DNA of 62,575 nucleotides, filler included, from Stramenopiles sp. TOSAG23-2 (taxonomy: Eukaryota): assembly GCA_900128395.1 (NCBI GenBank). It is 9 parts of 9 records of this genome, joined end to end, with 100 filler letters (N's around TTAATTAATTAA, not from the genome) between each part and the next. Parts side by side here need not be neighbours in the genome. Positions count along the whole stretch, not along the records: positions 55,727 to 62,575 come from LT650397.1; 8 more parts are not named here. One strand, written 5' to 3'. Shown in pieces: positions 1-62,575 of this stretch. The position numbers and the translations under genes were made by a program. The notes below the pieces were generated by a model that worked only from the letters and a program-made list of their open reading frames with translations, had not been told where the DNA came from and made no database searches. Within the stretch, counting starts at the first letter, position 1, and every line of letters starts with the position of its first letter.

Positions 1-23
1 TGTTTTGTATTTCTTGACGCCAT
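1..23 (-). CDS. 5' end (MASRNTK...) of a further F-box-like/ankyrin paralog, truncated by the window/contig edge
   Basis: 1-117 matches the start-codon and upstream segments of the 589-1392 gene (1370-1449, 1467-1582); start CAT at 21-23. Confidence 0.55.
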
Positions 24-466
24 CTTGTATATATATATATATATATATCTTGTGTGTTATCTATACAGTTCAACATTATTCTATTTCATATATATTTCTT
101 AGTTCAAATTCAAAGGAACGACTAGAAATACAACATGGAAGAGAGACACGAAAAGGCATTAATTAGAAAAAAAGCTTTTGTTGAATGTGTAAAGAAAAGT
201 AAACATATTATTTGTGTTTTGTTTTAATTTATCTTTTAGTGTTTTCAACATTTTGGTAACACCACGCATGCGCCGTATCTCATATACTTTCACAACTCAC
301 CACACCTTGCTCCCCGTTTGCTCCATCTCATTTCCTCACATCTATTTGTATTTGGAATTTATATTTGATTGTTGACACGGATGATTCGATAGACGACATC
401 TCTCGCTATGCAAACAATTCTTTCATTCTTGACGTCTTCCTATGACGTCTTCCTCTGAGTGTGTTG

Positions 467-579
467 TTAATGATTTAAATCACCATTACCTGCTCCTACA
501 TCTCTGCCATTTTCATCATGACAATTTGCTTTTCCACCTTTTAAACGTAAAAGTGCAATGATCTCTTGGCGAATTGGAC
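467..579 (-). pseudogene. Orphan 3' fragment of an ankyrin paralog (PIRQEIIALLRLKGGKANCHDENGRDVGAGNGDLNH*)
   Basis: Diverged tandem copy of the last ~37 codons of the 589-1392 gene, immediately downstream of its stop. Confidence 0.75.
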
Positions 580-588
580 ATTATATTG

Positions 589-1392
589 TTAATGATTTAA
601 ATCACCATTACCATCTCCTACTCTTCTACCATTTGCATCATGGCAATTTGCTTTTCCACCTTTTGAACGTATAAGCGCAATGATCTCTTGTTGAATTGGA
701 CTATCATTAAGACGATATGCATAGTCCAGGGGAGTGGATCCCCCCCTGGACTTCTTATTAATATTATCAAGAGTCATATGAGTTAGTAACAATTGAATCA
801 ACTCAGTAGTCGTTCTGTTACAATATACTGCCCAATTTAATGCATTCCATCCACCACTATCTGCAATAGTAGGATCAGCTTCACCTTGTTCAATCAAATA
901 TTTAACTAGTTGGAAATGTTCGCCGTATGCAGCTACCATTAAAGGTGTCATGTTATCACCATCACTATCTTGACCGAGTTGATTCACCATCTCGTTCAAC
1001 GTCATATTACCTTCTTTCACACCGTTCATTTCAATATATTTATGAAAACGATGTAAATTTACAAATAATAACACATCATTCATACGTCCTTCTTCACATG
1101 CACATACTAATGCCGACCTCCCTTCAAACTCGTTTCCGTACCTTCGATATAGCTCAAACAACTGTTTTGGTTTACTTATCGCTTCACTTACACACTCATT
1201 AAAACTTGCATGTCCTAAATTTTTCACTAAACAAGACTCACTCATTTTTAATATAGCTTTAACATTTAAAAATTTTAAAATATTTTTAAACAAACCTGGT
1301 ATACCACATACATCGTATATGTTTTTAATTTCATCATCATCATCGTCCTTGACCTTCACCTCTTTCCGTTGTTTTGTATTTCTTGACGCCAT
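589..1392 (-). CDS. Ankyrin-repeat protein with N-terminal F-box-like segment (paralog A)
   Basis: ANK motifs TPLMVAAYGEHFQLVKYLIEQGEADP, NALNWAV, GSTPLDYA; N-terminal IPGLFKNILKFLNVKAILKMSESC resembles the F-box pattern. Confidence 0.85.
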   Translation of the reverse strand: MASRNTKQRKEVKVKDDDDDEIKNIYDVCGIPGLFKNILKFLNVKAILKMSESCLVKNLGHASFNECVSEAISKPKQLFELYRRYGNEFEGRSALVCACEEGRMNDVLLFVNLHRFHKYIEMNGVKEGNMTLNEMVNQLGQDSDGDNMTPLMVAAYGEHFQLVKYLIEQGEADPTIADSGGWNALNWAVYCNRTTTELIQLLLTHMTLDNINKKSRGGSTPLDYAYRLNDSPIQQEIIALIRSKGGKANCHDANGRRVGDGNGDLNH

Positions 1393-1909
1393 CTTGTATA
1401 TATATATATATATATTGTGTTATCTATATAATTCAACATTATTCTATTACCTTCACCTCTTTCCGTTGTTTTGTATTTCTTGACGCCATCTTGTATATAT
1501 ATATCTATATATATATATCTTGTGTGTTATCTATATAGTTCAACATTATTCTATTTCATATATATTTCTTAGTTCAAATTCAATTGATAAAACCCTCGAC
1601 TGGCCGGAGAGGAAAAGCGAAAGGAACGACAAGAGGGAAAACATTTGGAAAGGCGAAAGGCTTTGGTTAAAAGTAAATACTTCTCGTTTTAATTTCTGTT
1701 TTAGGTCTCAAATGCGTCATATATATATTATATTCACCACTCCCGCACATACCTCTCACTCCCACACACCTTTCACTCCCCGTTTGCTCCATCTCCGATT
1801 GACAACAATGAATTGAACTGTTTGATTAGATGGACGACATCTCTCTCTCTATGCAAACAACTCTTTCATTCTTGACGTCTTCCTATGACGTCTTCCTCTG
1901 ATTGTATTG

Positions 1910-2662
1910 TTAATCATTTAAATCACCATTACCATCTCCTACATTTCTACCATTTGCATCATGATAATTTGCTTTTCCACCTTTTGAACGTATAAGCGCA
2001 ATGATCTCTTGGCGAATTGGACTATTATTATAATATGCCCAGTCCAGGGGAGTGTCCCCGAACCTGGTCTTCTTATTAATGCTATCGAGAGACATATGAG
2101 TTAACAACAATTGAATCAACTCAGTATTCGTTGTTCTGTTATTATATGCTGCATAATGTAATGCATTATATCCATTACTATTACCAATATTAGGATCAGC
2201 TTCACCTTGTTCAATCAAATATTTAACTAGTTGGAAATGTTCGCCGTATGCAGCTATCATAAAAGGTGTCCAATCACCACCAAGACTACTCCTACCGACT
2301 TGATTCACCATCTCGTTCAACGTCATATTACCTTCTTTCACACCGTTCATTTCAATATATTTATGAAAACGATGTAAATTTACAAATAATAACACATCAT
2401 TCATACGTCCATGTTCACATGCACATACTAATGCCGACCTCCCTTCAAACTCGTTTTCATATCTTTGATATAGCTCAAACAACTGCCTTGGTCCACTTAT
2501 CGCTTCACTTACACACTCATTAAAACTTGCATGTCCTAAATTTTTCACTAAACAAGACTCACTCATTTTTAATATAGCTTTAACATTTAAAAATTTTAAA
2601 ATATTTTTAAACAAACCTGGTATACCACATACATCGTATATGTTTTTAATTTCATCATCGTC
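1910..2662 (-). CDS. Ankyrin-repeat protein with F-box-like segment (paralog B), 5' end in N gap
   Basis: Near-identical to paralog A over the N-terminal half; frame stays open (DDDEIKNIYDVCG) up to the gap at 2663. Confidence 0.85.
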   Translation of the reverse strand, partial: DDDEIKNIYDVCGIPGLFKNILKFLNVKAILKMSESCLVKNLGHASFNECVSEAISGPRQLFELYQRYENEFEGRSALVCACEHGRMNDVLLFVNLHRFHKYIEMNGVKEGNMTLNEMVNQVGRSSLGGDWTPFMIAAYGEHFQLVKYLIEQGEADPNIGNSNGYNALHYAAYNNRTTNTELIQLLLTHMSLDSINKKTRFGDTPLDWAYYNNSPIRQEIIALIRSKGGKANYHDANGRNVGDGNGDLND

Positions 2663-3069
2663 NNNNNNNNNNNNNNNNNNNNNNNNNNNNNNNNNNNNNN
2701 NNTGTTATCTATATAGTTCAACATTATTCTATTTCATATATATTTCTTAGTTCAAATCAAATTCGGGAAGAGAGATGGGAAAAACAACACAAATATATTT
2801 CTAATACTATATTAGAGAGCCAGATGTCTCATCAGTATTTAGAAGTGTAGAGTGGTATTTTTTTAAATAATAAATTTGAAGGAGAGAAGAAATGAAATAT
2901 CTAATTTCAAATAATAGAATGCTTAATTTTTTACTCTCTCTCTGGGTATCTCTCCTCTGTCTCTCAATTTGCCCACACATTGAAAACATCCACACCAGAA
3001 ATACATCCGTCAAAAATATTACATCACACATGCACCGAAAAAAAATCAAGATTTGAGGATTATTATTAT

Positions 3070-3339
3070 TTACTTTCTATTTTCCAATACTGGAATACTA
3101 CCGATTCCACCTGATAATACAAATTTTGGTTCACTCTTATCCTCCTCTTTTTCGTAAGATCTCAACCAAAGACGATTATTATTTGATCTTCCATTGTACT
3201 GGGAGGTATCATATCCAGCACTTTCACGCATTGGTACTACTATTAAAGGCATTCCTATACCTAAAAGGCCAAGGGCCACACTAAAAACCACTACTGGTTC
3301 ACGATCTGTTAGTCGTGTTAAAAAACGGCGAAATGCCAT
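3070..3339 (-). CDS. Mitochondrial complex I accessory subunit NDUFA3/B9 (NI9M)-like
   Basis: 89 aa with a single TM; REPVVVFSVALGLLGIGMPLIVVPMR matches the EP-hydrophobic helix-P pattern of NDUFA3/NI9M. Confidence 0.65.
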   Translation of the reverse strand: MAFRRFLTRLTDREPVVVFSVALGLLGIGMPLIVVPMRESAGYDTSQYNGRSNNNRLWLRSYEKEEDKSEPKFVLSGGIGSIPVLENRK

Positions 3340-3738
3340 ATTTATTAATATAAAGTAGTACTTTAAATAGAAAGTGGTATTACAATATATATCAAAAATA
3401 AGTAATATAATATTATCTTTCTTGTTATATATATTAAATAATATATTTTACACTTATCGTAGTACCACACTTTCTATTCTGTTATTATTTATGTTTTATT
3501 TGTTTTTATTCATTTTATTCATATGATTTATTAAAAAATAACAACAATTTTGTGATTGTTGGAGCTTCGAGGAGGTGTAGTTGTAATGCTATTTGTATGC
3601 TATAATATTTGGATTAAAACACCATTTACGCCTTAATCAAATTTTTATGAACCAATATGGGTTTAGGTTGTTTTATTACTTTGTACTTATATTAAACCTG
3701 TTTTCATCACCGTTTTTCAACATAAAACAACACCAGGT

Positions 3739-3901
3739 TTTATCAACACCGTGGTAATTTTGCATATGATACCTCAAACCAGATGGGGTTCCATATGGTG
3801 GTTTGTGGTTTGTAGGGGCAGTGTGGGCATTTATACATCAGTTTTTCAACACTGTGATGATGTTTCATATGCATCCTCAAACCGTTTTGAGTTGTATAAG
3901 G
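3739..3901 (-). pseudogene. Frameshifted C2H2 zinc-finger gene remnant
   Basis: Manual translation: PYTTQNGLRMHMKHHHSVEKLMYKCPHCP, then after a frameshift KPPYGTPSGLRYHMQNYHGVDK (two fingers); no intact ORF. Confidence 0.6.
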
Positions 3902-5630
3902 AAACAATATTCATCAAAATTGATATCAATTGTTTTCTGTATAATATCCATTTTATGTAATTGCACCATCCTCATCTATCTCTTCCCCTTCATCGCTTTC
4001 GCAGTTTCAGGGATTTTTAACTTCAAATCTGCTCTTGCGATTCTTACTTCACTGTTGTAGTAATACATATTGCATGAAATTTTTCAAATGAATTATTCTT
4101 TATCACATATGAGATTGTCTACAACATGAATGCAATTGTTATTTGTATATCAGGGAAAAAACGTCATTAAATTGTTAATTGAGCAAGATGATATTAGCAG
4201 CAATATAAGTCCATTGTACATGCGTTTGAGTACGGGTAAATACGCCAAAGACGACGTTTGTGGTGCAAAATTGACATGCTGTGGACATCAGATTAAATTT
4301 GCATGCATGAATTGGGTGGGGGAAGGTCAAGGAAGATATCAAAATATATCTTATCACCTGTTGTTTTGGCGGCATATTAACATCAATAGTGCAAATGATA
4401 GGAGATTGCCTTTGGTTGTGAGAAACGGGATTAAGTATTATAAAGGATATTTAAAAAGAAGTAAAAGTTAGGTATACCTCCCCTTACACATTTGTGGATG
4501 TGACATCCAAATACTATAATTATCTTCTTTTCCTTCTGCTAGCAGGATGTGTGACATCCAAATACTACAATTATTGTCTTTTCCTTCTGTGTATCATCTC
4601 TTTCTCTCCATTTATACATTTTCTATACATCACCATCATCAAAGTCTAAATTATATATATAATTATATGTGTATTCTATCAATTACATCATATTTGATTG
4701 GTAGAACACATGTTAATAAAAGCTGGGAACAAAGGCTATAAACCTGGTTATCTTGGACCTGTAAAAAACGCCAGAGAAAGAAGGAGACAAAGAATACTAC
4801 AACAACAAATAAAATTATTATCAAAGAAATATATATATATACATCGACTATCACTAATTAAGTTCAGACGAATATATTTTCTAAATAAATTGTTATTAAC
4901 AAAAAATTATTTGAGCAATTTTAAACGAAAAGCGTTGAAGGAAGGTAAACTGTATAAAGAGCCAGGGGTTTATATTGTATGTGGTAATAAAAAAAGAGGT
5001 CCTTACTTAAAAAGTATATACAGATGAAGAATATGTTGTGTGAGATGTGCACTGGTGCACCTATTCATGATGATGTGTTCACCTTTTTTCATGTTCATAT
5101 GAGGGTCCATCACAATTATATTAATACAACATAAGAATAGCATTACAGCATTACGCCATTCTCCTATAATTATCCTATCAACATGGCTCATATTAGTATA
5201 CTACACGCGTACTTGATCTTCGAACCGCTCAATCTTTTTTTTACAACCAAGAAAAATGAATGAGAAGAAGTTGAACATTTTGATAGGTTATCTTACTTAC
5301 TAGAATACAAAAACAAAATCATTAAAATAATATTTATTGATCTATATATACATTGTCTGTATATATATATGTGAATTACATATATATATATATTACTGTT
5401 TATTTGTATTATATGTAGAAAAGAATAATACTAAGACATTATATATAGTCAAGGAAAAAATTATTGTAGAAAGAAGCGAAACTTTTTTTTTTTTAATTAT
5501 TTTTTTTTAATAATTATTATAGATATAATTTTAATATTTTTTTTAATTTTCTGTAAAAAGCATAAAAAAGCATCAATAATTTAAAAGATATATTATTTTA
5601 TACAAACAAAAACAAATTAATAACAATAAT

Positions 5631-6803
5631 ATGTCATTCAATCGAGCAACAGTGAAATGCCCACAACATTTAGATGGATGGGCATCTTCACCATACGTTA
5701 AAAATCAATTACAACAAGTTATCAATGCGTTTCAATTAAGTGAGGCAATATATGTTTCATTACGTAGTAATAATAATAATAGGTCAGAGTTCAAAGGATC
5801 GTTTTTATTTGAAGGTCCATCCGCTGCAAAAATTCGTGGTGCAAAAAATTTTATTTCTATGCATATGGAACAACAAATGGAATTGATGAGGCGTGAACGT
5901 GGTTTAAGAGAAGCACAAGCAGCACGAGATGCAACGTTAAAAGAGATTGAAGATGGTTTACGAGCGGAGTTTCAAGTACCACGAGATATGATTGGTCTAG
6001 TTATTGGTAAAGGTGGTGCAAATGTCAATAGTGTAAAGGAACAAACTGGTGTGGAACGTATTGTTGTAGATCCGGAAGAAGGTGTTGTTCGTGTAGTTGG
6101 CCATGCCAGGGAAGATGTTGAAAGGGCCAGGGAAATGTTGGAATATGCATTGGAAAAATTAACGTTGGAATCAGATGACGTAGGTGCCTTACTTGCACCT
6201 AGTCAAAGTGGACGTAGTGTCGTATTAAATGAAATACGAGACAAAGCAGGTTTAGTACGAGCACAATTGACGGAAGATCGTTCAACATTGGAGTTGATTG
6301 GAACAAGAGTTGCGGTTGAAAGTGCTATGTTGTTAGTAAAAACACGTTTGGAATATCGTAAAAAAATTAATGAAAAGCAAGAAGAAACAGATTCTCTTTA
6401 CAGAGAAGCAGCCGATATTGATTATTCATATGGTTATGAAAGTAATTTTAGGTATGAAGATAATTTTCCAGCAATTGGTGATAACAGCCGACGTAACAAT
6501 CGTGGCGGTGGTAGCCGAGGTGGCCGAGGAGGAGGCCGAGGAGGAGGGGGAGGAGGAAGAGGAAGAGGTGAAAGAGGCAATGATCGTCGTAATAACAACA
6601 ATAACGCTGATCGTCGCAACAACAACAACAATGATCGCCGAGGTGGAAGAGGAGAAAGAGGAGAAAGAAGCAATGATCGTCGTGGAGGTAATAACGATCG
6701 TCGTAATAATAACAACAAGGATCGTCGCAGCAATGGTGCAAGTAGAGGCGGTAGAAGAGAAGGTAATGATCGTCGTAATAATAACAATAACAACGATCGT
6801 CGC

Positions 6804-6842
<39 letters not shown>

Positions 6843-6878
6843 AATCGCCGTAACAATGATGGTAAAGAAGCAAGAAGA
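5631..6878 (+). CDS. FMR1/FXR-like RNA-binding protein (KH0-like, KH1, KH2, RGG/NDRR tail); 3' truncated at contig end
   Basis: FQVPRDMIGLVIGKGGANV...GVERIVVD...DVERAREMLEY and EIRDKAGLVRA...LIGTRVAVESAMLLVKTRLEY are colinear with FMRP KH1/KH2 as recalled; followed by RGG boxes. Confidence 0.8.
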
Positions 6879-6978
6879 NNNNNNNNNNNNNNNNNNNNNN
6901 NNNNNNNNNNNNNNNNNNNNNNTTAATTAATTAANNNNNNNNNNNNNNNNNNNNNNNNNNNNNNNNNNNNNNNNNNNN
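6879..6978. other. Artificial contig linker (N44-TTAATTAATTAA-N44); same linker at 13855-13954, 20826-20925, 27792-27891, 34755-34854, 41717-41816, 48672-48771, 55627-55726
   Basis: 100-nt spacers with six-frame stop cassette; contig lengths fall in order 6878, 6876, 6871, 6866, 6863, 6862, 6855, 6855, 6849. Confidence 0.97.
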
Positions 6979-8871
6979 TAGCATATAAATACAGGGTAAA
7001 AACGTGATTTTTAAAAACGAGTAGGTGTCAAAATATAGAACCCATCAAATAATTACTTGTAGAAGTTGCACCACATGCATAAATATTATTCTACAATATT
7101 TGAATCATGTATAATATAATAATAATAAATAAATAATAATATGTCAACAACAACATTATAAATTATAAATTACATACTTACACACATACATAAGTGCATA
7201 CATACATGTGTGCATGCAACATATTGTTTTGAGCCAACCACACCCCAATGCAATATGGATAATAATATGAATAGTGATAATAATATGAATAGTCCAATTA
7301 GAAAAAGTAGTAGAACTGAAGTAAATTCCAGGCATTACAAAAAAACAAAGTATACCAAGATGCTAGAGCGTATTAAAGAAGCACAATCAATAGCATTAGC
7401 TTTTGATGAATATAATCTGAAAGCACTAGTAGATATTAAAAATGAGGATTTTAAAGTAACATTACAAACATTTATCAAACACCATGGTTGGAAATGGACA
7501 ATCACATATTCTGCAAAAAATGCTTGTCAATGCAAAGATAAATCTTATCCAAATTGTAAGGGGAAGCTTTTATTTCATCATTATGAAGACAAAAAAATCT
7601 TAAAAAAATTTGTACCGTGTTTGCATGGTGTAACATTTCTGCGAAATTCCAGAAAAGTTTTATGTATGTCAAAACATATGCTACCATTTATTGATGTATT
7701 TTTAAAAGAAGATCCTACTTATGAAACACGGAAATTGGTAATAAGCTTACAAAACCATAAAGATGCAAGCAAATACTTTACCTCAAATATAGCTGAAGCA
7801 TACAAAGTTGTATATTATGCAAAGTATGAGTGGATGACACATAATATTGGAAACGCAGATTGGAAGATGTTCCATATATTGCCTTGGTTAAAGGAATACA
7901 TTGGTAGAGTAGATCCAGATGGCATATTTCATTATAATGTGTTGCCAAATAATACTTACGATCAAATGGTTTATGTACCAGGAAGGATGATTTGGGGGAA
8001 AAAATATTTATTAAATGTTAAAGGTATAGATGCAACTCATCTGAACGGTTTAGGTTTGAATCAGCCACTAGGGAAATTGTACACCTTTGTTGGACTTGAT
8101 GGAAATGCTGGAATACATGAAGCAGTTGGTCATGGTGGAAATGAGAGTACACCACAATGGTTATACTTCCTAAAGTTTTTTATTATGTCATTGTTTTGCC
8201 TTCATCTCTCTTTATATAATTTGGTTAGTTTTTTTGATTTATTTATATAGGTGTGTGTATGTAAAATGTATGTATGCATGTATGTATGTATATATGTATA
8301 TATGTATGTGTCTACTTACCTTTCTTACATTCCTTGAAAGCTTAAATGGTTTTTTTCTTTTATTTCTTTTAAACGGCATATTAATATTAGTATTAATAGT
8401 AGGAAAGTAAAATAATTATAATAAAAAAAATAATTATAGTAATTATTTTTATTATTAAATTATTTTTCTCTACTACAACCAAAATTAAAAAAATCTAACA
8501 AATGGGTTACTCCAAACTATACTTTACCTCTCTTTGTTTAAATTTTTATATTTTCATATCAAATATTGAATGATATCCTGGCATTTCTCAGATTTTACTC
8601 AAAACTTTTTGTATATGTATTATATATATTTATATATATCTGTGTTCATGTATTTTTCTATGTTTTTGGGTAAAGAACATGAACAGCTAAATTTCTCGGT
8701 GAAACTGTAATACCCTTACACAGCATTACACCTAAAATTATGTACATAGCATTACAGGAAAAGCATTACAGTAAAAGTGCATACACCAACTTTTGACACC
8801 TACTCGTTTTTAAAAATCACGTTTTTACCCTGTATTTATATGCTAATGTGTACACTTTTCACTACTACCCC
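6979..8871 (+). mobile_element. Mutator-like (MULE) DNA transposon, internally deleted, left end clipped by contig edge
   Basis: Perfect 55-bp inverted repeat 6979-7033 / 8791-8845; right arm probably continues to ...ACTACTACCCC at 8871; encloses a MULE transposase ORF. Confidence 0.85.
7210..8250 (+). CDS. Truncated MULE transposase (N-terminal zinc-binding region plus first part of the DDE domain)
   Basis: GIDATHL...GKLYTFVGLDGN...ESTPQWLYFL is the MULE motif around the first catalytic Asp; second Asp, CxxH and Glu regions absent. Confidence 0.75.
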   Translation: MHATYCFEPTTPQCNMDNNMNSDNNMNSPIRKSSRTEVNSRHYKKTKYTKMLERIKEAQSIALAFDEYNLKALVDIKNEDFKVTLQTFIKHHGWKWTITYSAKNACQCKDKSYPNCKGKLLFHHYEDKKILKKFVPCLHGVTFLRNSRKVLCMSKHMLPFIDVFLKEDPTYETRKLVISLQNHKDASKYFTSNIAEAYKVVYYAKYEWMTHNIGNADWKMFHILPWLKEYIGRVDPDGIFHYNVLPNNTYDQMVYVPGRMIWGKKYLLNVKGIDATHLNGLGLNQPLGKLYTFVGLDGNAGIHEAVGHGGNESTPQWLYFLKFFIMSLFCLHLSLYNLVSFFDLFI

Positions 8872-9554
8872 ACTATATTTTGTCAATATATTATACAATA
8901 TATTCTATTTTTAACTAAATAGTACTATAGATATACATTTATTGTCGTATACTTTAATCCACCTATATAAGATCAAACGGTATATTTTTACAGTTTATCT
9001 AAAAATTATTACATATACTATAGACTACTATAATTTATACTATTGAAGATATAGGCAAAATGTCTTACAAAATGCCCACTTTTAGAAAAAATTGTATAAT
9101 ATATATACGATTCTGTGATAATTTTATATATATGTGTACATGGGGGAGAGAAGGAAATTGGTGATTTTAATATGTAGTAAATTATACGCTATGCTGAGAG
9201 TATATATAGTGTGTTTTATTCGTAGGGGACGAGGAGAGAGAGAAGAGAAAAGGTAAAATATTTTTATTTTTTATTTTTAGAAAAAGCTATTCATATCTAT
9301 CATAGTTTTAATACATGTACTCAAAAGGTTCGTATACGAAATTTTAATTTTTTATACTTTTCATCACTCCACTGCTGCGCTATATTCGATTTAAGAATTC
9401 TCTATATGATGTATTTTTATAATCTAAAACATGTGTGTGTTATATATTGAAAACCTGTTAACCGCGCGCTATTTACTAAAATCTCAAAATAAAAAACCAT
9501 TTATTTACTCTTTGCGGTCACACACACACTAAATATAACTCCATCCCTCTCCTT

Positions 9555-10428
9555 TTACGCATTATAATGCATTTGTGCATTTAATTGTCTACGTTCTTTT
9601 TCTAATTGTAATTGTTCTTCTTCCCATGCTGTTTTTAACTGTTCCCATTCCACTGGTCTTGGTGGTTTTGCTAAATTTGATTTATCTTCCCCAGTAATTG
9701 GATCATATGTTATAAATGATGCACGTTCTTGCAATGCAATGGAACGTAATTTACTACGATAACGTACAAAATCATCTTCATTTCTTAATTTTAAACCTTC
9801 TAAACTTTCTTGATATTTTAATGTTAATGGATCATATGGTACAGATTGTTTATTACCTTTTGATTTAACACCTTCCGCACGTAAACGATTAATACGATCT
9901 TCTTCTTCACGGAAATCATTTTCAATTCCTGTGTGTGTGTGTATATATATATTTATGTATATTTATATAAATTGTTAGTATATTGTTTTGTTTTTTCATT
10001 TTGTGCGTGAATATATATATATATATATACATATTATTATTATATTACCTACCTTTCCATCTACTTTCTTCTTTTTTACTCATTTCTTCTTGTAATTTTA
10101 CAATATTTGCTTCTTTTCTAGTATACAAATATTCTCTACGTTGTTTTTCATGTGCAGCAAAATCAGTTTGAAACCTTTCACGTTCCGATATGAATCCAAC
10201 TGCATCTTTATCTGGTACAGTAATTTTACCTAAATCTTCATAATGAAAAAAACCTTGTCGACGTTTCATTAAACGTGATTTTTCTAATGTTTCTTTATCC
10301 ATCATATTTCTACGTTCTTCCCTAGTACGTGGTATGACATTACGAAATTCAACGTATTGGATATATCCATTATCATCGATGTATTCTGGTGATGAATGAT
10401 CAGCCATTGATTTACGTTGGTTGCTCAT
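9555..10428 (-). CDS. Two-exon hypothetical protein with YDPL/YDPITG motifs (exons 10428-10053 and 9928-9555; intron 10052-9929)
   Basis: GTAGGT donor and CACAG acceptor join ...SRWKG to IENDFREEEDRINRLR...VPYDPLTLKY...TYDPITGEDK...HYNA* in frame. Confidence 0.8.
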
Positions 10429-11425
10429 AGTATGTTTATGTTGTTGTTGTTGTTATTATTATTATGCAGTATAGAATAGAATAGTCAGGTTATGATTTGT
10501 AAAACGTTATTATATGTTTTAAATGGTTGACTATTCTGTGTTTATTCTTGTTTGTTGTTGTTGTTATATATATGAATGGAATATAAATAACAAATACACG
10601 CAAAGAGAGATATTGACAATATATATTTTGTAATTTGTTTACTTTTATCTATCTATCTATGTATTTATATTTATTATCTATAATAATATGAAATATATAT
10701 ATATATATCGTTAGTTTTACATCTATTTATTTATTATTACTATTTTTTATAATGGCTTACTATTGGAAAAGTAAAAACACTGTTGTCAATATATTGAAAA
10801 CACTGTTGTTGTTTTTTATTATTTGAAACGTTATTATTTTCTTCTTGCATTTTTATTCCTTACCATTTTTCCCTTTTATATTTATCTATTATTTACATTT
10901 TGGTATTTATTATTTATAATAATATATAAATAATATAGATATAAATGGTAATTAATATACTAAATAATGTATAATTCCATTTCATCATATATCATTATGA
11001 CACAATATATTTCATTCAAATGATTCATTTCAGATGGTAATAAGATAGTAATTACTAATTTTCTATTCCCATTTTATCCAATTTTTATGTTTGATATTTG
11101 TATATTTATTATTAAATATCCGATATATACTCTCTCACTTAAAAATAAATTCCCTCAAGCAAGAAGCAAGAAGAAGCTCCTCGCAAATAATTCATTCACA
11201 CAGAAAGACGTTAACAGTTTGGTCTCAGTATTAGCAGGTGCATACCATTATCAACTACTAATTGATGAAATATATATATCACATATGCTTCTATTATACA
11301 TTTATAGTCATCGAGATGGAAAGAGTCGTCATTGGGGAGTTTAGAATACAACAACGAATGAATCAAAATATTATATTCTACTTCATATAATATCAACAAT
11401 CTAAACAATATAACAATCCAATAAA

Positions 11426-13666
11426 ATGCCCACATCGTATTCCTCCAAACGACGTCCACCAAAAAATATATTAGCACCAAAATCATTACATGATCCATAT
11501 GGTAATAATGCAAATAAAAATAAACCACGCCAACGTCCATGGGCATCTACTAACAATACCAATCAAAAAGAACAACAACAACCATCAATAAAACAAAAAT
11601 GGAAAGCAGGTGGTTTACGTGTATCGCGTAATTATTTAGGACGCGGTGTATCAAAACCAAAACCATTTTTATCATATAATGATCAAATTAAATTACAACA
11701 ATATGAACAAAAATATATACAACAAGAAGAAAATAATATTAAAAAAAAAAAAGAACAAGTATTAGCATCTGTACCACAATATAGTGTGAAATATGTTGGT
11801 GTAACACAAGGTGACATGGGTGTATTATCTAAACGTTGTTTAATGCCAACAACAACGAATCGGATACCAAACAATCGTAATTATACACCAAAAGAACAAA
11901 AATATCGTTTAGATCCAGAATATGTACGAAAAATGAAATTAACCAACAAACAACAAAATCGTCCAAATACAGCATCTGGTATTAGTATCTCTTCTACAAA
12001 TAAAAAAAAACAACAAGTTAATATGAAACGACCTGTAACATCGCCATCTAAAGGTGGACCAAAATATTTTTTAAATGGTACTACAGATGATAATAATAAT
12101 AATAATAACAATAATAATACAGATATTCAAAATAATGAAACAACAAAAATTGATGATAATGATATAACATTAAATAAAAATCGTCATACTGCATCTCGAA
12201 ATAGTACATTTAATAATAATTTTATTAATAATAATAATAACACCAGTAGCCGTCCACAAACTGCACCATATCGACAAAGCCAACAATTATGGAATGGTGG
12301 TAATAAACACAATATAAATGAAAATGGAAAACGGCCTGAAACAGCACCACATCGTTCAAATGCAATAATAGGTGATGATGATGATGACGAGGAAGAAGGT
12401 GATAAACCAAATCCAGAAAAATATGATCGTTGGATTGTACGTGCTATTCCACCAAGACCTGCATTATCAGCTGGTAGAAAACGACATTTATTGCCTGTAC
12501 ATCATATGATTGGTGGTATGAATAATAATAATAATAACAATGCAATTGTAAATCCAAATTTATATTCTAATTTTGGACGTCGTGAAAATTATTCACAAAA
12601 ATATAATCGATTAGCACGTTTACGACCTGGTAGTGCACCACCTAGTTCATATATAATTTCATCTCAACATGGTGGTGGTATTAACAATAATCATTTACAT
12701 AATTTCCAAAATCATCAACAACAACAACAACGTCCTAATACTGCAGCAAATATGCAACAATTACAAAAACGATTGCAACAACATCAACAACAACGAATAT
12801 TACAACAAGTAGAAGTACCATATCAAGTACATCAACGTATACGTGGTTGGAAATTAACATCACCACATAATGTTGGATTTAATCCAAATGATTCCCATAC
12901 ACGAAAACAAATGTATAATAAAATGAGAAATCAACAACTACAACAACAAATGATGCAACATAATGGTAATAATAATAATAATAAAATAATTAATCCAACT
13001 AAATTATCACCATCTGCACCACATAATTTTTCCAATATGGTAAAGCATGAACGTTTAACTGCTGAAGATATTATGGCAGAAAATATGGGACGTGTAGCTA
13101 TGATGCGACAACAACAACAATTAACTAGTCAACAATATATTAATAGTGTTGGTATGCCTTATAATAATAACAATAATAATGTGATGGTTGGTGATTTAAA
13201 TGCACCACCATCATTATTACAACCTATGATGGATCCATTGAATCAAGCTGTAGAGGAAGAAAAACGTTTACGTGTTAAAATGCGCCAAACAAGTGCTGTA
13301 GTAAATACATTAGATCGTTTTCAACGTGGTCGCAGTGCAAAACCATGGCGTAGTGGACATCATTGGGATGCACCACATCCAGAAGTTCCATTAAATATTG
13401 GTAAAGAATTTCGTTGGATGTCTAGTACACCAAGTGAATATGCAAATATGGTACGTCAAAATGAAATGGAAATGAATTATGATGATGATGGTACTGCTGA
13501 TGGAATGAATAATAATAACCTATTTGCAGATAGTCGTCACAACAATACAATTAGTAATAGTTCTTTTCGTGATATGGTACGTAGTAGTGATGATGAATTG
13601 GAAGAAAATGAATTGTATTTACAACATTTGCAACAAAAATTTACACGTTTTGAGGAGAATAGTTAA
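11426..13666 (+). CDS. Low-complexity N/Q-rich protein with repeated RPx(T/S)A motifs
   Basis: 746-aa ORF with RPNTAS, RPVTSP, RPQTAP, RPETAP, RPGSAP, RPNTAA. Confidence 0.75.
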   Translation: MPTSYSSKRRPPKNILAPKSLHDPYGNNANKNKPRQRPWASTNNTNQKEQQQPSIKQKWKAGGLRVSRNYLGRGVSKPKPFLSYNDQIKLQQYEQKYIQQEENNIKKKKEQVLASVPQYSVKYVGVTQGDMGVLSKRCLMPTTTNRIPNNRNYTPKEQKYRLDPEYVRKMKLTNKQQNRPNTASGISISSTNKKKQQVNMKRPVTSPSKGGPKYFLNGTTDDNNNNNNNNNTDIQNNETTKIDDNDITLNKNRHTASRNSTFNNNFINNNNNTSSRPQTAPYRQSQQLWNGGNKHNINENGKRPETAPHRSNAIIGDDDDDEEEGDKPNPEKYDRWIVRAIPPRPALSAGRKRHLLPVHHMIGGMNNNNNNNAIVNPNLYSNFGRRENYSQKYNRLARLRPGSAPPSSYIISSQHGGGINNNHLHNFQNHQQQQQRPNTAANMQQLQKRLQQHQQQRILQQVEVPYQVHQRIRGWKLTSPHNVGFNPNDSHTRKQMYNKMRNQQLQQQMMQHNGNNNNNKIINPTKLSPSAPHNFSNMVKHERLTAEDIMAENMGRVAMMRQQQQLTSQQYINSVGMPYNNNNNNVMVGDLNAPPSLLQPMMDPLNQAVEEEKRLRVKMRQTSAVVNTLDRFQRGRSAKPWRSGHHWDAPHPEVPLNIGKEFRWMSSTPSEYANMVRQNEMEMNYDDDGTADGMNNNNLFADSRHNNTISNSSFRDMVRSSDDELEENELYLQHLQQKFTRFEENS

Positions 13667-13956
13667 TAGTGTGAGAGAGATGTGAGAAGTGAGAAGTGGT
13701 GTGTTTTTTTTAAAAATATTTGTTTGTAATAAAAATAAAACACTACACAGTATTGGAATATTGATATATTATATTTTATATGTGATGAAATATATTATTT
13801 GATGGTTAAAATCTAAGTTATAATAATTTTACACTTCTCGTGTTAAGTAATATGNNNNNNNNNNNNNNNNNNNNNNNNNNNNNNNNNNNNNNNNNNNNTT
13901 AATTAATTAANNNNNNNNNNNNNNNNNNNNNNNNNNNNNNNNNNNNNNNNNNNNAA

Positions 13957-14755
13957 ATGAAAGGACTCAGGATGATTAATGAATATGTTATAAATAATAA
14001 AAATGATCATTTAGTCCAAAATTTTCGTGGTGATGTGAAAGATTGGTTCACCAATGATTATAATAGGTATCAATGGAACGTACAGTGCGAATTCCTTAAT
14101 TGTAAAAGAAATGTGTACTTACAAAAATGTGGAATATTAGTTTTCTTTATTCATCTAAATCCATTATGGTCTTGCTACCAGAACCAAATATTAAACAAAA
14201 TATGACTAAAGAGAGGGAGGGGGACCAGGTGGCAAAAATTCATGGGAAGAGGAAATGGCAAGATTTCCTGAAACTATTACAAGCAAAACAAAATATTTTA
14301 TATTTCAAATGACTTTCCCCAAAACGAAAAAAAATCCCCCACATTGCAAGTATATCCCTGGATTGCCACATGTTAATGTTTATCCAAATGGTAGAATATG
14401 TGGTACCCATGTGGAAAGATGTTTCCGCACAGGGGATACTGCCCTTGAAATAATATTTAATACTTATTATCATCTAATACACCCAAATGTTCAAGATCCT
14501 ACTCAGCGTCAATCTTATCAACTTTGTAAAAACAACCCAAATGCGTATGAAAAAGAATTACGTGCATATGCAAAAGCTTTGGAAGAACACAAAGCGTCTT
14601 GGCCATGTATTGGCAAACCTACAAATATTAATCTTGCTTTGGCAACCCCATTAACAGAAGAAGAAGTGTGCGAAGTTAAGAAGAAAGCAGAAATGGAAGA
14701 AATGTACATTCCTGCTGTAAGAAAAAAATCACCAGATGCGACTATATTTTTGTAA
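13957..14755 (+). CDS. Divergent UBC9-like E2 conjugating enzyme, split across two frames (probable intron near 14085-14211, or frameshift)
   Basis: PPHCKYIPGLPHVNVYPNGRIC...HPNVQDPTQRQSYQLCKNNPNAYEKELRAYAK matches the UBC9 C-half; upstream frame gives NDH...YQWNVQ and the downstream frame begins PGGKNSWEEE. Confidence 0.65.
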
Positions 14756-14938
14756 TGATTAATGTGCATATATCAGTATTAATGTGCGTAATTTATGATA
14801 TTTAAAAGAAAAACATACTATGATAAATAGGGTCGTTTTTATTTAAAAGCACCTCTCTCTCTCTCTCTCTTACAGTCGTAATTCACTACTGTACACACAC
14901 CACCACACAACGTAAACATCTTGACAAACACTCTATCC

Positions 14939-17900
14939 TCAAACTTTTTTCTGCGATTTATATCCAAGCTGCTGCACTCGGGCTTTTAACTTTGCAATTT
15001 GTGATCGATTAAAGTGTGCTGTTGGTGTTGCTATGCCATTCTCATTACTTTCCACCTTCCTCTTTTTACTACGTTGATGCCTTCGTCTACTAGCATGATT
15101 ATTGTGAGCTTTTTGAACGATAGTTTCTTCCTCATGCAAATCTAAAACATTTTTGGACGCTAATAATGTTGATGGTGAAGAAGCTGCAGCATCTGCAACA
15201 AGATCTTTAAAGCCAGTATCAAAATCGAGAACAACAACCGTTTCAATTAAATTTACATGTTCTTTATCAAATTCCAAAATTATTTCAGAAATGTTCCTAT
15301 TACGTTGTTGTTGCGAACTGCCAGAAGATGACGATGAACTATACTTAATCTTTTTATTTTCAAGCATGAACCATCTATCATTCAAAGATGTTTGTTTCGA
15401 GGAAAGTTCTACTGGCGAAGAAAATTTTACTTTTTTAAAATCACATTCACCATCTTTTTCACAACGTACTTTGAACGATTTTACACCAGGTATAGCTTTA
15501 TGATTGCGAGTTTTATACAAGATAAACACCTGTTTCGTTGACTTAATCAATCGAAATGTCGCACCATTTCGCCATACCTTACCACTTGCCGTGCCACGGA
15601 CTTTTATTGTATTAGGTTCGTTAGAATCTTGATGTCGAACACGTGTCCAACGATATAAACCTGAAAATCTTGGATCTTTCGTTTCATTTTCTTGTTGATT
15701 GAAGCGATTCTCCAAACCGAAATATTTAGACTTAAATGACAAAGCGCTATGTTTTGGCATCGCGGATGAAAAAGTAGAACTAGTGCTTCTATTGCTATGT
15801 TTCCCTGATGCTATCAATAATGTTGGTTGGGATGGTGTTGGTGCCTGTTGAATATTTTCCTGCATGCGGCTAATAACAGAATTCTTGATGATGATATTTT
15901 TTGTATCAAATGTTTCGCATTCTTCCTCTTCAGGGTCAATGATACGCGGATGCTGATCCAAAAGGAGCGATGATCTAGTATTGTCATTCATCCGTACAGC
16001 CCTTACGGTTGTGGAAGTTTGTAATGGTGAATTTTCTTCAACAATATCGACATGATTACTAAAATTTCCAAGGCTTTTAGGTTGCAATGGGCTCGTGTCC
16101 ATTTTTCCATTATTGGAAGCATCAATACGTATCATAGTTGGCGATTCATCGAAATGATCAACATTGAAGCTCCTTCTTGTATAAAAATTTTTTCTTGATA
16201 CAAAACTGCAAGAAGATGACGATAATGCAGGAGATGTTGCGCTATTACTTATGGTGCTGGCAGAAGATGATGAGTGCCTTCCAGATGAGGATGACGATGA
16301 TCGTAATTTAGGAATCGATCTTGTAAAATCATTGGCAATAATCGACGATTTGATGGTTTCTTCTTCTACATATTCCTCCTCTACATTTGCTTTTTCCATA
16401 TTCTCATTACTATTTTCCTCCATCGCCTCAATCGATAATCGTGATATTGATGGTGGTGCTACTATTTGTGGAGATGGTGTAGCAAGTCGTCGATCCATCA
16501 TTCGCTTTGGAAGCGATGCATTACTGATCTTGCTACTACTATTATTGTTGTTAAAGTCTACTGAAACTTGTTGCAGCTTATTTATATTCAAATGTAAGTT
16601 TTTTCTCTCCGTTGGATCTCTTCTACTACTTTTTTCTACTATCTTACTGTTTTTATTATTATTATACTTATTATCACTTTTAACATGCGATGGTGGTGGT
16701 GGTGATAATGTTGGCTTGTCCAAAGGACGACGTAATTTCACCCTTGATACATATTTCTTCGGTACTTTTGATCTTGCCTTTTCTTCGTTATCATAGGTTT
16801 CCGTATTTTTTAATTTTTTTTCAACGTTTACTTGAGTATTGTTTTCCCTTATATCCACTGTATTTTGGATTAGCTTTGCTTTTGCATCGTCATCTAAATC
16901 ATTTGGCTCGAAATCACCTTCATCTTCCAAAACACGTTGCATTTCTATGCTTATATTATTTATATTTAAATTATCTATAAAATCGTCAATATTTTTCGAA
17001 ACATTATTCATGCCAATGCTTTGCGTTGTACGCCCTTCATTCTCTTCTTTAGCATTTCGAGATTGTTGTTTACTGTTATTATCATTATTACTACTACCAG
17101 TAACATTGTTACTTGAAGCATAATGATGCGACAATTTAGTGGCTTGAGTCATTTTCATCTTTGATTTTTTCTTCAAAAGACCTAAATCACCTCCGCCAAC
17201 TTGATGCTTTGATTTATTCTTTTTACTATGCTTATGGCGATCTGATTTCTTGCCGGTGGAAGAAACGTTTGATGAAACAGAAGAAGTTGGGCTATGCTCC
17301 TCCGATTTTCGACTATTACTACTACTGCTACTTCTATTACTACCACCGCTATTAATACCATGGAGAGATTGCTGTAAATGTGTCGATGGTGGTGGTGTGG
17401 ATGCATTCATTCGTGAAGTTCGTGGTGAATATGCCTTTGTCAAAAATGGTATTGGGCTAGGATTTGGTGATTGGGATGGGGAAATTTCCTCTTCACCAGA
17501 TATGGAACGATTTAATTGCTTCCTATTACTACTTCCTGGAGTCGATGATGATGAATTTGTACTATTGTGGCTACTGCTATTATTATTATTATTATTATTA
17601 TTTCCACTGTTACTAATACCATGCAAATTTCCGCTACTATTGCTTCTTTTTGGTGTAGGTGGTCGACTTCGTTGCCTTTGATAAAATCTCACTTCTTCCT
17701 CCAATTTACGTTTTGTTTCTACATACAATGCTTTCATTTTCTTCTCATTTGCAGCTCGTAAACGATTGTTTTCTTCTAAATTTTTGACACGTTCCTTTAA
17801 CGATCTATTTTCTTTAAAAATGTGTTGAATCTTCCCACTTTGCTTGTTGACTAAAATTTGTTTTTCCTCCAACTTGCCATTCAACTCAATTTTTTCTTCC

Positions 17901-19126
17901 TTCAATTTCTCCAATTTAGAATTTAAATTTGCTATTTTATTTTCGTACTCTTCCTTGATAGCTTTAATATCACGCTCTAGTTTCGGTATGCGATTCACAG
18001 CATTTTGTCCAATTTTCAAATCTTGCATAAAATTTTTCTTTTGTTTCCTAAAATTTTCTTTCTCGCGTCTGAAAACACTATGTGGTAACCTAACTTGTAC
18101 AGGCTCGTATGCTAAAATTTGCGAAACGGATGGCCTTTTACTAGGATCTTTGTCCAACATTTTCAATATAACAAATTTCAAATGATCGGAGAAAGCATCT
18201 GGTAATGCCTTTGGTTGCATATTCACAATTTTGTTAATTAAAGCCGGTACTGATTGGTTTTTTGTCTGAAATGGTGGGTGTAGCGCAGCCATTTCGTACA
18301 TTAAACACCCAAACGACCACACATCACTTTTTTCATCATATGCCTCTTCCTTACAAAGCTCTGGCGAAAAATATAATGGTGTACCAACTTGTGAATGTGC
18401 AGCAACTGAATGCGTGCCTAACATACGCACAAGGCCAAAATCACCAATTTTTATATTTAAATTTTCATCTAGAAAAATATTTTGTGCTTTGATATCACGA
18501 TGTAATATTTTTTCTTTGTGTAAATATTCCAAGCCTTCTGAAATTTGTATAAGGTATTCCCACAATGATTTTTCTTGTAAGTAACAACCTTTATTTTTTG
18601 CTTGAACTATCATACAAGATAAATCGCCATATGGTGCATGTTCCATGATAATATTTATCGAACGCCCTTCCATACAAGATTCATGAAATTGTATAATATT
18701 TGGATGGCATATTTTCTTCATAGCTTCTACCTCACCCATTGCTAATTTCATCTGTTGTTTCGATAAATTGGTCAAAGGAACATTTTTCAATACAAAAATT
18801 TTCTTGTCACATTTACGTTGTACTTTCCATATATCGCCATATGTACCACTTCCAATTTGTTTTAGTTGTTCATAATCATATTTAAAACTAGATGAAATTT
18901 CTAAATTGTTATTGTTTTTGGCATTGGTATTGCTATTTAAGATAGCAACGTTGTTCTCTTTGGTATTATTATTATTACTATTATTATTATTGTTATTTCC
19001 TCCACCAGTATTAGTTGTTTGTGCATGTAACTGGTTGAAATTATTCCTAACGTGAGGCCGTCCTCTTGGTGGGGATAATTTCCTATTTTTTCTTGTCGAT
19101 ACAGCAGATGTACTACGACTATGCAT
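14939..19126 (-). CDS. NimA-related (NEK) Ser/Thr kinase with coiled coil and long disordered C-terminus
   Basis: IGSGTYG, VLK, HRDIKAQNIFL, DFG, GTPLYFSPE, SDVWSFGC; likely start MHSRST at 19126 (ORF track extends to 19252 through AT-rich sequence). Confidence 0.9.
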   Translation of the reverse strand: MHSRSTSAVSTRKNRKLSPPRGRPHVRNNFNQLHAQTTNTGGGNNNNNNSNNNNTKENNVAILNSNTNAKNNNNLEISSSFKYDYEQLKQIGSGTYGDIWKVQRKCDKKIFVLKNVPLTNLSKQQMKLAMGEVEAMKKICHPNIIQFHESCMEGRSINIIMEHAPYGDLSCMIVQAKNKGCYLQEKSLWEYLIQISEGLEYLHKEKILHRDIKAQNIFLDENLNIKIGDFGLVRMLGTHSVAAHSQVGTPLYFSPELCKEEAYDEKSDVWSFGCLMYEMAALHPPFQTKNQSVPALINKIVNMQPKALPDAFSDHLKFVILKMLDKDPSKRPSVSQILAYEPVQVRLPHSVFRREKENFRKQKKNFMQDLKIGQNAVNRIPKLERDIKAIKEEYENKIANLNSKLEKLKEEKIELNGKLEEKQILVNKQSGKIQHIFKENRSLKERVKNLEENNRLRAANEKKMKALYVETKRKLEEEVRFYQRQRSRPPTPKRSNSSGNLHGISNSGNNNNNNNNSSSHNSTNSSSSTPGSSNRKQLNRSISGEEEISPSQSPNPSPIPFLTKAYSPRTSRMNASTPPPSTHLQQSLHGINSGGSNRSSSSSNSRKSEEHSPTSSVSSNVSSTGKKSDRHKHSKKNKSKHQVGGGDLGLLKKKSKMKMTQATKLSHHYASSNNVTGSSNNDNNSKQQSRNAKEENEGRTTQSIGMNNVSKNIDDFIDNLNINNISIEMQRVLEDEGDFEPNDLDDDAKAKLIQNTVDIRENNTQVNVEKKLKNTETYDNEEKARSKVPKKYVSRVKLRRPLDKPTLSPPPPSHVKSDNKYNNNKNSKIVEKSSRRDPTERKNLHLNINKLQQVSVDFNNNNSSSKISNASLPKRMMDRRLATPSPQIVAPPSISRLSIEAMEENSNENMEKANVEEEYVEEETIKSSIIANDFTRSIPKLRSSSSSSGRHSSSSASTISNSATSPALSSSSCSFVSRKNFYTRRSFNVDHFDESPTMIRIDASNNGKMDTSPLQPKSLGNFSNHVDIVEENSPLQTSTTVRAVRMNDNTRSSLLLDQHPRIIDPEEEECETFDTKNIIIKNSVISRMQENIQQAPTPSQPTLLIASGKHSNRSTSSTFSSAMPKHSALSFKSKYFGLENRFNQQENETKDPRFSGLYRWTRVRHQDSNEPNTIKVRGTASGKVWRNGATFRLIKSTKQVFILYKTRNHKAIPGVKSFKVRCEKDGECDFKKVKFSSPVELSSKQTSLNDRWFMLENKKIKYSSSSSSGSSQQQRNRNISEIILEFDKEHVNLIETVVVLDFDTGFKDLVADAAASSPSTLLASKNVLDLHEEETIVQKAHNNHASRRRHQRSKKRKVESNENGIATPTAHFNRSQIAKLKARVQQLGYKSQKKV

Positions 19127-20341
19127 ATTCTTAGACGGGTTGAAACGTATATGTAAAATGTATAATATATATATATATATATAATTTAATCTCTGTTCAA
19201 CTTGCTTTTTCTTCTTTTTCAATTGTACCTTTGTTGTATCTTTGTCCACCAATGTGTTTTGCTAGAACTATTATTTATGTTTTAAAACTATATTTTTAAC
19301 TGTATATATATAGTGTTGTATTATTTTTGTAGTAAGTTCAAAATTGGTGTGTAAAATTTTTAAAATTAGCAGGTTAATAGCATTATATTTTTTTTTAAAA
19401 TCACCGTGGTGAAATTTAAATAATATGAGATGTTTTCTTCTTGGGGGTGTTCAGTGCTATTTATATGTTATTTTCATTTTGCGATTTTATAAATTATTAG
19501 TTTTGATATAAGCATCAATGCATCGCGATAGTAGCGATATAGTACTGTGCCTTTTCTGGAATGCTGTGTTGGTGTGTTGGTGTTGGATTTTGTTGATTTA
19601 CACATTTCCTGGATTTAGGATCGCGCCGATCATCTGTAAATTACACAGGAAATGAAACCAGGTAAGCAACTCGTACTCTAACCCGTACGACACAAAACAT
19701 AAATAAATTAGTATAGGAAGAAATTGTACTTATAATACAGGTTGAGGAAATACTGATAGGGTGGTCTCCCAATCCCCACAGAGATAAATCACATTCCTTC
19801 AAAAAAAATATGATACGAACCGTCGGTATATTTTTTTATAAAAAACGATGATACTATTAGTAGAATTAGAACTATGCAGAATAAAATTTTTTAAAAAAAT
19901 GTTTTTTAAAATTTACACTCTCTGTTTAAAAATTTATTACACACACGCCTTTTACGCTGAGGTACGAAGTTCGTAACCATTTAAATATGCAAAATGCTAT
20001 CTTAGCACCTTGTTTATATACATCATTTTTTTCAAATTTTCGTGTATTTAATACTGATTTAAAAAAAAACCATGTTGTGTATTATTTTATATAAATTTAC
20101 ATTAAAACGCTTGTTTTTGTTTTGTAACATGATATGTAGATTGTGTTTTGTAATTTTTTATACGCGTACACACGTACACACACATTGATTTTTGTTTCTT
20201 TTTTCTTTTTGTGTGTAAAAATAATTTTGTTTCTTGTTTCCAAACTATTCAAAAATGTTAAAATACAACACAAATTTTTACTGCTCTCTTCTTGTCTCTC
20301 CGTGTGAGTGACTTTAAAATTTTACTAATCATCTTCTGAAT

Positions 20342-20825
20342 CTATAAATCATCATCGTATTCATCATCATCGTATTCATCATCATCGTATTCATCATCAT
20401 CGTATTCATTTTTAAGTTTTCCACCTTTTGAACGTATAAGATCAATGATTTTTTGTTTAATTGGACTTCTATTATATTCACTAAATGCAAAGTCCAGGGG
20501 AGTGTTTCCGCACCTGTCCTTCTTATTAATGCTATTAAGAGGCATATTACTTAATAAGAACTCAATCAACTTTGTATCCTTTTTGTTATAACCTGCTGCC
20601 CAATGTAATGCATTCGATCCATACTTATCTGCAATATTAGGATCAGCTTCACCTTGTTCAATCAAATATTTAACTATTTGGAAATGTTCGTTCATTGCAG
20701 CCATCATTAAAGGTGTATATTCATGACCATCACTACGTTTACCGACTTGACTCACGTATTCTTTCAATGTCATATTATTATTATTATTACCATTACTACC
20801 ATTCACATCATTATAGCCTGTAATC
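20342..20825 (-). CDS. Ankyrin-repeat protein of the same family as 589-1392 (paralog C) with (EYDDD)4 tail; 5' truncated
   Basis: TPLMMAAMNEHFQIVKYLIEQGEADPNIAD...GNTPLDFA...LIRSKGGK; 15-bp tandem repeat at about 20348-20407. Confidence 0.85.
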
Positions 20826-20926
20826 NNNNNNNNNNNNNNNNNNNNNNNNNNNNNNNNNNNNNNNNNNNNTTAATTAATTAANNNNNNNNNNNNNNNNNNN
20901 NNNNNNNNNNNNNNNNNNNNNNNNNT

Positions 20927-23900
20927 GATCAATTAACTGTACTATCCCATTCCGCATTTAAAATAATAAAGGGTGAATTATCAACAAAATCTATATTATA
21001 TAAACTTGATCGTTTAGGACTATATATCTACGAATGGAAAAAGACAGGTATTGTGACTGCTGGTTTTATAGCAGAAGAATTATGGAAGATATTTCAACAT
21101 CCGGATTTACCACCGAGCGAAAAGATTCAATTAGTGAGATTGGAAGATGGATCTGAAATAACATTGGTAAAAAGTGATGAAGAAGATGATGGAACTATAT
21201 GTTATAAGAAGGATGAAAAAATTTACTCTCTATATAATGAAAAGGGCGATGTAAAAGTAGGAAAACGATTAGTTGTCGATACTAATGCTAAAGATGCACT
21301 GATATTCGCTTGTATCCAAGAATTATTGCAAAAACAAATTAAAATTACGAAAGATATAAAAGGGATACAACAGTATGTGGACTGTATGAATGCAAGTCAA
21401 AAGAAAAATTCTAAGGAACAAACAAAAATATCTGAACGTGTAACAAACGCGGTATTAAGATTAGAGATGTTCATCAACTATGTTAAATCGAAAGATTCAA
21501 AAGTTAATAATTTTATGAATCTAAAATTTAAAGAAATACTTGAAAAAATAGAAACGCTAGAGCAAAATCAACAAGGTAACCATATTCTAACTACTTTGTA
21601 TCGCAATGCAAAAGGTATAATTTATTTAGCTGTTGATTTTGAAGAAAGTATAAAGGAAGCAAAGGGAATTCAAAAAATTACAGGTGCAGATATATTTAAA
21701 GGTTCTGTGTTTGAGTTCTACAAACAAATACAATCAAATAATTATCAATATTGTCACTTTATTGGTCATGGAAACGCTGATATCCTAAATAAAATTTTAG
21801 GTCTTTTCTTGGTTGATATAACAACCAAACCATATACTATAGAGCGAATTGAATATGATAAGTTTATCGAAACATTAATTCAACATGGTGTTACATTATT
21901 TACGATGAGTGCGTGTGAAACAGCTAGTGATAATTGTAATGTTGTACAACATTTTATTGATGAAGGTGGCTTACATTCATACGGGTTTAAGAGAAAAGTT
22001 TGTTCTAATGCTGCCCCAATTATCAGCGAAGGTTTTTATCATGCCTTTTTTAAAGGTGGCAAATTGCCCGAAGACGCTTTTAAATGCGGGACAAATGCTG
22101 TAGCATTGAAAGTGAAAAATACAACGATAAAATGGGGGAATATGAATGTCTCTGATCAAAAATTTGATTTATTAGAAGAAAATGAAGGCGGGGATCCAAT
22201 TTTCAAAGAAAACGATGTTAAAATTAAAAAAATATACACTGAACATATAAAAGAATTGCTCCTTCTGCAAGCATCAAATGATCATACATCTTTTTTAAAA
22301 TTGTTTTTCAACTTTATTGAGAAACCAGAAAACTTTGCAAAAGTTGTTGCTGCATTAAACAAAAACGATGGAAAGGAGATAGATCGCATTAAACAAGAAA
22401 TGAAATTGAAAAAAGTATTGGTTGAGAACATATCAGTTGAAAACGTATCATCTAAAATGCTAAGTATGCTTCAGGAAATTTGCAAAAAAAAATTATTAGC
22501 ACAAGATGACTTAACACCTGAACAAGCAGAGAAATACAAGGAATACGAAAATGCAATAAATGCAAAACGTAAAATTGGATGTGTACACATAAAAGGATTT
22601 GCTGGTACAGGTAAAACATTTTTAGGTTTAAATTTTATATGTAAAATGTTAATGGATAACCCAAAAGCAAACATACTTTTTGTATGCACACAAAATGGAT
22701 TTGCTTATTTTTTTGCAAGATGGATATTAATACGTATGTTAAGTAGGAAAGGTAAACGTGGTGATGATGAGACCAAGGGAGAAGAGAATGATAATAATAA
22801 TGACGCAGTACAACATGATCCAGAATCGATTTTAAATCGTATACATTTTTGTACAAGAAAGACCGGATATGATCCACAAAAAGCAACACTTCTAATTGAC
22901 GATCAGAGGAATGTATATTTAAAGTTTGTACCTATTGATGAAACAATCATGGACTATGATTTAGTCGTAATTGATGAAGCGCATCATATTGTTCGTAAAA
23001 ATGATAAGGTGTGGAAGAAAATATTAAGGCATTTTGAAGATGCAAAACAACGTGTAATACTTTCCGATGATAATCAAGGACCATCTGCAATGCAAAAGAT
23101 TAATAATGCAATAAAGTATGCATTAGAAAGTGATGAAGAAGAAAGTGATGAAGAGGTATTTCCAATTGTACTCCGAGATGTTGTACGTTCGACACAAGCA
23201 ATTACCTTGTTCTCGCATTTATTTAGAAAAAATGTAAAAAAGCCATCATGTAAAAATAAGGAATATGGGCGTTTTATTGAACCGTTTTTAATTATTGATT
23301 CTGACAAAGATGACGATAATAATAATAATGATACAATAACACAATACATTAAGAAAACTATTGATGCTTTAACACATATCAAAGACACCTTCGTAACAGA
23401 AAAGGATAAAGATATTGGGTGGTTCCGATTAAGTCGTGGTCGTGTTGTAATTATATTACCAGATGATCATGTTTTATTAAGTGTTGTAGATGAGTTTACA
23501 AATAAATTGCAAGCTGAAATTGACAAGATGGATCTTCAAATTAAGTTTGAATTTTTCAACGCAGAAACAATGTTTGGTTTATTTCCACAATTATATCATA
23601 CCTCAGTACAAATAGTTGTTGATACTATTTCAAATCAAGATGGTTTAGAATACGATGCAGTAATTGTTGTTGGTTTCGACGAAACAATAGATGATGATAT
23701 CGAAGAGTCAATACTGGATAAGAAAAAAGCATCTGTATATCGTGCTATTACACGTGCAAAATTATTTGTTGGTATAGTTGATAAGCCTGTAAAATATGGA
23801 CTTTATCATAGTATATGGACAGATACAGAACTGGATGAAATACCAGATTCAGAAAGAAATAAGCTTTATGAGAAGCAAAGTCAATTTCTGACAAAAATTG

Positions 23901-34084: not shown

Positions 34085-34854
34085 CGTATTTAATTCGTTT
34101 TATTACTCAAAGAAGAAAAAAAAACTACAAACAAACAAATAAATACAACCCAAACTGTCTTGTATTTTTCTATACGATAATAATCTATCTGCAACATCTC
34201 TTGATATCTATTTTGATCATCTATATTACTGTATATACAGAGGTATATAATGACAATATATGCCAATATCTGATATAGCGACGATATAGCTTGAGTAATA
34301 CTAAATTAAGGAAATTAATATATTATAATTACTCAACTTATATCACAATGTATTATACTCCGGATACATATGTATATAAACTTTTGCTAGAAGAATAATA
34401 CGGTATTTAATACATTTAATACGTATATATAAATAGATAATTCAAAAATAATACGTTAGTATATTAATAATTATATTTGATGTATTTGTTCATATACAAA
34501 ATTTTCCTTAAAATATGATAAACGTGTAGTTAAAAATCTTTTTTTGTAATATTTGTAATGCAACGCTAATGCATGGTGCTATGTTGAAAATATGTGGCAG
34601 CGCTTCTGCGGGGCACACTTTGCTCAAATTGAATTTCAATAGCGTTTCAATACTATTTACCTGCTATGTATAAATTCTATTTTACAATGTGGATAAATAA
34701 CAAAAGGTGTGTATGGCCATATTAATATTCTTCCGAAATCAGAAATATTAAAGCNNNNNNNNNNNNNNNNNNNNNNNNNNNNNNNNNNNNNNNNNNNNTT
34801 AATTAATTAANNNNNNNNNNNNNNNNNNNNNNNNNNNNNNNNNNNNNNNNNNNN

Positions 34855-34963
34855 AAGCAACTAATGCAACACGTCCTAAACCAGCTTTATTTTCATAATG
34901 TGCAAATTGCTCATCTTTTTTTGAATCTAATACCGTCAATACTAAACGTTGTAAATGTGTCAT
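34855..34963 (-). CDS. 5' fragment of an unidentified gene (MTHLQRLVLTVLDSKK...), truncated by linker
   Basis: Coding-like open frame from ATG at 34963 to the contig edge. Confidence 0.35.
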
Positions 34964-35821
34964 GTTATTGTTGCTATTTTTTTTGTGTGTGTTTATCAAT
35001 AAATCAATATGATGATAGTGTTTGAAAAATAAACTATATAAAAATAAATATACTACCTTTTAATTTCAAGAAGAAATAAAAAAAAAAATTAAAAATTTTT
35101 CCGATTATTAAAACCTTAATAATTTCAACGTTATTTAAATGGTAGGTTTCCTATCAGTAGTATACAGTGGATTTCGTACTAATGGAACATTTCTAAAAAC
35201 TAAATAAAATAAAAATTCTAACAGAGTGCTGGCTAGCCCAGCTAGCGGCGATCAGAGCAGTAGTATAGAGGTAGCATTGATTATCAACAAAGGGCGCGTA
35301 GAGGGAACACAGCATTGATTAAATTGCTTTCCATCTAATATATTGCGGTAGTAGTGTTGTTGTACAAAATATGAACAGAATATGCCTATGACCTATGATA
35401 TTCCCCTTGTAATCGAAGAATAAGGATGAATGAAGATAAATAAAACATGGCCAAAAAAAGGAGGGGCCGAAAATTAATAAAATAAAGATCTAAATAAGGA
35501 TATTTTGTACTTGCCAGATATATTAATTAAAATAATAGTATTATATACTCATCGTAATAATATACAATTATAACTAATATATGATATTACATTATTATTT
35601 TTGTATACCTATTAATGGATTTATGACCAATAAAAAATATTAAAACATGTAAAAATAATAATTGGATTGTCAAATAAAGAATAAATACATATAGTTACAG
35701 GACGAAAAGGTAGTAGAGATGTACAGATGAATAGACACAGAGAGGTTGAAATATAAATATACGACAATATTATATATTTATTATTTAGTGTGACGTAGAT
35801 AGATAGATATATTTATAAACG

Positions 35822-38800
35822 ATGACGATGAACAAGATGAACCGTTCCATTGTAGTAGGTATATTATTTCTTGCAACGTTGCTTACATTTTTCCATGCAG
35901 GTTTGGCAATGAACCAACCACCTGCAAATAGTGGCAATAGTAATAATAGAAATAATTATAGGAATACGGATAATAATAATAATAGGAATAATAGGAATAA
36001 TAGGAATAGTTATATGAATAGTGTGGCAGGACAATCTATTCCTGTATCTGGTTCAGGTACTGTGCCATCAGCACCTGTACCAGCTTTTAATTTCCCTTCC
36101 GATTCAACTGGAGGAACTGGTGCCACGGGTATGGCAACTGGTAGTACGGGATTAACTGGTATGGAAGGTTTAGATGCTACTGGTATTAGCATTAAAAGAA
36201 AGATACGTATGGAAAATCCTATTCTATCAGACACAACGCTCATGCGAATGTCGGAAGGACAATTGCAATTGGAGATAGAACATCGTGGATTGAACCCTAC
36301 ATCTACGACGCGTAGTGGAATGACGAGACAGTTGAAAAAGTTCTTTCAATCAGAAATATTAGACATGACTGGTGGTGAATTATCGTACGAATTAGAACGT
36401 AAAAAAGTTGTACCAAAAAGTGAAAAGGCACACCGACTTAGAATGCAATTGCGAAGTCACATCAAAGCGCCACCTAAATTTCCAATCGGTCCAGCATGGC
36501 ATCCATCTTATGACACACCAAACCATAATGACTCATGCCCTGTTACACATGAGTGTTCTGAGTGTACATCGAAACCAGGTTGTGGTTTCATGACGAATTT
36601 ACGCATATGTCTATCTGGTAACCATAAAGGTCCACATAAAATGAGTCTACGTATGAGCTTTAAAGCTCTTACCAACGAGAAAGCAATTAGTATGTATTGG
36701 ACCTATGGCAGTTGCCCTGCAACGCCATGCAATACGTACAGGAGCTGCGGGTCATGCCTTGCAGATAAATATTGCGGTTGGTGTGCAAGTACACAAACGT
36801 GCTTTGAAGATTTAGATGGGAAACAGCCGTTAAATGGTACATGCGATGCAGGTTGGTGCTCCCACCCAAATGGTGGTGCACCAGATTTGTTCCGCACACA
36901 TACTCATCCTTTGAATACGGAAATTAGGAATCAATGCGAAGTGTGTACAAAGGCAATGGAGAAGCCACAAGAAATGAGTGGAGAGGAAAAAGATCGTGTA
37001 CAAAAAGTATTGAAATCAATGGATGAAGCAAGAGATGCAAAAAATTTGGAAAGAGCTGAAGGCAATGTTACCAAGGTCATTCAAAATGAAAAGAATGCAG
37101 AGAAGAGAGTAAAGGTTGCAAAGAAAGCATTGAAAAAAGCATTAAATGCACCAGTTGTAAAAAAAGAAAAAGTTGTCAAGGCAAAGTTAAATTTAGAAAC
37201 AGCCCAAAAATTAGCTGTAGAAGCTGAAGCAACGGCAGAATTAGCTGGTAAAGACCAACGTGAAGCGGAGCAAGTGCAAATGGCAGCAGAGCAAAAAGCA
37301 GATGCAGCAGAAATGGACAAATCTACGAAATATCGTGAGACACAATCTGCATGTGATCGTGCAGCAAAGACACAAGATCCCTCGGATCAAAAGAAATGCG
37401 AGGAGAGCAAAGAAAAATACGAAAAAGCCCAGGAAAATGCTGCGAAATTAGTTGAAGAAAGTGAAGCTGTTGCGGAAGAAGCCATTTTAAAAACGGAGAA
37501 AAAAACTAAAGTTGTTGCATTAGCTAATGTTCATAAAGATAATGCAAATAAAGCAGCACTTCCAGATACACCAGCACAAAGATCTATTACAGACAAAATT
37601 GCAAAAGATGCTTTAAATGAAACAGTTTCATTGCCTGTTCAAGAAGCAAACAATAACGGCACAAGCAATAGCACGGAAGACCAAGAACAACGCTTAGCAG
37701 AGGAAGTGAAATTAGGACGCGCTGAATCTGAAATTGCAGATGTAAATGCTAAAAAAGTTGATTTACAAATGATCGTGGATTCTGGTAAAGCAACGAATGA
37801 AACAAAAGCTTCATTAAAAGTTGAAAATGCTAAATTGGCGATGGCAATTGCACTGAAACGAAAGGAACGTGCAATGGCATCAAAAAATACAAAATTATCA
37901 ACAAAGGCTTTGTTGGATTTGAAAGTTGAGCGTGCACGCGTTTATGTTGCTGAGAATGAAGAAAGTTTAATCAAAGCTGCACCAGCGATGAAAAAATTTG
38001 CTGAGAAGAAATTGAAGATATCAAAATCTAAATTAAACGAAACCATTGCTGAAAGGAAAGAGAAACTAGCAGATATGGAATTGCGAGCAAAGAATGTCAA
38101 ATCAGAAGCCGGCGGCAAAGCTGATTTAAACAAATTGAGGCAAGAGCGAGCAAGTGCTACAAAAGAATTAGCTGGCGCCATGGAAACATTGGCAGAGGAA
38201 AATGGCGATGCAAAAATCATGGCACAAGCAAAAGCAGAAGCTAAACTAGCAGCAGAGCGAGAATTGATGGCAGATAAATTAGGTGCTGGTGAGGTCACGG
38301 CAAAGGCCAAACAAGCAGATTTAGTATTAGAACGAACAATGCAAGTTGGCACACCCAGTGAAATTGTCATTGCAGCAGATCGTGCTCATAAAGCTGAGCA
38401 AGCTGTTGTGCGTATGAAAGCAAGAATGGCAGCTGGCGGTGCAGAAACACCAGAAGATATTGAACATTTAAAGGCGTTGAAAAATAAACATTTAAAGAAA
38501 GCATTGAAACGTTTAAGAAAAGAGCACGGTTTTGGTGATGATGATAGTGCAACTGGCGGTGCTACTGGTAGTGCAACTGGGGGTGCAACTGGAATGACAG
38601 GCAATAGCAATAATACCAATAGCAGTAGTAGTAGCGATGATGGCGAATTCAATCAATTGCCAGACATGTCAGATTTAGAAAAATTAGACCAAGAAGCACA
38701 AGATAAAGCTATTGAGGTTGGTATCTCCCCACCAAAACATGCTCCTCCAACATTAAGTGAAACAGCAGAGAAAGCTGGGGAAGATGCCATGGAAAAATTC

Positions 38801-40951
38801 ATTGCACCTCCACCTGCATCTGCAGGTGCGAAAGCAGCGGGATTAATGTTCTCGGCAACTTTTGAAATATCTGGATTTACTTGCAATGATTGGACGAAGC
38901 AAGTCGAAGGTGCATTAGTGATATCCATAGCTGATTATATTCGTGTAAATAAAAATAAAATTGCAATGAAACCACAATGTGAAAAAGAAGCTGAGGCTAC
39001 GGAATTGGCAGCAGCGTACAAATTGAGACGTCGACGTCGGTTGTTAGCAGAAATTCGTGGACAGAAAGGTGCTGGTGTTTTACCAGTGGATTTCAAAATT
39101 AAAGGTAAAACCCGCAGTGCAGTGCGCAAATTTTCAACTATGATTAAACGATGTGTCGATAATAGCACTTGTCCATTTGTACAAACATTTGCTGAAGACA
39201 TTAAGAAGTTAGGATTTACACCAAACAACATGGTCTTTTCCTTAGTTGGCTATGGCCAAAGTAGTTTGGGAGATGAATGGGCGGCTGGCAAACTTTCGAA
39301 AGATAATGTTAAAGTCTTATTTGGTAAAGCTGAGCCACGACGCGGAGAAGGGTTAAAGGACCACATTGAAAATCGCATGACATATGCTAGGCTTTTAGGC
39401 GATAGAGTTGCCGCATTCAGTGCCATTGCTGATGCTGAGAAATATGACAAATTGCAATTAGATGGTATTAAAGCCCAAGAAGAAGCTGCAAAGGCTGATT
39501 ATGAACGTGCTGCTAAATATGTACAATATAATATATCTGATTTAAGTGTCGAAGCTATTAAAACAGCGCGTGAATTGCTCGTGAACTCGACAAAACGTTT
39601 GCATGAGATTGATCAAATATACAAAGCTAGGAATAAAAGCGTGGACGTATGGCCTTCTGTTAAAACAGTCGTAGAAGAGCTTGAGCCCTTGAGTGCAATT
39701 TTAGAAATGGCACGTGGTTGCCGTATCTATGGAAATGGTACAAATGCAACTGCAACCGATGGTTGTAAATATCATTTGAATCGCGCAGAAGAAATAGTAA
39801 ATGCTTCGCGTGCTGAATTAATTCGATTAAGCGGATTGGATGAGAACGGAAACAGAAAAAGACCTCCAACGCAAGCGGAATTAGCAGCAAAAGCGGCACA
39901 AGAAAAATTCTTAAAAGATTTCAAAGCATTGCAAGAAAAGCGAAGTGCGAAATTACGCGCCATTGCACAACAAAAAGAATTGCATAAAAATGAACAAAAA
40001 TTCAAACGTAAGCGTGCAATTAAAAAATGGCATAAAAATAGGAACGAGGAAATCGAGAAGAAAAAAGCTAGAGAATATAAGCAATATTTGGAAGCCGATC
40101 ATGTGCAAAATAAATTATTCGAGGCTGTGGAAAATGAAACCGATACAGAAGCAGCAAGGAACATGTACGTAGCACAATTAGGAATTAAGAAAATGCAAAT
40201 AGAACAACGCGAGGAAGAAAACTTAGAAAATGAAAGACGAGAAGTATCAAAACAAGTTGAGAATACGAACGACACAATCGCAAAAGAAATTATTGTCAGA
40301 AAAGCAGTTAAGGTTAGCGAGGAGGAAAAGAAAGCTATTTCGAAAGCAAAATATGATGCTGAAATGGCAAAGAATCGTGCTGGTGCTGCATTATTGAAAG
40401 CAGAACGTGATGAAACCATGAAAGAAATGGCATTAGAAGGTTCTGAGGATGAGAAAAATCTAGAAGGATTAGTTGCGCAAGATGAAGGCGATGATAGCAA
40501 AGATAGTAAAAATAGTCGTCGCTCAGGAATAAGTCCTGGCACTGGCATGACTGGAGCAACTGGAGCAACTGGTGTAGCTGCTTTGAAAAAACAAAAACTT
40601 TTACAAGAAATTAAATCTGGTGATTTAACTGATGCAATTGCAAATGCGAAAAGCCCAGAATTAAAAATCGCGCTGGAAGCTAAACAACGCGAATTGTCAG
40701 AAGAGAAGAAAGATGCAGCGGCCCGTGTTAACAACGATGAACAACAAAATGATAGTAATTTAGACAATAATCGTGGGAAGAAGAAAGAGACGCAATATCC
40801 ACGTATGGATGTACAAATGGATGGTGCCGAAGGGGCACATAATGGACTAGGCAGACCATCATTAGATAAAGCTGGAAATGTACCATCAACTGAAGAGTAT
40901 GCTGAAAAAATGTCTACTGACGATCCAAATATTGTAAATCTCGGAGCGTAA
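35822..40951 (+). CDS. Large secreted protein: two SAP/HeH-like motifs, two PSI-like Cys domains, long A/E/K coiled coils, GATG repeats
   Basis: 1709-aa ORF with signal peptide; CSECTSKPGCGF and CGSCLADKYCGWCASTQTC; RRRRRLL motif. Confidence 0.8.
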   Translation: MTMNKMNRSIVVGILFLATLLTFFHAGLAMNQPPANSGNSNNRNNYRNTDNNNNRNNRNNRNSYMNSVAGQSIPVSGSGTVPSAPVPAFNFPSDSTGGTGATGMATGSTGLTGMEGLDATGISIKRKIRMENPILSDTTLMRMSEGQLQLEIEHRGLNPTSTTRSGMTRQLKKFFQSEILDMTGGELSYELERKKVVPKSEKAHRLRMQLRSHIKAPPKFPIGPAWHPSYDTPNHNDSCPVTHECSECTSKPGCGFMTNLRICLSGNHKGPHKMSLRMSFKALTNEKAISMYWTYGSCPATPCNTYRSCGSCLADKYCGWCASTQTCFEDLDGKQPLNGTCDAGWCSHPNGGAPDLFRTHTHPLNTEIRNQCEVCTKAMEKPQEMSGEEKDRVQKVLKSMDEARDAKNLERAEGNVTKVIQNEKNAEKRVKVAKKALKKALNAPVVKKEKVVKAKLNLETAQKLAVEAEATAELAGKDQREAEQVQMAAEQKADAAEMDKSTKYRETQSACDRAAKTQDPSDQKKCEESKEKYEKAQENAAKLVEESEAVAEEAILKTEKKTKVVALANVHKDNANKAALPDTPAQRSITDKIAKDALNETVSLPVQEANNNGTSNSTEDQEQRLAEEVKLGRAESEIADVNAKKVDLQMIVDSGKATNETKASLKVENAKLAMAIALKRKERAMASKNTKLSTKALLDLKVERARVYVAENEESLIKAAPAMKKFAEKKLKISKSKLNETIAERKEKLADMELRAKNVKSEAGGKADLNKLRQERASATKELAGAMETLAEENGDAKIMAQAKAEAKLAAERELMADKLGAGEVTAKAKQADLVLERTMQVGTPSEIVIAADRAHKAEQAVVRMKARMAAGGAETPEDIEHLKALKNKHLKKALKRLRKEHGFGDDDSATGGATGSATGGATGMTGNSNNTNSSSSSDDGEFNQLPDMSDLEKLDQEAQDKAIEVGISPPKHAPPTLSETAEKAGEDAMEKFIAPPPASAGAKAAGLMFSATFEISGFTCNDWTKQVEGALVISIADYIRVNKNKIAMKPQCEKEAEATELAAAYKLRRRRRLLAEIRGQKGAGVLPVDFKIKGKTRSAVRKFSTMIKRCVDNSTCPFVQTFAEDIKKLGFTPNNMVFSLVGYGQSSLGDEWAAGKLSKDNVKVLFGKAEPRRGEGLKDHIENRMTYARLLGDRVAAFSAIADAEKYDKLQLDGIKAQEEAAKADYERAAKYVQYNISDLSVEAIKTARELLVNSTKRLHEIDQIYKARNKSVDVWPSVKTVVEELEPLSAILEMARGCRIYGNGTNATATDGCKYHLNRAEEIVNASRAELIRLSGLDENGNRKRPPTQAELAAKAAQEKFLKDFKALQEKRSAKLRAIAQQKELHKNEQKFKRKRAIKKWHKNRNEEIEKKKAREYKQYLEADHVQNKLFEAVENETDTEAARNMYVAQLGIKKMQIEQREEENLENERREVSKQVENTNDTIAKEIIVRKAVKVSEEEKKAISKAKYDAEMAKNRAGAALLKAERDETMKEMALEGSEDEKNLEGLVAQDEGDDSKDSKNSRRSGISPGTGMTGATGATGVAALKKQKLLQEIKSGDLTDAIANAKSPELKIALEAKQRELSEEKKDAAARVNNDEQQNDSNLDNNRGKKKETQYPRMDVQMDGAEGAHNGLGRPSLDKAGNVPSTEEYAEKMSTDDPNIVNLGA

Positions 40952-41650
40952 AATGATAAAAAAATTTGTTAAAAAAATATATGACCACAAGTCTCTCTAC
41001 TATATACGTAACACAAAAATATAAATTTTCAATTCTCTAATACACACCCAATTCCCATTCTTCACTTCTCGAAATTCTCTCCTCTCTCCTGAACTCTCTA
41101 CTTTTGGCTTCGTGGCTTTCGTATTTTTTAAAAATAAAATATGCATATAGTCGCACCGACTCCATCAACATTCAGAAACGTACCTATTTTAGTGCTATTC
41201 CCATACTATTTATGAAATAGTATGTAAATAGCACTGTACTGAAAATAATGAATTTTTACAACATACACACAGACACATGAAAACTTACAAAAAGGGTAAT
41301 TCGATATGTCTAGTGCACACATGCGATTATAAAAAAAAGACACGTATAAGTTTTTCTTTTCGATATATATTTTTTTTTGAATAAAAATTGGACACGGTTG
41401 TAAATGTGCATTAAGTTGTACCTATTTTTAGTGCTATTTCATACTAATCAAATTCAGATCGTAAGTACCAATCGGTGACACTCGAGTTAGACTTAGGGTT
41501 ACAGGAGGATTAACGGGATCACAGTATAAAGCCTGTGTACCTGCTAAATTTAATGTTCACCGTGATAATAAATATTATAATATAATAATAATATAATAAC
41601 AAAGCACCCTTATAAATACCATTTTTAAATTATATGAATACCAAACAGCT

Positions 41651-41695
41651 GTGCAACACTGAGTGCAACACGGCGAAGCCGCCTTCGGCGACTAG
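41651..41695 (+). mobile_element. Helitron-like 3' terminus (GC hairpins followed by CTAG)
   Basis: CGGC-GAA-GCCG and overlapping CGCC-TTC-GGCG hairpins (41671-41690), CTAG at 41692-41695, preceded by GTGCAACAC twice. Confidence 0.45.
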
Positions 41696-41836
41696 AATAC
41701 GAAGATATAGGAAGAANNNNNNNNNNNNNNNNNNNNNNNNNNNNNNNNNNNNNNNNNNNNTTAATTAATTAANNNNNNNNNNNNNNNNNNNNNNNNNNNN
41801 NNNNNNNNNNNNNNNNTTATTCATAAGAACACATAA

Positions 41837-41872
<36 letters not shown>

Positions 41873-42940
41873 GTACCCTACAAAAAAGAAAGAAAGAGCC
41901 TATGACACACACGTCCCAGTATATAAACTATTTATGTGTATCATACTGCCGTACATAATCTTGTAGCAAACTAATATACAAATAATACGTTGATTTAATA
42001 CATGTATAATAAATCAGTTCAGATTATCTATACATTATCTTGCTAATTTTCACTATGCACTAAATGAGCCAGCTGCAAAATTTGCAGTGCTATTTTATTA
42101 TTAAATGATATAAAATGAAAGAGGATGGTTTAAAGTGTTAGATATTATGATATTTTTTGACATTGAAAAGAACAAATAGTCGTCTAATATAATGGATATA
42201 TAGAATCAAAATGATATTAATACTTACGCAAATTCTTTGGCAGACATTTTTGCACTTTCTCCACCCTTTAAAAATTGTTTAAACGTATTGCTTGTTATTT
42301 GATAAATCATGGTTATAGTTATTTTGGTTGTTTCAACTTGTTTCTTATATCTTGTCAGATCATGGTTTTCTAATATGTCTTTCAATACAAATAATAATTC
42401 AAAAATTGTTTTTAGTGAATTTTATGTGTGTATAATAAATATAATGGCACACAATGCCTGGAATGCCTGGAAAATGGTTGTTTTTTAGTGAAATCATGTT
42501 GGTGACGATGAAATTTATTGGCTGGAAGCTAGCAGAGGATTTTGATGATGTGCTATTTCCATGCTAATCGTAATCGTGGATGAAAATTTCCATCCTTATA
42601 AGTGCCATTCACTTTATTGATCGAATCATCATTAAAATAACACTAAATTTTTTATGGATGCCACATGCCTGGTATTGCCATATTAAATTATAACAACTTG
42701 TTTTTATTAACATTTTTGTAATGTATAAAATGTATAAATTGTTATTTTATGTATTTATAAGAAAACACACTCTGAATGAAGGTGTACACATATTGTTTTG
42801 TTTTTCATGATCATTTTATTCACGATCGAAAAAAAGGATAGAAAACGATCCAGATTGATAAATTCACGAATATTAATATCGTAATTGTAGATAATAACAA
42901 CTATATATATATATCCATATATTTAAGATTTGATAGAAAG

Positions 42941-43394
42941 ATGAAAAGTTATATAATAGTTTTTTTAAACACATTGTTATGTATTTTCATGATCATAGTA
43001 TGTCCACATGGAAAACTAATCAACAAAAATCAAAAGACGAAATATTTAAGATATGATAATAATAATAATAATAATTATGACAATAAAGAAATTGAACGAA
43101 GAAGAAAATTATCAACAAGTTTCTGAAACAGAACCATCGAAGTCTGGCTGTGGTTGTTTTGAATTATCAAATGCTGTAGATAAAACTAGGTGCAATTCTA
43201 TAAAAAGCATCGATTTATCAAGCGAAGCAAGTACTGATAGTATAATAGTTGACGGGGATTGGGGTTCACCTGTCACAGAAGTTAACTTTGTACAAATATT
43301 TTATTTAATTGCATTAATTGGCAGTGGTGTTGCGGTAGCAATGTTTTTAGTACAATGTTTGTACATCCACACATGTAAACCGAAAAGCGAGTAA
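42941..43394 (+). CDS. Small secreted/single-TM protein broken by a 1-nt frameshift near 43120
   Basis: ORF1 has a signal peptide, YLR and RRRKL; overlapping ORF2 has a Cys motif and C-terminal TM; removing one T in AGTTTCT fuses them. Confidence 0.5.
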
Positions 43395-43653
43395 AATATA
43401 AAATCTATATTTTTTTTAATTTTTGTATTTAAAAAATGTATTTTTATGCTTTGTAGTACCACCAGGTATTTTCAGAGAGAATTTCTCTCTCTGGTATTGA
43501 TGACTATAAAAAATCAATAATAAACCTTACTACAGCTTTTACCAAAATCAAAACTCTCTGATATGATATATATACTCTGTATATATAATAACAAATACAG
43601 ATCACGCACTTCATCAAGAATAATAAACATACTCAAATAGAAGAAGAGAAAAC

Positions 43654-43761
43654 ATGAAAGTACAAGAACGAGAAATGGAGGAAAATCAGATGAGAAAGAA
43701 ACGAAAAACTCGAGGCAATTGTAACAATGTAAATAATGACAAAGAAGAGGAAAACCCATTC

Positions 43762-43795
<34 letters not shown>

Positions 43796-45120
43796 TGCAT
43801 CCAAAAAATAGATATCAAAATGGGTATTCCTTTGAAACGTTTAATTCAAAAAGTTTAATCTATCCATACTTGATAAAGCGTGATACATTTTCATTCATTG
43901 ATTGGAAAAATTACGATGCAGTGAAAGCTTTTAATATATCATTGCTTAAGAGGGATTTCGATCTGAATGTTCATATCGAACCAACGGGAAGACTGGTACC
44001 GTCAATACCAAGCAGGTTAAATTATATTTTATGGATTAGTGATTTAATTGATGCAACAAAACAAACATTAACAAATTTTAATTATGTTGGTAAGATTATT
44101 GGAATCGATATAGGAACTGGTGCATCTTGTATATATCCATTACTAGGAACATCTATGAATAAAAATTGGCAGTTCTATGCAACTGAAATCGATATTGATT
44201 CTTACAATAATGCTTCTAAAAATGTTGCGATGAACAATTTAAATAGTAAGATAAAACTTATTAAAGGATGTCACAATAAATTTTTTCAACCTGTATTTGA
44301 CAACAGCAATGATGATAATTCTAATAATAATAATAATAACAACAACAACACTCGATTACAAAAAGAAAAAGTTATGTTTACAATGTGTAATCCCCCATAT
44401 TTTTCTACAATGGAGGAATGGGAAGCAGGTAAGTCTGGAGATATGTTTGGTGGAGAACCTGTTGAAATGATAACAAACGGTGGGGAAGAAACATTTATTA
44501 TAAATATGATCAATGAAAGTATCAAATATAAAGATCAAATTATATGGTTTACTACATTGATTGGTATAAAAAAACATATACATAGTATAGAAAAAAAATT
44601 ACGATCTTTATCACCACCAAATCATGTAATGGCTATTAAACACCACACATTTAGACAAGGACGTACTTTTCGATGGGGTATTGCATGGAGCTTTTTCAAA
44701 AATATAATTGAAAAAGAAATTGTTGATGTACGAATGAATATAAAAAATTATCTTCATAACATCAATGATGATAAAACAATATCTGATTATTTGAATCAAT
44801 GTATGGTTGAATTTTTAGATTACTGTAGTCACCATCATCATAATAATAATAATGATGACTATCGCATAGAAAAAAGTTTGGAAGGAATCGATAATCTTTT
44901 TATTGTTTTTGTTAATCGTAACGCATTGTTTAAAATTAAGTTGAATATTGATGGTGATTATATTATATTTAAATTGATGGAAACAACAACATCTAATAAC
45001 AACGTTGTTGATGAGAAACATGAAAATAACAATAATAAATTTCATTTCTTTAAAATCGTTGATAAAATGAAAAGTTGTATTACACAAAGTAGAAAATGGA
45101 AAAGAAGAAAAAAGAAATGA
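43654..45120 (+). CDS. METTL16: METTL16 / RlmF-family RNA m6A methyltransferase
   Basis: LVPSIPSRLNYILWI, IDIGTGASCIYPLLG, MCNPPYF, GGEETFI, WFTTLIG, QGRTFRWGIAWSF. Confidence 0.9.
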
Positions 45121-45252
45121 GAGATTATACGGTATAAAAGAGCGTGTATAAAAATAAAATACGCTTCGCGTATATATATATATACGCGTGTGTATAAAAT
45201 TAGTCAGAGTATATAATACATGTACGTTCATGTATATTTCTCGTAATAATTT

Positions 45253-46077
45253 TTATTCTTCTGTTACGACTAACCCACCAGCATTTGGTGATGGATCATT
45301 TGGTTTATCAATTAAATCTGGATCAAATCCTTCCATTGTCATTTTATGTTTTACAACGGAAGGGGGAAGGCCTAATTTCAACATTTTAAAATATTTTGCA
45401 AATGCTGGATCATCTTTAATAGTTAATACAGCTGCCTCTTCTTCACCAGCTTTTTCTTCTTCTGTTGTCCCATTTTCCAACTCTAATACGGGTTGTTGTT
45501 CACTACTATCATTATTATTACTATTGGTTTCGGGCTGTGGTTGTCCACCGCCACCACCACCACCAGGATTATTTGGTGATATTGCATCTGGTGTATCAAG
45601 TAAATTAGGATCTAGATCCGTTTCTGCACTTAATTTCAACTTAATTTGTTCAACAGGCATACCCAGTTTCATCAGTTTAAAATAACGTGCATATTGTGGA
45701 TCATCTTTAACTTTTAATGCATTTGGATCTGGCCCAGGTGGAGCAGGGGCTGTTTTCGTTTCTTGTGCAGGTGCTGCAGTTGTTGCTGCTCCGTTACTAT
45801 TACTATTAGTTGCAGTCGTATTTGCTGGGGCACTTTGCGCAGAACCATCTAAATCTGGTACTGAATCTAATTTCGCCTCTAAAATACTTAAAGTAGTCTC
45901 TAACCTTGATAAATTATTTGATACTTTTAATAATTTTTCATCTACTATTGCACTAAATCGGTTTAAAAAACGTGTTGTATTGACTACGAAATTATTCACA
46001 ATGACAAGACTTTTTTTAATTGGTATTGGACGGCAATGCCTCAAATCTTGCAACGCACCTGTTGGATCTTCACTCAT
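45253..46077 (-). CDS. WASHC3: WASH complex subunit 3 (CCDC53) with duplicated C-terminal module
   Basis: VNNFVVNTTRFLNRFS...LETTLSILEAKLDSVPDL; KDDPxYA(R/K)YFK(L/M)xKLG module twice; start MSEDP at 46077. Confidence 0.9.
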   Translation of the reverse strand: MSEDPTGALQDLRHCRPIPIKKSLVIVNNFVVNTTRFLNRFSAIVDEKLLKVSNNLSRLETTLSILEAKLDSVPDLDGSAQSAPANTTATNSNSNGAATTAAPAQETKTAPAPPGPDPNALKVKDDPQYARYFKLMKLGMPVEQIKLKLSAETDLDPNLLDTPDAISPNNPGGGGGGGQPQPETNSNNNDSSEQQPVLELENGTTEEEKAGEEEAAVLTIKDDPAFAKYFKMLKLGLPPSVVKHKMTMEGFDPDLIDKPNDPSPNAGGLVVTEE

Positions 46078-46958
46078 TATTTGTTTGTTTATTTTTTTTA
46101 CAATGTATATATTGCAATTAAGGAGCACCGCACAGATTTGGAAAAGTATTTGTGGAACAAGACGATTAAAAAATGTTGCACTATATAAGATTACTTTCCA
46201 TCAATTGATTTACTCTCTACCAATCTCTACATCAATAAATATTGTAATTATTCTCTTCATCAAATAATATAATCTTATTCATCTTCATCATCGCGTTGCC
46301 ATCATCATTTTGCATCAATATTTTTTATTATTTTTTCATCACCATGATTTCAATGCTGTGTAGTGCTTTTCGGTCATAATACCTTAATTCATTAAAAAGT
46401 CCAAAAAGGCGAAAAACATGCAACTTAAACTACAAGTCCTCGTACTGTACTGTTAATTCTGGGAGCTCAGTTTTTGTACTTTAACTTGTAAACATAAACG
46501 GAGCGTGTGGCCGTGTGGTATATTTACCTTAAAAACAAATAATTTCAAATTGAGAGCTGGCCCAGCTGGAAAGCCAAAGGAAAGCCTGGAAAGCCCAACA
46601 ACAACAACAACAAATTTTTGTACTCTCTTCTCTTCTGCTAGCTACCAGGTACTGTACTCATTCAATGGATTGATTCAACAACAAAAACTAAAAAAAAAGA
46701 TTTGAATGAAGAAAATACGATAACATATATCGATAATACGCCGGCCACATGCATATTGTGGAAGAAAAACAAACACGGAATTTATATAGTACACAAGTGT
46801 GGATTTTTCTTGAAATTATTATTAGTAACCATAGTATAGATATACAGTGTGTGGAAGATTTAGATCGTGATATTATTATTATTATCATCGCTTTGAATAT
46901 TAAATTTTTTTTTTTTTGTGTGTAAATTACAATAATATAAATAAATATAAAAGAAAAG

Positions 46959-48176
46959 ATGATGAATGCAGCGGAAAATAAAGGTGTCGATACGACCGTC
47001 GCAACTGATAGTGATACCAATACAAATTCAACGACACCGACAACTGATAATAACAACACACCATCATCAAATAATACAAATAACAATGACAACAATAATT
47101 TAATTACAAACCCAATTAATGAAGGTGAAGATGTGAAATGGATATTTGTTTCTGCCACCTCTGGTTCAGTTGCAAAACAGTTTCAATTTAAATCTGATGA
47201 TGGCACAACACATAAAGTTGTATTGAAACATCATACAGTTACAGGAGAGCTTGATATTTTACTTGATGGAAAAGAATTATTATCTGAAGTTACAGATTTA
47301 ACCGTTGGTAATTGGAGCGAAAAATTTTATGAAAATTTTCCAACATTTACGGTGCAAGGTCAAAGTGGTGTTGTGAAATGGTGTGTAGGTAGAGGTGGTT
47401 GGGGTCCAGTTCCATCTACATTTGGATATGCTTGTATTATTAATGGTAAATCAGTACAAGATGACATGTCCGTTCGTGCATCAAGTGAAAAAGGGCAAGA
47501 TTTAAAAATATGGATACCAAGTGCTGAAATTACTGGTAGTGGCGTTGTCTGGTACAGAATAGATACAAAAGTGAAATCAACTGGAATGGAAGTTGCCGTA
47601 CATCGTCGATTTTCAGATTTTCACTTTTTATTTACTAGTATAGCAGTGTATTTTAAAGGGTCCCATTTGTATAATGCATTGCCACCACCACCACCGAAAG
47701 GTTTAAAATTGTTTCAAGATCAAACGGATCCTGATTTTATTGAAACACGTAGGCAACAATTAGAAAATTTCTTGCGTCGTTTAGTAGTTGTACCACGTGT
47801 AGCTGAGCTGCAAGAAGTGTATGATGTATTAGGTATTATTGATTCAAAAGTTAGGGAAACAAGTATGATATTTGGCCCTGGCTCATTAGGTCTTACATTG
47901 CGCTCGCAAAAAGATGGTGGTGCAAGTGAAGCGGTAGTAGCAGATTTTAAGCCTGGTAAAGATGGTACGTATGGACCTGCAAAACAAAGCGGATTGATTG
48001 ATATAGGTGATTGTGTTAGTAAAATTGATGGTGAAAGTGTATTTGAATCAGGATACGATGCTATAGTTTATAAATTAAAAACTGCGGATAGGCCAGTATT
48101 AGTTCATTTTTTAGGGTATGCACCAGCTGGTAAACAAGCTTATAATACTGATGATGGAGAAAATACTGCAGAATAA
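46959..48176 (+). CDS. Sorting-nexin-like protein: FAIM-like domain + PX + PDZ
   Basis: THKVVLKHHTVTGELDILLDGKE...YACIINGKS (FAIM-like); VHRRFSDF...LPPPPPK...FIETRRQQLENFL (PX); GSLGLTL...IGDCVSKIDG...RPVLVHF (PDZ). Confidence 0.8.
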   Translation: MMNAAENKGVDTTVATDSDTNTNSTTPTTDNNNTPSSNNTNNNDNNNLITNPINEGEDVKWIFVSATSGSVAKQFQFKSDDGTTHKVVLKHHTVTGELDILLDGKELLSEVTDLTVGNWSEKFYENFPTFTVQGQSGVVKWCVGRGGWGPVPSTFGYACIINGKSVQDDMSVRASSEKGQDLKIWIPSAEITGSGVVWYRIDTKVKSTGMEVAVHRRFSDFHFLFTSIAVYFKGSHLYNALPPPPPKGLKLFQDQTDPDFIETRRQQLENFLRRLVVVPRVAELQEVYDVLGIIDSKVRETSMIFGPGSLGLTLRSQKDGGASEAVVADFKPGKDGTYGPAKQSGLIDIGDCVSKIDGESVFESGYDAIVYKLKTADRPVLVHFLGYAPAGKQAYNTDDGENTAE

Positions 48177-49608
48177 AAAATGTACAATACGACGACGAGA
48201 GATATGCGAATTATTTTAAATGATATGAGTGAAAGACACGCACGATTCGATAAATTATTAAATATTGTAATTTTGTGCATTAGAGATTTACTATGTATAG
48301 TAGGATTGAATGTTATTCCTGAGATAGAGTATTGAGCATCAGTATTTACCATAAATGGGAAGTAAAATTAATTTTATTTAACTTAGATTTTAACCATTCA
48401 TCATTATCTATATAAAAAGTACGAGAGTACAAAAGTATATATTATACGTATTTTTTAATAATGTACACAGTATCAATACGTATGATATATTTAAAAATGT
48501 ACACACACACGTAAAACAAAATTAAAGTAAAATGAATGCAGGAAAATATAATAAAAAAATATTAATCAGTAATAATGATAAAACCCCATTTACCCCCGTG
48601 TTTCTGGGAGAGGACTTCCAGTGTTATATATATATATAAAAAATTCTCTTACTTAAAATTTAAAAAGATTTNNNNNNNNNNNNNNNNNNNNNNNNNNNNN
48701 NNNNNNNNNNNNNNNTTAATTAATTAANNNNNNNNNNNNNNNNNNNNNNNNNNNNNNNNNNNNNNNNNNNNTTGCAGATGATATACGTGAATCTGATAGT
48801 GACGTAGACAAAAATGATTAAAAAAAATAATTAAAAAAAAAGAGAGAGAACAAAAATTCAAAAAATTCAAAAAGAGAAGGAGGACATATTTATATGTGGA
48901 CCCAGTATTGAGTATAGAGTATTTTTACGAAAGATTTAACACAAATAATTTATTTTATACACATATTAACTTTTACTTCGTATGTCGTAGATTTTGAACG
49001 CCACATTTTATATCATATTTATATATGCATATATAATATTAAAAGTACGCGTGATGAAAATATTTTAATTTTTTATTTTTACACCCATGACAATGCCTTT
49101 ATCATACTCTCAAGAGAATAAAACACTATATATTTTTTTATATATTATATTATATATAAATAAGAGAATTTTTTATATATATATATCGTGATTTTTTATA
49201 TATATATCGTGTTTGAGCCAGATATATTAATAGTAGGATAACATTATTATTCTTGCGATTGAGTATTGAGCATATTACTTTAACACGAGAAGTGTAAAAA
49301 TATTATAACTTAGATTTTAACCATCATAATTAAATACGAACGTCGTCGTATCTAATATCTCGCATTTTTACTAAAATATATTTTAATATAAAAAATATTA
49401 CACACACTTTTCGTTTTTTTTTTCACGAAGCTCGTAATTCTTTTACGTACTTATATTATATTTAAATGTGCGCCATGATGTGTGTCTGTTTATATACAAA
49501 TATACATATTTCGCAAAAATGACCTCTCCGTATTAAAAATTTAATCATATTACGAACTACGAATCTTATTATGATTTAGCTACCTCTTTTCTTCTCGTAA
49601 ATTTTTGA

Positions 49609-52056
49609 TTACAACAACCTGTATACAGTCGACAATTGATATTTTCTTTTTGTAATATCACCTTCATTTGATACAATTAAATAATCAACAACATGTCCAT
49701 TGCCAATGTCAAGTTGAAAATGTTCCATATCAGTTGCACCATAAGTTTGCATTTCTTGGCATATTTTTAATTCTGGAAAGTTACAAATTAAAGATCCAGA
49801 ATGATATCGCTTTCGATAACGATTACCAAAATTAGCTATTGCTATCATTCCACCTTTGTCAGGATATGTTTCAAAAAATTCAGCTCCATGTGCTCCATCC
49901 GTTGGTATCGATGCCATAAGTTCAACATTTGGTTGGCTATTTTTTTCATTGTATAGAAAGACTTTAGATTCAACAAATGTGCTTTCTCCATTTTTCGAAT
50001 TGCGATCATGACTTAAGAGAAAACCACAATAATCAATTCCATTCTTGCTATGATTAATAGCTTCCACATCATGTGGTCCAGGTGTTTTTTCAAGAGTATA
50101 CCATTCATAAAATTCTTTTTGTTTCTCATCCCAAAGGTATACTATGGATGTTGTTACAAAATTATCCCTTGCGAAATACGAAGCTCCAATCAACATAGCA
50201 TTACTCTTGCATTTGACAACAGCCATTGATGATGCTCCTTCTAAATTCAATTGTTGGAGTTTTGTAAATGTATTTGTTACATCGTCATATTTATATATGC
50301 TGAAAATATTTGCAAAGTTTTCAGCAATAATCATATACATAACATTATTGATTTCTGTTACTTCGACTTGTCCTGGGCCTTTCGATTGTATGTTAATATG
50401 TGGTATAAACAGTTTCTTGGAAGGATCGAAGAGATAGATTTCCGTAACACCACCATAATAATGCGGTATTGCTAAAAAATGATTGTTATGGCGTGTGAAA
50501 TATTCAACGCCATGTGCGCCTTTTGTAGATATTTCTTGTATGATTTTGAAATTTAACATGTACGTCGAAACGGTACCATCATCATCATCGCCATTATTAT
50601 TATTATTATTATTATTATTAAATGGAGTCACATGATAAATAATACTTTTCGCTTCCATATCTTTTGATTTTCCATCCCAGAAATTTGCAACAGCAAGATA
50701 AGTTTCACCATTAATTCTAAAGCTTTCGAATCCTGCTGCACCTAGTGTTTTGATGCTTTGAACAACTTTAACTATTTTATTATCAATCTCACCTAAGTCA
50801 ACACGAAATGTTCCCCGATTATCGAATGTACCTATTACCAATTTATTCAAAGGTTTGTTTTCCCCTGTATCCTCATCCATACCAACAAAATGGCCATAAT
50901 CTTCAAACATGGTCCACCTTAGATCAGATCGTTTGTTGAAAATAAAATTTGTAAACCAATCCGTGTTGGATAAACTTTCCCATTTTGATTGAAAATAAAA
51001 GAAATAATTGTGGAATGATCCAGGACCCAATGCCATAAAAGAATCTCGCAACTTATTCGTCACTTCGCTAAGACTAAACATGGCAACAAACATTGTCATT
51101 TCATTCTCCGCAAATCGTTCATATAAATGCAATCGTTCCAATGTTTTTAAATCATGTACTAGCCAGATACCACTATCATATACATCCCATTCATCAATGG
51201 TATGTACAGTAAAGCCAAGCGCGCTTAAATAATATTTTTGTATAATATTAAAAGGGTGCAGATCATAAATAACATATCGTCCTTTAAAGCCACCATTCAT
51301 CACAACTCGTGCAAAACTTCCATAGCCACCACCAAATTCGACAATTAAATCTAATGATGATATTTTCACATTTGGCACCGTATCTTCAAATCTGGCATAG
51401 GAATAAGCGTGATGAACTAAATTTGTACTTGATAAGATATTATCATCTGAATATAATGTAAAACCAGGCGCTCCAACTTGTGATTCGCGCAACATTTGTA
51501 TTCTCCAATTTAAAGTTGTATGTTGAATAATCCAATTAAGTTCTTGATGTGCTAAAATCCGATTTCCAGCAAACATTAGATATTGTATTACTTGGCATCT
51601 TAAAAATGTTCCAGGCCCAAGAGTATTTAAACATGACTTTAAACTTTGCAACTGTCGTTTCCAAAAATCTGTACCTTCCACTTCGTTTACTACAAGAGAT
51701 GCGTCGAACATTTCAGCTACTAATGATGGTGCAGCAAGTTCAAATCGTACATTTGCTTTTTCATCAAGAACTTGTTGATTAATTCGATAACATTGAATAG
51801 ATTCAGACAATATATTCAATTTATTGCAAACTTTCTCGTTCACTTCTTTTCTTGTTGTATTGAATGGCATAGAAATCTGTTTTGCTTCAGATAAACCAGT
51901 TATTTCGGTTAAAAGATTGAATTCTCTAATATAAACATTTTTATATTTTTCCGGTTCAAATCCAGTTACATAAGAGCTTGGTTGATTGAATGTTTGAGAC
52001 GATACAATATTACTAGACAATAATAGAATAATATTAATAATTATTATAATTAACAT
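49609..52056 (-). CDS. Secretory-pathway protein: putative sugar O-methyltransferase domain fused to EPTP/EAR beta-propeller repeats
   Basis: Signal peptide; IVEFGGGYGSFAR...YVIYDL...MFSLSE (SAM-MTase); repeats such as VQSIKTLGAAGFESFRINGETYLAVAN and IQEISTKGAHGVEYF. Confidence 0.75.
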   Translation of the reverse strand: MLIIIIINIILLLSSNIVSSQTFNQPSSYVTGFEPEKYKNVYIREFNLLTEITGLSEAKQISMPFNTTRKEVNEKVCNKLNILSESIQCYRINQQVLDEKANVRFELAAPSLVAEMFDASLVVNEVEGTDFWKRQLQSLKSCLNTLGPGTFLRCQVIQYLMFAGNRILAHQELNWIIQHTTLNWRIQMLRESQVGAPGFTLYSDDNILSSTNLVHHAYSYARFEDTVPNVKISSLDLIVEFGGGYGSFARVVMNGGFKGRYVIYDLHPFNIIQKYYLSALGFTVHTIDEWDVYDSGIWLVHDLKTLERLHLYERFAENEMTMFVAMFSLSEVTNKLRDSFMALGPGSFHNYFFYFQSKWESLSNTDWFTNFIFNKRSDLRWTMFEDYGHFVGMDEDTGENKPLNKLVIGTFDNRGTFRVDLGEIDNKIVKVVQSIKTLGAAGFESFRINGETYLAVANFWDGKSKDMEAKSIIYHVTPFNNNNNNNNNGDDDDGTVSTYMLNFKIIQEISTKGAHGVEYFTRHNNHFLAIPHYYGGVTEIYLFDPSKKLFIPHINIQSKGPGQVEVTEINNVMYMIIAENFANIFSIYKYDDVTNTFTKLQQLNLEGASSMAVVKCKSNAMLIGASYFARDNFVTTSIVYLWDEKQKEFYEWYTLEKTPGPHDVEAINHSKNGIDYCGFLLSHDRNSKNGESTFVESKVFLYNEKNSQPNVELMASIPTDGAHGAEFFETYPDKGGMIAIANFGNRYRKRYHSGSLICNFPELKICQEMQTYGATDMEHFQLDIGNGHVVDYLIVSNEGDITKRKYQLSTVYRLL

Positions 52057-52874
52057 TATATTTTTCTGTTATTCCTTTTTTATTTTACAAACCAAAAATG
52101 ATATCGTTATTATTATTAGCAACAGAAACTAAATTCTCTCTAGATATATATATTTATATATTCACTATTATTATTATTCATGAAACAAGAAATAGAATTA
52201 TTAAAAGGAAAGAAGTATATAATCAAATCCTTTTCTTTTCTTCGTATCCATCAATCATTCCAGCATTCACGGAATACGGGTGGTCCAGTGGTCTCTTCTT
52301 TGAGATGATGTCGCGTGTGTCGCGTCTCTTTTGCTGTGGGTTTTCGGCCGATAAAATCAAAATCCCTTAAAAACTAAATACTGCCTCCTAGCAAACTCTC
52401 TCTTACCTACATACACTAAGAGGTATATGCTACACCAATAGCATAGGGATAGCATTGAAAATCATACTACTCTACTATAATAGTTTGATTTGCACCATTC
52501 GACGTTTGAGGGATTTGNNNNNNNNNNNNNNNNNNNNNNTTTTTGCAACAACAACAAAATATTTTTTTGTGTCTCGGTCTCGTTTATTAGTTATAGATTT
52601 TTTCAATTTAATAAATATAAAATAATTAAGTGCATGAATGATATCATACATAGATAACATTACATACTGTGCCAAAATTAGAACGATCATTATTAATAAA
52701 CAATAATAGAGTAGAATATTTATTCTTTTATTTATATATTACGTACGACATGAATGAGAAGTAGTGGAGTAATAACAATTATTATTATAGATTTGATAAT
52801 ATTATTTTAATTATTAAAACAAGAAAAAAATTAAATTGAATATTATTTAATATAGAAAAAAAAAAAGTAGAAAC

Positions 52875-54266
52875 ATGGAGATATCTACCTTTTTAATTAT
52901 AACTCTTATAGTATTTTCCTTTTATTTATTTGGGTCGGGGTATTCATTTTTTCAGTATAAGCAACGTAAAAAATTACATGAGCGAAATTCTACTATGCTT
53001 GGCTTTTTTTTTGCACATGGAGTAGATGTACGTAAATTTTCATTGTTTACAAGTGCAGCAATGTTTTCACGAGCTTTACTTTTTATTATTCAATACCAAT
53101 ATGTTTCAACAAAAGTTGACTGGCTTGGTTTCTTTATATTGAATTGTTTAGAGGATATTGGATACTTATTATTCATAACGTCGTATACCATTTTAATTAC
53201 TTTTTTTGGCATGTTGCATACATTAGCCCGTTCTGGTACAAATGGTCGAAATAGTCTTAATCGCCATGCATCATCTTTATCATTGCGTCGTACACGTCAA
53301 CAACAGCTACAGCGTTCTAAAAAAGCTGGAAAAGATAGTGATGAACATCCATTTAATAATAATGCCACTCGTGATGTGGCTAATAACAATACTTTCAATT
53401 ACATAAGTGATGGTGGTGATGATGGACATATGTGTTCAAAGTGTAATTTTGTATGTATGGCATTTACTGCTAATGCATGGCTTTTTGTATTAGAAACTAT
53501 TTTCTTACTGTTTCTCTTGGTAACGCAAGACGAGCAACAAGGTGAAGTTGAATCTTGGCGGAGAATTTTTTTCTCACTTTTTTATATTATATATATATTG
53601 CAATTTGGTAGAATTGGATATATTTTGCGAAAAATATTGCATGCGATGCAAATTGATTCCAGGGATATGGAAAATTTAGTCATAAAAGTTGTGTTTGTAT
53701 GTTGTTTAAGTTTATTGTTGCAAATTGTAAGCATGCTTAGCCGTGTTGCCTATTCGCAAACTAAATCTTCCGAAATATCGCATAATATCAGTTCAATTTA
53801 TTACAATATGACGATTCCTGGTAATAATGGAAATCCTTCGACAAACATTGAAACTGATGTACCATCTAAGTATGAAGATGGCGAGATTTTGAGCAATCGT
53901 ACTGTATATAAGAGTAGCTCAGAATGGATTTATACGAATACTGCTAGATCATTTGATTTTGGTCCATTGGTTTTTTATCTATTAGCGGAGTGGTTGCCAG
54001 TAATGTACATTTTAAGAATAATGGCACCTGTGAAACCAGTAACAATTGAAGATATTTTAAAAGATATGAGGAAAAAGAATAAAAAGAAAATATCTCAAAA
54101 AAATAATACTAACAAAAATGGTACTGTCAGTGCTAAAATGGTAGAATTGGTAGAAAGGAATAAAAAGGAAAATGGTGAAATGAAAATGGAGGTTGGAGAA
54201 AAAAAAGATCCCGATGATGATGATGGAAATAGTAGTAGTGATCAAGAAAGTGAATTGTGGTTGTGA
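52875..54266 (+). CDS. Multi-pass membrane protein, TOM1/THH1/GPR137-like
   Basis: About seven hydrophobic helices; FSRALLF, YLLFITSYTILITFF, FYLLAEWLP motifs. Confidence 0.6.
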   Translation: MEISTFLIITLIVFSFYLFGSGYSFFQYKQRKKLHERNSTMLGFFFAHGVDVRKFSLFTSAAMFSRALLFIIQYQYVSTKVDWLGFFILNCLEDIGYLLFITSYTILITFFGMLHTLARSGTNGRNSLNRHASSLSLRRTRQQQLQRSKKAGKDSDEHPFNNNATRDVANNNTFNYISDGGDDGHMCSKCNFVCMAFTANAWLFVLETIFLLFLLVTQDEQQGEVESWRRIFFSLFYIIYILQFGRIGYILRKILHAMQIDSRDMENLVIKVVFVCCLSLLLQIVSMLSRVAYSQTKSSEISHNISSIYYNMTIPGNNGNPSTNIETDVPSKYEDGEILSNRTVYKSSSEWIYTNTARSFDFGPLVFYLLAEWLPVMYILRIMAPVKPVTIEDILKDMRKKNKKKISQKNNTNKNGTVSAKMVELVERNKKENGEMKMEVGEKKDPDDDDGNSSSDQESELWL

Positions 54267-54716
54267 TTTTTCTTTGTTTTCCATAAGTATGACAAGTCCC
54301 CCCCCCCCCCCTTTACCTTCGAAGTGTCTTATATAAAAATATTATATGGCCAAAATGTAATCTTTTTTATTTTGTGAGAGATACATACATTATATAAAAA
54401 ATATTTTTTATCGGAATGATGAANNNNNNNNNNNNNNNTTTCCAAAAAATAAGTATGACAAGTCCCCCCCCCCCCCCTTTACCTTCGAAGTGTCTTATAT
54501 AAAAATATTATATGGCCAAAATGTAATCTTTTTTATTTTGTGAGAGATACGTACATTAATATAAAAAATATTTTTTATCTGAATGATGAACAACACATCT
54601 CGCTTTCTCTTCTCCATGAAAGAAAAATATAGAAAATTATCATGGTAATGCATATATATATGAGAATAGTTTTTTTTTTAAAAATAAATAATTACGAAAA
54701 GTTGTAGAAGCAAAAA

Positions 54717-54816
54717 GGTAAGCAATACATGGACTTCCCGTCTGGTCCCCCACGACAGTACTAACCATGCTTGAAGAGACTTAACTTCTCAGTGCGGGAT
54801 GGGATGAGGTGCTTTA
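54717..54816 (-). pseudogene. 5'-truncated 5S rRNA copy (lacks the first ~20 nt)
   Basis: Exact 120-bp tandem duplication: 54697-54816 = 54817-54936. Confidence 0.75.
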
Positions 54817-54836
54817 AAAAGTTGTAGAAGCAAAAA

Positions 54837-54956
54837 GGTAAGCAATACATGGACTTCCCGTCTGGTCCCCCACGACAGTACTAACCATGCTTGAAGAGAC
54901 TTAACTTCTCAGTGCGGGATGGGATGAGGTGCTTTACTCTTAAGATGATCGCTTAC
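54837..54956 (-). rRNA. 5S ribosomal RNA gene
   Basis: GTAAGCGATCATC...GAAGTTAAG...GGTTAGTACTGTCGTGGGGGACCAGACGGGAAGTCC...GCTTACC; 5'/3' ends pair; T5 Pol III terminator follows; TA-rich box about 25-30 nt upstream. Confidence 0.93.
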
Positions 54957-55296
54957 ATAAAAGAATGGAATTTTTTTCTATATATAGTAATTAAAAAATG
55001 AAAATAGGAAAATCAATGCTATGTGTATGGTAAATTTTTATTGCATTAACACAGCACTAATTATTGATAAATACCTTAAATATTCTTTACATTTTCAAGT
55101 TTCAAAAAAACGAATAATAATATGAAAAGTCATGTTCATACATCATCTCTATTAATAAACCTATTCGACCTATATAATTTGTTCGTAATTTTATTTTTTT
55201 TACACAAAGACTCACCTCTTTTGTGGTATACATTCACATTTTTATGATTTTACTAGAAGTATACCAGTTGGTATATATCCCTTTTCTTTTTTTTCA

Positions 55297-55626
55297 ATTA
55301 ATCAGCAAATTTTATTGTAGTTGTTAATTTTCGATTTCTACGTTTACGTGTTCTACCTTTATATAAACGTCGTTCTTTCTTATTTTCTTGTTGTGCTAAT
55401 TTCACACTACTATCATCTTTTTTTTGTGAAAATCTGCCAATGCTTTTCCACCTTCGTCGCCAATGGCATGATTGCTGATATCTAAAGCGGTCAAGCCTTT
55501 ATTGGCATCTATTGCTTTCTTATTTTCTTGTTGTGCTAATTTCACACTACTATCATCTTTTTTTTGTGATCCAAACTTTCTATCATATACACCTTGAATG
55601 CGACGTCTTTCTTTTTTGGTAATTTT
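55297..55626 (-). other. 3' end of a basic-protein gene interrupted by a single LRR-coding insert between 54-bp duplications
   Basis: 55376-55429 = 55516-55569; intervening 55430-55515 encodes AIDANKGLTALDISNHAIGDEGGKALAD. Confidence 0.6.
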
Positions 55627-56753
55627 NNNNNNNNNNNNNNNNNNNNNNNNNNNNNNNNNNNNNNNNNNNNTTAATTAATTAANNNNNNNNNNNNNNNNNN
55701 NNNNNNNNNNNNNNNNNNNNNNNNNNTATACAAACCGTTGTAATTTTATTGAATAGAGACAATATGCTATATTTATGACAATTGTAGATTTTGATGATTG
55801 ACGGCACCACTTACAAAATATTGTTCCTCTGAATCTTTTTTGTGCCAAATCAGCATGGAGCTTCCCTGACATGTATGAATGGAATCCCAATCGGTTAGAA
55901 CACCATATGAAATGTATTCCTTGTCGCTCTGAAAAATATTTACCATTTAATGTTAAAATATCATTTTTCATATGGGTACATTGAATAACCGGATCATGTA
56001 TGTATTATTAGCAGGTGTATAAGCCTATGATACCACTTCACTGCTATACAGTGTTAATCCAGTAAAAATAATTCCACTTCGATAAGGGGGAAAATCAATG
56101 AAAAATTAAGTACGATTTTAGAATAACAAAAAAAAGTGCATTTTTGTGCACAAAAAAGTAATTTTTAAATATGATTAATATACTAAGAGTACAAATTTTA
56201 TCCTATGTGTAAAATCGGCACCTTTGATCTTTTCGGCTGTCATACATATTCCATTTGCATTACCAAGCGACTAGCCAAAAACAGCTACGTTTCTGATAAC
56301 CTTTGTCAACATTTTAGAGTCAAACAATACACAGTCAGAGAGATATTTTGCTGTATTGTCGCAAGGAAAAACAACTAATAATAATGATAATAATAATAAT
56401 ATAATAATATAATAATAATAAATAAACAACACACAATAACCTGAACCAGCAGCATTAATAGCAATAAATACTCTACTACTAATAAATAATACCAACCTGG
56501 CCAACAACACTTTTTATTTTTATTATCTGGTGCTGTACCACGTAGAGGTGTAACATCAATAAACAATATGAAGGAGTTTGTTATGCCTTTTACAGATAGA
56601 TACTTTTACCGACGTAAATCAACTTGCACGGTTCCCTGTTAAGCATTGAAATTGGACCAGAGCTTGCCCAGCTTGCTGGCGGGCTGGCCCAGCTGGCTTG
56701 GTCAGTCTGCTTGGTGCGTAAGACAAAAAACTACTACCTCTTGTTGGTCATTA

Positions 56754-56974
56754 ACAGGGGGTATTATTTTCAATTTGGCATTTGGATTTGGAACAAACTC
56801 ACTGAGGATGAAAATAGTACAACCAAAATTGGATCGTAGGCAATGCTGTGTCCATGGTAAATATATCCTAGCATGGTACTACGCCTGAAATCAATAGCAT
56901 GGACACAGGGGGTATTATTTTCAATTTGGCATTTGGAATTGGAACAAACTCACTGAGGATGAAAATAGTACAAC
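56754..56974 (+). repeat. 70-bp direct repeat (56754-56823, 56905-56974) with an internal 11-bp inverted repeat CTGTGTCCATG/CATGGACACAG
   Basis: Direct sequence comparison. Confidence 0.85.
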
Positions 56975-57318
56975 AATTATTAGTGTAAATACAACTTTTA
57001 TTACTATCAAACTGAGACAGCAGTGTTTTTGGAAAACACTGCTGTCGTCATATATGGTGGTAGTCTTATTATTATTCGAATATAATGAATAATGATTATT
57101 AAAGCCCGTGGGATTCCATAATGTACCGACCGTTTTTTTGTGCACGTGAACACACTTTTTAAAATAGGTCGGTTAACTCAATAATAAAAAAATAATAATG
57201 TAATAAGAAAGAAATAAAAACAAATTTCATTCTTCAAAATTAATTGTTTTCATCTCCCCTCTCAGACATTTGGATTTTTATTATTACATTTTTGGTGTCA
57301 AAGAGATATTAATAACAT

Positions 57319-60300
57319 ATGACGTTATTAATTAAATATTTAATAATAATAACTTCAACTGTAATAGTATGCAACGCTTTTGGATTGAAAGAAGAAATAT
57401 GTGCGGGGCAGAAAGATTTGATGCGTAAATTAAACCGTGATGGAAAGCTATGTAATGGTGTGGAGAATTGGAAAACATGGTTTCATTTGAATTACCCTGG
57501 TTGTGGAAAAGACATTACGTGGGCAGAAAATCATTTCAAAAATGACGGTGTGAAAATGGCAGGAAAAACCCCTTTAGTAGAAAAGGGAAACCATTTACAA
57601 TTGATGCAGAAACGCCTACTCGATGATAGCTCACGTGGAAGGGAGTTATTAAGCGAATGGAATGGAACGGCAACAACTGGATCATTTAATCTTGTTAGGA
57701 ATATGACGAAGACAAGTAGTACAATTAATGTGGATGGTAAATTAGAAATTATTGGAATTGTTGGGGATGATGGGGTTAAGCCAGCAATTGATGGTGGGAA
57801 TACGCCGGGGTGTACGGACAATTGTCCTGGGCATATGGTGTTTAAATTAACTCACCGGAATCATGAATTACGATTAACAAACATAGCAATTCAGAATGGA
57901 TATTCGGTACGTTTTCTAATTTTGTTTTCTGATTTCTGATAATATTGTATTGGATGATTATTGTCTATCTTTTTTTCTTTCTTTTTCTATAAATCAAATG
58001 CAACGGACTAACATTTAGTTTTATTATTATATATGATATTTAATATATTGTATTTCGAATATGATGGTATAGGCTGTAAGTAAACGTTAAATGATTGATG
58101 TCTTTGTCTTTCTTTTTTATCAAATGGAATGGACTAACATTTAGTTTTATTATTATATATGATAATATATTGTATTTCGAATATGATGGTATAGTATGTA
58201 AGTAAACGTTAAATGATTTGATGTCTTTGTCTTTCTGTTTTATCAAATGCAATGGACTAACATTTATTTTTATTATTGTATCAAGGGTGGCGGATTATAT
58301 ATATATAGAGGATCTGCCATATTGACAAGCTGTACCGTATCAAGTAACACAGCTGTAAGTAGATTCAAACATATCTTTCTATTATCAATCGCAAAGGACT
58401 GACATTCATTTTTATTATTATATATGATATTTTTAATATTGAATCTTGGATATGCATAGAATGTAAGTAAACATTGAATGATAATTATCTTTGTCTTTTT
58501 TTTTATCAAATGCAATGGACTAACATTTAGTTTTATTATTATATATGATATTTAATATATTGTATTTCGAATATGATGGTATAGGCTGTAAGTAAACGTT
58601 AAATGATTGATGTCTTTGTCTTTCTTTTTTATCAAATGGAATGGACTAACATTTAGTTTTATTATTATATCAAGGGTGGCGGATTTTGTATACTTGGTGG
58701 ATCTGTCATATTGACAAGCTGTACCATATCAAGTAACGTAGCTGCAGTAAGTCCCGTCACAAATGGTGGAGGAATATACGTTATTATAGATTTTACAAAA
58801 TTGTTCTTAAATAATTGCATCTTTGAAGGTAATACTGCCTTGAATGACATAGGGGGTGCCCTTTATATTGACGAGTACGGGTCTGCACAACGGGGAGAAT
58901 TGTCTATAATCAATACATCATTTTTTCACGCTTCTGATACTATCTATTTTAAAACAGTATCATCTTCATCATGTATATCTCCCTCGAGTTGTATATCAGG
59001 AGGAGGTGGAACTGTATCGAATTACAACTCCTCTGAATGTAGTCACGTTTTTGTGTGTGGAAGATGTCCAAAAGGACGGTATCACACCGAAAGCGAATGT
59101 TTGCAATGCTTTGTTGGGAGATATACTGATCAACTTGGAGAATCGTCATGTAAACAATGCAAAGTTGGTCTGTACAATTCAGAAAATGGGATGGCAAGTT
59201 GTAAGCCATGTGAAATAGGAAATTATTGCCTTGGTGGCATGAATCAAACAAAATGCCCTCGTGGTTCGTACCAAGATAAAGTGGGCAAATCAAACTGCAC
59301 AGTGTGCCCGGGTGGAAAATACCAAGAAAAAACAGGGCAACCCGATGTTTCTTCTTGCAAAGCTTGTGGTACAGGAAAGTATTTGCCGCCTATTACCAAC
59401 TTTGATCATCACAAAAGCATCAAAAATTGCATTGAATGCGCAAAGGGGCAATATGAATCTTCAGGCGGAGCATCAGAATGCGATAAATGTAGCATCGGAA
59501 AATATTTCTACCCAAACGTTACAGGGAGAGAACGTGAAACTGAAGCTTGTAAACGGTGTGCAAAAAATACTTTTACTTCTTCCCGTGGACTTCTGAGATG
59601 CACAGCATGCGATGTGGGCAAAACGGCAAACGATGCTCATACAAGTTGTGTTACAGATGGAAACAATGATGATACTTCTGCACCAATAATCGATACCGTT
59701 AAATCTGCTAATGAACAACACCGCTCGTTGGATATTACATGGACTGTACCATTAAATACCAACAGCAACACGATAGAAATAGAAAGTATCGTTGTTACAG
59801 CAACAAACGAAGAGACAAATATGGAAGAAATAGAAAAATCTTTTAAACCAGATGCAACAAAAGGGAGGTTAGATGAACTGGCAGTTGAACATCAAATTTA
59901 TAAATTGGATATAAAATTCAAATATAAATCTGGTACTAATAGTAGTAAAAATTCTTGGTCAAAGCTATGGAAAACAACTAACGATTGTAGGGATGACGAA
60001 TTCTATTTAGATGCCACTGGTAACAATATGATGAAATGGAACTGCAAATCTTGTCCAGACGGTGCATCGTGCAAAGGCGCAAAAAGCAAGAACGATCTTT
60101 ACGCCAAATTTGGTTATTGGGGCTACAACAAAACACAATACTACCCTTGCCTTCGTTCACAAGCATGTTTCGGAGGGAAAAATCAAGAATTTAAAGACCG
60201 TTTTAAAGATGCAAATGATGATAAACCAATCGCGTTTTGCGCAGACGGGTATCTTAACGGAAGCCGTTTATGTGCATCGTGTGATCTAAACCATGCTCGT

Positions 60301-61638
60301 GGTTCTAGTTTAGGCGAGTGCAAAGTTTGTCACACAGAAACAGATGTAGTAGGATTTATTGTTGGCGTTTTAGTTGCAACAGGTGGAACTTTCATACTCA
60401 TTAAAATTACAGTATTTAAAGAACGGAAAGTTTATTTTAGTGATGGTGTAAAGAAAATTGCACTTAGTTATTTGCAAACTGTTTTATTGGCACGTAATAT
60501 GAATGTTCCGTGGAATAATACGTTTAGGCAGTTATTCTTTGTGCAGGATGTTGTAGCACATGTGTTGGCAGTAATCTTTTCCTTGGATTGTGTTTTAAGT
60601 ACTGCAACGGCGTGGAGTGTCTTTGTACTTCGATATGTATGTGTACTTATAATGCCTTTTCTTATCGTGCCTTTGACAATATTTTGTATGAAACGTATTG
60701 GTGGCAATAAAGAACAAATCGTTGCTACATTAGTTTTATTATGGTATCTAATGTTTCCAACATTTATACAATCGTTTGCAAAGTTGATAAGTTGCACGGA
60801 AAGTATTGGTACAGAACGGTTACATTATTTAAAACTCGACCCAGAAATAGTTTGTTGGAGAGATACACATTTAATAATGTTTTTTTTTGGTGGTCTTGTT
60901 TCATTAACATATATAATTGGGTTTCCATTAGTTGGATTGTACGTATTGCGTAAAATTGACCGTGACCTACCAGAGAATCGTTTAAAGTATGGGATGTTAT
61001 ACGATGGCTACAACAACCAATATTATTACTGGGAGATAATAATGATATTACGTAAAATTTTAATTGTTGTTATTGGAACATTTGTAGCAGATAGTCAACA
61101 AATACTTTGCGTTTTGTTTGTATTGGCATCATTGATATTTTTGACAGCATACTACCAACCGTTCATGTCAAGCGGCTTGTTGCATTTGGAGCTTGGTTCG
61201 TTATCGTTGGCTTACTTTACATACTCGGTTGGGGGTTTGTTGCAAACAGATCCAACCTGTGCTGATGACAATGGGTTTTGGTGTGAATTTTCTGCATATT
61301 TTGTTACTCTTGTAAATGTTATTGGTATTTTTTACCTTGCATACATATTTGCAACCGCAAAATGGAAAGAAAAGGCAAATTCGGTGATGGCTGTTGTGAG
61401 AAGAAAGCGTTCTTGTTGTTATGCAAAACGCAATGATTTAAATGAGCATCAGGGTAATAGAAATAGTAGAAATACATGGTATGATGATGGTGACGCGGCA
61501 GCGGCAGGTAGAGGTAATGTTGAAGTTGCTATGGTAAAGACATCAAAGGCAAAGAAGGGAGATGGCAATGGCCAGAAAAGAAAAATAGAAACTATTAATC
61601 CATTGATTAATTTATCATCTATCGAGAATAATGGTTGA
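57319..61638 (+). CDS. Multi-exon surface receptor (~1210 aa): signal peptide, beta-helix/PMP-like GGG repeats, Cys-rich GCC2/GCC3-type repeats, FN3-like domain, multi-TM C-terminus. Exons 57319-57906, 58073-58075, 58195-58197, 58286-58354, 58460-58462, 58585-58587, 58675-61638
   Basis: Six GT-AG introns with GACT(A/G)AC branch points, all phase 0, join ORF 57319 to ORF 58711; CPxGxY repeats; YGMLYDGY..YYWE...RK..QPF TM-region motif. Confidence 0.85.
57990..58745 (+). repeat. Tandemly duplicated intron/exon modules
   Basis: TCAAATG(C/G)AATGGACTAACATTTAGTTTTATTATTATAT...GATGGTATAG|NNN|GTAAGTAAACGTTAAATG recurs; 69-nt repeat exon duplicated (58286-58354 vs 58675-58743). Confidence 0.92.
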
Positions 61639-62575
61639 AAAATATTATACGAGTTATTATTCATACTGCGAACTTCAAAAAAAAAAATAAATATAATAAA
61701 AAAAAAATTGATAAAATAATAATAAGCCTTTCATCGGACCGGTCCGATTTAAAAATCTACCGGGTAAGCACATAATAAATTTTTAAATAAAAAAAAAAAA
61801 TACCATACTCATCAGATCAAGATACTACTAACATCAATAAACAATATGAAGGAGTTTGTTATACCTTTTACATATCTTATGTCGCTTCGCTCCTTGCTCC
61901 ATTTTAAAAGGAGGGAAGCAAGACGTAGAAGTATCTTTCGCTCAATTTCACATTATTATAAGTACATATTTTAGTATACTAAGCGCCTATAATTTCCATT
62001 TTTATCCATAGAAGAAGCGGCGGAAGAAAAATTAATCGAAATTTTTTATTTTGCATTAATAAATATACATTTCATATAAATGTAAACAGATGTAATGTGT
62101 CGACGTATCTCTCCCTTCCAACGATATTTTGGATATATATACATTACATTATTGTCCATTTACATCGGAAGAAAGTAAGATATATATTTCTTTTCTATTG
62201 AAACATATTTATAATGGCTACCACAACTACAACCACAACCACTTCTATGGAAAAAATAAAGTCAGAAAATAATAATAATAATTCACAGGAATATTTGTAT
62301 TTTATCGTAGTGTTATAAAAATTATATATGATATGATATCATATATATATACGTTCGTATTTCAATATTGAAATAAATTTGTATTTTATATTGATATATT
62401 TATCATATATGGCATAGATTCAAATCTAAAAGTTATATGCGTATATTATACGAAATATATATTTAATTAAAATGCATAATTTATTTTTAATTTACTCATG
62501 ATAATTCCTACTCTCCAGAAAGAATACAATAACTGAGACAAATCTATCTCACTAAACTGAAAGATGGACAATGAA

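What the first reader, a model, noticed from the sequence alone, without database searches (positions are those of the whole stretch)
57907..58745. Single-codon (3-nt) phase-0 micro-exon array supplying the loop residues of a beta-helix receptor
Seen: four 3-nt segments sit between a canonical acceptor and a perfect GTAAGT donor: TAG|GCT|GTAAGT (58073-75), TAG|TAT|GTAAGT (58195-97), TAG|AAT|GTAAGT (58460-62), TAG|GCT|GTAAGT (58585-87). They occur in pairs before each 69-nt repeat exon. Spliced, the gene reads ...NGYS|A|Y|GGGLYIYRGSAILTSCTVSSNTA|N|A|GGGFCILGGSVILTSCTISSNVA AVSPVTN GGGIYV... The introns are near-identical copies while the codon differs. Established: GGG(A/L)xI...xxNxA repeats are typical of PMP/pectin-lyase-like beta-helices, with a variable turn between NxA and GGG. 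Inference: since every junction is phase 0, any micro-exon or repeat exon can be skipped, duplicated or swapped without frameshift, giving codon-level combinatorial diversification of a surface receptor. This is analogous to, but finer than, repeat-per-exon shuffling in brown-algal LRR/TPR genes. I know of no description of this design.
Basis: partly seen in the sequence, partly recalled or inferred. Interest (0 to 1): 0.92.

Follow-up and report, generated by a model that had tools for sequence, protein, structure and literature searches.

The report
Single-codon exon arrays in receptor gene
A surface-receptor gene of an AT-rich protist carries runs of exons only three bases long, each flanked by its own short intron. 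Related genes from other samples keep this layout while the codon changes, which points to a compact way of varying single loop residues, though no RNA data could be obtained.

Summary
Four YAG|NNT|GTAAGT sites lie at the stated coordinates, in pairs before each 69-nt coil exon, and every junction is phase 0.

This is not peculiar to one assembly. Of 7 related metagenome loci, 6 reach past the first intron, and 5 of those 6 carry the same architecture. That adds 10 single-codon segments, 14 in all, with 9 different codons.

- **Spacing and flanks:** the spacing is exactly 3 nt in 14 of 14. The third base is T in 14 of 14, and YAG and GTAAGTA never vary.
- **The two free bases:** they are the most variable positions in a +/-25-nt context, are 57% G+C inside 16-32% G+C introns, and avoid hydrophobic codons.
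- **Splice-site features:** each acceptor has a long AG-free zone and a distal branch site at 42-88 nt, against 24-25 nt for introns ending at ordinary exons.
- **Linker length:** relatives with no intron here encode 2-8 residues at the same turn, never 0 or 1.

Best reading: these are real, translated single-codon exons that supply beta-helix turn residues. Combinatorial alternative splicing is untested, because the RNA-run tool was unreachable in all 17 tries. I rate it a new variant of micro-exon gene architecture.

The parts
57319..57906 (+). Exon 1: ATG, hydrophobic N-terminus (signal-peptide-like, judged by eye), Cys-containing N-domain. Ends at a codon boundary with the residues NGYS.
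   Evidence: 23 relatives by phmmer
57907..58072 (+). Intron A, 166 nt: GTACGT donor, GGACTAAC branch motif 61 nt from the 3' end, AG-free tail of 51 nt, TAG acceptor.
   Evidence: homologous intron in L001-L003
58073..58075 (+). Micro-exon 1, GCT (Ala).
   Evidence: its positional homolog in L002 is CTT
58076..58194 (+). Intron B, 119 nt: GTAAGT, GGACTAAC 57 nt from the 3' end, TAG.
58195..58197 (+). Micro-exon 2, TAT (Tyr).
58198..58285 (+). Intron C, 88 nt: GTAAGT, GGACTAAC only 25 nt from the 3' end, CAAG acceptor. It ends at an ordinary exon.
58286..58354 (+). 69-nt coil exon: 23 residues, starting GGG and ending N-T-A.
58355..58459 (+). Intron D, 105 nt, the most diverged unit: GTAAGT, GGACTGAC 57 nt from the 3' end, TAG. 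Its tail shares TTGGATATGCA with the L004 units.
58460..58462 (+). Micro-exon 3, AAT (Asn).
58463..58584 (+). Intron E, 122 nt: GTAAGT, GGACTAAC 61 nt from the 3' end, TAG.
58585..58587 (+). Micro-exon 4, GCT (Ala). A recent duplicate of micro-exon 1 together with its flanks: 186 nt at 96% identity.
58588..58674 (+). Intron F, 87 nt: GTAAGT, GGACTAAC 25 nt from the 3' end, CAAG acceptor. It ends at an ordinary exon.
58675..61638 (+). Last exon: a further coil homologous to the 69-nt exon, more coils with in-exon linkers, ephrin-receptor-like Cys repeats, about 8 hydrophobic segments, and stop TGA at 61636-38.

Best explanation
The four 3-nt segments are genuine single-codon exons of a gene for a large membrane protein. 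The protein has a signal-peptide-like start, a right-handed beta-helix, ephrin-receptor-like Cys repeats and about 8 membrane-spanning segments.

Each micro-exon is spliced between two short introns with consensus signals. It adds one residue to the turn that links the N-x-A end of one beta-helix coil to the GGG start of the next. In this gene the micro-exons read A then Y, and N then A.

The arrays grow, shrink and homogenise by unequal crossing-over or gene conversion between the near-identical introns. Selection acts on the first two bases of each codon, and the splice signals, the exact 3-nt length and the third-base T are held constant.

What is shown:
- The anatomy, and its conservation across six contigs.
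- Hypervariability and exon-like composition of the two free bases.
- AG-exclusion zones and distal branch sites.
- The linker length in relatives without an intron here.

What is inferred:
- Inclusion of the micro-exons in mRNA.
- The reason for the distal branch site. My suggestion is that it keeps the branch-site complex of the upstream intron clear of the donor complex that sits 3 nt past the acceptor.
- Selection for residue diversity.

Whether the micro-exons are also alternatively spliced stays open.
For: 1. Conservation. The search for related loci gave 7 loci with 33-61% identity to exon 1. One contig ends inside the first intron. Of the other 6, 5 carry YAG|NNT|GTAAGT directly after the homologous first intron: L002 has 1, L003 has 2, L004 has 3, L005 has 3 and L006 has 1. 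With the window's 4 this makes 14 sites, all with spacing of exactly 3 nt. The intron sequences have diverged meanwhile (intron A 57-73% against 76-86% for exon 1).

2. Variability profile over 16 within-locus unit pairs:
- Codon base 1 differs in 0.88 of pairs and base 2 in 0.69.
- Base 3, positions -3 to -1 and positions +1 to +8 differ in 0.00.
- Other flank positions differ in 0.06-0.50.
- In L004 the 25 nt upstream are identical in all three units, yet the codons are CGT, GAT and TAT.

3. The free dinucleotides are 16/28 G+C inside introns of 16-32% G+C (P = 6e-5 to 3e-3). Only 1 of 13 per-locus-unique codons has T at position 2 (P = 0.018).

4. AG dinucleotides number 0-3 per intron against 3.3-8.3 expected. 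AG-free tails of 47-184 nt reach P <= 0.015 in 9 of 14 introns and 0.08-0.18 in the other 5.

5. The branch A lies 42-88 nt from the acceptor in the 13 of 14 micro-exon introns that have a CTRAY motif. It lies 24-25 nt away in 3 of 3 introns that end at ordinary exons.

6. Fifteen in-exon linkers are 2-8 residues long, none 0 or 1: P0042 x3, P0045 x3, P0087 x1, L007 x6 and the window's own x2. Without the micro-exons this gene would have linkers of 1 and 0 residues.

7. The AF2 model of the L007 coils (pLDDT 70.9, pTM 0.77) has three strands per coil and a non-strand loop at the linker. All of the top 50 VIA rows are right-handed beta-helices, and the best is 7akv_G with Z 15.9, rmsd 3.2 over 190 residues.
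Against: - No RNA evidence of any kind: the look-up of sequencing runs did not complete (17 tries), so read laying could not be used.
- No transcript-derived protein spanning a junction appeared.
- The EukProt gene models of this family (P0054, P0082, P0085) read into the first intron and stop, so annotation gives no support.
- A 3-nt internal exon is mechanically demanding.
- Units within a locus are duplicates, so the pair counts and P values are not independent.
- The AG-free tails of the window's own four introns and of the L002 intron are individually not significant (P = 0.08-0.18).
- One micro-exon intron (L005, ending at 1361) has no CTRAY motif.
- The invariant third-base T has no explanation.
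- L004 breaks off after its third micro-exon into an unrelated ORF, so that copy may be truncated or chimeric.
Confidence: 0.75

Rival explanations
1. Composite intron. The whole stretches 57907-58285 and 58355-58674 are each removed as one intron. The inner donor, branch and acceptor copies are unused tandem duplicates of intron sequence, and the 3-nt segments never reach the mRNA.
For: - The units are tandem duplicates (TRF period 121-126; 96% identity blocks), so inner signals could persist simply because they are young.
- No transcript evidence exists.
- 3-nt exons are hard to splice.
- Skipping keeps the frame.
Against: - Unused signals and an unused 3-nt spacing would not survive in loci whose exon 1 is only 33-61% identical and whose introns have diverged.
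- The two free bases would look like intron sequence, yet they are 57% G+C, avoid second-position T and are the most variable positions in their context.
- AG depletion upstream of each inner acceptor would not be maintained.
- Skipping would give linkers of 1 and 0 residues, seen in 0 of 15 in-exon linkers.
Confidence: 0.12
2. Regulated cassette system. The micro-exons are included or skipped in combinations, so one gene yields many isoforms that differ by single turn residues or whole coils.
For: - All junctions are phase 0, so every combination stays in frame.
- Donors and acceptors are near-identical and so could pair interchangeably.
- Precedent exists in schistosome micro-exon genes (abstract and passages of PMC10526429).
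Against: - Nothing here measures isoforms.
- Short introns (87-166 nt) with consensus GTAAGT and ACTAAC signals suggest efficient intron-by-intron removal, which would favour constitutive inclusion. This is an inference from general knowledge of intron definition, not from a call.
- The variation that is documented lies between gene copies.
Confidence: 0.25
3. Origin by intron spread rather than by selection. Copies of one intron were inserted, by reverse splicing or an introner-like process, at successive codon boundaries of a pre-existing linker. The codons differ because they were always different, and the introns are alike because they are young copies. The micro-exons are still translated.
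For: - Near-identical introns with unrelated codons between them.
- Some relatives encode the linker with no intron at all (P0042, P0087).
Against: - No target-site duplication: the flanking triplets differ.
- The GGACTAAC module is confined to this gene in the window (5 of 5).
- Introns ending at micro-exons differ systematically from those ending at ordinary exons: an extra tail of about 40 nt, and a branch site at 57-61 nt against 25 nt.
- A 186-nt block holding a micro-exon with both flanks was duplicated as a unit, which is what unequal crossing-over produces.
- The third base is T in 14 of 14, which pre-existing linker codons would not predict. The in-exon linker codons of L007 are not all NNT.
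Confidence: 0.2
4. Artefact or decay. The array is a misassembled repeat, or the gene is a pseudogene whose coil exons have decayed to 3-nt stubs.
For: - Tandem repeats are prone to misassembly.
- L004 keeps an 11-nt remnant of a coil-exon 3' end before a GTAAGT, and then breaks off.
- The window holds N-runs elsewhere.
Against: - Six independent contigs show the same design.
- Exon 1 and the 987-codon last exon are open and conserved (E = 2e-114 to P0045, 6e-65 to L007).
- The tail before the micro-exon shows no significant similarity to the coil exon (P = 0.25-0.48).
- The two 69-nt exons differ by 7 non-synonymous and 0 synonymous codon changes, which does not look like decay.
Confidence: 0.03

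Closest known systems
Schistosoma mansoni micro-exon genes (MEGs)
   Same: Runs of consecutive symmetric (multiple-of-three) micro-exons in genes for secreted or surface proteins. Variation is created without frameshift (PMC10526429: abstract, passages).
   Different: - MEG exons are given as a minimum of 6 bp and mostly 15 bp in the text (the abstract says 3-81). They make up most of the coding sequence and are separated by introns of 0.1-5 kb.
- Here the exons are exactly one codon, and the introns are 87-166 nt and copies of one another.
- The micro-exons supply only the turns of a folded beta-helix whose coils are ordinary exons.
- There is no sequence relationship, and the host is a protist.
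Isolated 3-nt micro-exons of animals, plants and a dinoflagellate (Drosophila homothorax, cytohesin-1, MAP4K5; plant micro-exon surveys; Amphidinium carterae)
   Same: A single codon is spliced in as an internal exon. Vertebrate neural micro-exons have an extended branchpoint-to-3'-splice-site distance (abstract of PMC12871342). The same contrast is seen here, 42-88 nt against 24-25 nt.
   Different: - Those are single exons in long introns, regulated by factors such as SRRM4. They are not tandem arrays with homologous introns or hypervariable codons.
- Seen only as search listings or abstract starts: PMC7392893, PMC6314551, PMC8632122, PMC8831610.
- Seen as passages: PMC12584245.
Recursive splice sites (ratchet points)
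   Same: An acceptor followed at once by a strong GTAAGT donor inside what looks like one long intron, removed stepwise.
   Different: A ratchet point has AG directly abutting GT, a zero-length exon (recalled, from no call). Here 3 nt lie between them in 14 of 14 sites. Stepwise removal would therefore leave the codon in the mRNA, and the introns are short.
Combinatorial mini-exons of troponin T
   Same: Several small in-frame exons in a row that can be combined (PMC2447309, abstract start in the listing).
   Different: Those exons are larger than one codon, their introns are not homologous copies, and they encode a disordered N-terminal region rather than the turns of a solenoid.
Introners / introner-like elements
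   Same: Many near-identical introns.
   Different: Introners are dispersed over unrelated genes (recalled). Here the copies are tandem within one gene family, the module is confined to this gene in the window, and there are no target-site duplications. No paper held both 'introner' and a micro-exon term among the listed results.

Membership tests
Spliceosomal internal micro-exon | Canonical acceptor (YAG) immediately upstream and canonical donor (GT...) immediately downstream | tested here: met
   14 of 14 sites are YAG|NNT|GTAAGTA
Spliceosomal internal micro-exon | Branch-site motif and AG-exclusion zone upstream of the acceptor | tested here: met
   CTRAY is present in 13 of 14 introns, 42-88 nt from the 3' end. 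AG-free tails are 47-184 nt, with P <= 0.015 in 9 of 14 and 0.08-0.18 in 5 of 14
Spliceosomal internal micro-exon | Length and phase keep the reading frame | tested here: met
   3 nt in 14 of 14; all window junctions are phase 0; an NNT codon cannot be a stop
Spliceosomal internal micro-exon | Presence in mature mRNA | not testable with these tools
   The look-up of sequencing runs did not complete 17 times, so read laying could not be used. No junction-spanning protein appeared or 70
Spliceosomal internal micro-exon | Conservation of the exon in homologous genes | tested here: met
   5 of 6 informative related loci. L002 CTT aligns with window GCT
Micro-exon gene architecture (schistosome MEG type) | Several consecutive symmetric micro-exons | tested here: met
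   2 + 2 in the window; at least 3 in a row in L004 and L005
Micro-exon gene architecture (schistosome MEG type) | Most of the coding sequence built from micro-exons | tested here: not met
   12 nt of about 3.6 kb of coding sequence. Exon 1 is 588 nt and the last exon 2964 nt
Micro-exon gene architecture (schistosome MEG type) | Isoform variation by differential splicing | not testable with these tools
   No RNA data could be reached
Right-handed parallel beta-helix (pectin-lyase-like / PMP-like) | Three-stranded coils of about 22-27 residues stacked into a solenoid | tested here: met
   AF2 model of the homologous coils of L007: pLDDT 70.9, pTM 0.77, three strands per coil. All top 50 VIA rows are this fold, Z 11.7-15.9. 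Foldseek gave no row at E <= 0.001. The window's own 116-residue fragment did not fold, pLDDT 29.5
Right-handed parallel beta-helix (pectin-lyase-like / PMP-like) | Match to the Pfam Chlam_PMP or Beta_helix models | tested here: inconclusive
   Neither was listed at E <= 0.01 for the last exon or exon 1. The ESM Atlas neighbours carry Chlam_PMP in 34-43% of members, at scores of 0.79-0.81, which is a lead only
Recursive splice site (ratchet point) | Acceptor AG directly abutting donor GT (zero-length exon) | tested here: not met
   Spacing is 3 nt in 14 of 14, and there are no spacing-0 sites in the array
Introner / introner-like element | Near-identical intron copies dispersed in unrelated genes, with insertion signatures | tested here: inconclusive
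   In the window the module occurs only in this gene (5 of 5 GGACTAAC). The flanking triplets differ, so there is no target-site duplication. No whole genome is held, so dispersal elsewhere could not be checked

The most novel reading that the evidence does not exclude
A protist receptor family uses cassettes of the form 'intron - NNT - intron' as a built-in device for varying its protein one residue at a time.

- The fixed third-base T guarantees a sense codon, since NNT can never be a stop and reaches 15 amino acids.
- The homogenised introns act as recombination and splice-pairing handles.
- The distal branch site makes a one-codon exon spliceable.

The turn residues of the beta-helix could then be varied in two ways: over generations by unequal crossing-over, and within a cell by combinatorial splicing.
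Probability: 0.25. Interest if true: 0.9.

Novelty: new variant of a known kind. Interest (0 to 1): 0.78.

Why it matters
If transcripts confirm inclusion, this would be the densest known use of the smallest possible coding exon. At least 14 single-codon exons lie in six gene copies, each with its own 90-190-nt intron, and they have been conserved while the paralogs diverged to 33% identity in exon 1.

It would matter in three ways:
- **Splicing mechanism.** It gives a natural system for asking how a spliceosome handles an acceptor and a donor 3 nt apart. The distal branch site parallels what is reported for vertebrate neural micro-exons.
- **Protein evolution.** It shows exon-intron structure tuning the length and identity of single loop residues in a solenoid receptor.
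- **Annotation.** Gene finders break on these genes. The three EukProt models of the family all read into the first intron, so the family is currently mis-annotated.

Tried and rejected
- **RNA evidence.** The look-up of sequencing runs (same request, window:57319-61638, kind rna) was unanswered. Read laying was therefore never possible.
- **Whole genome.** None is held, so no genome-wide census of the motif or of paralogs could be made.
- **Transcript-derived proteins across the junctions.**
  - 29 hits. The only 100% hit is an ORF-style 815-aa fragment.
  - 23 hits.
  - 9 hits.
  - 16 hits.
  - None spans a spliced micro-exon junction.
- **Other collections.** There are no relatives in genome contigs or viral contigs.
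- **Is the 40-nt tail before each micro-exon a decayed copy of the 69-nt exon?** Local alignment against shuffles gives P = 0.25-0.48 in all 8 comparisons. The idea is not supported. The 11-nt remnant in L004 keeps a related origin possible.
- **RNA structure across 57890-58300.** MFE is -68.7 kcal/mol against a shuffle mean of -71.1, z = +0.48. There is no special fold.
- **Foldseek against the PDB with the L007 model.** No row reached E <= 0.001. The exhaustive VIA search did find the fold.
- **AF2 of the window's own residues 1-116 of the last exon.** pLDDT was 29.5, so the model is unusable.
- **A first pattern for whole introns.** It found nothing because its gap limit of 50 nt was one base too short for these introns.
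- **Supplementary files.** None were consulted for any paper.
Full report
**What is in the sequence.** The window is eukaryotic and AT-rich, at 25-41% G+C per 2 kb. It has long, mostly uninterrupted reading frames. One gene starts at ATG 57319 with a hydrophobic, signal-peptide-like N-terminus. Exon 1 runs to 57906, and a GTACGT donor follows.

The long frame resumes at 58675 and runs to a TGA stop at 61636-38. Between the two lie six intron-like units and a 69-nt exon (58286-58354).

- TAG|GCT|GTAAGT
- TAG|TAT|GTAAGT
- TAG|AAT|GTAAGT
- TAG|GCT|GTAAGT

All junctions are phase 0. The pattern occurs 4 times against 0.41 expected, and 0 of 100 shuffles reached 4.

The copies are tandem duplicates. 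TRF finds periods of 121-126 nt, and one 186-nt block holding a micro-exon with both flanks is repeated at 96% identity. The excess inside the window is therefore mostly duplication and proves little by itself.

**Anatomy of the units.** Each unit has three parts:
- A head: GTAAGTAAAC... through a GGACTAAC branch motif.
- A T-rich stretch.
- One of two endings.

The first ending is a tail of about 40 nt that closes with TAG plus three bases. The second is CAAG plus the 69-nt coil exon.

The order is tail, tail, exon, tail, tail, exon. The tail places the branch A 57-61 nt from the acceptor. In the two introns that end at ordinary exons it lies 25 nt away.

From the branch site onward, units B and E differ only by a 4-nt indel and the first two bases of the micro-exon.

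**Related sequences.** I searched exon 1 against 1.84 billion representative proteins and got 23 relatives.

Most are ORF calls that stop just after the conserved N-G-Y motif, because they read into a homologous intron. Three EukProt gene models do the same (P0054, P0082, P0085). One of them, P0082, is 97% identical to the window's exon 1.

A scan of metagenome contigs gave seven loci:
- One ends inside the first intron.
- L007 has one ordinary intron and then the coils.
- The other five all show the micro-exon design straight after the first intron.

The codons in those five are:

| Locus | Micro-exon codons |
|---|---|
| L002 | CTT |
| L003 | GGT, CCT |
| L004 | CGT, GAT, TAT |
| L005 | GCT, AAT, TCT |
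| L006 | GAT |

With the window this makes 14 single-codon segments and 9 different codons, always in the form YAG|NNT|GTAAGTA.

These loci are 33-61% identical to the window in exon 1. Their introns have diverged further than their exons (intron A 57-73% against exon 81-86% and 76%), yet the 3-nt spacing never changes. The tail of window unit D shares an 11-nt word with the L004 units at the same offset. A conservative count of 9 nt gives P = 0.0014. The units therefore appear to descend from a common ancestor.

**Signs that the three bases are read.**

*Variability.* Across 16 within-locus unit pairs, the first two codon bases differ in 0.88 and 0.69 of pairs. The third base, the YAG and the first eight intron bases never differ. 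Other flank positions differ in 0.06-0.50 of pairs.

The pairs are not independent, so I give the Fisher P of that call no weight. The L004 case is clean, though: the three units have identical 25-nt upstream flanks and three different codons.

*Composition.* The free dinucleotides are 57% G+C (16 of 28) inside introns of 16-32% G+C. Only 1 of 13 per-locus-unique codons has T at position 2, which would encode F, L, I or V. That fits exposed turn residues.

*Splice-site hallmarks.* AG is depleted in every one of the 14 introns (0-3 observed, 3.3-8.3 expected). The acceptor AG is preceded by 47-184 AG-free bases. This is significant in 9 of 14 introns and not individually significant in the window's four or in L002's one.

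*Linker length.* In relatives that encode this part without an intron, the turn between the N-x-A end of a coil and the next GGG is 2-8 residues in 15 of 15 cases (P0042, P0045, P0087, L007 and the window's own later coils). With its micro-exons the window gene has S-A-Y and N-A at these places. Without them it would have one residue and none.

*Fold.* The homologous coil region of L007 models as a three-stranded solenoid, with confidence dips and no strand at each linker. An exhaustive structural comparison returns only right-handed parallel beta-helices in the top 50. The best is Z 15.9, rmsd 3.2 over 190 residues, and pectin methylesterases score Z 14.6-15.5. L007 and P0045 are homologs over the whole architecture (E = 6e-65 and 2e-114).

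**How it most likely works.** I read the segments as true one-codon exons.

The distal branch site is the feature that sets micro-exon introns apart from their sister introns in the same gene. The same trend is reported for vertebrate neural micro-exons (abstract of PMC12871342). My inference is that it keeps the branch-site complex of the upstream intron about 60 nt away from the donor complex that must sit 3 nt past the acceptor.

Stepwise removal cannot drop the codon, because no donor is regenerated at the exon-exon joint.

The near-identity of the introns, set against the divergence of what lies between them, also holds for the two 69-nt exons. They differ at 10 of 69 bases, and all 7 changed codons are non-synonymous. 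Their preceding introns differ at 4 of 87 bases. This fits intron homogenisation by unequal crossing-over or gene conversion, with selection for different residues. It is also what intron spread into a pre-existing linker would give. I consider the spread model less likely for these reasons:
- There are no target-site duplications.
- A micro-exon was duplicated together with both flanks.
- The two intron classes differ systematically.
- The third base is always T.

**What is not shown.** No transcript was seen. The tool for finding RNA runs was unreachable in all 17 tries.

Inclusion is therefore inferred from sequence constraint alone, and alternative splicing is entirely untested. The invariant T is unexplained. 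It cannot be a general donor requirement, because exon-1 donors in the family follow G, C or T. One consequence is that an NNT codon can never be a stop.

The organism is not identified. Relatives occur in ENA and JGI metagenome assemblies and in EukProt gene sets.

**Comparison with what is known.**
- Single 3-nt exons are documented in animals, plants and a dinoflagellate (listings; passages of PMC12584245).
- Schistosome micro-exon genes show that runs of symmetric micro-exons can diversify secreted proteins (PMC10526429). Their exons are mostly 15 bp, with a minimum of 6 bp in the text. Their introns are up to 5 kb and are not copies of each other, and the micro-exons make up most of the protein.
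- Recursive splice sites have no bases between AG and GT (recalled).

Six full-text searches found no description of tandem single-codon exons with homologous introns, or of micro-exons supplying solenoid turns. Those searches cover only the held open-access library, and I read no supplements. I therefore class this as a new variant of a known kind.

**Verdict.** The reading as translated micro-exons that supply beta-helix turn residues is well supported by comparative sequence evidence (confidence 0.75). The combinatorial-splicing idea remains open (about 0.25). Interest is 0.78.

Noticed in passing
window 58744-58764: The third coil-to-coil linker is encoded in the exon and contains a perfect GTAAGT (58747-52) read in frame as Val-Ser. 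At the two earlier junctions the same hexamer is a donor. Either a donor is being read through, or an intron has been lost or exonised.
   Followed up: partly
14 micro-exons: window 58075, 58197, 58462, 58587 and L002-L006: The third base of every single-codon exon is T (14 of 14), while the first two bases are near saturation. Exon-1 donors of the same family follow G, C or T, so this is not a general donor rule. No explanation was found.
   Followed up: partly
window 58286-58354 vs 58675-58743: The two 69-nt coil exons differ at 10 bases. All 7 changed codons are non-synonymous and none is synonymous. Their preceding introns differ at only 4 of 87 bases.
   Followed up: yes
L004 6047-6089 and 6345-7436: An 11-nt remnant of a coil-exon 3' end sits 32 nt after a micro-exon donor and before another GTAAGT. 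After the third micro-exon, the intron homology breaks and an unrelated ORF starts near 6351. This copy is either truncated or a chimeric contig.
   Followed up: partly
proteins P0054, P0082, P0085 (EukProt gene models): All three public gene models of this family read into the first intron and terminate there. The family appears to be systematically mis-annotated.
   Followed up: partly
window 54717-54956 (-): Two adjacent 5S rRNA genes (Rfam 99.6 and 57 bits). The second scores much lower and may be degenerate.
   Followed up: no
window 55628-55726: Two N-runs flank the 12-mer TTAATTAATTAA, which looks like an artificial scaffold linker. ORF translations also show runs of X near 41769 and 48924, so there are further gaps.
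   Followed up: no
window 55372-55430 vs 55517-55572, and 56757-56830 vs 56909-56975: Two pairs of direct repeats of about 55-70 nt lie in the intergenic region upstream of the gene. I saw them by eye.
   Followed up: no
window 58675-61635 (last exon): The C-terminal half has about 8 hydrophobic segments and a sub-threshold match to the Pfam TRP family (16.4 bits, cut-off 28.5). This region is 36% identical to P0045. The protein may be a channel-like receptor.
   Followed up: partly

Follow-up and report, generated by a model that had tools for sequence, protein, structure and literature searches.

The stretch of DNA analysed here (the window) comprises 62,575 nucleotides from Stramenopiles sp. 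TOSAG23-2 (assembly GCA_900128395.1), in nine parts joined end to end, and is AT-rich eukaryotic DNA with 27-41% G+C per 2-kb window. Towards its end lies a gene on the + strand, which starts at about position 57319 and ends at 61638. Judging from the encoded sequence, its product is best explained as a secreted or membrane protein of the surface-protein type, combining a beta-helix with Cys-rich repeats. Exon 1 encodes a signal-peptide-like N-terminus, a family-specific domain and the first coil of the beta-helix, and ends in phase 0. The last exon encodes more beta-helix repeats, Cys-rich ephrin-receptor-like repeats (PF07699) and a multi-pass membrane tail. The database model P0001 corresponds to only the last 815 residues of the last exon's product, and none of the gene models examined (for this gene and its close paralogues) extends past the array, as they break off in intron 1 or begin only within the last exon. 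For a neighbouring gene, the nearest named relatives are oomycetes.

Between these two large exons, six segments in 57907-58674 (Table 1) are best explained, by their termini, branch motif and reading frame, as putative U2-type GT-AG spliceosomal introns. Donors of the form GT(A/C)(A/C)GT, with GTACGT in one intron and GTAAGT in the other five, are intact in 6/6, as are YAG acceptors, every intron is in phase 0, and each contains one GGACT(A/G)ACA motif, which lies 25-61 nt from the AG. When the introns are removed, the frame is open and the conceptual product aligns with intronless relatives at the repeat and linker positions. What makes the arrangement unusual is that four of the exons so defined would be a single codon long, each directly preceded by ATAG and directly followed by GTAAGTAAAC. 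The corresponding pattern, AG-NNN-GTAAGT, occurs four times at 58071-58592; elsewhere in the window there is one chance match on the same strand and none on the opposite strand. Likewise, GGACTRAC is found six times, always within 58005-58650, with no copies elsewhere in the 62.5-kb window. A search for known RNA families in 57700-58900 returned none at E-values up to 1.

Table 1. Layout of the gene in its intron-containing part. All features are on the + strand; distances run from the predicted branch adenosine to the 3' splice-site G, which is the last nucleotide of each intron.
Feature	Position	Strand	Branch A	Distance (nt)	Basis or remarks
Exon 1	57319..57906	+			ORF; relatives in protein library
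Intron 1, long type	57907..58072	+	58011	61	GTACGT donor; GGACTAACA branch site
Candidate 3-nt exon GCT (Ala)	58073..58075	+			Sequence signals
Intron 2, long type	58076..58194	+	58137	57	GTAAGT donor
Candidate 3-nt exon TAT (Tyr)	58195..58197	+			Sequence signals
Intron 3, short type	58198..58285	+	58260	25	
69-nt exon, one 23-residue beta-helix repeat	58286..58354	+			ORF, relatives
Intron 4, long type	58355..58459	+	58402	57	GGACTGACA branch site (ACTGAC)
Candidate 3-nt exon AAT (Asn)	58460..58462	+			Sequence signals
Intron 5, long type	58463..58584	+	58523	61	
Candidate 3-nt exon GCT (Ala)	58585..58587	+			Sequence signals
Intron 6, short type	58588..58674	+	58649	25	
Last exon (stop codon included)	58675..61638	+			ORF; Pfam PF07699, E=1.3e-13

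The property that drew attention to these introns is the distance between the predicted branch adenosine (of ACTRAC) and the G of the 3' splice site. A preliminary description of this DNA had reported that this distance switches with the size of the exon that follows, and the values are borne out on recomputation: 61, 57, 57 and 61 nt in the four introns before 3-nt exons, and 25 nt in both introns before exons of the 69-nt type. It was also correct that the two types of intron share their sequence up to TTATTATT(A/G)TAT and then differ by an AT-rich spacer (net 32-36 nt), since the long type continues with 36-40 further AT-rich nucleotides before the AG, and the short type with CAAG. A long-tail intron always adjoins a 3-nt exon and a short-tail intron always adjoins an exon of at least 69 nt. 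All six are free of AG dinucleotides from branch+9 onwards, up to the proposed acceptor, the one AG at +6/+7 after the branch being too close to count.

The preliminary description also gave 25 nt as the distance before normal exons, which holds for both cases in the array but not as a rule for the organism. An ordinary intron of 124 nt on the - strand (10052-9929), which joins two open segments into a 249-residue frame, has its ACTAAC 46 nt from the AG, with a normal exon next. This is the only other convincing intron in a window that is otherwise intron-poor, and its distance overlaps the range found before micro-exons (minimum 42 nt), so that long distances do occur before normal exons in the source organism, provided that the window's segments come from one genome, as the comparison presumes.

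The six introns are tandem copies of a unit of ~126 nt (TRF, 5.3 copies), of which intron 4 is the most divergent, and there is 96% identity between 57973-58158 and 58485-58670 (a 186-nt stretch with one triplet inside, repeated 512 nt downstream). The contrast seen in the window is therefore one between one duplicated module and another, not between six cases. With copies of this kind, a chance test of the split has no meaning within the window; were the six treated as independent all the same, a perfect 4-versus-2 division would come up with a probability of 1 in 15. The switch in branch distance is thus first of all a property of two co-duplicating modules. Because the tail of an intron adjoins its exon, tandem duplication copies both and produces the association without selection, and the earlier claim that the distances are independent evidence that the micro-exons are functional is not supported. 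As to the origin of the units, they bear no transposon ends, only internal AT-rich palindromes (74-79% complementarity), none of which is located at unit ends. A MAFFT layout had hinted that spacer plus triplet might be a decayed copy of the 69-nt exon; this received no support from local alignment of the four long tails to both exons of the 69-nt type, since 276-977 of 1000 dinucleotide shuffles reached the score.

Relatives of the gene offer a broader view. The exon-1 protein has 23 relatives in a library of 1.84 billion proteins, many of which end by reading through the same phase-0 intron start, a shared read-through which indicates that the position of intron 1 is common to a large paralogous family. 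Scanning metagenomes yielded six related loci (L001-L006), and no further relatives were found among the genome contigs or viral contigs searched. In L006, where the exon-1 protein shows 48% identity across the matched portion, the first array consists of eight consecutive AG-NNN-GTAAGT sites with near-identical introns of 111-133 nt (89 nt for the intron before the first site). It is followed by a 69-nt repeat exon and then by arrays of three, one and seven triplets between repeat exons, bringing the total to 19 candidate single-codon exons in four arrays, a count to be read with the caveat that tandem repeats in metagenome assemblies can be collapsed. The module of one intron plus one codon is 108-125 nt long in the window, as compared with 111-152 nt in L006. 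L002 has one triplet and L003 two before the contig ends; L004 has three, and may be a chimeric assembly, an unrelated ORF following its third unit. The units of L006 and L004 all lie inside one array region each (~95 kb examined in all), and L005 is without introns in the array part of the gene. The idea that introns are more conserved than exons between paralogues was not upheld, with exon/intron identities of 86/86 (L001), 83/81 (L002) and 79/86% (L003).

The dichotomy between long and short distances extends beyond the window. In L006, the distance is 46-47 nt before 3-nt exons (19/19), as against 30, 38, 38 and 38 nt before normal exons (4/4), a gap of only 8-17 nt. The values before 3-nt exons are 51 nt in L002, 42 and 62 nt in L003, and 70, 70 and 71 nt in L004. 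Pooled over five loci, the window's included, all 29 introns before micro-exons fall at 42-71 nt, and the two loci that have both types (the window and L006) contribute 6/6 introns at 25-38 nt before normal exons. A rank test of long versus short distances gives p=5e-5, a value that is pseudo-replicated, both types being present in two loci only, each in the predicted direction. Measured from the branch site to the next 5' splice site, the distance is at least 45 nt in 29/29 introns before 3-nt exons. The original observation is thus confirmed and recurs in a divergent relative, and as evidence of function it is weak.

The spacers themselves have diverged. Between loci, 24 of 26 pairs are no more similar than dinucleotide shuffles, the exceptions being window versus L002 (6/500 shuffles reach the score) and one L003-L006 pair (1/500). 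As the window clade, L003, L004 and L006 have spacers without detectable resemblance to one another, spacer length has been kept or regained without the sequence. All 29 long-type introns lack AG from branch+9 onwards, up to the acceptor. For spacers of their base composition, the probability of such an absence is, per spacer, 0.014-0.13 in the window, L003 and L004, and 0.47-0.77 in the pyrimidine-rich L006, the only locus in which a polypyrimidine tract fills the spacer. TGC stands directly before the AG in the L006 and L004 units and in one of the four window units, and is also part of an ordinary TTGCAG acceptor. Two further candidate features were discarded: a hairpin shortening the effective distance (eight branch-to-donor stretches fold no better than shuffles, with z from -0.67 to +1.07), and a conserved ATGATG-like element near the long-type acceptor, plausible by eye in spacers that are not significantly alike across lineages.

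How are these observations to be explained? Our preferred reading, which we put forward tentatively, is that the micro-exons are used and that the long tail represents a maintained constraint on spacing. Its most serious competitor is neutral hitch-hiking, whereby the micro-exons are real and the long tail, devoid of any role, has been copied by tandem duplication and concerted evolution ever since the module arose. The tail would then be whatever sequence adjoined the codon at the origin of the module, the branch-to-AG distance being loosely constrained anyway. This is possible, if on the unlikely side. Within each locus the long-type copies are indeed near-identical tandem copies, the 46 nt of the ordinary window intron suggest that the spliceosome tolerates a long distance before ordinary exons, and the spread of long-type distances between loci is what would be expected in the absence of a set optimum; moreover, large branch-to-AG variation is on record for hemiascomycetes such as S. 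cerevisiae (PMC2483917). Hitch-hiking accounts less readily for spacers that have lost their similarity across four lineages and yet never (0/29) fall below 42 nt, for short types that stay at 25-38 nt in the very same arrays, or for the lack of AG dinucleotides in 29/29 spacers.

Both of these accounts take the triplets to be exons, which is very probable, and their inclusion is better supported by protein linkers and by the pattern of conservation than by branch distance. Exactly where the arrays stand, relatives without arrays (the intronless L005 and P0026, and the gene-model protein P0029) have linkers of 2-9 residues between N-x-A and GGG (10/10). With the triplets included, linkers would have 2-3 residues in the window, as against 1-8 in L006; without them, 0-1 would be left, a length seen in 0/10 linkers of these relatives, which makes inclusion plausible. 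Across the 19 long-type units of L006, the TTGCAG acceptor and the GTAAGT donor are invariant, and, of 120 columns, position 2 of the micro-exon is the second most variable and position 1 the fourth. The opposite possibility is that the triplets go unused, either because each array is spliced out whole, as a single long intron (57907-58285; 58355-58674), or because the inner sites are mere stepping stones, the inner splice signals being young duplicates that have not yet decayed. We consider this improbable. It is compatible with the youth of the copies (the 96% identity mentioned above) and with the phase of the junctions, for with every junction in phase 0 skipping keeps the frame as well, so that the frame cannot decide whether the triplets are used. 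It would, however, require introns of ~1.1 kb in L006, where single introns measure 89-149 nt, and it fits poorly with inner donors, branch sites and acceptors that are intact in 19/19 L006 units around a triplet that is among the most variable positions. Stop codons are absent from the 29 triplets, which is weak evidence in the same direction.

The contigs of 4 metatranscriptome runs (of 21) include no RNA splice joint, and no protein spanning the array was found among the exon-1 relatives and gene models searched, both of which are compatible with unused triplets. The RNA data amount to seven short contigs that bridge no intron and leave most of 57868-59003 uncovered, so that the absence of joints proves nothing. 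Among them, a 259-nt contig from X4 (polyA) is identical to exon 1, and contigs from X1 and X2 map to the last exon. One X2 RNA-library contig follows the DNA without a break over 58276-58441, taking in parts of introns 3 and 4 as well as the 69-nt exon between them, and is either unspliced RNA or DNA carry-over.

The use of cryptic proximal branch sites in the AT-rich spacer, which would make the real distance an ordinary one and the upstream ACTAAC a relic while the micro-exons are used, is very unlikely: yUnAy-like motifs do lie 23-29 nt from the AG in two spacer sequences (3/4 window long-type introns), but there is none 15-40 nt from the AG in the intron 2 spacer (1/3 distinct window spacers), in 2/2 L003 or in 11/15 distinct L006 spacers, each intron has exactly one strong CTRAC motif (bar two with extra copies), and intron-poor lineages with a strong WCTRAY consensus are described, in the available text, as using WCTRAY in most introns (PMC2483917).

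On the preferred reading, that of a maintained spacing constraint with ACTRAC as the putative branch site, paralogous short introns of the U2 type would stand in tandem within a beta-helix/Cys-rich protein gene, and each residue of the short loop between 23-residue beta-helix repeats would come from its own phase-0 3-nt exon. Arrays may gain and lose units as the module of one intron plus one codon is duplicated in tandem or recombines unequally, and the long tail would persist as a spacing requirement under intron definition. With an exon of 3 nt, the tail of one intron would have to double as the '5' exon' for the spliceosome that assembles on the next. A branch site occupied by U2 would then be in the way if it lay closer than ~40-45 nt to the following donor, which a long tail would prevent. 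Steric relief by a distal branch point, as invoked in the preliminary description, is a plausible hypothesis and has already been proposed for vertebrate neural microexons. At a 3-nt exon, the nearest clash would be between recognition of the 3' splice site and U1, and branch distance would not relieve it. Since the acceptor AG and the U1 site overlap at such an exon whatever the branch distance, the picture of U2 versus U1 is incomplete, and we infer that a better fit is a spacing rule that keeps the U2-bound branch site apart from the spliceosome assembled on the following donor. Going further, the phase-0 junctions and interchangeable splice sites make combinatorial splicing conceivable. 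Arrays spliced in this way could vary loop length and sequence, alongside recombination, with an AG-free unstructured spacer, and a minimum of ~45 nt from branch to next 5' splice site, allowing an intron-definition spliceosome to accept a 3-nt exon; this extension is speculative and, as a whole, unlikely.

These arrays have several implications. With their unmistakable ACTAAC/CTAAC, coding exons of minimum size and many replicates with spacers of 42-71 nt, this gene family is a clean natural system for working out the minimum spacing from a branch site to the following donor. If spliced as drawn, the arrays (the longest row being eight single-codon exons in tandem, in L006) would represent an unusual route to building and varying protein loops. 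In practical terms, arrays of single-codon exons defeat gene callers.

Among known systems, recursive (zero-length-exon) splice sites juxtapose AG and GT, and stwintrons are described as having an inner intron that interrupts a splice signal of the outer intron. The arrays share with both the prospect of consecutive reactions at closely spaced sites, but, going by such descriptions, they differ in that every intron comes with a full set of signals and AG and GT are set 3 nt apart. A recursive-type site (YAG-N0-GTAAGT) occurs once in the window (44426) and not in the array region. The micro-exon genes of Schistosoma encode secreted or surface proteins and contain runs of symmetric 3n exons that allow in-frame variation; their micro-exons measure 6-36 nt, account for the bulk of the coding sequence and lie between long introns that are unrelated to one another. 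The present family resembles them in encoding a putative surface or secreted protein with runs of symmetric multiple-of-3 exons, but here only loop residues are so encoded, a single codon to each exon, and the intervening introns form a tandem series of copies.

In human, distant branch points are reportedly linked to alternative splicing. Such branch points, accompanied by AG-dinucleotide exclusion zones, are an established class (Gooding et al., 2006; PMC1431707), whose description, as far as the text available goes, matches that of our long-type introns in a branch site >40 nt upstream and an AG-free stretch down to the 3' splice site (29/29 here); that class was defined genome-wide in human, whereas in the present gene family the trait is carried by a single duplicating intron module. 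Intron-poor eukaryotes with strong WCTRAY branch motifs, and yeasts that vary in branch-to-AG distance, are likewise on record (PMC2483917). Introners, as portrayed in the accessible part of Gozashti et al. (2022; PMC9860276), are many near-identical introns dispersed over many genes and endowed with transposon features. The arrays are like them in presenting near-identical introns in an otherwise intron-poor context, and unlike them in that all copies are in tandem in one gene and have no terminal inverted repeats.

The closest parallel in terms of branch distance comes from vertebrate neural microexons, for which a 2026 preprint (PMC12871342), in its available text, gives predicted branch-to-AG medians in human of 45 nt, versus 34 nt for neighbouring classes of exon, and an unpaired spacer, its authors proposing that the extended distance relieves steric constraints. 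A longer predicted distance before very short exons and an unpaired spacer are therefore common to the two systems. According to the same text, the vertebrate microexons are single, mostly 3-27 nt long, alternatively spliced, regulated by SRRM4 and UGC, and preceded by degenerate predicted branch sites (PMC12871342). In contrast, the family described here is that of a protist, its candidate micro-exons, each of 3 nt, follow one another in tandem rows of as many as eight, and its ACTAAC/CTAAC motifs are unambiguous. The eMIC domain is not known from outside animals. Full-text searches of the open literature turned up single 3-nt exons in animals and no tandem arrays of single-codon exons. The association of a long branch distance with a very short exon, together with its steric rationale, is thus something already proposed for vertebrates, and it is the tandem arrays of single codons that, if spliced as drawn, would be unusual.

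Database gene models fail on this surface-protein family (window 59193-61638). For two database proteins (P0001 and P0013), the modelled start is a Met inside the last exon, ~170 residues from its beginning. The model of a third (P0160), together with ~20 ORF calls, ends after read-through into intron 1. Twenty such N-terminal fragments are grouped in one 90%-identity cluster, which points to a large paralogous family.

The related metagenome locus L006 carries 19 candidate single-codon exons in four arrays (of 8, 3, 1 and 7) at L006:3521-6635, separated by near-identical introns of 111-149 nt each. This 3.1 kb contains 23 introns, and the 13.5 kb examined of the locus yielded no other convincing one. 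Unit sub-families recur in the same order along these arrays, which suggests that they grew by multi-unit duplications. In a second related locus (L004:11330-12365), three triplet units are followed by an 11-nt remnant of a repeat-exon end and then by an unrelated low-complexity ORF; a chimera of assembly or a pseudogene cut short may account for this.

In the gene under study, the in-frame sequence that follows the third 23-residue repeat (window 58741-58764) contains a GTAAGT (58744-58749) offset 3 nt downstream relative to the donor position of the other repeats, and the 7-residue linker is here coded within the exon. An intron may have been lost at this point, or a donor exonised. As for RNA libraries, metatranscriptome run X2 has a 166-nt contig that follows the DNA without a break over 58276-58441 (three differences) and spans the 69-nt exon plus flanking intron sequence on both sides, so that it is either an unspliced transcript or DNA carry-over.

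Outside the array gene, the only convincing intron found in the window is an ordinary one, situated in an ORF of 249 residues (see table), the rest consisting of long single-exon genes. The window is interrupted by eight N(44)-TTAATTAATTAA-N(44) junctions, one every ~6.96 kb (from 6879-6978 to 55627-55726), and by a few shorter N runs; it looks like nine segments with an all-frame stop linker between them, or the product of interval masking.

Features of the window outside the array gene
Feature	Position	Strand	Basis
Ordinary intron, 124 nt, phase 1	10052-9929	-	GTAGGT donor; ACTAAC 46 nt from AG
WASH complex subunit 3 (CCDC53) gene	45256-46200	-	protein relatives
5S rRNA genes, two in tandem	54717-54956	-	Rfam RF00001; 57 and 99.6 bits

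The nearest named relatives of the WASH complex subunit 3 are found in oomycetes, and unnamed marine metagenome matches are closer still (71-80% identity), which together suggest an uncultured marine stramenopile-like protist.
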